A stretch of DNA of 63,528 bases, filler included, from Platydemus manokwari (taxonomy: Eukaryota): assembly GCA_037951405.1 (NCBI GenBank). It is 6 parts of 6 records of this genome, joined end to end, with 100 filler letters (N's around TTAATTAATTAA, not from the genome) between each part and the next. Parts side by side here need not be neighbours in the genome. Positions count along the whole stretch, not along the records: positions 1 to 8,773 come from JBBMOY011351982.1; 5 more parts are not named here. One strand, 5' to 3'. The stretch's first letter is position 1; every line of letters begins with the position of its first letter. The translations under genes and the position numbers were made by a program. Positions 1 through 63,528 of the stretch are shown here, piece by piece. The notes beneath the pieces are model-generated. The model was given only the letters and a program-made list of their open reading frames with translations. It had not been told where the DNA came from and did no database searches.

Positions 1-154
1 TAATGATTTGCTACAGCACACACACAAGTGTTTACATCTGGTGTCAAATTCCGGTTATTAAGTTATAGACCCAATAGGAATATCGATAATTGAGAATTAC
101 TGACCACAGCATTCTAAATGTTGCTACTATTCAAATTAATAGAAGTATTAACAT

Positions 155-752
155 TGTGAGAATTTTAAATTGAATTGATTTTGTAATAAATTTGACTTTA
201 TATAAAATTATATTAATTTTTTTAAATTATTTTATTTAAATAAAATTTTTAGTGTAATGACTTTTCAGTTCGTTTTCGATCCGTGTTTTATAAAATAGTA
301 AGGGTTACATGGCGACTACGTAGCTGGATTCAACACTGAGATGATCAATGACTGAAAATTATGGAAAAGAAGAGAAAGATCTTGTCACCATATAGACAAT
401 ATATTAAGATAAAAAGATGTAGAGAAGATCTTGAGAATATATAAAGATATAGAAAAGATATAAAGTAGATTTAGAGGATATATTAGCAAGATAGAAGAAT
501 TAGAGTTCTTTAATGTAGATAAATATGTGAGCGTTCGATACAATGCCAATAAAGAAATTCAGAAATTGTAAAGAAAATGGGATGTGAGAATTTCAAATTG
601 AATTAAAACTTTTAAAGTTAGATTTTGTACGAAATTTGATTTTATAACTTTATTTTAATGAGCTTAAATAATTTTATTTAAATAAATTTTCTAGTCTCAT
701 GAATTTTCAGTTTTTTTTCGATTTGTGTTTTATAAAATAGTAACGGCTTATA
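155..752 (+). mobile_element. TRIM-like non-autonomous LTR retroelement, copy 1 (LTR 155-309, PBS from 310, PPT 570-582, LTR 583-752)
   Basis: Direct repeats begin TGTGAGAATT and end GGTTACA / GGCTTATA. TGGCGACTACG follows the 5' repeat directly and AAAGAAAATGGGA precedes the 3' repeat. Flanks AACAT/CACAT match 4 of 5 as a TSD. Homologous copies lie at 32244 and 38261. Confidence 0.8.
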
Positions 753-1853
753 CACATAATAATATTTATTGAAATTATAAATTTATACTATTACTTTTAT
801 AAATAAATGCCGAGCTGAACTATTAAAATCCAGCACAGAATCTTGCCATAATAGCCATCTTACAAGTTCTCTTCACCAAAAGCTAATTTTTTTTAAATTT
901 AGTGATTCTTAAGATTACATACTGGTAACTAGAATACACTCCAATAAAAAAATCTGTATTAAACAAAGTACAAAAGTGGTTGTAGCTCTTTTAACATTTT
1001 TTACATATTGCTCATAAAACGTGTATGCGCACTAGTATGCATGCATTAATCTAAAGTATAATGATTGATCATTAAAAAAATCTAGAATAATTCACAACCA
1101 GTGATGTTCCTGTCTGGATAAACGTCAATACTATAAGAATCTACTGAAATAAGGGATTATTGTAAGATTAAATAGGAGAAGCAATTAAGCATGCAACCAA
1201 AAAGCCAAGTAAAGCAATAGTCATTGTAATTAACTATGGTGAAATTGCTTCTATAGGTATTTAAAAATATCACTCATAAGGGTTACATTAGTGAGCATAT
1301 ACCATACATCAGATATGTATTCACAAAACCTGATTAATAAGGTTCTCATTATGTCTATCATAAAATCGAATCAGTTAACCTTGGAAAAATAAATCAGAAT
1401 ATATTGCGAAAAAATAATTATTTCAGAAAAAAACTTGCCAAGAAAAGAAATTCAGAATCAGAAATGTTATTAGATATTCACAATTAGAGCCAAAAAATAT
1501 AATTGAAGGAATGATCTCATATTTGCTGAATGCTCAAATATTAAATATAATGACAACTGCATTTCTGATTCGATTTACTTATTTAGTTATCAGAAAATAT
1601 CCCAGTTTATCTGGTCTACAATTAAAAACTCGAATTAATGATCAACAATGCCGTGTATTTTCCAATTTACATGAAAAACATTTGTTTTTAAACATTTCGT
1701 TTGCATTTGTTGACGATGAGCAGCAATAATTGGGTGGTGTTACTTTCCTCTGAATAAAAATAAGCGATCAATATAATATCTACAGGAACTTAAATTCCAA
1801 AATTAATATTCTTTACAAATCTTCCATGAAATACAGAGTTTTCAAAGGGCATT

Positions 1854-2230
1854 TGTTATGATAGTGATATGCTATCAAAACTAGTACAAACGGCCAAGTG
1901 GTAAAACACACTAAAGTTGAATAAAGTGGCTTTAGATTCGAATCCACTACAGAGTTTATAAGAGATTCGAGGAAGATTCGAAGTCATAACCGACTGTGAT
2001 GTTAAGAAAAAATTATTAAACCGGTATTTCACCAGAATATTTACAGGCTTTATCAATGGTTTAAATGTCGTGACAACGACCAAGAACAAAGTAAGGAATA
2101 AGACGGTAGTACTAGATTAGAAAAATATAATGATACATAAATAGAAGTTATCAAGAATTAATATGAATAAATCATGAAGTAAATAATACATGAATAGAAT
2201 GTTATTTAAAGGATTTTTAGTAAAGTAACA
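1854..2230 (+). mobile_element. Candidate LTR (TGTTA...TAACA)
   Basis: 5-bp inverted termini, a TATA-like TTTATAAG near 1956, AATAAA near 2166, and TGGATTCGAATC directly after the end. No TSD and no partner LTR found. Confidence 0.3.
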
Positions 2231-5200
2231 TGGATTCGAATCTATCTGTTAGTGATTTACTTATGAGTATAAGAGACATTCAAACTGGTCAATAAGAAGA
2301 CTACCGAAAGAGATTGTCAGTGGATTTCAGTAAAATTAGCCTTCATTAACCTTACACGGAATATGATTCGATTTAATTCTCATAAAATGTGTTTATAACA
2401 AATGATAATTGATTTAAAACAAATTATAAATAATTTTTACAATTTATCGACATCTAATCCATGACCGATGGGTCTTTTGTACGATCTTAGTATTTCGGCT
2501 AATCGAATATCGCTCAGCAACCTCTTGTTAAATTTGATAAATCTGAAAATAGACTTTATAACTGTAGTCATGAAAATTTTTATAAATTCAAATAAAGCGT
2601 TGAATAAGGTGATAGATGTTTGAAATTATTATCATAAATCGGTGCTCTAGAAATGATATTTATTTAGTGATAATAATCATACGTTGGATGTAAGATCAGA
2701 TTTGATAAGCTGGCCTTAGGACGTTGAACTGTGTGACGAAAATCAGCAATCGTTAAATAAACTAAATAACAGCTTAATTGTATTGACTATTTTGTTGTAT
2801 TGAAATCAGGTTCTTTCTTTTATAATTTAGTGATTTACGTGGGAGAATTATTTCCGGATAAAATGAAGTTTGAACCTTATAGAGCAAGTGTAATTTTAGA
2901 GTAGATATTATTTATTTCATCAGCCAAAACTGTCAAATTATATAATCTCAAATAATTCTGAGCTTTACAAGCAACTTTTAATTATTAGAGAAAAAAAGCA
3001 AATATCTAAAGAATAGGTCATCAGATTTTCCAAAATTTTCAACTATCCTACATGAAATGCAAATTATGGAATGGTGTTCAGTGACTCGTAGCGACAAATC
3101 AATATAAAGTTTTCGATACCAAATTACTTTTGTAAATCACTCTAAAACAAAATTTTTTTATAAGATGAAGGTAATTTTCTGCAAAGGTAAATTCTAGATG
3201 TCATCCGGTAATTATAAGTAAAAAAAGACAAATGATTTTGGTTATCAATTCGGTGCCTGTTAGGATTGTCGTTAATTTATACCAGAAAATTCCAAAAATA
3301 AATTCACGCTTCTTCAATAAAGAATTAATATAATTCTCATCCAAAAACGAAAAAAACAAAATCATCTATATTGACAAAACCCATAATGTCTAAGATAAAA
3401 CAAATATAGTTAAAAGTACAGCGGCTACTCCTCAAATATTTCAATCAATCCATAAAGTCTATCTTCAATATGCTGGGAAACAATGGATCATCATCATAGA
3501 AATGGAAAACCAATTAAAAAGCAAAATTTTTAAATTAAAAAAAAAATCAATAAAAATTGGTTTAGTCACGAATGGAAATAGAAATATCATATTTTTGTTT
3601 AAATACACATATGAATAATTTGTAAATTGATCTTCAATTCTGATATAATTTTTATAAAATGTATTTATTATAAAATGAAATCAAATATATTGGTTGAACT
3701 AACAATTTCAGGATCATTTTTATCAGATCTATTTCTCAATCAATAAATGCTCAATTCCATAACGCTGTCTATTCAAGCCAAGATTCGATTATCTTGATTT
3801 TTATCACCATCATTCATGACAATATAGCTACAAAAACTATTTTAAAACCATGATCTCCTTCTCCAGACATTTGATTTTCCAATTTCTTCGACAATCATAT
3901 TTGACTACTTTTAGGATTTTTCATTTATTTCAAATAGTTTTTTTAATAATAAATTTAAATATAAAATAAATTTAGATGAGAAGTTCTCCATCCTCTGCAT
4001 AATTCATTTGAATATTGTGGTAAAATATATTTTGTGAGTTTAACTTCTTAAATCCTTTATCAATTCATATTTAGTAAAAACGTAGCAGCTAATAATTTCA
4101 TAAAATATCACAATATTATTATATCACTTTAAACTATTTCCTTTCATTACCTATTTTAAATTTATTTTTCTTCACATTTCTCCACATTTATTTTGATTGG
4201 ATGTATTTAAATAATTCACAAAACCATTCCTGGGTAACGGTTGGTGTACATGATAATCTGGTTAAAGGCACTCTATGAGTGGAACAAACACTCAATTAAA
4301 ATTTTTCTAATTCTTAGGAACCTGATCAGTCTTGAATGTCTACTTTTATCAAATGAATTGAGATGCGTTTTAAAATGTATACACAAGCAGCTACATTAAT
4401 GAACGATACGCATTTGTTGATAAGAAATCTGTATGGCAACAAAATCCATGGATATTCAACTCTTTGATAAATATATATTTTCAGCAACTAGATTTCCTTC
4501 ATCACAATATATTTATGAACTCACTGCATTAAATGCTATCGATTGGTGATATTTGTAAGCATTCTAATAAATTACACTAATGACCAATATCAGCTGCTTT
4601 CATCTGCTGGATTTCAAAGTAAATATTCTCCTCATATTTGCATTGTCCAAAAATGATAAATTTAAATTTATATGTTGTGAGTTTAATTTGTCGACGATGG
4701 TTTTTCGGACGCGGATTGGTATAATTTGTTAATATTAAATATTGTAAATGAAAATGATAATTGTAATCTACTATTATTTAAAAAAAATATGTTTTTTACC
4801 AACTATTTTTGCAAACTTTATTTATATCTTTTGATATTAATTTTCAAAATTTTATAAATTTAAATTTTAATATCCTCACAATAATAAACACTAATTGCTG
4901 TAGAATAAAAAAAGTGAATAAACCAGCTTCCAATAAACCATACAAAATACAACACATTAAAAGTTCAAATTAATCGTTGTCATTTGAACACACTGCAATA
5001 TAACTACAATGCTTGTTATGATAATAATAATTATTTTATTCAATGACACAATACAAGAATTGGAATTATAATTATCATGAAATCTCTTCACGCTATCCCC
5101 AAAAAATGGTTATATTCAATAAGTTTAGTAAAATATTGATTAAATTTAATGAAAAACTAAATTCTGAACCGAAAATAATGAGTCATTTTAGATTGTTGAA

Positions 5201-7439
5201 TAACGAGTGATGTGCCTTCCTATCAGGCATGCTCAATCAATATTAAAAATATTAATCCAGCTTTTACTGTTCGTTGTAATTTGTAATTTACATAATATCG
5301 TGTTTCAATAAAACCAATCAAATTTTAACAAATTAGATGATAATATTGACCATATCGAAAATTGAAAATATTGATATTAAATATTATTGATATTAATATT
5401 AATGTTGATCAACATTAAATTAATAACTAGGATTTGTAAAGCATTATTGAAAATCGATAAATAATATAATCTTTTTATAATATTGAATATGAAAACGTAT
5501 AAAAAATCCAATCGAACATACATTACACATTTAAATAATAATTACACAATTAAAACAAAAGCATTAAAATTAAACCAAATATATCGATGAATGTTTTTTC
5601 AAGTCGATCTGAACTCATTAAATTGCCTCATCAGTGAAAATGTTCATCATGATTTTCATGATCATTATCTTTAATTCTAGCTCGATTAATTAAATATTAT
5701 TATCAGTTATCCGTGTTTCAGTAAATAATGAATATTTTTGTTTAAACGAATGGATATTCGATATCCTTTTACAAATTGTCTCATGATCAACATTTTCCTT
5801 CAAGAAATCGATGATGAAATTTCTGAAAAATTGCATATTAAATACATTGAGATAATGGCGATAAAAGGCTCACAGTTTCATTCGTTGACAGAATAAACTC
5901 GATTTTCAAATGATTACCGAAGAAATAAATCGAATTTCCCAATGATTTCAAATCGCAGATGGGAAAATTCTTCTTCGTTCGGATATTTATTTTATCAGAA
6001 AATAATTACAGAAAATATGGTAATTTTCAATGCGTTCAAATGAGATTGACTTCAATATTGAGAAGAAAACCTCTATTGAGAAAAAGTCAAAACATCTCAA
6101 TTCATATTAGATATTCAAATATTTATTTGAGCTGTAAACAGTCTCTTAATAATATATATGGAATAAAATATATTTACTCTTCCTCTCTTTCAATGAATTT
6201 CAATGGTTTCACGTCAATATTTCTGCAATGTTTTGGTACATTAACACGATTATTATTTTATTTAATTAATATATGGACTAATTTTTAATGATGGAACACT
6301 TTATAATTCAGTCTGACAAATTATCAGATTGAGAGATACTCTTAATTTTTACAATTATTTCATAAAAATAAGAAATGATATTATTAAACATGTCTGTTGT
6401 TCACTAACTCGATTTATAATTATAAAAATTCAAATTTAAAAACTCAAATAATCATATAGAAGTGTTGTGATTAGAATAAATATTTGTTTTTAAAATTATA
6501 TTTTGTCCCTATTATTAGACATCCTTATAGATAAGATATTAACTGATTTATACGAATAAATCAAGCATTTCATTTACATATAAAAATATATTTTAAAATT
6601 ATTTCATGTGCGAAAATTCATTCTTACGAAAGTAGATTAAGCAACTCCTTTTCCTTAACTTAAGCTGATCATATTTACAGTAATTTGCCTTTGTGTGTAA
6701 CTAGTCAGAGTTTCTACTTCAATTATTCAGTAATATTAATATATTTTTCAATTTAGGGTTAATCTATATCTCAATAAAAAAATTGGCATAATTTATTATC
6801 AAACTCATGATTATAGTAAAATTACAACATCGAATTTTAGTATTGTATAAAATTGCATAAAGATAATAATAGATACTAGATTCTACAAATTTTTTCAATA
6901 TTCATTATTATAATCAAATAACGCCAATTTATATAACGCCAAGAATTTACATTTTATAATTCAGATTTAACAATTTAGAAGTATTATTTCAAATTCATAA
7001 CTTTTTAGGACAAAACGCCTGATATAATTTTTGTGATATTTTCAATTTACCGACTTATTTTCATATAATCATACATATTTATACCAAAGAAACTTGAATT
7101 TCAAAATCAACGAGCATTTTATAAGAATGTAAATAATATTGATCATGTGTATTGATTAAACATATTTAAAGCTTATTTAAATTCTTAATATGATTATCTC
7201 AATTTACTTGTGGTAATTTTCTGGATGTTATGGCATAAATAATATTCACAAATCTATCATTAATTTTAAAATTATAAGATATGATTAAGAATATATATAA
7301 AATCAAACAAAAAACGACATAACTTTGACTCTGTGTTTTTGCTAGTTCTCCATAAAATTAGTTTTGATAAATTGATCATTTGAATTATTAGATAAATTTA
7401 TATTTTAAAACGAATAAAAATTTTTCAGCAACTACTTAC

Positions 7440-7543
7440 CGGGAATTACTATCGTCTAGTTCTCTATCCATTGAATCATACGGTAAACTCGCCAATTGAT
7501 CAATGATACTCGTCAACAATAAGACCAAATATATGAAATGCAT
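7440..7543 (-). CDS. First coding exon of a putative secreted protein or peptide precursor (MHFIYLVLLLTSIIDQLASLPYDSMDRELDDSNS-R); downstream exons not located
   Basis: 50-nt 5'UTR intron 7599-7550 (GTAAGT...TTTTTAG). ATG 6 nt into the exon, hydrophobic signal-like N-terminus, perfect GTAAGT donor at 7439. Confidence 0.6.
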
Positions 7544-7667
7544 CCCAATCTAAAAATGAATGTAACCCAATTAGACAATTAGTCCACAAAATCACTTACA
7601 TTACAAATGGATAGTTTATACGAGATTTTTGGGGGTTTTTTCTTTTCAAATAAAATAGTAGTTTAGA

Positions 7668-7698
7668 ATATTTATATTTATAATGACAATAGCCAATT
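7668..7698 (-). promoter_or_regulatory. Putative TATA/CCAAT core promoter of the 7543 gene
   Basis: TATAAATA on the minus strand at about 7683-7670 and a CCAAT at about 7693, just upstream of the non-coding exon. The AT-rich background weakens this. Confidence 0.3.
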
Positions 7699-8702
7699 AG
7701 AACAGAGATAATAAGAATTATTTGCTGTAAAGTTTTTTATTGATGGAAAAGTAACTTTGAAAATAAGATTATAATTAGAATTTGGAGCCCGTATTAAAAG
7801 GTAATTAAAATTTAATCCCAGTTCTACTTGTGGAGCTGTGATTACTGAACTAAGACAATTACAGAAACAAAAACAAGTTCCCATCAAATTAAGTTATTTT
7901 ATAATTTATGAATTGGCATTAATTTGACGATATCCGTTGAGAAATTTGGTGTCAATTTTAATTTAATAATAAAACTGAAAATTTAATGCAGCTTTTCAAA
8001 TACTGAACTTGGTATATTCAGCTGTGAATAGAGCTAATGATATAAATGTTATTTAATTTTAGGTTTTTATTGACTGGAAAACGATATGTAGAAAACAATG
8101 TGTCACGACACAATGCACTTGTATCTCCCATATATGAGTGAGATAAAAACCTTCAGTTGAGTAGACAGCAATGATTGACAATCGATGCTATTAATCTCGT
8201 GGGGTATGAGACAAATTCAAAAATCCCGATCAAAACCGTGGGAATAGCCTTCAAAAGGGTTTGACACAGACACAACAACACGTACTAGTAGTAAAAAAAT
8301 CAATACTCTTATGTTGGATTGTGATTTTTAATTGGTGCATACTTACAGAAAAATACGTGCACCAAAAATGCTTCAATAATTTAAGAGATTGGAGAAAAAA
8401 GTTAAACATAAGGATAAGTTTTAAATGGTTCTAAGAAATAAAAAGCAAAATTTTCAGCAGCAAGTAAACAGAACATTTGAAAAGATTCGATAATTTTCTT
8501 GGTCGATAACTTTGGTGACTTGCTTGTTATTATATTTCATCTTTCGAATGATTGCTTTTTATTTTGATACTAGTATCAGACGTGTATTCATACTTAGTTG
8601 ATTGATCCATTTTTGAGCATTTATAAACTTAATACCATTTATGTTGTATCAGGAACAAATGGAAGCACTTCATACTGGTGAGAAAATCAATAATCTAATA
8701 AG

Positions 8703-8772
8703 TGAGCCCTTGATTATGAAAGTGGTATAAGTCATTTCAACCTTTCAAAACCAAATTTCCATTTAAAAATGG
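8703..8772 (+). repeat. 70-bp young repeat at a contig end (probable transposon terminus)
   Basis: Exact reverse complement of 18998-19067. Both copies abut assembly spacers. Confidence 0.8.
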
Positions 8773-8773
8773 T

Positions 8774-8873
8774 NNNNNNNNNNNNNNNNNNNNNNNNNNN
8801 NNNNNNNNNNNNNNNNNTTAATTAATTAANNNNNNNNNNNNNNNNNNNNNNNNNNNNNNNNNNNNNNNNNNNN
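8774..8873. other. Artificial contig spacer (N-run, TTAATTAATTAA, N-run)
   Basis: 100-nt spacer with stops in all six frames. The same construct occurs five times in the window. Confidence 0.95.
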
Positions 8874-9270
8874 ACAATCGCAAATCTTCACAATCACGCA
8901 CTTGTCCAATGAAACACTCACACAATCATACACCCGCACAATCGCAAATCTTCACAATCACGCACTTGTCACATCAAAAACTCACGCAATCAAACACCCG
9001 AGCAATCATAAATCTTCCCCATCACGCACTTGTCCAATGAAACACTCACAAAATCTCATAAATGTACATTCATACATAAATGCAATTACACAAGCGCACA
9101 ATCACACACCCTTACAATCACACAGTCACGCAATCAAACAACCTTACGATAATTCACAACCGCCCCTCCCCCACACACACATTCACATAATTACACAATC
9201 TAAAACATACACAATCACACACAATTACAATTTCACACCCGCACAATCACGCACCAACACAATCACACAC
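8874..9270 (+). repeat. Degenerate CA-rich tandem repeat (CACAATCACGCAC-like units)
   Basis: Repeated ACAATCACGCAC / ACAATCGCAAATCTTC motifs. The 151-aa His/Thr-rich ORF here is a by-product of the repeat. Confidence 0.8.
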
Positions 9271-10797
9271 CTTTCTTTCCCTAACGCAGACATATTTCAA
9301 CTTCTGCAGCACTCTTCAGCTAATTTCATGCAATTTCACACCTTCCGACCAGACTAAAAGAAAATGATTGTCCTCAGCTTCTCTACGGTACAAAATTGTA
9401 AGGGGGCCGACATTTTGTACATACTACAAATCCAATTGGACACGCCCAGCATTATATTTGGTAGTTTCAAAACACACATATGAATATCTTTCCTGCACGG
9501 GAAATTGAAATACTTAGGATGTTCGTTTCGTGAAATATCGCCAGTTTACTACTGTCACTGCTACTTTTTAAAACGCCTTAGTATTCCAGTTTTAAGATGC
9601 ATGGCACGATTTGTACCATATTCATTCTGTGATATATCAAACATTACACGATGTTGTTACAGTCAAAAGTTAGCATTATTTCCGGACGTAATTGTTGGTA
9701 AATACTTGTGAGTTACGCATTAGAAGCTGTATATTACCTGAACCATGAATTAAGAAGATATATCATTAGATGTACCAATACAGAGGCTTACATGTACAGA
9801 AAATAGTTGTTTACAGTCATAATTTATGTTTTATTTGTGTTGATTTTTATATTATATTGTGTGTTAAATTCGTTAAGTCTTTTTGAATGAACTTGTTGAT
9901 TTCTATATATTTGTAACTTAAATTAGTTGTTCCAAAAGTAATTCTCAAGCCTATGTTGCTATGCCAACCAGGAAGCTCAGAGTGATAATAGTCAGCAATT
10001 ATAAAATCAATTCTCAATTTAAACCGGGTATAAACACCCAAAAAAATCAAACCAAAAAGCAATTCAACGTACTGACACTTTAATTCATGGTATTTGAAAT
10101 CAATGTCGAATTCACAGGCACTTAGAATCAAAGATCCTAAATATCCCTCTCAAAAATTCAGGTACACAGAAGAGAAAAGAAATTCTGCCAATCAGAATAT
10201 ATAAGATATTTCAGTAGAATATCGACTTATGTTAGGATTGATTGTGCGATCAGCATTTTCATCAAAGAAATTCCAAATTTCTCAATATCACCATCAGTTG
10301 ATAGGTTTTTGTTTATTTTAAAAAAGAATGCAATGTTTCAGTAAACAAAAGTAATTTCGTACCATGTTTCTGATAAGCTGTTATCAAAATTTAAAGCTAT
10401 GCTACTACAAATCCAAAATAAAACAAAAAAAAATAAAATAGAAGATAAATAAAAGACAAATAAAATAAAATCTAAAAATAGAAACATGAAATAAAGTATA
10501 ATAAATCACTAAAATAAATAATAATGAAAATCATATCAAATACAGTAAAAACAATAGATAAGAACGGATGTTAGCTCTATTATTATCTTTAATTAAATCA
10601 AGAACTTAAGTTCTTCATAAACAAAACTAGAATTTGGAGAATAATAATTTGCTATTCAATCGCCTACTATGAAATTAATCATTTCGGGAATTTAATCATC
10701 TGCCGATGGTTAAAGTGTGTATTTCGAACAATATTTATTGAAAATAAAGATGTTAGTAAAACAACTTTAGAAAATCACATTTAATAAATCAACATCG

Positions 10798-10952
10798 TAA
10801 TTTCTTCAATTGGTTCCAGTAATCACACCATTGTAATTCCTACAGAAAATTTACAAATTTACCAATAATTTATTTTTTCTGAATAATTTCTTCAATTGGT
10901 TCCAGTAATCACACCATTGTAATTCCTACAGAAAATTTACAAATTTACCAAT
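10798..10952. repeat. Perfect 69-bp direct duplication (10798-10866 and 10884-10952)
   Basis: Two identical copies separated by 17 nt. Confidence 0.9.
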
Positions 10953-11523
10953 TGCTTTATATAAATTCTCTATCTTTATTCATGAAATTAATTTTTTGTA
11001 GTAATGCATTTGAATAAGTTATTGGCCAGTTCAACCACGAAGTAATTTCTAAACAACATGGTAATATAACTTTATTCAAGTGGTTTCTGGAACTTTACGC
11101 TCAACCATCTGTAAGCCTTCAAAGGCATGACACAATGGGCTCTTTCAACTAAAAGTATAGGATATAATGTCGAAAATCACAAAGCACTTTAAATGTTCAA
11201 AGATAATAATAATTTTGAATCTAATCACTCCTGGTTTTTGTTAAACATTCATTATTTGTATTGCAATGTGCCTATTGGCATTTAATGAGATTCATTGTGA
11301 ATTGTGTTTTTGAAATGATATATTAGTTGTAATATTTGTTATTCCCTTGCTTATTTAATTCACATTTAAAGTGCTATCGTCTTTTGATAAACCACACTTA
11401 TTACAGTCATATTATTGATTAATTATTACAAATAACTTCAATAAATTGAATTTAAATCATCAATAAAATCCAAAGTGACACAACTATTAATTATTGAGCT
11501 CCTTCATATTCTTCAATCTAGAC

Positions 11524-12007
11524 CAGTGATTACCAAAGTGGCTCTACCTCCTCCTGGTAGCTGCTGCAAGAATCCAGAGGGTCGACCCTGATAACATCAT
11601 TTTGGGGCGATAATACTATAAGAATGTAATAAAATGATTATTAAAATTTTTGATGTATCTCGTTTGCTCAAAACGCTTAATTTGTCTTTAAACAACTTAC
11701 TGTACGTTCTCACTAATTTTTATTGAAGTTTGAGAGCGCTAAGTAATATTTATTTTTGAGAAGATTAAACCAATTTTCAGAAACGATATGAATTATCATA
11801 AACCAAGGGGCATATATATGTCTTACCAATTTAATTGTGGTTATTAGTAAATTTTATTTCTTTATTAGTGGGACAAAGTCGAATTTACCAAGTTGCTTTC
11901 ACTGCCTAAAATAAATAAGAAATCTCTAAAATCACATATTCTTTTCCTATCTATTTTTTCCAATTGGTTAACAGGCTATTAAGGGTCACAGTCTGTCGAT
12001 TTCACTG
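11524..12007 (+). mobile_element. Decayed hAT (Charlie-like) non-autonomous element
   Basis: Starts CAGTGATTACCAAAGTGG after an ATCTAGAC target-like octamer. Possible end at ...TTTCACTG. TSD match is poor. Confidence 0.4.
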
Positions 12008-12299
12008 CTTTGAAGAAAGGTGTCGGAAAACAATACATTTCTCAAGGACATTTCTCATAAACCTCTTCATATAAACAATTACATTACTGTAAAATTATAC
12101 AATGCATTATGCTATTAAATATTGTTACATATGCTGAATATAACTAAATGGATACTGAATTAAAACAAAATGAAATAATGATGTTTATTTGAATAAAACA
12201 ATAAATTTAAGCACGGAATCTATTTAAAAAGATAGTTTAGTGCGTACGCACTTTGGTACACTAAAAGATAAAAACATAACTATAACGCGCTTTTTGAAT

Positions 12300-15200
12300 G
12301 AAGTCCCCACATCACGAACCTTCGAATTTTAATCCTAAGATGAAGAATTTTAAAAATTTGAATATGAGTAAGAATTATTCCTACTTTACACAAGAGAATC
12401 GGATCCCTGTTTGATTGACAAACAGGCTGAGTTTGTTGATTGTAAATTGAAATTAAGAGAATCTGTTGATGAACCCATTAATGAACCAAAGGCCCTGAAT
12501 ACTCAGGAACTTACTAAACTAATGCAACGTCACCCGGAGCTTGAAGAGTTCTGCTTTTTAAACCCCGCAGCAGACGATATTGAGATGAACAATTTTCTGG
12601 AGAATTTAAGGAGGGATAAAGGTTTCTCAAATCGAATTATATATATGAACTCCGAATTTCTTGCGAAATATGAATCGGTTAATTCAGAATCAAACATGGC
12701 GTTACCAGATTTGATCTGGAATCTTGGAGCTATAAACTTTATTCAACTAGCTCAAACTGATCCAAAAATCAAAAGCATTTTAGAAATGCAAGATATGACG
12801 AATAGAATTATGGGAATAATCTTCCATATTAACTCCTGTTTCATTTCCAATACTATTTTTACAGGTAACTATAGTGAGGATGGTTGGAACAGGAATATAT
12901 ATGAGAAGGTGAAGGATCAAGACGTGCATGAATCGACTGAAAAAAAGCGGTATTAAGCATGCATTCCGAATCAAACCCTGAGGAAAATTGAAGGGTCGTG
13001 ACTGCACTGGATATCCATATTCCTACTGATCTCACCAGTGCAGATTACAACTATAGAGATCTTATATCTCCGAGCTCAAATGTTAATTCTGTGAGATTTA
13101 ATCTTCGAGTGTGGTTCGACAATCAGACTTCATTAACCCAATTGCGATGTCTGAGGTCCTAATTAACTCCGGACAACTCTATAACTTTCAAAAACGACAC
13201 CAAAATGCTCTTAAGATCTTCGTGCCAATCAACATAGATAATTGTCATTGGTTTCTGTTTATATATGACAGAACCACCGAGATTAATTAATGGCTGGATC
13301 CTATAAAGGGTGTGTTCAGAATGAATGAATCAAGAACTAAATGACTTAAAATTCATTCTGTGCTGAACACTTGTTTTAATACCAATCATCAGATTTGTGA
13401 TGATCAACCATTGTCACTATGGTTTCAGTACAATGATGTTGATTGTGGTGATAATTCTGTGAATAGATCCATCTCGATTAAAGATATACGAAAGCTAGCT
13501 TTCCTCCTAAACGACGGGAATTTAAACTCGAGTGAAATTAGCTCACTTATTTCCCTTTGTGGTGGTGGTAACTCGGATCGTCAAAATCATGCGCAAACAC
13601 TGAATAATTTCCTAAAATTCCTGTTTGCAGATCACAAAAGTGTTTTGGTACTAGATTACACTTTATTGCGCAATTTATTGTTCAAAAGTTTTTGTTCAAC
13701 AATGTGCAGCTGTTTCGATTTCGCGATGCTGAATTCGTATGTAATGTTATCTAAATTGAAAATGTCGTATTTGTGCTCATATATAAAAATTAATCAAGAA
13801 TCATTTCTATCTTAAATCTGAATCCAGGTTCAGATCCAGTAACACTTAGTGAGATTCGGGTCAGCCTAGAAAGATTCAAGAGATGTTTTTTTCTACAAGC
13901 CACTAATGAATCAATCTGCTATCTCAAACATTGGGATAATCATGCTTTTGATTTATTTACGCTTGTAGCTCGAACTATAGAATGTATTTCTTCGGTATTG
14001 AATGAAATAGGTTCCGAGAATAACTTATTTAGTTTGATCCTATATGATAAATTTTGCAAATCTAATCGCTATAGGATTAAAAACACCGTGAATCATGTCA
14101 ACAAAAGATTAACGATTAAAGAAATAATGAGTTTCTCTTCGATGTTAATCTCTGATAATGATTATCGATCCTGTTACAATAATAGCACTCATTGATGGAA
14201 ACTGCAGTTACCTCTATGAGCACTTAGACAAAGCAAAAATACAACTGGTTGATGCTATTTTTTGCTTAGTAATTCCCTCTAACTACCACTTATTCTTATA
14301 AATTGTGGGCTTCTTAAGTGGGGAAATCTATATCCTTAATACGAGCACATCGTTCCATAACCAGAATCTTATAATTATTTCAAAAGACATTACTGGTGAA
14401 CTTTCGCTACAAATCGGATCAGGACGTTTAACAAGGCCACTATTCCTATGATACAAGTGGTTCTGGACTGTATAATAATGTTTTGATATGTGCCTATATG
14501 CACTATTACTGTCTAAATTTACAGCTCACTGAGATGGATCTTGAAAGGTTCTGTGATTTACTGATGTCATATATCCTGAATTTGCCCAAAACCTTCTATG
14601 GTAACTTATAATTAAACGCATAAAATACCGGAGATTAGGACAACTCTATCTGAACGTGTTCAGAAATGCAGAGAAATAATCTCGACACGAGGGAATATAA
14701 GTGTTAATGATATGAACGAATTAATCCTATATTTTGTGCCTGTAAAACCCTCAGTAATAAACTCGAAACCTAGGTCATACCTAGCCTTTAACCTTCCTAA
14801 TAACATTAAATTATAATCGCTATTCAAAACAAAAAGAGACTGGAAAAAATTATTAATCAGGAATGCCGAATTAAAAATGGTCCAAGCAAAAATAAGATTT
14901 ATCTAAATTATGCTAATGAATCATTCGACTTAGTTCCAAACGAAATCATTAATCTATGTACTAGAAGTGATATGATTCTGGAACTCGATCCAATAACTCC
15001 GAAACAAGTTGCAGCAAAACTTAAAAGACTTAGTAATTGCACGCCTGGACCCGACAATGTGAACTACTCACATTTGAAAAATCTCGATCCTAATGGTAAA
15101 CTACTAGCTGATCTTTTTAACAAGATCATTGCACCAAAAGAAATTCCGGAGGGATGGAGACAGTTCAGAACCTTCTTAATTCCCAAGCCAGACAAATTGG

Positions 15201-16620
15201 ATTACCTATCGATTAGTAGCTTGAAAATAATTGCACTGTCGAATTCAAGCTATAAAATATTTACCGGTATTTTAGCTGATAGCCTATTGGAATGGGTTAA
15301 ACAAAGTGAGATTTTTAACCCTGGTCAAAAAGGTGGGATATAATATACTCAATCCCCCCTGACTTGGCTGACAAATTATACAAACATTTAAATTGCTTAA
15401 CGTATCGGAATCGAATTTAAGGCATATATTCAAAGCTGGACTTATGATAGCCTTTAAAAATAGATTTCCTAAAAATATAGACACATTTAACGAAATCCTA
15501 AAATGATTAAATGGATCCATCGAACCGATACGAAATGCAAACTCTAAGAAAACCTGGTGGATGAGAGTAGTCAGAGCAATCAACTGCTTTAAAATGGTAC
15601 ACTGAATAGTACTAGAGTTTGAAATGGAAGGCAAGAATGTGTGCATCCGCATGAATGATGCTGTATGCCATACGCAGGTCATTGGGGATAAATGTAAGCG
15701 ACAAGCTACACGAATTCTCCATATAGCACTTGCAGAATCATATTTACGTAAATGGCTGCAAAGCCGAAACTTAAACTTTCTTGGGGAGATCATTCACAAA
15801 AATATGAATATAAACAAGATCATTTGGAATGGCCAAATAACCGGCTTTGCTTGGCGTTTCATACACCAAGCGATGCTCAACTTTTTGCCACTAGCATATA
15901 AAAGGGACCCACTTAAAAGAAAGTGTCGTCGATGCTCTGTTGACGAAGAGTCTCCAGCTCATGTATTGCAATCATCTATTCCGTGTATGACACTAATTAC
16001 ACAAAGGCATAATGAATGTTTAAGGCTGGTACACGAGCTTGTTAACTCATCTGATCTTATGGTAAATGTTAATGAAACAGTACCATATCTGGTAGGATAT
16101 GACGATGTTGCGAAACTAAGGGTAGATCTCTATATTGAGAACTGCTCAAATAAACGAATCTTCCTTGTAGACATTAAATGTCCTTTGGATATTGACCAAC
16201 TAATGACACAATCAGATAAAAGGAACCTGGCTCATTATGCCCCACTCTGCGATTTGGTAAAAAAATATAAGCGCAACTATAATGTCACTGTACACACTAT
16301 AGTTGTTGGCTCATTAGGCTCGGTCCCACAAAAGACATTGAATGTCCTAAAAGTGCTTGCTTTAACGGATGCAAATATTAAGATTCTTAGCAATCTTATG
16401 ACTGCTTCGAACATTAGGCAGTCCGCTCGGATCTGGCATCACCATCAAACGGGGGTGCTAATAAACATGAAAGAAGGTATAAGTCTACCAATTAGAGGAG
16501 ATAAGATATCATATAATAAATTTTAATATTTCCAACATACTTATTATCAAATGAATTTAAACAAAATATTTGTGTAATTTTAAATAATATTGTTCAACTA
16601 TTTTTACTTGTTGATAATAT
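12300..16620 (+). mobile_element. Decayed NeSL/R5-like non-LTR retrotransposon: Ulp1/C48-like protease modules, partial RT, CCHC-like finger, restriction-like endonuclease
   Basis: Protease motifs NCHWFL (about 13240), WLDP and QYNDVDCG (13426-13449). RT N-terminal motifs PGPDNV, W..FLIPK, IALSNSSYKIF, QKG (14972-15340). CRRC..DEES.AHVLQ, RH, RVDL..LVDIK and K/R..Y..L in ORF 15624-16526. Many stops and frameshifts; element ends are approximate. Confidence 0.88.
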
Positions 16621-16911
16621 ATAATAATTATAATTAATAATAATATAGTTATAATTTTTAATTAATTATCTGATTGCATCGCGGCCATCCATCTTAGTCA
16701 CACTTCAATCTGTAATCCAATATAAATTGGATTCATAAATTAAAAGGATTTATCCTGACGGCAAGAATGCGCCAAAAATATAGTTCTTTAAAATTTCGTC
16801 GTGTTTTGCGTGATTTTTTAGCCACAATATAGTAATCATAGGTTTTGAAATACTTGATGAATTGTTCTCTGAAACTTTGTACAAACGAATAGCTATTTTC
16901 TAGATTTCTTT

Positions 16912-17090
16912 TAGTCCTATCTGTCTGTGGTTCGAGGCCTATGAAAGGCCGAAACAGGACACTATCCGTATCATGAAACTATCATCATTGCATCTGCCAT
17001 TCTTGAAGGCTACGAAAGATCAATAAGTTTTATATATCTCTAACCCGAGGTACTGACGAGTCCTACAGAAGGCCAAAATAGGACTAATTT
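16912..17090 (+). ncRNA. Cluster of degenerate hammerhead-ribozyme-like motifs
   Basis: GA-GGCCT-ATGAA-AGGCC-GAAA-CAGGAC at 16934-16960 and CTGACGA-GTCCTA...TAGGAC at 17053-17084. Neither core is fully canonical. Confidence 0.45.
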
Positions 17091-17808
17091 TCAGCAATGT
17101 GAAGTTTATTTATTGATAATTTGATCACCAAACAAGAATATTATTACATTTACTCTTGAACGCAAGCTATTAATTTGAATAAAAACAAATTTTGCTTAAA
17201 TTGAATGCACTTGACAGATTCTTAAACTAATAAATTCATTTAAATGGCGAAAATGGAACCTTAGAGTCATTCTTATATTTTTGTGGATTCAACCCATTTG
17301 ATTGAATACATTCACAAATATTCTCTCAAGTCTATTTATCTGTCATTTTCCGACATAAACCGACGGTTTGACTACTTAGCGTTTCGAATTTGGTCGTTTG
17401 GTCTTCAAAAATTGCTTAATTAATATCATTGGTTATTTTGAATTGTAAAATCAAGAATTAGTTGTTTAAATCGGACTCAACATATTATTTGAAATAGCTC
17501 ATTTTTGAATTTACAAAAATAATTGATTTGATGAAACAATTAAAAAATATTAAAAAATCAAGCGATTAAAAAATGTAAAAATCCAAATTAATAGAAATAG
17601 ATCTGTCAAGTTATCAAAAATTCCATAGTCGTCATAACAACGATCGACTTAAAAACATGGCAAATTATCATTGGATAAATGACATCACAATTCATAGAAT
17701 TCAAAAATCAATATTGAGTCGACTCGAATAATAAAAATAACAGGGTTCCTTTAATTTTTCAAATTGAAAAAAATCTAATAAAAAATCGATTACAAAAAAT
17801 GATATTTA

Positions 17809-18675
17809 TCAATCGACTCCATCTTCATAATATCCATAATATTTGGCTTCATAGTAAGCTCGTTTTGCATCAGTATCAAAAGATCTAAAATATTCCATAA
17901 CCAGAAAGACAGGCACAAAATTAATGAAACCTTTTCTTGATTTTTCGTCCCATAGGTTCCAAATCACGATAACAAGTGTCGAAAACTTCATCAACAATTC
18001 GATAGGCTTCTTCTTTTTTCACATTACGAACACACAGCACAGAGGCGACAGCTTTTTCTCTAACGCAATATTCGTGCATGTTCTTTAGTTTCGTAAAAGG
18101 GAAAGTTCCACACATCATGCCGGATAAATAGGAGCAATTCAGAAAATTTGCTGCTCTGATTTCTGTGCAGGCAAGATGGTGGATATTGTTAATTAAGTCC
18201 ACTTTCGCTCGACAATAATCATAGGCATGGATTAATTCATGTCGTAAAACGGCACAAGCACGTTCATAACTTGGAGAATTATTTTCACAGATTGCTACTT
18301 GCCGAAGATTTATATCATAACCACCACTAGGTATTCCTATGCAAGGTTCGCAGGACAAATGCCGTTCGGGATTAAATTCACTACAAAAATGACAACTTAT
18401 AAGTCACGTGGATTAAAGTATTACCATCCTCTAGACTTCATTGCTTTTATTAAGAGTTTTGCAAATGGATCATTGTTTATGCACTTCAGCGCATTTTTTA
18501 GACACTTATTATGATAAGAAATAGGATCTCTCAAAGTAAATATTGGTAGATTTTCGTTTAGATCATCATTCCCATAAAGATCTCTACGTTTTGTAAAAAA
18601 TACATAGCCTAAATCACCGTTATCTACTTTTGCCTCCTCTTTATTACTTTCATTGCTTTCATCTATTTTAGACAT
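17809..18675 (-). CDS. ATP23: Mitochondrial inner membrane protease ATP23 (peptidase M76); join(18675-18425, 18380-17931, 17884-17809), 258 aa
   Basis: HELIHAYD zincin motif plus HLACTEIRAA, CVREKAVASV and FDTCYRDLEPMG. Two GT-AG introns (44 and 46 nt) give a 777-nt frame-consistent CDS. Confidence 0.95.
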
Positions 18676-18897
18676 TTAAAATGCTACCAAGTATTCACAT
18701 TTTATTAATACGATAGAACAATGAAATTTTAATTAATTATTAAATATATTTCAAATAAATTCACATTAACTGAGAATAAAATAAATGTGAAACACAAAGA
18801 TGGTAATTATTAACTCAAAAAGAAACAATTATTTAATTTAAAAACCGTTAAGATAAATATATGAAACGAATATTACATAACATTAAGTTTTTTATAA

Positions 18898-18997
18898 NNN
18901 NNNNNNNNNNNNNNNNNNNNNNNNNNNNNNNNNNNNNNNNNTTAATTAATTAANNNNNNNNNNNNNNNNNNNNNNNNNNNNNNNNNNNNNNNNNNNN
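18898..18997. other. Artificial contig spacer
   Basis: N-run/TTAATTAATTAA/N-run, 100 nt. Confidence 0.95.
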
Positions 18998-19067
18998 CCA
19001 TTTTTAAATGGAAATTTGGTTTTGAAAGGTTGAAATGACTTATACCACTTTCATAATCAAGGGCTCA
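18998..19067 (-). repeat. 70-bp young repeat at a contig start
   Basis: Exact reverse complement of 8703-8772. Confidence 0.8.
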
Positions 19068-20419
19068 TATATTTTATTATTGATAATTGTATATTCTATG
19101 GACCCAAGATGCAAACACAACCCATGGTACGCAGGCAAATTATATGTACAGGTTTAAATCCATAACCAGCCGTTTTATTAAATATCTTTATCAGATCCGA
19201 TGTTGTACAAGACTGTCTTGGAATTGGTAAAGAACCACTCATCGGTTATCCATTATCGGCTACGGTAGAAAAATACATCAATAAAGACAGATGTTTTATT
19301 TGCTAGTTTTGTATATAAAAATATTGGTTGATAATCTCACGATGTGTCAATTATATTTGGTGGAATATTTCTATTAAACCCAAGGCATCAATTAGATATG
19401 TGATGAATAAATTTATTTTATTTCCTACAATAATGAGTTTCAATATTGGTCGATAAATCCCAAATTGCAAAAAACATCTCGATATGTAAATTATTAAATT
19501 TATTTAAGAATTTGAAAATTACTAAATTAATACACATTTCAAAATCATATTTATATTTGTAGTTATATATTTTTCAATTATTATTGTTATTACTTGCATG
19601 CTTAATAAAATGACTCAAATTCATTTCTATTTGATAAATATGTGAAATTCCAATTTGTAAAGTATTTGAAAATTTGGCTTGAAAGTCAACAAGAAATATT
19701 AAACTCGTTTTTAATGTCGATTTTATCTCTGAATATTACAAATTAGGTTTTTCTTCAATTGTCAAATTGTGTCCCAAAACCTGTGTTTTATTTAATGAAA
19801 AATTTAACTACAATTTTTCAACATAGGTTATTTTGTGGGATAAATGAGAAAGATTCCTATTTGTTTGAATTTATGGAAATTTAGTCATATGGAATGATGT
19901 TTCGATTACTTATAATCAAAAGCGAGAAAGTAAATTTTAAACCAAATTACATCAAACATAGCATGGGATTTTCAATTTAAAATTCGCGGGGTTATCGATT
20001 TGTGCAATTTTGTTTGCACAATGGATTTCCTGTTGTAGATTCACTGAAAACGTTGTAGAAAGCTATTTTGGCGAGGGTAGATCAAACGAAGAGCATAAGA
20101 GTGCTATAAAAATATTCAAAGATAATCGAGAATCTTTTGATGTCGAACCACATCCGATACCATGACAAGCATCAGTTGATGTACAGTATGTCAAAAAAAA
20201 TCAAAAGTTTGCTAATCAAAAAACGTTAATTCACAATCACTTGTTGATGCTGTGAAAATTTCATTTGAATCATTTCGAATCGTATTAAAAGATATTGTGT
20301 TCTTCAGACTAGTCAAATCTTTTTGGTATTCAAAATACTCAATTTTTTGAAAAAAATTCATGATGTTAATAATTATAAAACTGATTTCTGACTCATAGGA
20401 TGTCATGAAATGCATTATT

Positions 20420-20790
20420 GTAGGAGGGGAGACTTGTACGTATGCCTACGATCCAGGAACTACCATTTAATCAATCAAATATTTAATGAAAGGGGACCAA
20501 AACTGAAAAAATTAAAATCGTGTTAACAGTTGTCTTCAATTATGGCGGTTTGGAACGTTATGAATGTCTTGCACAGGTCCACGATGTTAACAAGGAATAC
20601 TGTATAAGCCTTATTTGTCATTTAATTAAAGAGATTCGTCTCAAGAAGTCCGAATTATGCCGGATTATGCATCGACTCACACTGCGTTCATTTACATCAA
20701 ATATTCAATTCATATTGTTCCAAAACCAAAAAATTGCCCCGGTATCAAGATTTTGAGTTGAATAAAGAGATTACTGTCGAACCTAAGAGT
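20420..20790 (+). mobile_element. Mariner transposase relic (catalytic N-half)
   Basis: Reads GGETCTYAYDPGT (cf. GDETW.Y.YDPET), VLTVVFNYGG and VNKEY, then KEIRLKKSEL. Frameshifted. Confidence 0.75.
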
Positions 20791-20920
20791 ATATTGAATG
20801 TCACCCCATAAATAAACTTCAACAACTTCCTCGAGAATTCTAGAAAAGCGTTGGTATAAGTACAATGTGTCGGAACGGCTTTATTTTGAAGGCGATGGAA
20901 TTGTTTTTTAGGAAGAAAAT

Positions 20921-21469
20921 ATGATTTTGCTATTTGATTTGGCTACAGTATGATAAATATAAGGAGCAAGATCGTTAAAGCTCATTCAATATTCATTACT
21001 AATTTGATAAAGATAACCAATTAATTAATATATTGTGCCATGCTAGTTGCACTGTTTCTGTAATCTGTGGCTATTAAAATAATTAGTATTATTATATATC
21101 CACACCATCTTTATATTTGATAATTAAGTGGACAATAATTCATATCATATCATTTAATTATAGTAAAATTTCTGCTAATAATGATTTTGTGATTTGATTT
21201 AGAAATTCCTTATGATATTTAGCTACAATATGATAAATATAATCAACAAGATCGTTAAATCCCATTCAATACTAATTACAAATTTGACGACGGTAATCAA
21301 TTAATATACTTTTCCACCCACGTTGCACCTTTTCTGTAATCTGTGGACATTGAAATAATTAGTCTTTATATTTGATAATTAAGTGGACAATAATTAATAT
21401 CATATCATAAATTAATAATATATTTAGCTTATTATTTAACGTTTAATTATAGCAAAATTTCTGCTAATA
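20921..21469. repeat. Diverged tandem duplication of a unit of about 260-290 bp (20921-21180 and 21181-21469)
   Basis: Both units start ATGATTTTG and end AAAATTTCTGCTAATA, and share CAAGATCGTTAAA, TTTCTGTAATCTGTGG and TCTTTATATTTGATAATTAAGTGGACAATAATT. Confidence 0.85.
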
Positions 21470-22209
21470 TAATTCACAAAAATTACTTTCAAAATTCTTC
21501 ACATATTTTTAAAATTCAAATAAGCGATAATCAAAGCATTTCACATCTGAATAAAGACAATGTTAATTGAAATTCCTATAAAAACATATTTAGAAATAAG
21601 ATATTTATACACGATGACAATCAATCGAATAACAAAGTAAAAAACGATCACATAATATCTTGAGATTTAAATCGAAACTCATCACGGACTTTTGAGGCAC
21701 ACAATCGAGAATCAGAAAATTATATTATTGTATAAATTTATTTCCTGTATCATGTATAATTTGCTTGATATAACTCACTGATATTGATTTATTTTCAGAA
21801 GATCAGACTAAAATTTGTATTATTAGTATAAAATGGTTAATTTTATAATTAATAATATCATTCCTTGGCAACTGATGGCTAACAGTTCCAAGAACATGGA
21901 AATGAAAATCGAAATCAAGATGAGTTAGATTCTTGGATTTAATTAATAAAATAATCTGTTAATGATTTCGATAATTATAATATATCGGATATTCGTTATC
22001 TGTTAATTTTTTTGCAATTCCTTTATGATTTAAACTTTTTTAAAATTTTTAGTTAAAATAACATTCTATTGTATTGTTTGTAAGTGAAGATATTTAATTG
22101 AATTGTTAAGATTATTTAAGATCTTTCAAATTCAATTTTTTATGAAGAAATGTTTAGCTTAAATATATACAGCACGTTTAACTCAAAATAAGCTTGCTGA
22201 GATCGGCTT

Positions 22210-22460
22210 GACTGTAATACCGCATCTACCATACTCCCAAGACCTCGACACATTATTTTGTTACCTGTTTTTTCCTATGAAAAAACTCATTTTGTGCAAA
22301 AGCGTATCACTTCGCTGAAGAGGTTAACGACGATTTGGAAAAGTGGTTCGCTTCAAAACCCGCGGAATTAAATGAAAACGGCACAAAACAACGTCCAGAA
22401 CACCAGCAAAAGTGTGTGTAACTTAAAGTTGAATATTTTCAAAATTTCAGATTTACAGAC
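22210..22460 (+). mobile_element. Mariner transposase C-terminal relic
   Basis: IPHLPYSQDL (cf. HPPYSPDL) and LEKWFASKPAE. Confidence 0.65.
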
Positions 22461-24819
22461 GGATGATGTTTTGTTAATATTTCTCAATTTACATATTTTC
22501 TTTATTGGTTAAATAAATATTATTTTCTATCGGACGAGACTTTCGTTTCAATCCTATATATAAATGACGTCACCAGATACACTGTAAACACACTACTTTA
22601 CAAAACCTATCAAATTCATCTTTTACCAAATTTTATTGTAATAAATAAATGTGGAGTAGTGTTTATTTCGTCTCCTAGTCAAGACTCAACGAAATTATTC
22701 AAAAAAATAAATTAAAACAAAATAATATTTCTTATCTCGATTCTTTTCAATACTTTTCTCTTTTTGTGTAATAAAAAGAACTACGTACCAATTTGATACG
22801 AAACTGGGCTTGTACTTGAACATCGATACTATTAATATTGGCATTAAAATAACTGAAAGATTATCTCTTTGAATATCCAATGTATACATTATCGATTTGT
22901 TTCATTGAATCGATATGGACTTTAGCGATTTTGATAATTGTTATCGATTTCTTTTGACAACGTTATTCAAAAAATGAAAAAGAAAAAAAACTGAAATAAA
23001 ATTTCAAATTATCAAAAAAAAACAAAACCAAAAACTAATCAACTCAAATCGCTTGATTTCATTAAAACAAAAAATGGGAAATATATTTAAATCAAACAAA
23101 AAAACTTCATAATTTCTGCCTGGTAATAACAGATGAGGAAAGAAATTTATTTATCCACCGTCTTTTTTGTCTAATTGCTTTTGTCGACAGTGTACAATTG
23201 CTATCGATATCATTTGCTTGGAGAATGGCAGCAATCGTTGGGCATATAAAAAGCTAAACGAATTTTTTATTTGCCAATTATTTCGACTTTGGTTACTTTG
23301 AAGTAACTCTTTTCAAGGTGGGGAGTGAGAGAACAACACTGTTAAAAACCTTTTTCGTTTTATTCTGTAAATAAGACTCTACAACTCCGTTTTGTCAGTC
23401 TAATTTCAGTGGTCATAGTTTGGTGAAAAGTTCGAAACTGGTAATACTTAAAAATGAATATAACAACCTGTTGTGAAGAATAAAATAAACTGCATTGAAA
23501 TTGTTATTTATGAATAAATAAATAAAAATCTGATTTAGAATCACATATTTTCAAAAATATTTTCAAAGCAAAAATATATCAAAGGGGAAAAAATATATAA
23601 AACGATCTCGTGATTTGATGATTAAAAAAATGCACTTAAAATTCGATATAAATGGAAAATAGGTTTTAAAATTTAAAAATTAAAATAAAAATTATTTGAT
23701 TATATTTTAGTTGATGGAATATGAGAAAAAATGCATTAAATTCAGAATGTTCTAAAATGAAAATGATAGAAAAATTTTTAAAAACGAAAACAATATTAGA
23801 ATAAAAAAATTATAAACGAATAATTAAAATAATGGAATAAATCTTTATATGATAAAAGAAAATATAATAAGACAAATATGGTAATAATAATAATAACAAT
23901 ATCATGATCATTATTAATATTATCATTACTATAATAATAATGAAAATAAACGATTATTTTCGATAGAATATTTATTGAGTTAAAAACATAAATGATCGAT
24001 TGAATTTATTTGCATATTTTGCTTGAATATAGTTTGTGGATTGAAGTTATTAAATGCTCTTAACAATTATCAATCTACTACTATTACCGAGATTACATTT
24101 ATAATAGTTCCTAGGCAACCAATGAACATGAGTTTAGGAATATTGAATTTTTAAATTTTTGAGAACTTTTTTGTGAGACTCACTTTTCTTTTTTCTCTTC
24201 ATTGCTAACTATCCTTCCTCGAATAGAATTTTTTTTTATTTTATGGTTCCCCGTTTTCATGACGATTTCATATAATCGCAACCCACACATATATGTCTGT
24301 TTTCCAAACAAAATCGAAAAATGTGAATGCCAAACGAAGCTCTGAATAAGTTGCCATGTTATCTGTTGTAAATATTTTTACGGTCATGGTCATGTCTATA
24401 ATAGTTCTGATTAATCCTTTGTCTACATTATTTATTTGCTGTTGATGGGGAGAAGTAGATTCTTGTTTTATTCAGAGACGACAAACTGTCATTTGATTTT
24501 TAAAAGTCTTGTCGCGATTGATGAGAATCAATTTTTTGTGCAACATGTCGATAAATCCTACTATTTATAATTGATCAAGACACCGATCTTGCTGATCCCA
24601 CACTGCTCGACGAGTGACATTCAGCTAATAATTCGTTTTAAAGAATTCAAAAGATTTATTCGCAAGAACCAAATTCATTTGTCCGAACAGTAAGAACCTA
24701 AAGTTTTATACAAATATCGCTTTTCTAAGCTCCAACCTCAATGTTTCGAGATATTTTTCACTAGTAGTATATATCTTGAATATAATCAAGCAATTTTTTA
24801 CTGACAACATATCATAATT

Positions 24820-38828: not shown

Positions 38829-39998
38829 GCCATCTTTAGATTGTAGCTACTATTTTAATTTATAAATATCAATTTAATTTAAATATAAATATAAATAAAT
38901 ATAAATAATTAAATATAAATAAATAAATTTCGGTGTAAATATGATTACAAAACCTTTGGAATGAGCACTCTATCATATAATATGAATAAATCTCAACTTC
39001 GTAGTGGTGAATATGAAACATTTATACAAAAAACCCTGTTGAAGATAAAGATAAATAGTTAAAAACTAGCTGATTATTCATAAATTAAACACATTGATTG
39101 AGGTCTACAAAATTGGTAAGGGAAAATGCTATTAATAGAATATTTTGTAGCAATTACTTAGTAATTCATTTAGTAATTCCTTTTTCGACAAATTTTTAGA
39201 AACTCTAGTAGTTGATAATAATAATTGATATACCAGTTTCAACCTTAAAGAAATAATAAAGGAACAAATATCGGATTATATGATGAATCGTTTCTATGCA
39301 TTGAGCTGACATAGCTTCTACGCTGGAAACCTTAGCTCAGACACAAAAGGAAATAGAATTTCAACAACAGTTTAATCAAAATTACATATCATTTATCATA
39401 ATATGAAACAAAACGATCACAAATTAAGGAAAAACAATTAACAACAAAGAGTTATTGCTTCAATAAGTTTTAGTCTGATATTTTCATAAGTATTTCATTT
39501 TCAGCTGAAATGTTTTTTTCATGTTTTTTTTCATGTTTTTTTCATGTAAAACAATTAATATCACTCCAATCGTCAATAACGAACAACTCGTAAAACCGTT
39601 CGAGAAATGAATTTGTTTTTGTCACTCAAAATAAAAGCACCAATTGAAAATGATTTATAAATTCGAAAACAACTCATTCCACAATGCGTTAATGTGGAGT
39701 TATTAAAAATTTATGAAATACAAACAAGTAGTGAATAGCATTGTGAAAACCACCTCTTCAAACCTGAACTCATACTCAATGAAACTAAAAGAAAACCACA
39801 AATATAATTGACAATTTTACAATATTTTCCCGTTGTTTGTATTATTTTATTTTTATTTTACTTTCGAAATTGTCTTTAATATTCTCAAAACCTTATCAAC
39901 ACAGAAAAATAATCTTTAATTGAAAATATAATTAAAGTGAAAGAAATTCTTAGATTTTTATAATAATATACCTGGTTATAGTTGTATATGGCATAACT

Positions 39999-40132
39999 CA
40001 GGGGTCTCCAAACTTTTTCAGCAAAGGGCCACATTGCTGATTTTTTAAAATTTAAAGGGCCAAAACTATGATAGGTTTACAAAAATTGTGGTTCAAAATG
40101 AGTAGTTGAAATCATTAATAAGTCATTTAAAT
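39999..40132 (+). mobile_element. hAT-family terminus truncated by the contig end
   Basis: CAGGGGTCTCCAAACTTTTT...AGGGCCACA is a typical hAT/Charlie terminal sequence. Confidence 0.6.
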
Positions 40133-40232
40133 NNNNNNNNNNNNNNNNNNNNNNNNNNNNNNNNNNNNNNNNNNNNTTAATTAATTAANNNNNNNNNNNN
40201 NNNNNNNNNNNNNNNNNNNNNNNNNNNNNNNN
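40133..40232. other. Artificial contig spacer
   Basis: N-run/TTAATTAATTAA/N-run, 100 nt. Confidence 0.95.
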
Positions 40233-40705
40233 AATGATAAAATTATTATTATCGAATATTAATGATAAAATTATTATTATCGATTATTATTGATAACATT
40301 ATTATTAGCAATTATTTTTATAATTATTAATAATATCAATATTGTTATAAGCATCATTTTTAATTATTAGCCGCTACCATAATGAACATTATTATTATAT
40401 CAAATATGTCTACTTTTCAATTCTGGTTAGTTATAATAAAATATATTTATATTTAAAAATGTATGATTATAAATATATTAATGTTTGTTAATATTAATAA
40501 TTTATAAATTTCCATGGATAGAAATTGCAACACAGTTAAATTCATTAACTTCTAGATGTTTAAACAATAGTTTAGCTCTGTGCAATATATAAAATCGACC
40601 ATATGTCATTGTAATTGACCGCTAGAATCTCTCCATAATTGATAGGATAATATGTTTTGAATCTGTATAAAATTATAATTATCTATATAATAATTATCAA
40701 TCAAG

Positions 40706-41215
40706 AAATGCAAAGCTATGAAGAAATGCAGAAACAAGAATTACAAAAATATCTGCTCATGTCTGCAAGTATGCCAATGGCCAATAATCTGTTAAACAGA
40801 GCTATGTGGGATCAACGGGATAGATTTGGTTTGCTTTGATATTTGTGCCGGATTAATTTTCAACATGTCTACCCATTTTGATAAGGAGTCGGAAATGATG
40901 CATGGCCTAACAATTTACCACCAGTTTCCATGCATCCTCCTGCAGACATGTCGACAATCATGAGGGCTTTAAACCAATCTCAGAATGCTAATACTCAAAA
41001 CCGACCACGATCTGCTACAGGTCTCAATCTGTCAAACATGGCCAACACTCCTAATCTCGGTATTAATCAAAACTCGGTGCCTGGAAGTAGTAATCAGAAT
41101 AACCAGAACACGGATAAGCCTGGTTCTGGTCGGGCTTCTGTTAATCATATCAGTAATGATTTCCAACGTCAAAGCGTAAATATTTATCATTGATATAATA
41201 ATAATAACTTTAATG

Positions 41216-41250
<35 letters not shown>

Positions 41251-41938
41251 CATGATCATAAACCGAATATAAATCATAATACTGAAAGCCTTATATATTA
41301 AGCTATGTGATAATTTATGGAGTATTCATTTCATTTATAACAACACGTATAAATTCTTTATGATTACCGTTTATTTAAAGCTATATTTCGAATTTATCTT
41401 GCCACTATACTTTTAAATGCACTTAGATCAGCAGGATTTCCGGAATAAACGGATCAATGTTGACAAATATTTTATAATAAGATCTTGAGAGACCACTATC
41501 ACGTAGAAATAAACCAAATTTTTCTTTAATACTGCAACAATCATAATAAATCCAAATATATCACAGGATCCATTGACAGAGAACCCAGAGTTGCTTGAGA
41601 ACATCATAAGAATCATGACAGAAAATCACTTGAATCCCAATGCAGCTCTTATTCATATGCTCAACAATCAGAAATCAGCTAATGCCGCTCTACATCATCA
41701 ACAACCCACTCCTCCTTCAGCCCACGCAGCTCTTAATACACTATCTGGAGCAGGTTCTACCTTTCCGAATCTTGCGAACCAGCATTTAGGAGTCTTATCT
41801 CACATGGCAGGTCAGTCTCCTTCATCTGTGAAACCGCCTACCTCGAGTTATGCTGGTAATGTGCCGCGCCCTAATATTATGGATTTGTACCACCAGATGT
41901 ACCAGAACGGCCCTTATAATCGCAACCAGCCGAGATAG
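40706..41938 (+). CDS. Last three exons of an unidentified N/Q/P/M-rich low-complexity protein; join(40706-40828, 40886-41175, 41567-41938)
   Basis: GT-AG introns with consistent phases (1, then 0) and higher GC than flanks. Ends ...YNRNQPR* and is followed by a T/TC-rich 3'UTR-like tract. Confidence 0.75.
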
Positions 41939-43099
41939 AGACCCAATATCCATTCAATGGTAGAGTACAATGCAGATTGAGCGAGCAACAGAGGGGTGGT
42001 AAATCATATTCAATCATCTATATCGATCGGCCATTGTGCGCCTCGTGTACATACATACACAAAGAAACTATTTTGATCCATGTTTCAATTATAATTAATT
42101 CGTTTATTATCTTAATTTAGAATATTTTTTTTTCTTTTTTCTATCTCTCGGGTCGATATGGCTGACGATTTTTATTTTTTGTTATCAACATATGAGCAGT
42201 GAGAATCAATTTGTTAATATTTGCGTGTATATATTTGTATATATAAATATGCCGGTATATATGTTAGGTTTGTTGTTGCTGTTTGTTGTCGTTGGTAGGG
42301 TTGTTATTATTATTGTTATTGTTTTCGATCTGATGATGGACGTTGATGATTGGATTCGATTGGATTCTGACTCGATCGTCGTGATGATGATGACATCTTT
42401 TCTCACTCTCTCTCTCTCTCTCTACTTCTCGAATGTTCGATGATAGTTATTACATGTTTCTGTAGATATCAACTTTTCTTCTCTTCATTTCCCGATGTGT
42501 CCTTATCTTGTTTGTATCGATTGTGACACATTGATGATTATATCTATAAATACATCATATATATATAAATATATTACTATCTATCTATCATCAACAACAA
42601 TTATCGGTAATGATGAATTGTAGATAATTTCTATTGTATTCTATTGATACCTGGTTGATATTGTTGTTGTAATTATTATTTTATGGTGATTTCATATATT
42701 TTGCAATTTCATCCAATGTTTCCCCATCAATAATGACAGCTTTGAATGATTTCTATGAAGGTGTGCTTATAAAAAATAATTATTTTCAATGCAATTTTTT
42801 CAATTTAAAATAGAAATGAAGTTTTCTTTATATTTTGTTTAGGAATTGTTTTATTTATTTCATGATTTTTGTGATTATATTCGATGTCATCTTGAATAAT
42901 TTTAATTTTTCATGTTTCCTATAGTGAATATAAAAATGAGACATTGTCATGAAATAATCCACTAGTCTGTTGATAATCTTTTATATATAACAGTTATTAA
43001 TGAAGTGAATGTTTAAAAACAGTTATTATAATTTAATGGCTTCACTTGAAGGTGTTCATAAAAATGAAATATGATGATTAAAAAATAAAATTATAACTT

Positions 43100-44350
43100 G
43101 AACTATTTTTTATATTAAAGTTCCAGCGTCCTCTATAAAACAATTTTAACTTAATGAAGGTATATGCTAAAATATCATGATTGTAACCGAGTGTTTGTAA
43201 AGAAGTTCGGTGTTGTCAATCATTCAATTTTATAACAAATCTACAAAAAACTATTTCTGAATAAATCTATTAAATCCCAGAATTGTTTAAGTAATCTAAG
43301 AAAAAAGTTATTGAAACAAATTCCATTTAAATTCCATCATTAAATTATATTCAGTGCTTGCTTTATTTAGTTTAGCTCCACATTTCATTTAATGTTAACA
43401 TGTGTAATTATAACTTTTATGCTTTATTTAACCTGGCTTGAATTTAAGTTTCCACGTAAAGACTTCTAAATTCAATTTTTATTTTGTCAAAACAAATCCT
43501 TTCTTCACAACTCAAGAATATAGCTCTCTACAAAACCTATCATATAATGTGTCGCAAATTTTATTTTCAAATTAATCCAATGTTTGCGAATGGCTCTAAT
43601 GCACTACTTCTTTTACTGGACACCAAAGAAATACTTTAAATTAAAAGAAAATTAAATTATTTCTTCTCGGGCAATTGTTACATAAACGTCTTGTTAATCA
43701 TATGGCCTGAGCCATTTTCAGAAGTATTTTGTTGATCTTCCATTGCAATCATTCCAGGAAATTAATCCTCAAATTTCGATTACACTTATTAATTCCATAA
43801 TTTACTAAATTTAAATTGTTTAATTTTTTTTCATCTATTTTCCACCCGATTTCATTCAGAGGTTGTTCATATTGTTTGAGTATCTCACAAAAGAAAAAAA
43901 AACATTAATTTAGCATTTTAATCATAACCATTCCTACAAAACCATACACGAACAGTAATCAAACAGTTACAGTAAACTTAAATAGGAAAGTAAAATTAAA
44001 TGAGGACATAGTCACATAGTCACACACAAAGGGATTGAAAAATCTCTTAAATAAAAAAATCAATAAATCCAATTTGAACTTGAGAAATAAAATATCAAAT
44101 CAGAGCATGATACAAAAACAACACATAAATACCTATGTAAAGATGCCCAACTGTCAACTGGAAGCAAAATTTTAGATTGTGGTTTTATGAAATGTTTTGT
44201 CGAGTTTTATGGGTGTTTGTGTGGATTGCAATTTTCGATGCTTTTGGAACCCAACAATATAATCGATAGACACACCTCGCATTTTGAAATTTGATTTTTT
44301 CATTTGCTGTTTCTTTTTATTCATCAATGCCTGTGTCCATAAACTGAAAT
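43100..44350 (-). mobile_element. Decayed L1/Tx1-like non-LTR relic
   Basis: NGRSTKYF (cf. GE.STKYF) at about 43745-43722 on the minus strand in heavily decayed coding-like sequence. Limits are approximate. Confidence 0.3.
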
Positions 44351-45829
44351 TGTATTTGTTGTGTACTGAGTTTAAGTTTATTTAAAGTTTAAGTTAAATT
44401 TTATCGTTACATTTCTGAAAATTTTGAAAATAATCTCTTAAAAGTTTAAATATCCAGGACGTTCTATTTTTCAGTCCACATATTCCAGCAATTTACATCT
44501 TCACACAATTTACTAACACCTTCCGTCGAAAGGAACAGTGATGAAACAATTATGTACAATTTAAAAATATTTTTTCAATTTCTAATAGGCCTGTTCTTAT
44601 TAATCATGATTTTAATAACTCGACGTTGTCCTTTCGAATTTCCCTTCATTTGTCATTGAGCAGTTAAGGAAATCGTCAGGCATATTTGGCTAAAACCAAA
44701 GCCCATCAAAAATTACTTTAAATAATTTAACATCCAACCGAAATGGATTTCTGAGAAAGAATTCCTTTAAAATTTCAATGTTATTGATTTTAGACAAGCT
44801 TGTTACCGATAAATCAATGAGTTAGTATTTAAATAATTAGTTACAAGAATAAACATAATGATAATATAGAATCTGGTTCTTCGATTAATCAAAAAAGGAA
44901 ATTGACAATGATAAATTAAATTATCCTTTATCTCCAACATATATACCTATTTGAAATCAATATTGGTGACAGGAAACACATTTTCAATCTTAATTAACCA
45001 AAATGTCATCAACAAGATAAAAATTCCAATTATTTCAATTATATAACTTCGATAATAATGTGTTTGACGACAGGGTTGGAATATTGTCGACAAAAATTTA
45101 GACAAATCTCTTTTCGATTAAAAGTACTTTCGAAAATAGTATTTTCAATCTCTCATTGTTCAAAGATAACGTCTGATTTTTAAATTTTGTGGAAACAATT
45201 TGCCTATCCTTGTATTATACGATAAAAATACGTTTTATTTCCATATGATGAATGGTAAATAATGCCTTGAAGTTGCATTCCAGCTGTGAGAGATAAATGA
45301 TCAATACTTATGAGGTTTTACGTGTGTTTTATAGCAATTGGAATGAATTGAGTGTTAAATTAAATGAATCATTCTTTATTCTGATTGCTCTCAAAATTTA
45401 GTTTCCGCATAAAATATCAGAGAAATGGGTAACAGAGCTATATTAATAATACAAACCAAAATCGACTCAAATATACTGTTATGGATTTTAAAAAGATACG
45501 TTGACTTATGCTGAAGAGTGGATACAAAAATACTAGTGTCTGGCTAATGGTATCGATTATAGTGCAAATTAAAGCGATGAGATGAGATTTTTATGGATAT
45601 GGATAATATGTTTCGCAAATTTTCGCCTGTATATATTGAGTACTAGAACAACTCCCTCATCGTCGATGTCCAAGCAGGTTTGATATTAATATTAGTAAAT
45701 TTAATTAAAAATTTCTCATTGTGACTAGAATTTCAAACAAATATTTTCGTTAGAATGATTTTTTGTCAGTATTTTCTCTCTTGTTATGGCTTAGATTTTT
45801 TACAGTACCAACAAATGGTTGCTATAGCT

Positions 45830-45990
45830 TGTGAGAATTTTTAAATGAATTACAGTTGAAAGATTTTAAAATCATATTTTTTATAAAATTTTTGTTTTTT
45901 TAAAAAATTGTAATTAAAATATAATATAGCGTCATGAATTTTCAGTTCATTTTCAAAGCGTGCTGTACAAAAATGTTAGCGTATAAAACA
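45830..45990 (+). mobile_element. Solo or degenerate LTR of the TRIM-like family
   Basis: TGTGAGAATTT...GTCATGAATTTTCAGTTCATTTTCAAAGCGTGCTGTACAAAA matches the LTR of copies 1-3, with no internal region. Confidence 0.65.
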
Positions 45991-47169
45991 CCAAAAATAT
46001 TTATATTTAGAATAAATAAAAGCCTCTAAATAACAAGGTACAAAATACCCAAACAGGATTACTATATAAATGCAGGTGTCTGCCATAGATTTCGGCCTGG
46101 AAATTAAACTATAAAACTGCTAAGAAAAACGATATTTGAAAACTTAAATTTGAAAAATTTGAAAAATTTGAATCGAGAAGTTATTGAGGAAATATAATAA
46201 TAGAAAAATATAATCTGGAAAATGTAATCCTTTGAACCTACGCAATTGTTACAATAGTTAGTTTCTTTTCACCTGTGGGAATATCGAGATAATTGATAAA
46301 CCAAATGGATCGAACATTTTGGAACCAAAATAACATTTTTAAAATTAATTTTTATGAAATCCTTGAATGGTTGTCAAGTTTTTTCAGTCTCCACAAGTTT
46401 ACTATACTTGTCGTTCACTTAATTTTGATTTGAGCCAATTTTTATGTATTTTTGATAACCAAGTAAAAATCAATAAAATTATTCGCGTTGCTATATAATA
46501 GATAAAGGGAGATAAAGCATTAAAACACTGATCAATCATTGAATAAAGAGGACACACTGTTGACTTTACATAATATCTTTAAATATGATAAACCCAAAAT
46601 ATTTAAATTAAGATATCAAAATCAAACACAATATCGATTTAAGATTGACAAGCCCAAATAAGTAAACTATTAGCGCAAATCTTTTAATGATTTTGTCAAT
46701 TGGACGAGGTTTATGCTACAGATGAAGTTGGCACCAAAAATAATTCTTGTTACTAAATATAGATTTTGAAATATAATACCTTTACTAAATACTTTTACTG
46801 CAAGAAAGACTACCTTTCAAGATGTATTTTTATTCACTTTACTTCATAAGGATGACTTCTATCATAATTCAATCAATTCATTTATGCAGCTTCGGCATAG
46901 TTTCTGCACTTTGTGTTGGAATGAACACGCCATAGCCTAATTATAATTATTGAACTGTTTGTATTATTTACGATTGGTTTTATTGGTTCAGATGGTGGGT
47001 TTCTCTCTAACTGCTTATAATCATGTGAATTACTGATAACAAATAGGAAATTGAGTGAGTGTTCTGATAATCTTCTGCGACGGTATTCGTATTTAATTAA
47101 CGGCGTGAATTAACTGTGAAAACTATCTCACTATGCTTAAAAATGTACATCTAGGTTTTGTAGCAGGCT

Positions 47170-47480
47170 AGAATGCGCTAATGCAGGATGAAGACGCGCC
47201 GCATTTCTGTCTACTCGCGATCATCATTTCGAATTCTAACTTTCCGAATTGTTGGATTGATAACTGATGGAATTTTATTTAGAGTCTCCCATGAGGTCAC
47301 CAGATTTAACTTCATGTGATTTCTTTCTTTTGGGCCATTTAAACGACGTGGTGCGTTAAAAGAACTTTGAAAGAACTTGAAAAAAGAACTTGTGACACAG
47401 ACTATGTTGATAAAATGTTTCATAGAGATATATGTTCTCGAGCTGTTGAGGATGAATTCGTCTTTGTATTAATGAAATAA
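47170..47480 (+). mobile_element. Tc1/mariner (Tc3-like) transposase relic
   Basis: MQDEDAPHF (cf. QQDGAP.H) and RSPDLTSCDFF..GHLK (cf. RSPDL.P.DFFLWG.LK). Confidence 0.75.
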
Positions 47481-48475
47481 AATTTGGCAAGTAGAAATCT
47501 GAATAAAATGAGGATTTGGGTTAGTTCGGTATGGGAGACCCAGTATATAAATTAGGAATTTAGTAGTAATAATAATATAAATTGGCCAAGTTTTATTTAA
47601 AAAAATGTGTTTGTGATATCTCTCCCAAGGACAAGGACATTTTAAATAAACTCGGATGCCCTTAATTAGTGAAATATAATTGTGGATAAAATATGATATA
47701 ATACGATATAAAATATGAATTTTCTATTAGAAATTATCGTTTGCATTGAGTTATATGATTTTAAAGTTTGTGGGGTACATTAAGCTCATATCCCAACCCG
47801 CATAATTATATGAATAATATGAATAATCAACCCCTAAAATTAAATTAAAAATCCGCGTCATCATGGTAATTTTAAAAAATAATTCACATCATCATGTTTA
47901 TTTATATATTACTAAGGCGAAAGTATTTGTAACGTCGAATCATCATGGAAAATAAATAAATTACTAAGAGAGAAAATAAATTGCGGAAAATTAATCACCA
48001 TTCCCACAAAAAATCTGGGTATATAAACCCACCTCAAAATTGGGAAATCGCACATTCATTTCAGTATATTAATCGTACATCAATCTCAGAGCATTATTCC
48101 AACGCTCAGACTGCAGCATACTTTCTGCACGGAAATTCATTATCTGTATTCGATATTCAAACTTATTTTCGCTCATACGCGACAACATTCCTCTTGGGAT
48201 AACCTCAACCCATTGGACTTTTTCAATCAATTAACATCAATCAGCTTAGGAATATTCAACAACCATTAGGCTTCGAGACTGCATCATCCAAGCGTTATTA
48301 GATTTATCAATCAAAATCAAGCATTACATTTTCAATTCATCAATTTACGTCAATGATAAATTTTATTAATTTAAATTCAGTCATCCCCTCGCAAAGCTCG
48401 ATGAGATTTGCAGGGCTAAGAAATTTAATTATAAAGCCGAAAAGGTTTGCAAGCTAAATTCATTTTTTCAGTTTT

Positions 48476-48847
48476 TTGTCTGAAGTAGTGCGGTACCTAG
48501 TTCCCTATTGTTGGGATAGCATAAAACGTCTTGTGCTCTATTCAAATAGTGAAGAGAGCGAGGACGAAAAAATCCGATGTACTATTAAGACATACAGTGA
48601 GTGGAGACAGCAACAACAGCTGTCCCAAAAACAATCCCAAAAACAACAGTCTCAAAAACAGCTAAACAAATCATCCCAAAAACCACATAAACCATCGCAA
48701 GAAAACTCACAACCATCAACGAGCGTTGATGTGTTCAAAAGACCAAAAACACCCGAAAGACCCGGAACACCGATAGTTGAAAAACTCGGGACAATAGTAA
48801 TTAAACCCATAAAATCAGGCCCGAAATGGAAAACATGGGCCACCTAA
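48476..48847 (+). CDS. Hypothetical Q/K/S/P-rich ORF in a compositionally distinct block
   Basis: 123 open codons with elevated GC, but no ATG start and no recognised domain. Confidence 0.35.
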   Translation: MSEVVRYLVPYCWDSIKRLVLYSNSEESEDEKIRCTIKTYSEWRQQQQLSQKQSQKQQSQKQLNKSSQKPHKPSQENSQPSTSVDVFKRPKTPERPGTPIVEKLGTIVIKPIKSGPKWKTWAT

Positions 48848-51575
48848 AGCTGTAGCGTGGACCTAGACGCTTGATGTCAGTGAAAATTCCCATCTGCGAA
48901 TTCGAAGAGTCAAATCCCAGTGATCAATCCAATCAATCCAGTTTCAAATAATGACTCAATGATATTGATTTTAACTTGATAATTTGATTATGATTATGAA
49001 TTGACTTGATATTTTAATGACTTAATTTTTATATATCTGACTTGATCATCTGTAATCCTGATTGTAAATTATTGTAATTGTATATAATTATTTGTCGAAA
49101 TTATGGTTAAAATGTAATTTGGATATAATGGAAAATACAAATTACTATATATTATTATTTATAGATAAGAGAATGAAAAAAAGAAATAGAATAATTAGTT
49201 TTTAATGTCAAAAATTTAATAATAATAAATTAGTAATGTCAATAATTTAATAATAAAATTTATAAGGTTAGGTAAATTATTAAGAATTTTTAAGGTTTAG
49301 AACTTTTATAACGATAAACATTAAAGATCCAAAGTGAAATAATTGTTTACAATTTATAAGAGTGATGGAAATTCCTAGGTACAAAGTACCGAATCTCAGC
49401 ATCTACATAAGCTGATGGATTTCCATCACAATTCACTCTCAACAAAATACGACACAATAGTAACTAAACTGAAACGGGATTTTATTTGAATTATAAAACC
49501 AGAGCAAAGCTTAGAAGGTAAAGGATCGAAGATAATATAATTTTTTGATAAAAATTAAATAAAGAATAAAACCCACGCTCTAAAGGATCTCCCTTTGGAG
49601 TCATCAACATATTTTAAATTCTATAATAAAACATTAAGACCTAAGTTCAGGTTCTCACGGTCTGTGAGATAACCACACTCAATTTGTTTTTTTATATAAC
49701 CATTGTGTGACTTAAACTGTGTGAAAAAATTATTGTATATTATCTTTTTAATTTTAATAAAGTTTGTCATCAATCTTTGAGTTTTTAAATATATAAAATA
49801 ATAAAGGGACTCACGCTGTTGAGTGGTTTGAACAGCGAATAAACATCTACCACAACCCAACATATTTATAAAGTAATTTCTCTTCTGTTGATCAATTTTC
49901 TTCTAAACAGGCTTGCTTAATTGAGTAGTAATCATATAAAAGTAAATTAAATTATGACAAATTTCTTTCTTCAATATTTCAATTAGATTTTCATTGGACT
50001 TTTAATCGATAAAATATTTAATGGCTTAATATTTATTTCATAATAGTAGTAACAAATTAGTAGTAATGCAATAGTGGGTTATTAGTATATTGGCACATTT
50101 TTACGATTTTTTGATCTATTTTGTCCTGTTTATTTCTTCATAGTTTGTTTTTTATTTTTCTATTTTATATATTTTAAATATAACTTTTTATTCTATGTTG
50201 CTATTTTTAGTCATTCTTATTTCGTCCTTTTAATTTATCATTTCTAATTTTATCTTCTGGTACATATTTGGGTTTTTTCTGTAAAAAACTATATCTATTC
50301 GGGGAAGGGTCTAGTACCCAACAATTCACGTACTTCTCTTTACAAAACCAGAATAGAAGCTACTTATAGGTGGTAATAAAAACCTTGTATACGGCACAGT
50401 CTGAAAAATATAAAACTAACTAGTAGTTAACTAACTACTAAAAACAGGGCCACTAATACTTTACAGCTTATGCAACTGCATTTGCTGCAAATCGAAATAA
50501 ATTACTTAAAAACATATTTTTTACTTTAGTTGACTGGGCTGATCAAATAGGTATTTAAAGAGTAATTACGGCTAGTTAGATTGAGAAATTTATTGAAATG
50601 TTATGTGGGAAACCATTCAAACCACTCGAGCAATTAGATAAACGTAAAAGATGTGGAAATAAAATAAAAATTAAATTAAAAATTTTCGACGATAAACATA
50701 CATGAAATAATTTTTTTTTAATTCCATCAGTTTTTTCACTGACTTGAATGTCTTAGCACATGATACTAAGCAAGGAATGTTACTAGAAATAACGACGTGA
50801 CGTATGAAGCACAAACGCATGGAATAAATTTAAACAGTATATAAACGAGTGTAACTAGTCTTTATACGCGTAAAATAGAAAGCATGAAAATTTACGCATG
50901 ATATATACTTTTACGCCCTTTATTTTTCTCTTGTGAATACTGTACTTATACAATTAAATTACATATTATCTGCGAGATTTTATACAATTATCTCAATTAA
51001 TCAAACATATTTTATTGTGGTGTAGTATTTTATTTGATAATTGATATTATAATATTATTTGCTTATATTAACCTGCAGCAACAATCTTAATCTGTTGTAG
51101 CCCAGATAATTCAAAGATTCAAAAAATCTTCAGATTCAAATTGTAAAATCTTTATCAGTTATTATTCAAAGTGACGAGTCCCTTTAGTCTGTTAACCAAA
51201 TAATATTATGACCTGACACCAAAGATCTAAAGTTTCTATAACTTATCAAACCTTGTCTCAGGAATAAAGGGGTGATTGAAATTCTCCAAAATGGAAAATC
51301 TTATATAAATGAACAATATAAGTAAACAATAAAAGTACATTTATAATCTATAAAGATATTGACGGAGATAAAGATTTAATAATTGTTGGTGCAAAAGCTT
51401 ATTCCTTATTCTTTCCATATAATCCGTATTACTTACTCATTAGATTACAAATCAAGAGACTTATGGAGTTCCGTCTATTGGGTTTTAAGCTGGTGGTGTG
51501 ATGAGATTGGTTGTTGAGATGTTTGCTGTTGTACCGATCGTACTCCAGACATTCGGTTGTGTTTCGTTTCAAGTA

Positions 51576-52271
51576 TGTAGGTTACGATTATAAATAATAT
51601 TATGATAAATAACAGTAACGAGAATATGCTGCAAATTATAATTATCGATGAAATAACTACAATATAAATGAATAAAATTGATTTAATACGATTATATCAA
51701 AACAGAACTGGCGAAGTGTGGCTCACTTAACCAGAGGGTAAGATTCACGATACGAGTAAACCGTACAATGAATAAAAGCTATTTAAAAAGGTATGGGCAA
51801 AATGAAGAGAGTTTTATTTAATTTCGAATCTTTCGACACGATATGAAGATAACGACCAATGCTGATATACCTAAGCTGTTGGTGAATCGGCTATATGAGA
51901 GTTTATGTCGGTTCCTTGGTCGTAGTTCTGTCTAAACGATAGCTGTTTTGCTTTACTGTACTAGCTTGTAGTTCGCTTGTCGAGTAACTTTATGGCATTT
52001 TGTTCTAAAATTCTGTCTTCTTATATACCATTTTTTGCTATGGTTTCGCCCAAGCATGATTTTCTATTTTTGTCATGACGTAATTCTATTTTTAGCTTAT
52101 TATATATTTGTTTCTACATATGTGATTTTAAAATTCCATATTTAGATGTTTCTAATTTGGAAATTGCGTCGTATTTATTTTTAGAATTTTTTTAGTTATT
52201 TTATTTTTTGTAGTCGTATAGGTTATTTAAGTTAATCTTTGGGCGTCTGTGGGCGTAATTGGATCCTAACA
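51576..52271 (-). mobile_element. Candidate solo LTR (about 700 bp)
   Basis: Minus strand reads TGTTAGGATCC ... GGTATATAAG (about 52029) ... AATAAA (about 51817) ... AACCTACA, the usual TG-TATA-polyA-CA order. No TSD match. Confidence 0.45.
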
Positions 52272-53099
52272 TATACATAGAATCAAGACCTGTCGATACT
52301 GCAATGAAATACTGCAACTAAATCAAACAAATATATAAGACATTTCGGAATTCGAATAAGCCCTTGGTTCAGAATTTCGGCCTTGTTTTGTCGACATTCT
52401 GAATGATGTATTTTATGGCGGATGGAGCCTACACACGAAGTGTATCAGGAAAATGACCCCCATAAGCAAACCAATAATCAGCAAATGTTGACAACTTTTA
52501 TTAAAGTAAAACTAAGAATTTAAAATTATTTATGGAGGTACAAAATTTATAGATTCCACCCCTACGAAGAAATAATTTGGCATAGAAATACAATATCGTC
52601 GTAGAAAATTATAAGAACCTTTGTGGAGGGACTAAATATAATAGCTGTTGTCGAAGACATGGTATTTGAGTTATTGAAAGACTGGAGACATACAGTAAGA
52701 AAAAATTGCTTCCAATTTCTAACCAAGTTAAACAGGAATTTTATATTTAAAATGATGCCTTTATTTAATTGTAGGTTTGTGAAACCACAATCTATAATAT
52801 ATAAGTTGTGTTTTCCTTTTTTAATTTAATGAAAATTGGGTTAAAGAACAATTTTTCTTAACTTGAACCCAATAATAGTTGGCAATAAAAAAAATTTCCA
52901 ATAAATCTCCATGAGCTTTGTGATAATATTAAAGTTGTTAACAATACTGGTTTTCTTTCGATTAACCAGCTGAATAAACCATCGAAACTTAAATCGATAT
53001 TTAATTTTTTGAGCTTGAAAATTAAGTTTGATAAATTCTAAAAATTAAAACGTCATTAAATTCAAAAAAGGTTTTTTGCTTTTCAAATGATTTGTGTTG

Positions 53100-53620
53100 A
53101 AATTGTCGATGAGATTAACCTTAACATCAGAAACGATAATTTTAATGGTTTTAATAATTTTTAATAATTCCTATCAATTTATTTAAGAGTCTTCAGATAT
53201 ATTTAGATTAAAATATATCTATGGAGATGAGTTTTGATCGGAAATTATAACCAAAGACAGATTCAACTGTAAATAATCGATACGAATTCAATGAGAACGA
53301 AAAGGAAAAATGGTATTTTCACTTAATAATAATGTCTTGGACGATTTACCGATACAATTTCAAAATTTGTGGAAAGGTACCAAAATAAAAAGGTGTTGTG
53401 TGCTTTCAGAAATTCTTCACAGACATGAAAGTGTTGATGGAGATGATTGTTGGTTAGCTGGTAATGAAATGAACTCTAAAGGGGAAAATGTTCAAAACAG
53501 TTATCGCATAAAATGATGATGTGTTGCTTGAATAAATAATTAGTGGGATGGATTATTATTCAAGTACAACAAAACATGTCAATTAAACTGACGCGACAGT
53601 TAAATCAAATATTACAAAAT
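53100..53620 (+). pseudogene. Decayed leucine-rich-repeat (RI-like) coding relic
   Basis: SLNNNVLDD and WLAGNEMNSKG resemble LxLxxNxIxxxG repeats. Stops and frameshifts surround them. Confidence 0.3.
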
Positions 53621-53710
53621 TCGAAAGCATATCATCTGAATGCATTGTTGAGAAATATCAATAAATGATAAGTAATTTGACAATGAGAGATTTTTGAAAT
53701 ATTATTAATA

Positions 53711-53714
<4 letters not shown>

Positions 53715-53776
<62 letters not shown>
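53715..53776. repeat. (ATT)n microsatellite at a contig end
   Basis: Directly visible. Confidence 0.95.
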
Positions 53777-53876
53777 NNNNNNNNNNNNNNNNNNNNNNNN
53801 NNNNNNNNNNNNNNNNNNNNTTAATTAATTAANNNNNNNNNNNNNNNNNNNNNNNNNNNNNNNNNNNNNNNNNNNN
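53777..53876. other. Artificial contig spacer
   Basis: N-run/TTAATTAATTAA/N-run, 100 nt. Confidence 0.95.
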
Positions 53877-56049
53877 AATATTATGTCATGAAATGATTTT
53901 TATTTTCTCTCATTGATGAAAAAGTAACTTCAATCAAAACTTTTAGTGCTCTAATTTATTTATTTTTAAAGATATTTTAATATTTAATGATTTTCAACTA
54001 ATCAACTATAAAAATGTTCTATAAAATTATGATAATGAGAAATAATAAGTTAGTAATGAAAATATCAATATCTTATTTCTGAAAAAATATCTGTATCTGT
54101 TTTTTTAGCCTGGTTAACTAATTTAATATATGCACTAAATAAAAATGATGATGGCTGTTGCTTATTAATTGTAAAGTTGTGAGAAATGCATTCACATTCA
54201 ACAGATTATGTAGGAGTTCATCAATAGAAAATCGTAATCTAACTAGATTTGAAGGTCACTGATTGAATTCTGACACGTTTTTTATGTTTGTGTGCTTTTG
54301 TGAAGGTTGCTCCATATTTAGCGATGCTAGTAATTTTCCTTACGTCTTTTGTGCCATTGGCAGATATCTGTGTTTTTTATCATTTGTTGGTATGCACTAG
54401 TTAATTTTTAACTTTTAAATATTGATTGAATCTGATTGGCTGTTGACACATGAGTTGATTGGATCCTTTAAGAGTTATTTCCCTGGTCATTGTGAACATT
54501 TAGCTTGATTTTGCGACATACCAAACATATTATTAATTCTTTTTATTAAATTAAAATGCAAAGCGATTCAAGACAAACAAAAGATCTCTCTAGCAAGGCG
54601 ATATCAGAATAATCGGTTTAACACAAATTTAGACTTAAATAATAAAAATTTGTGTATATATTTAATTGAAATGTTTTTCAATTATTGATTTAATGGGTAT
54701 CTTTTTGTCACTTAGTTGGAAGTCTTAATTTAATATCTGAGAGACAATTTCTTCCTCTTTTCATATCATGTTACAGAATTGTAGGAAGAACATCTTATAA
54801 TTGAAAAATATCGAAATAAAAATATTTTAAAAGACAAATACATTAAGGTTTCAATTAGAGAGTAAATTAGTGAAAACTACCTCTATTCAATTCTGTAGTG
54901 AGAGCATGAACACACTTACAAATGATAACGAAACGTAAAGATACAATCAAAGACCTGGAAGTCGATATCTTGAATTGGACATCAACAACAAAAATATTGG
55001 AATAAGTAAGTTCGTCAATGGAAATTTAGAAAGAGGAGCAAGAAAATAGACTCTATTAAACCTATTTAATGTTCCTATACAATTAAAGACGTGAAATGTA
55101 TTTTTCCCATATAAATCTAAAGATAATATAAATACGACAATGATCTTGGAACATTATTAGTCTTGATGTTAAGCTAAACTTAGTAAGTCTCAGTTGTCAG
55201 ATTCATTGTTAAATAAAGATAATTTATTGTTTAGAAATTTTCGTGAAATGTTATTATTTGATTGGGGTTTCGTGTCTGATTTAGGGAGAATAAATAACTG
55301 ATATTATAAGCCTTAGAGAACCAAGCATAATTTTTATAAAAAACTGATATTTAATTGAAAATCCAGAAGATCACGAGTTAGTTAAATATTCATGAATGCT
55401 CGTAAATATTCAATACGGATTTGGTCATGATTTCAACACGAAATTTTTCGGAAAATATAAATTGTGTCAAATGTGTTAAAAATCTCTAAATTAAGGTCAA
55501 AATCCCGGAATTAGGTTTCAAATGGGAAATAAACAGCCAAGCAATACATAATACCCAGTAGTCAATCAGAGGACTTTAAATTAAAACATTACGATTTGAG
55601 TTCAGCTTTTTATCAAAACATACCAACAGAAAAAGCAAACTTTCAGAGTAGAGAATGGCAGTGCAGATTGAAGAAAACTTCCAAAATTCTTGAGCAGGAC
55701 TTAGAAATTTTAAACATTGATCAATACACATAAAATTACCACTAGATAACAAGTTGACATCTTTTAACAATTACGGGTCTCAACGCTAACAATTAATAAT
55801 GCAGTGATTGAAAACCTCGACTTTTCGCACCAAAACTTTTATACAAAGGTAGATATGGATTAATTTATCTTCTTACTATCTTCACAAATTAATGTTTAGA
55901 TCAACAAAATATTTTATGAAAGTAAAAATACTTTTCTAGTGATAATGTTTGCGAATATAATGAACACTTTAAATTTTCATCATCAAATATCAACAAGAAA
56001 ATCAAAGTAAACAAAAACAGATATTTATTTATAAACATTATTTTCCAAA

Positions 56050-58900
56050 ATTCTAGATTCTTAAGATAGAATCAATTATCACATAAACTCCTTATCACAC
56101 CCTTATCCTGTCCATTCATCAAACATTGAGTAGATCATCCTCTGATTCCGAATCGCTGTCGATGTCTACCGGATCTTCGAGGTTCATTGTGATTGGTTCG
56201 CGTTCAAGAGACAGGTTATCCGAGTTTCTCTGTGCCTTATGGAACTGTCATCGGAGGTATGTATTGATGTTGGAGTTGTTTGTTATGTCTGTTCGGTGTT
56301 TATTTAAGACCTTGTCATTGAATTTCACTAAATTGTAAGCACCATAATTACTACAGTGGGTTATTTGACCGTGTAATCAGGTTTATTTCTTTTTCACTGC
56401 ATTTCTTAGACCCATATATTTCTCTAAATTTTTCTTGTCTGTTTCTTCAAATCAATCGACATTGATCGATAGGATAATTCACATCGATGGGCATTATCAT
56501 ACATATGTCGACTCAAATACTAGACATTTGCTTCACGGCATACCTGTAATCGATGTTGTTGACCACTGATTTGTCGAGGATGCTCATAATTTCTTTGTGA
56601 ATAAATAGTACAAATGAATTTCAATGCTTGTACATTGTGAAAACGTGAGTCTGGGACTCTATTTTTGGCAGGTCAACCCGTTCATATTCATTTTTTTAAA
56701 TGCAAGCAGTGTGTTTGTCCTAACTTTGTTCAGAAAATAGAATTCAGAGATCGTTAGACATCCATTGAAGACTGTTTTATAACAAATTGGGCTCATTGTA
56801 CCAAAGAAGCTGTTATAAAGCCCGCTTCTTATTTGTTCTGTTCACTGAATTTGATAGCATTGGATGAAGTACCGTTTGAGTAGTTTTGAGGGTTCACTAA
56901 TTCTTTTGATTAACACGTGGCAGACCTTTTATGTGTATTCCAATTGGAGTGCATCGTGTAGTCAACCTGGAGCATCACATTGTCATTGAAATTTGAAGTT
57001 TGTTGGTTGTAAATTTCTTGACTCTTCAACTTTTTCCAATCAGGTTTTGCTCCTCCGGGCTCCTGAAATGTAAGAGTTTAACCATTCCAGTGGTTCTTGT
57101 AGGTTCATGATTTCTTTCTCAGTCTTGGCTGAACTGTGTGGTGAATATATGGCCATCAATCCTGCCATATCATGCCGGCCAGCAATCAAGTAGTTACCAT
57201 GCATAATGTTGTAGTCTTCTGACATATTTCTTTAACCACAACTACTATTAGCTTTAATGTGTACAGATAGTTTGAGCTGCAGAATTTTGGGACGCCAGAA
57301 TAGTTTTTAATAGAATTTTTATGTAAGGGGTGGACTAGTTTCTTACGAAGGTCACTTTGGTGTGTTTAAGCAAGTCAAAGGCTCTCAACTTTCGCCAAAC
57401 TAGTAAGACTGAGTTTGTGGGTCTATCCATGATGGTTTCAATACCGTTAAAGAGATTTTTCGTTGAATTATATACCTTTAGAAAGAAGTTAACACATAGA
57501 TATCTATAATCGTCTTCCATATCAATTGATAGGATATAGTTATTGTTAGCTCTTGATTAGTCTATCAAAGAGCCCTCTTTGAGGTCATTAAGGTATACCC
57601 ACTTGGAGAGTTTGAAGGAGAATCCAAGTAGATTTTCTAAATTCCTAACTTCATCAATCATCGTTTGTAGGCTTTTACTGTTTAGTCCCATTAGACTGAG
57701 ATCATCAGCGTAAGGTAAGTAAGAGATTCTGTGTTTAAAAATCATTAATCATTCTACTCTGCAATTCTCTAGCTTTAAGAGAATCAGACTGATCGCTTTA
57801 TTGAACAATAGCATCCAAATTGAACAAATTTGTTACGCCCCGTTTCACGTGGATTGAAATGGTTTCGTAGTCTCCGCGTTTATAATTTGTTTGGTAATTG
57901 TCTTAATTGAGTTTGCATAAATTTCCATGTATTTCGGAGTGCTGAACATAGCCTGAAAGCTATTAGACTGGAGGGATTATTAGATATCCATAAAAGGTAA
58001 TATACATCTTTAAGATATATTCTTCAAATAATGGTCCAAAATCAATATTGTTATTTTGATATATAGAGTTAAGTTTTCTCAGCTCTTGTATTAATTGCTG
58101 TTGATCAGTCAACTAGCCTTTGACATTGTATTGCAGATGAAGATACAGTGCTCATCAATAGGGTCAATAATTTCTGCATCCCTGAATAATATAGTGAGAT
58201 GTAAGTCATTAATTTAAGTCATGATAAGTTTGCATTTCTTCAACTTTAGTTGGCATATTCGGGTTTCCTCAATATTGAGTGTTTCGTAATATAGGCATTC
58301 TGACAGTGATTTATCTCCTTCACAACATTGTGGTAGGCGAAATTGTCAATTTGACTTTAGGTAAACCAAATAGGGTTATCAGGCACTGAGAAGTCAAATT
58401 CAGATTGTCCAATTTCCCACTTCGTGCAGCACCATCAATTGTACATCATGCTGTTTTATTTGTTTTAGGAATTACAGGAATTTAGTTTCTTCCTTTTTAT
58501 TCCTCATTCTTTCCTGAATTTCGGCGTCACACTTTGGTTTTTTTATTCCATTATTTTGACAGTTTCCTTGCTTCCTATTGGGTCAATGACACTAATAATT
58601 GCTCATGTTTGGAGTAGAATATTCACAGTGCTGGCAATTTATTTTGATGTTGATAAAGTTGTTATCCTGGTCTGAATCAGGGATCTGCCTGGGATTTCTG
58701 ATATTTTCTTTTTGGATTGATTCTCTTTGGAGTTCGTCTTCTTGATCGTGGAGTGCGGTTTTTGGTTTGTGGACACCATATATTTGACTTTCTCTACCAA
58801 TTTGTTTGTGGATAAATGAATCAATATCGTACAGGTGTGTATGTATGTTGGTTTCCATGCGGATCTATTATTATGTAAGTTTTCCATTATCAGTTACTAA
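56050..58900 (-). mobile_element. Second decayed NeSL/R5-like non-LTR retrotransposon (Zn-finger remnant, RT core, REL endonuclease)
   Basis: CQHCEY, HVKRGV, LLFNKAI, LPYADDL, ESQTHV, and VDI...IDVNYPID...ETDKKNLEKYMGL, which parallels VDL...VDIKCPLD...SDKRNLAHYAPL in the 15624 ORF. Confidence 0.8.
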
Positions 58901-60089
58901 TTGCCAATATAATCTCCCATGATGTTAATTTGATTATATTATCAGTAATGAGACGATATACAAACACAATATCATTGTATGAAATGAAGTTGTATATATC
59001 GTATCTATTAATAAATTTTTAAAATTTGGTTTTTAAATTTAATCTTTCATTAAAATAAAATTTCCCAAATTTTGATCTAATTAACTGTAGATCTCAAAAT
59101 TCGTTGATTCGTATAATTTTGGGATAGATTTCCATCATATATACTCTTTGAAATTCTCTTTTTATTACATTTTCTCTTTTATACATTGTGAAAAATACAT
59201 CAATCAACGATTCTTTTTCAAATGCTTTCGTTTCATTAAATAGAGATGAAATGTCATATCTATATAACATCAATACAATTGTATTGATTTCAATTTAAAG
59301 CCTTATGATTTAATAATTGCATTTTTTCAAAAATTGCGGTAGCATTTATCATTTATACTGTGTATTTAATTTAATTTAATTTGACTTCATATAACTCAAA
59401 ATACATTTTAAATGTATTTAATTAAAATACAGAATCATGAAAAGACGAAACAAAAGCAGAAAAGCTAGCTCATGAAATCATGTGACAGAGTAGAGAAAGT
59501 TGCTCACAGTACGAAATCTATTTTCTAAACCTCTATCTCAATGTGAATACAAAATATTGATTTCAAATAACCATTGTAAAACCATTTCAGACAGTCATTC
59601 ACACAATAATAAACTCGTATACCAAAATCGTCACAGATACAGAAATCAACCAATCAAAAGAGTTAAAATAATATTCAATAAAATCAAAGCATACGATGTT
59701 GGGGTTTGGTTATTAAACAAAACATTTGACAATTATGTGTATAAAAGTAGCTCCATGCATTATTTTATAAACCTTTTTTCTTTTATATATTACCTTCCTA
59801 TAAACTTGGAATTTGACAAGCTCTGAATATATTTTTATCATATAATAATAATTATTATTATCGTTACTATTATTATTATAACATAGAATGGTTACGAACA
59901 ATAATAATAAATGAAACCTAATGGAAAACAGATAGGATTAATTAAAAAATCAATAAAAATTTACCAAAAAGACAAAACATTTTGATAATTTATATAATAA
60001 TCAATAATAACCCACTCATACAAATAATTTCACTTAAAAACACCGATGGATTTCATATCTTCGAATAAGCAACATATAATAAAATAAAA

Positions 60090-60480
60090 TTAACAGAGAA
60101 ATTAACCAGGAAATTAGAGATGATTAAGAATTTCCATAGATGATTCCAAACAATATAAATGGTGCCAAACATTGTAGAACAATGCCAATTTAACTATTGC
60201 TTAAATTTGAAGATAAATCGGTGATCCATATTGTGTCCAAAGTTATTCAAATCAAGTTTTATGCCCAGTGTTTATCTGAAATCTCAGTGGCACAGTAAAA
60301 ATAAAACTTGTTCCTGTATAATCATTCTGCAATCTATACTAATCGTTATATTTCATATTAATAGAGCTAAGCTCATGGTTGTAATCGATTTTATCTCAAT
60401 ACCACGAAGAGGCTTATAAATCATAACTCCATTTGCTTTTGATTGTCGTTTTGGTGTATATAAGAATAATTGTTTCATAA
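60090..60480 (-). pseudogene. Decayed Patched-domain (PTCHD/NPC1-like) C-terminal transmembrane relic
   Basis: GIEIKSITTMSLALLI...SID, then GSPIYLQ, then FILFGIIYG, in the expected order but in shifting frames with stops. Confidence 0.3.
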
Positions 60481-62779
60481 AATGTGTGTCAGTGTAAATT
60501 TAACATAATAATAAACGTAATACAATATGGCCATTTGATTATCAGGTTTAAGAATCATAATTAATTTCTTGTGAAAATCATTTCATTGTCACCGCATTAT
60601 ACAAAGTATTAAAGTGAAAATTAAAATAATAATAATTATATTATTGCTCCCTTTCTCCTCATCTTCAAACAAGGGAGTTTACGATTGAGGCGAAACAAGA
60701 ACAAATAAATTTAAGGATCGTTATATTCAAAGGGTCACTAGAGCTCAAGAGACCTATCAGATGTAATAGTTGGGATTAGATCCAGAACGTAACAACAACT
60801 TCCAGAAAAAGAAATTCATAAAATTTAACCCACAAATATTTTCGCAAAATTTTTAAGATTTTAATGGAAAATTAGTTTAAAGAAATATAAATATACTAAA
60901 TACTTTTTATGCAATTTTAAAATAGGAAAACTTTTACGTATTGTTAATTAATTTAAAGAATGAATGATCGTTTATAAAACTTGTTTAAAGGAAGAAAATT
61001 TAATACTGATTTTATAAACTATATCGGGCGTGGGTGTATAGAATGAATAAAGAACATATTATCGAGATATTTTTAACTTTACACTCACAGTGGAAAAGCT
61101 ATTGAAATATTAATAATCAGAACACCAGTGAATTAAAGTTAGAAAAATTCACTTTTCACTCATTTTACCCTATTGATTTATTTATCAAATTAATCTTATT
61201 AGCTATTGAGCTTGGAGTTTGGTAACTATGATTGCTCTAATTTTCCTGCCTAAATTAATTCCCAAAACCAAACTACACTCCGTAATTGATGAGTTTTATA
61301 ATTCTGTTTTCATCACCAGCTCAACTTGTCGGCTTGGTGATCTTTCATTAATTTAATCGGGAACAATTGATTCAACATTTTTTCGCTTGCATTGTCTTTT
61401 CACGAAGATAATCTGTCATTAAATTCATTTATTAACCATTAATAGGCATTGAATAGAATTCACTGATGTAAAATACCACGTTAGGTTTTATCGATTATAT
61501 CTAATGGTAATTAATTGTTTTGCGCAAAGCGATCATTATAAATTCAAAGGAAAATAAGAGAGCGAAAGGCATAATTGGAAATCAACGATCCTTCTGAATG
61601 AGATATTTTACATAATGTCGATGAAATAAATTAATAGAATCACTTAAAAATCAATAAAAACTAATTATTGATCAATTAAGAGCTTGAACATATAAAATTT
61701 AACACGTGAATTATTTCCAAGACTAAATGGATCTAAAATTGTTTCCTTTTGATAGCTAAATTTTGGCCAATATTTGGTCGATATTGTTATGCAAAGAATT
61801 AAAGAATGATTTCAAATTAAAGTATAGATAAGATAAGATTAATAAAAATTAAAAAAATATTTAATTTGGAAAATTGTTCTGGTAATTTTAAGTTAATGTG
61901 TTCATTTTGTTGACAGACAGAATTATTGATTCTCAATATTTTTCACATATGTCACGATTTCAACATTTTTCATATCGTGGTAAAATATTTATTATTAAAC
62001 TTAAAATAAAAATAATCAAGAGATGATGATAATGCAAACAAAAAATTTGAAGAGCGAATGACAATCAAAGGTTATTTGGACTTGGACCAGAAATTTACCA
62101 ATGGACAATTGATAACCAGATATGGTTAATAGAGATAATGAAAAAAGAAGTATTTGATTGAGAATGAGACCAAATCATGACGAATACGATCTGTCAGATA
62201 TTACCACTAATCGCGTTTAATCGATAATTTTGAAAAAAAACATGATTTTGTGACGAAATAAAAATGAAATCAAACCAATTATTAAATCACCGAAGTTTAC
62301 GGACATAATTTACATGGAAAGGCTGTGCCGATATTGAAATTTCCGAACAGAAATATAAAATAATATTACGAAAAGTAACCTTATTTTCTCTTGCAACTAG
62401 TGCAGTTGCCAGGATAAATGGATATCATTGTATTGCTGTTATTTTACAATATTATTTACGGAGCTGTATTAAATATGAACTACAATTCACAATTTAATGA
62501 TTTTTAACAATGGATTATTCAGCAATCAATTTATTCAAATATTTATCGATCCACTTCTTCAAATAACCAAGATTAACACTTTCCCATTAAGTGATTGGAT
62601 AAAATAGGTGATTTATTTTCAGAAACAGGTCACTGATCAATATGTCTGGTATTCTTAATTCAGGTTAAATGGTTTAAAATTTGTTTAATTAGTGATTTCA
62701 TTGAACCGTATTCAAAGTTTTGCATTTGTATTTTTCAAGATTTTGTTCTATTAAGGTTTTGGTCATCCTTGTTTTTGAA

Positions 62780-63528
62780 CTAAATGCCTAATATTTTATA
62801 TTTATAATAGTAAAAATACAAGTTGCTTCCATCAATATTTTATTTTGTATTTCGAAATTACACGCACTTTATAAAATATATATATAAAATATATATCTTA
62901 TTTTTATCTAACTTCCCTTTCCCGTTTTTGAGATCCTTTTTAGCCACCCAATTCTTCAAGGTTTTAGTTGTCCCTGGAAATCAAGAAGTACTTGATGTGA
63001 CCTTAAAAATTTCAGAATTCTGTGAAAACCTTCATAACGATCTCCGTTCTTCTTTATAATATGTGGTTCTTTCTTCACTAAAAATTCTTCTCCAACTGTG
63101 AAAATTCTACAACCTCTTTCCTCATCATCGAATTTCTTTAAGTTTATGGCTACTGATTTTAGCTGGTTTTCCGTTTCTTTAATGATCTGGTCGTGATGGC
63201 TTGGTTCTTTTAATCGTAATCCATGCATATTAATTCTTCGTCCAAACAATATTTCAAAAGGAGAATGTTGAATTGAGCTTTGATACGTCGCAGTAGACGA
63301 TGAATTCTATCCGCGATATTAACTTATCCCAAGTCTGTTTCTCTGATGCCATCGTTGTTACCACTATGTCTTCAAACAATTCATATTTCTCTAAACTGTT
63401 AAAATATTTGCTTTTCTTGATCACTGAATTGACTTCTACTTCTGTTTTCCGTAACCATTTTCGAATGGAACCAACGACAGTATCTTCTTGTTGAATCTTT
63501 CTTATTTCGTCATTATTTGCAATTGAAT
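62780..63528 (-). mobile_element. Ty3/Gypsy-type integrase C-terminal relic, running off the window
   Basis: TYQSSIQHSPFEILFGR, FTVGEEFLVK and DRYEGFHRILK (cf. SPF..LFGR, F..GD.V, GPY/F motif). Confidence 0.75.

What the first reader, a model, noticed from the sequence alone, without database searches (positions are those of the whole stretch)
155..752. Miniature LTR retroelement (TRIM) family: three full copies plus a solo LTR in 63 kb
Seen: copies at 155-752, 32244-32779 and 38261-38828, and a lone repeat at 45830-45990, on three different contigs. Each full copy has 130-175 bp direct repeats (TGTGAG...TTACA consensus), a 230-275 bp purine-rich non-coding core, and a polypurine tract abutting the 3' repeat. 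Copies 1 and 3 have TGG directly after the 5' repeat and 5-bp flanks matching 4 of 5 (AACAT/CACAT, ACCAT/GCCAT). Established: LTR-PBS-short internal-PPT-LTR with a 5-bp TSD defines TRIMs, non-autonomous elements mobilised by LTR retrotransposons; TRIMs are known from taeniid cestodes. Inference: this is a high-copy family with a possible NNCAT target bias. I do not recognise it as a described family, but I cannot check repeat libraries.
Basis: partly seen in the sequence, partly recalled or inferred. Interest (0 to 1): 0.78.

Follow-up and report, generated by a model that had tools for sequence, protein, structure and literature searches.

The report
Old high-copy miniature LTR retroelement (TRIM)
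Window 155-752 is one decayed copy of a non-coding miniature LTR retrotransposon (TRIM) present in thousands of copies in this AT-rich animal genome; it is a clean new example of a known kind of mobile element, not a new kind.

Summary
Window 155-752 is LTR (155-309), a 273-bp non-coding purine-rich core (310-582) and LTR (583-752), flanked by AACAT/CACAT.

The same LTR-core-LTR unit recurs at many unrelated loci of this 911-Mb genome, at 70-78% identity to the window copy. The LTR-end/PBS junction has 1,851 matches within 2 mismatches, against 7 for the control.

Every defining TRIM feature tested was met at family level:
- Ends are TGTGAG...GGCTTACA.
- A 12-nt primer binding site, TGGCGACCACGC, abuts the 5' LTR. 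It is exactly complementary to the 3' end (with CCA) of a tRNA-Arg(ACG) gene fragment in the same genome.
- A polypurine tract abuts the 3' LTR.
- Target-site duplications are 5 bp and no other length (P<2e-5).
- Solo LTRs carry duplications, and there is no coding capacity.

LTR pairs are 62-97% identical (window copy 83%), so the family is old, with a younger subfamily.

The suggested NNCAT bias is better described as a weak palindrome-like A-T-N-A-T preference.

It is not the taeniid ta-TRIM, a Cassandra/Helenus/Ajax element or a retrozyme. No autonomous partner or RNA evidence was obtained, and Repbase/Dfam could not be checked. Verdict: new member of a known kind, modest interest.

The parts
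150..154 (+). 5' copy of the target-site duplication (AACAT)
   Evidence: It matches 753-757 at 4 of 5 positions. At family level, only the 5-bp register shows flank identity.
155..309 (+). 5' LTR, 155 bp, TGTGAG...GGTTACA
   Evidence: An LTR profile built from 48 LTRs matches 155-305 at E=2e-25. Family conservation starts at 155.
310..321 (+). Primer binding site TGGCGACTACGT; 10 of 12 positions match the family form TGGCGACCACGC
   Evidence: The family form is the exact complement of GCGTGGTCG+CCA. That is the 3' end of the tRNA-Arg(ACG) gene fragment L082 in the same genome.
310..582 (+). Internal non-coding region, 273 bp, 66% purine
   Evidence: An internal-region profile matches 310-581 at E=3.9e-58. 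There is no ORF above 54 aa and no Pfam match. No Rfam family is found.
414..476 (+). Degenerate purine-rich repeat of about 11 nt (unit about AAGATCTAGAG, 6 copies)
   Evidence: Tandem Repeats Finder. The number of units varies between copies of the family.
570..582 (+). Polypurine tract AAAGAAAATGGGA abutting the 3' LTR (family form AAAGAAAGGGGGA)
583..752 (+). 3' LTR, 170 bp, TGTGAG...GGCTTATA (terminal CA decayed to TA)
   Evidence: The LTR profile matches 583-750 at E=2.9e-25. The family alignment places the end at 752.
753..757 (+). 3' copy of the target-site duplication (CACAT)

Best explanation
Window 155-752 is an old, inactive copy of a terminal-repeat retrotransposon in miniature (TRIM). 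[quoted passage not shown]

**Inferred life cycle**
1. An RNA starts in the 5' LTR and ends in the 3' LTR.
2. The RNA is packaged by the Gag/Pol of an unidentified autonomous LTR element.
3. tRNA-Arg(ACG) anneals to the 12-nt PBS next to the 5' LTR and primes minus-strand DNA.
4. The polypurine tract next to the 3' LTR primes plus-strand DNA.
5. The partner's integrase joins the TG...CA ends to a 5-bp staggered cut, with a weak A-T-N-A-T preference. This produces the 5-bp duplication.

**Later history**
- LTR-LTR recombination gave solo LTRs.
- Unequal exchange gave LTR-core-LTR-core-LTR tandems.

**Shown versus inferred**
- Shown here: the ends, PBS complementarity, PPT, duplication length, dispersal, copy number, solo LTRs, lack of coding capacity and age spread.
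- Inferred: transcription, packaging, and the identity and existence of the partner.
For: **Dispersal and copy number**
- The genome search gave 4,449 first-look candidates. The 40 places scored are all 70-78% identical to the window copy.
- The LTR-core-LTR order recurs at about 30 unrelated loci.
- The LTR-end/PBS 18-mer has 1,851 matches at up to 2 mismatches, against 7 for the control.
- The LTR start has 1,715 matches against 0. The LTR end has 2,940 against 4.

**Boundaries and ends**
- Conservation starts at 155 and ends at about 752.
- The family ends are TGTGAG and GTAGCGGCTTACA.

**Primer binding site**
- The family PBS is TGGCGACCACGC.
- L082 is a tRNA-Arg(ACG) fragment scoring 36.8 bits on the Rfam tRNA model. 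It is cut at its 5' side by the contig end and is followed by a T run.
- L082 ends GCGTGGTCG. With CCA added, this is the exact 12-nt complement of the PBS.
- 9 of 27 copies match 12/12 and 20 of 27 match at least 10/12.

**Polypurine tract**
- AAAGAAAGGGGGA lies directly before the 3' LTR.

**Target-site duplication**
- Flank identity per position is 0.76 in the 5-bp register. It is 0.18-0.32 for lengths 3, 4, 6, 7 and 8.
- Of 15 copies delimited by script, 4 are perfect and 11 match at least 4/5. P<2e-5 against shuffled pairings.
- Solo LTRs carry duplications: ACCGG/ACCGG at L043 and AAGAA/AAGAC at L011.

**LTR pairing**
- LTRs within an element are closer to each other (mean 0.79) than to LTRs of other elements (mean 0.72).
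- For the window copy, each LTR's nearest relative among 48 LTRs is its own mate.

**No coding or known RNA content**
- No ORF exceeds 54 aa, and there is no Pfam or Rfam match.
Against: - No autonomous element sharing the ends, PBS and 5-bp duplication was found.
- The only public run holding the stretch is a contig set of unrecorded library type, none of the holders is on record as RNA, so transcription is untested.
- The tRNA-Arg(ACG) gene is seen only as a 55-nt 3' fragment on a 365-bp contig.
- A search for full-geometry tRNA 3' ends ending CGTGGTCG gave counts no higher than the control.
- RNAalifold predicts no conserved structure in the core, so no packaging signal can be pointed to.
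- The window copy itself is degraded: PBS 10/12, 3' LTR end TA instead of CA, duplication 4/5.
Confidence: 0.9

Rival explanations
1. It is a dispersed fragment of a satellite or tandem repeat with a period of about 430-445 bp (one 'LTR' plus one 'core'), not a retroelement.
For: Three loci show more than one period: LTR-core-LTR-core-LTR at L026, L035 and L046.
Against: - Most loci hold exactly two LTRs and one core, inside unrelated unique flanks.
- The flanks carry 5-bp duplications.
- Solo LTRs with duplications exist.
- PBS and PPT sit exactly at the junctions.
- Short tandems sharing an LTR are also reported for ta-TRIMs, where they are ascribed to unequal crossing over (PMC4558846).
Confidence: 0.02
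2. It is a small-RNA-promoter TRIM (Cassandra, Helenus or Ajax type) transcribed by RNA polymerase III, or a retrozyme with hammerhead ribozymes in its repeats.
For: These elements have the same overall size and LTR-PBS-PPT-LTR layout (PMC10886601, PMC4918200).
Against: - cmscan against all of Rfam at E up to 1 finds no tRNA, 5S or hammerhead match in the window copy.
- The same holds for three younger copies and one solo LTR.
Confidence: 0.02
3. It is a tRNA-derived SINE-like or composite repeat. On this view the stretch after the first repeat is an antisense remnant of a tRNA, not a working PBS.
For: - The leader shows weak similarity to the tRNA-Arg complement beyond the 12 nt, needing a 2-nt gap (shuffle P about 0.014).
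- A second repeat family carries a 36-nt complement of the same tRNA.
Against: - The complement begins exactly at TGG, directly after the LTR's terminal CA. It includes the non-templated CCA, as a PBS does.
- SINEs have no terminal direct repeats, no PPT, and no fixed 5-bp duplications with TG...CA ends.
Confidence: 0.02
4. It is the same TRIM family, but still mobile or co-opted: young copies are transcribed and LTRs act as promoters, as in taeniid ta-TRIMs.
For: - A younger subfamily exists, with LTR pairs 0.97 (L005), 0.92 (L019) and 0.91 (L026) identical.
- More than 100 listed places match each of the searched 17-21-nt family junction and terminus motifs exactly.
Against: - No RNA data are available.
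- No identical LTR pair was seen among 24 elements.
- The window copy is 17% diverged between its LTRs.
Confidence: 0.15

Closest known systems
Plant TRIMs (Witte et al. 2001), as defined in PMC6934838 and PMC10886601
   Same: - Total length is under 1 kb.
- Terminal direct repeats are 100-250 bp.
- A PBS lies directly after the 5' repeat and a PPT directly before the 3' repeat.
- There is no coding capacity.
- Solo repeats and short tandems occur.
- The duplication is 5 bp. That plant TRIMs also make 5-bp duplications is from my own knowledge of Witte et al. 2001, which I did not read here.
   Different: - There is no sequence relation.
- The host is an animal.
- The PBS matches tRNA-Arg(ACG). 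The classical plant TRIMs use initiator tRNA-Met (from my own knowledge, not checked here).
ta-TRIM of taeniid cestodes (Koziol et al. 2015, PMC4558846)
   Same: - It is an animal TRIM with TG...CA LTRs, a tRNA-complementary PBS and a PPT.
- It has solo LTRs with duplications and occasional tandems.
- It has roughly a thousand or more copies per genome (at least 1,183 similar loci in E. granulosus, PMC4558846).
   Different: | Feature | ta-TRIM | This family |
|---|---|---|
| LTR length | about 198 bp | 155-170 bp |
| Core length | about 590 bp | about 275 bp |
| PBS | 9 nt to tRNA-Leu, 4 nt from the LTR | 12 nt to tRNA-Arg(ACG), 0 nt from the LTR |
| PPT | 3 nt from the LTR | 0 nt from the LTR |
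| Duplication | 4 bp | 5 bp |
| Expression and candidate partner | known (partner 'lennie') | neither known |
biv-TRIM of bivalves (PMC6934838) and hymenopteran TRIMs (cited in PMC10886601)
   Same: They are animal TRIM families of similar size, and for biv-TRIM no autonomous partner was identified.
   Different: - biv-TRIM lacks a recognisable canonical PBS, whereas this family has a clear one.
- There is no evidence of sequence relation; this was not tested, because those sequences were not on hand.
Cassandra, Helenus and Ajax (TRIMp3; PMC10886601)
   Same: They share the TRIM architecture. Ajax, fungal Helenus and plant Helenus also make 5-bp duplications, and some animal Helenus use tRNA-Arg as primer.
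   Different: Those families carry a tRNA- or 5S-derived Pol III promoter inside the LTR. None is detectable here.

Membership tests
TRIM (terminal-repeat retrotransposon in miniature) | Total length under about 1 kb, with terminal direct repeats of about 100-250 bp | tested here: met
   The window copy is 598 bp with LTRs of 155 and 170 bp. Other copies are 556-640 bp.
TRIM (terminal-repeat retrotransposon in miniature) | LTR ends TG...CA | tested here: met
   The family ends are TGTGAG...GGCTTACA. In the window copy the 5' LTR is intact and the 3' LTR ends TA through decay.
TRIM (terminal-repeat retrotransposon in miniature) | PBS complementary to the 3' end of a host tRNA, next to the 5' LTR | tested here: met
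   TGGCGACCACGC is the complement of GCGTGGTCG+CCA of the tRNA-Arg(ACG) fragment L082. 9 of 27 copies match 12/12, and the window copy matches 10/12. Only a partial tRNA gene was seen.
TRIM (terminal-repeat retrotransposon in miniature) | Polypurine tract next to the 3' LTR | tested here: met
   The family form is AAAGAAAGGGGGA. The window copy has AAAGAAAATGGGA at 570-582. Spacing to the LTR is 0 nt.
TRIM (terminal-repeat retrotransposon in miniature) | Target-site duplication of fixed length | tested here: met
   Only the 5-bp register shows identity: 0.76 per position against 0.18-0.32 for other lengths, P<2e-5. Across 20 sites including two solo LTRs, 8 are perfect and 16 match at least 4/5.
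TRIM (terminal-repeat retrotransposon in miniature) | No coding capacity | tested here: met
   The longest ORF is 54 aa with no Pfam match. Indels between copies break any reading frame.
TRIM (terminal-repeat retrotransposon in miniature) | Mobilised in trans by an autonomous LTR retrotransposon | not testable with these tools
   No partner was found in the 158 kb of loci held.
ta-TRIM (taeniid cestodes) | About 198-bp LTRs, a tRNA-Leu PBS 4 nt from the LTR, 4-bp duplications and a core of about 590 bp (PMC4558846) | tested here: not met
   All four features differ.
Cassandra / Helenus / Ajax (TRIMp3) | A 5S- or tRNA-derived sequence inside the LTR | tested here: not met
   No Rfam match at E up to 1 in the window copy, in three younger copies or in a solo LTR.
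Retrozyme | Hammerhead ribozyme in each terminal repeat | tested here: not met
   No hammerhead family was matched.

The most novel reading that the evidence does not exclude
The element's leader may have been born from reverse transcription running on into the primer tRNA.

- After the 12-nt PBS, the family leader can still be aligned to the complement of tRNA-Arg(ACG), with a 2-nt gap.
- A separate repeat carries a 36-nt complement of the same tRNA's 3' half, including CCA. The full 18-nt tRNA-Arg PBS has 38 matches against 4 for the control. In the two copies read, similarity between them stops exactly at the end of that 36-nt stretch.
- If reverse transcriptases in this animal routinely copy primer tRNA far beyond 18 nt, these loci would be integrated records of that aberrant step.
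- The second family could then mark the TRIM's autonomous partner lineage.
Probability: 0.1. Interest if true: 0.5.

Novelty: new member of a known kind. Interest (0 to 1): 0.3.

Why it matters
- TRIMs are well known in plants but have been reported from only a few animal groups: hymenopterans, taeniid cestodes, bivalves and nemerteans (PMC10886601, PMC6934838).
- This family is unusually clean for an animal TRIM. It has a canonical 12-nt PBS with an identifiable tRNA, a PPT, an exact 5-bp duplication, thousands of copies and several age classes.
- That makes it useful for repeat annotation of this fragmented genome and as a dating marker.
- It also gives a precise search key for its unknown autonomous partner: TGTGAG...TTACA ends, a tRNA-Arg(ACG) PBS and 5-bp A-T-N-A-T-like target sites.
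- It does not change what is known about how such elements work.

Tried and rejected
- **Satellite reading.** Rejected on the duplications, the unique flanks and the solo LTRs.
- **Small-RNA or ribozyme content in the LTRs.** None was found.
- **Conserved RNA structure in the core.** RNAalifold on 27 copies predicts 0 pairs, so no packaging signal can be proposed.
- **Full-geometry tRNA genes ending CGTGGTCG.**
  - The pattern counts equalled the control, and ARAGORN found no gene in the five loci.
  - One of those five loci, L082, did hold the useful tRNA-Arg fragment, recognised by eye and by Rfam.
  - Thirty high-scoring tRNA loci gave no better match. The best was tRNA-Arg(CCG), with 8 nt contiguous by my reading after correcting ARAGORN's 3' boundary by one base.
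- **Loci with the PBS motif but weak similarity to the window copy's parts in BLAST (L043, L044, L045, L046), as partner candidates.**
  - L043 and L044 have no ORF of 90 aa or more, apart from one low-complexity 103-aa ORF in L043.
  - L045 and L046 are truncated copies of a TRIM subfamily.
- **Organism identification.** A cadherin exon in L026 says only 'metazoan'. The run's organism name is coded.
- **Expression.** Only one run holds the stretch. It is kept as contigs and its library type is not on record, so nothing can be said about transcription.
After that only counts and short matched strings were used.
- **Consensus.** A per-column majority table printed by my own script served only as a conservation profile. 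I give no full-length consensus here.

Full report
**1. The observation**

- The window piece is 26% G+C.
- Two direct repeats lie at 155-309 and 583-752.
  - They align end to end, with one 16-bp insertion in the second repeat.
  - Identity is about 83% over shared columns. BLAST between the two gives E about 4e-32.
- The first repeat starts TGTGAG and ends GGTTACA. TGG follows at once.
- The second repeat is preceded by AAAGAAAATGGGA and ends GGCTTATA.
- The flanks are AACAT and CACAT.
- The 273-bp core is 66% purine. It holds a degenerate 11-nt repeat at 414-476.
- The core has no ORF above 54 aa and no Pfam match.

**2. It is a dispersed, high-copy family with sharp boundaries**

- The window's own genome is 911 Mb in 1.99 million contigs.
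  - A search gave 4,449 first-look candidates.
  - The 40 places scored (46 matches, including shorter secondary pieces) are on different contigs, and each place's main match is 70-78% identical to the window copy.
- BLAST of the three parts, and profile searches, show the order LTR-core-LTR at about 30 loci with unrelated flanks.
- In a MAFFT alignment of 24 complete copies, the majority fraction is 0.3-0.47 in the flanks and 0.7-0.9 from 155 to about 752.
  - The second best is the last 50 nt of the core.
- Counts of short junction motifs:

| Motif | Mismatches allowed | Matches | Control |
|---|---|---|---|
| LTR-end/PBS 18-mer | up to 2 | 1,851 | 7 |
| LTR start 21-mer | up to 1 | 1,715 | 0 |
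| LTR end 17-mer | up to 1 | 2,940 | 4 |

- Summed contig depth over 271-324 is about 45,800, against 9.75 on the single-copy flank.
  - The tool warns that this is not a copy number. It only agrees in order of magnitude with thousands of copies.

**3. The signals of an LTR retroelement**

*Ends.* The family ends are TGTGAG(C/A)AT and GTAGCGGCTTACA.

*Primer binding site.*
- The first 12 nt after the 5' LTR are TGGCGACCACGC in the majority of copies.
- Contig C1355333 (L082) ends in the 3' 55 nt of a tRNA gene.
  - It scores 36.8 bits on the Rfam tRNA model, against a cut-off of 29, and is cut at its 5' side by the contig end.
  - Its anticodon loop is CUACGGA, giving anticodon ACG (Arg).
  - A T run follows the gene.
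- Its 3' end, GCGTGGTCG plus CCA, is the exact complement of the 12 nt.
- 9 of 27 copies match 12/12 and 20 of 27 match at least 10/12. The window copy matches 10/12.

*Polypurine tract.* AAAGAAAGGGGGA lies directly before the 3' LTR.

*Target-site duplication.*
- For 15 copies delimited by script, flank identity per position is 0.76 in the 5-bp register.
- It is 0.18-0.32 for lengths 3, 4, 6, 7 and 8.
- Four copies are perfect and 11 match at least 4/5. No shuffle of pairings out of 50,000 reached the observed total.
- With copies read by eye from the alignment and two solo LTRs, 8 of 20 sites are perfect and 16 match at least 4/5.

*Solo LTRs and tandems.*
- Solo LTRs carry duplications: ACCGG/ACCGG at L043 and AAGAA/AAGAC at L011.
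- Three loci hold LTR-core-LTR-core-LTR tandems. This arrangement is also described for ta-TRIMs (PMC4558846).

**4. Age and subfamilies**

- LTR pairs within an element are 0.62-0.97 identical, mean 0.79. LTRs of different elements average 0.72.
- For the window copy (0.83), each LTR's closest relative among 48 LTRs is its own mate. This is expected if the two were identical at insertion.
- A subfamily has the LTR start TGTGAGAATATCAAATTG and a shortened PPT region. Its pairs are younger: L005 0.97, L019 0.92, L026 0.91.
- With an assumed rate of 1-5e-9 per site per year, the window copy would be roughly 20-100 million years old. The youngest sampled copy would be roughly 3-14 million years old. 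The rate is an assumption, not a result.

**5. Target preference**

I tallied by hand the five bases next to LTR starts (91 usable rows) and LTR ends (99 rows).

| Duplication position | Commonest base | LTR-start set | LTR-end set | Background |
|---|---|---|---|---|
| 1 | A | 58% | 60% | 38.5% |
| 2 | T | 58% | 46% | 35.5% |
| 4 | A | 48% | 54% | 38.5% |
| 5 | T | 65% | 44% | 35.5% |

- At position 5, A falls to 5% and 20% in the two sets.
- Position 3 is near background in the first set. In the second set C is 25%, against 13% background.
- ATNAT makes up 12-15% of sites, against about 1.9% expected. Much of this is ATTAT or ATAAT inside ATT-type microsatellite-like sequence.
- This is the weak palindrome-like preference usual for integrases.
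It is a part of this wider pattern.
- These are hand counts and may be off by a row or two.

**6. What it is not**

- No Rfam family matches the window copy, three younger copies or a solo LTR at E up to 1. It is therefore not a Cassandra, Helenus or Ajax element and not a retrozyme.
- It differs from ta-TRIM in LTR and core length, primer tRNA, PBS and PPT spacing, and duplication length (PMC4558846).

**7. What remains open**

- No autonomous partner was found.
  - Four loci carried the PBS motif but only weak BLAST similarity to the window copy's parts.
  - L043 and L044 have no real ORFs.
  - L045 and L046 are truncated subfamily copies.
- No RNA run holds the stretch.
- No conserved RNA structure was predicted in the core.
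- The organism is a metazoan (a cadherin exon in L026), but its name is withheld.
- Repbase and Dfam were not available.

**8. Verdict**

This is a real and well-formed TRIM family, several thousand copies strong. It is mostly ancient, with a younger subfamily, and is primed by tRNA-Arg(ACG). It is a new member of a known kind and of modest interest.

Noticed in passing
window 1-76: The first 76 bases of the contig belong to a much more abundant repeat. Summed contig depth is about 340,000-700,000, against 9.75 on the single-copy part. The contig probably ends there for that reason.
   Followed up: no
L079:749-867 and L084:7310-7426 (contigs C615661 and C1390981): A second repeat family carries a 36-nt complement of the 3' half of tRNA-Arg(ACG), including CCA. 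About 95 nt of shared sequence lies before it, with no TG...CA end next to it. Similarity stops exactly at the end of the tRNA part. Genome-wide, the full 18-nt PBS TGGCGACCACGCCAGGAC has 38 matches against 4 for the control. It could be another LTR family using the same primer, or a product of tRNA read-through.
   Followed up: partly
L047:180-222 and L048:205-245: These are short contigs of higher G+C (44-47%). Each has a tRNA-like 3' part ending GTTCGA(A/T)TCCCTTTGTGGTCG but no full tRNA by ARAGORN or Rfam. They may be a SINE head, or DNA of another organism in the sample.
   Followed up: no
L057, L060, L063, L065, L067, L069, L076 (contigs found through tRNA genes): These are AT-rich contigs with tRNA genes packed next to long uninterrupted ORFs of 220-427 aa. 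L063 holds two adjacent long ORFs (239 and 221 aa). Some other tRNA loci hold tRNA genes with an encoded CCA. This looks like an AT-rich bacterium (symbiont or contaminant) in the assembly.
   Followed up: no
L026:1-729: An open frame encoding cadherin repeats lies about 550 bp upstream of a tandem TRIM cluster at L026:1289-2358. This shows that the host is a metazoan and that copies sit close to genes.
   Followed up: partly
Flanks of L015, L017, L019 and L024; rows: Many copies sit in ATT/AAT microsatellite-like sequence: ATTAT followed by T after the LTR in 9 of 99 rows, and TATTAT or AATAAT before the LTR in 11 of 91 rows. Either such tracts are favoured targets or they are simply very common in this genome.
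   Followed up: partly
L029:2529-2888: An open frame of 120 aa that, read by eye, looks like a possible reverse-transcriptase fragment of a retrotransposon (LTR or non-LTR type not determined). It is unrelated to the TRIM next to it. It was not run against any family library.
   Followed up: no
window 1039-1094 (minus strand): A weak Rfam match to mir-2187: 26 bits against a cut-off of 67, E=0.35. Most likely chance.
   Followed up: no
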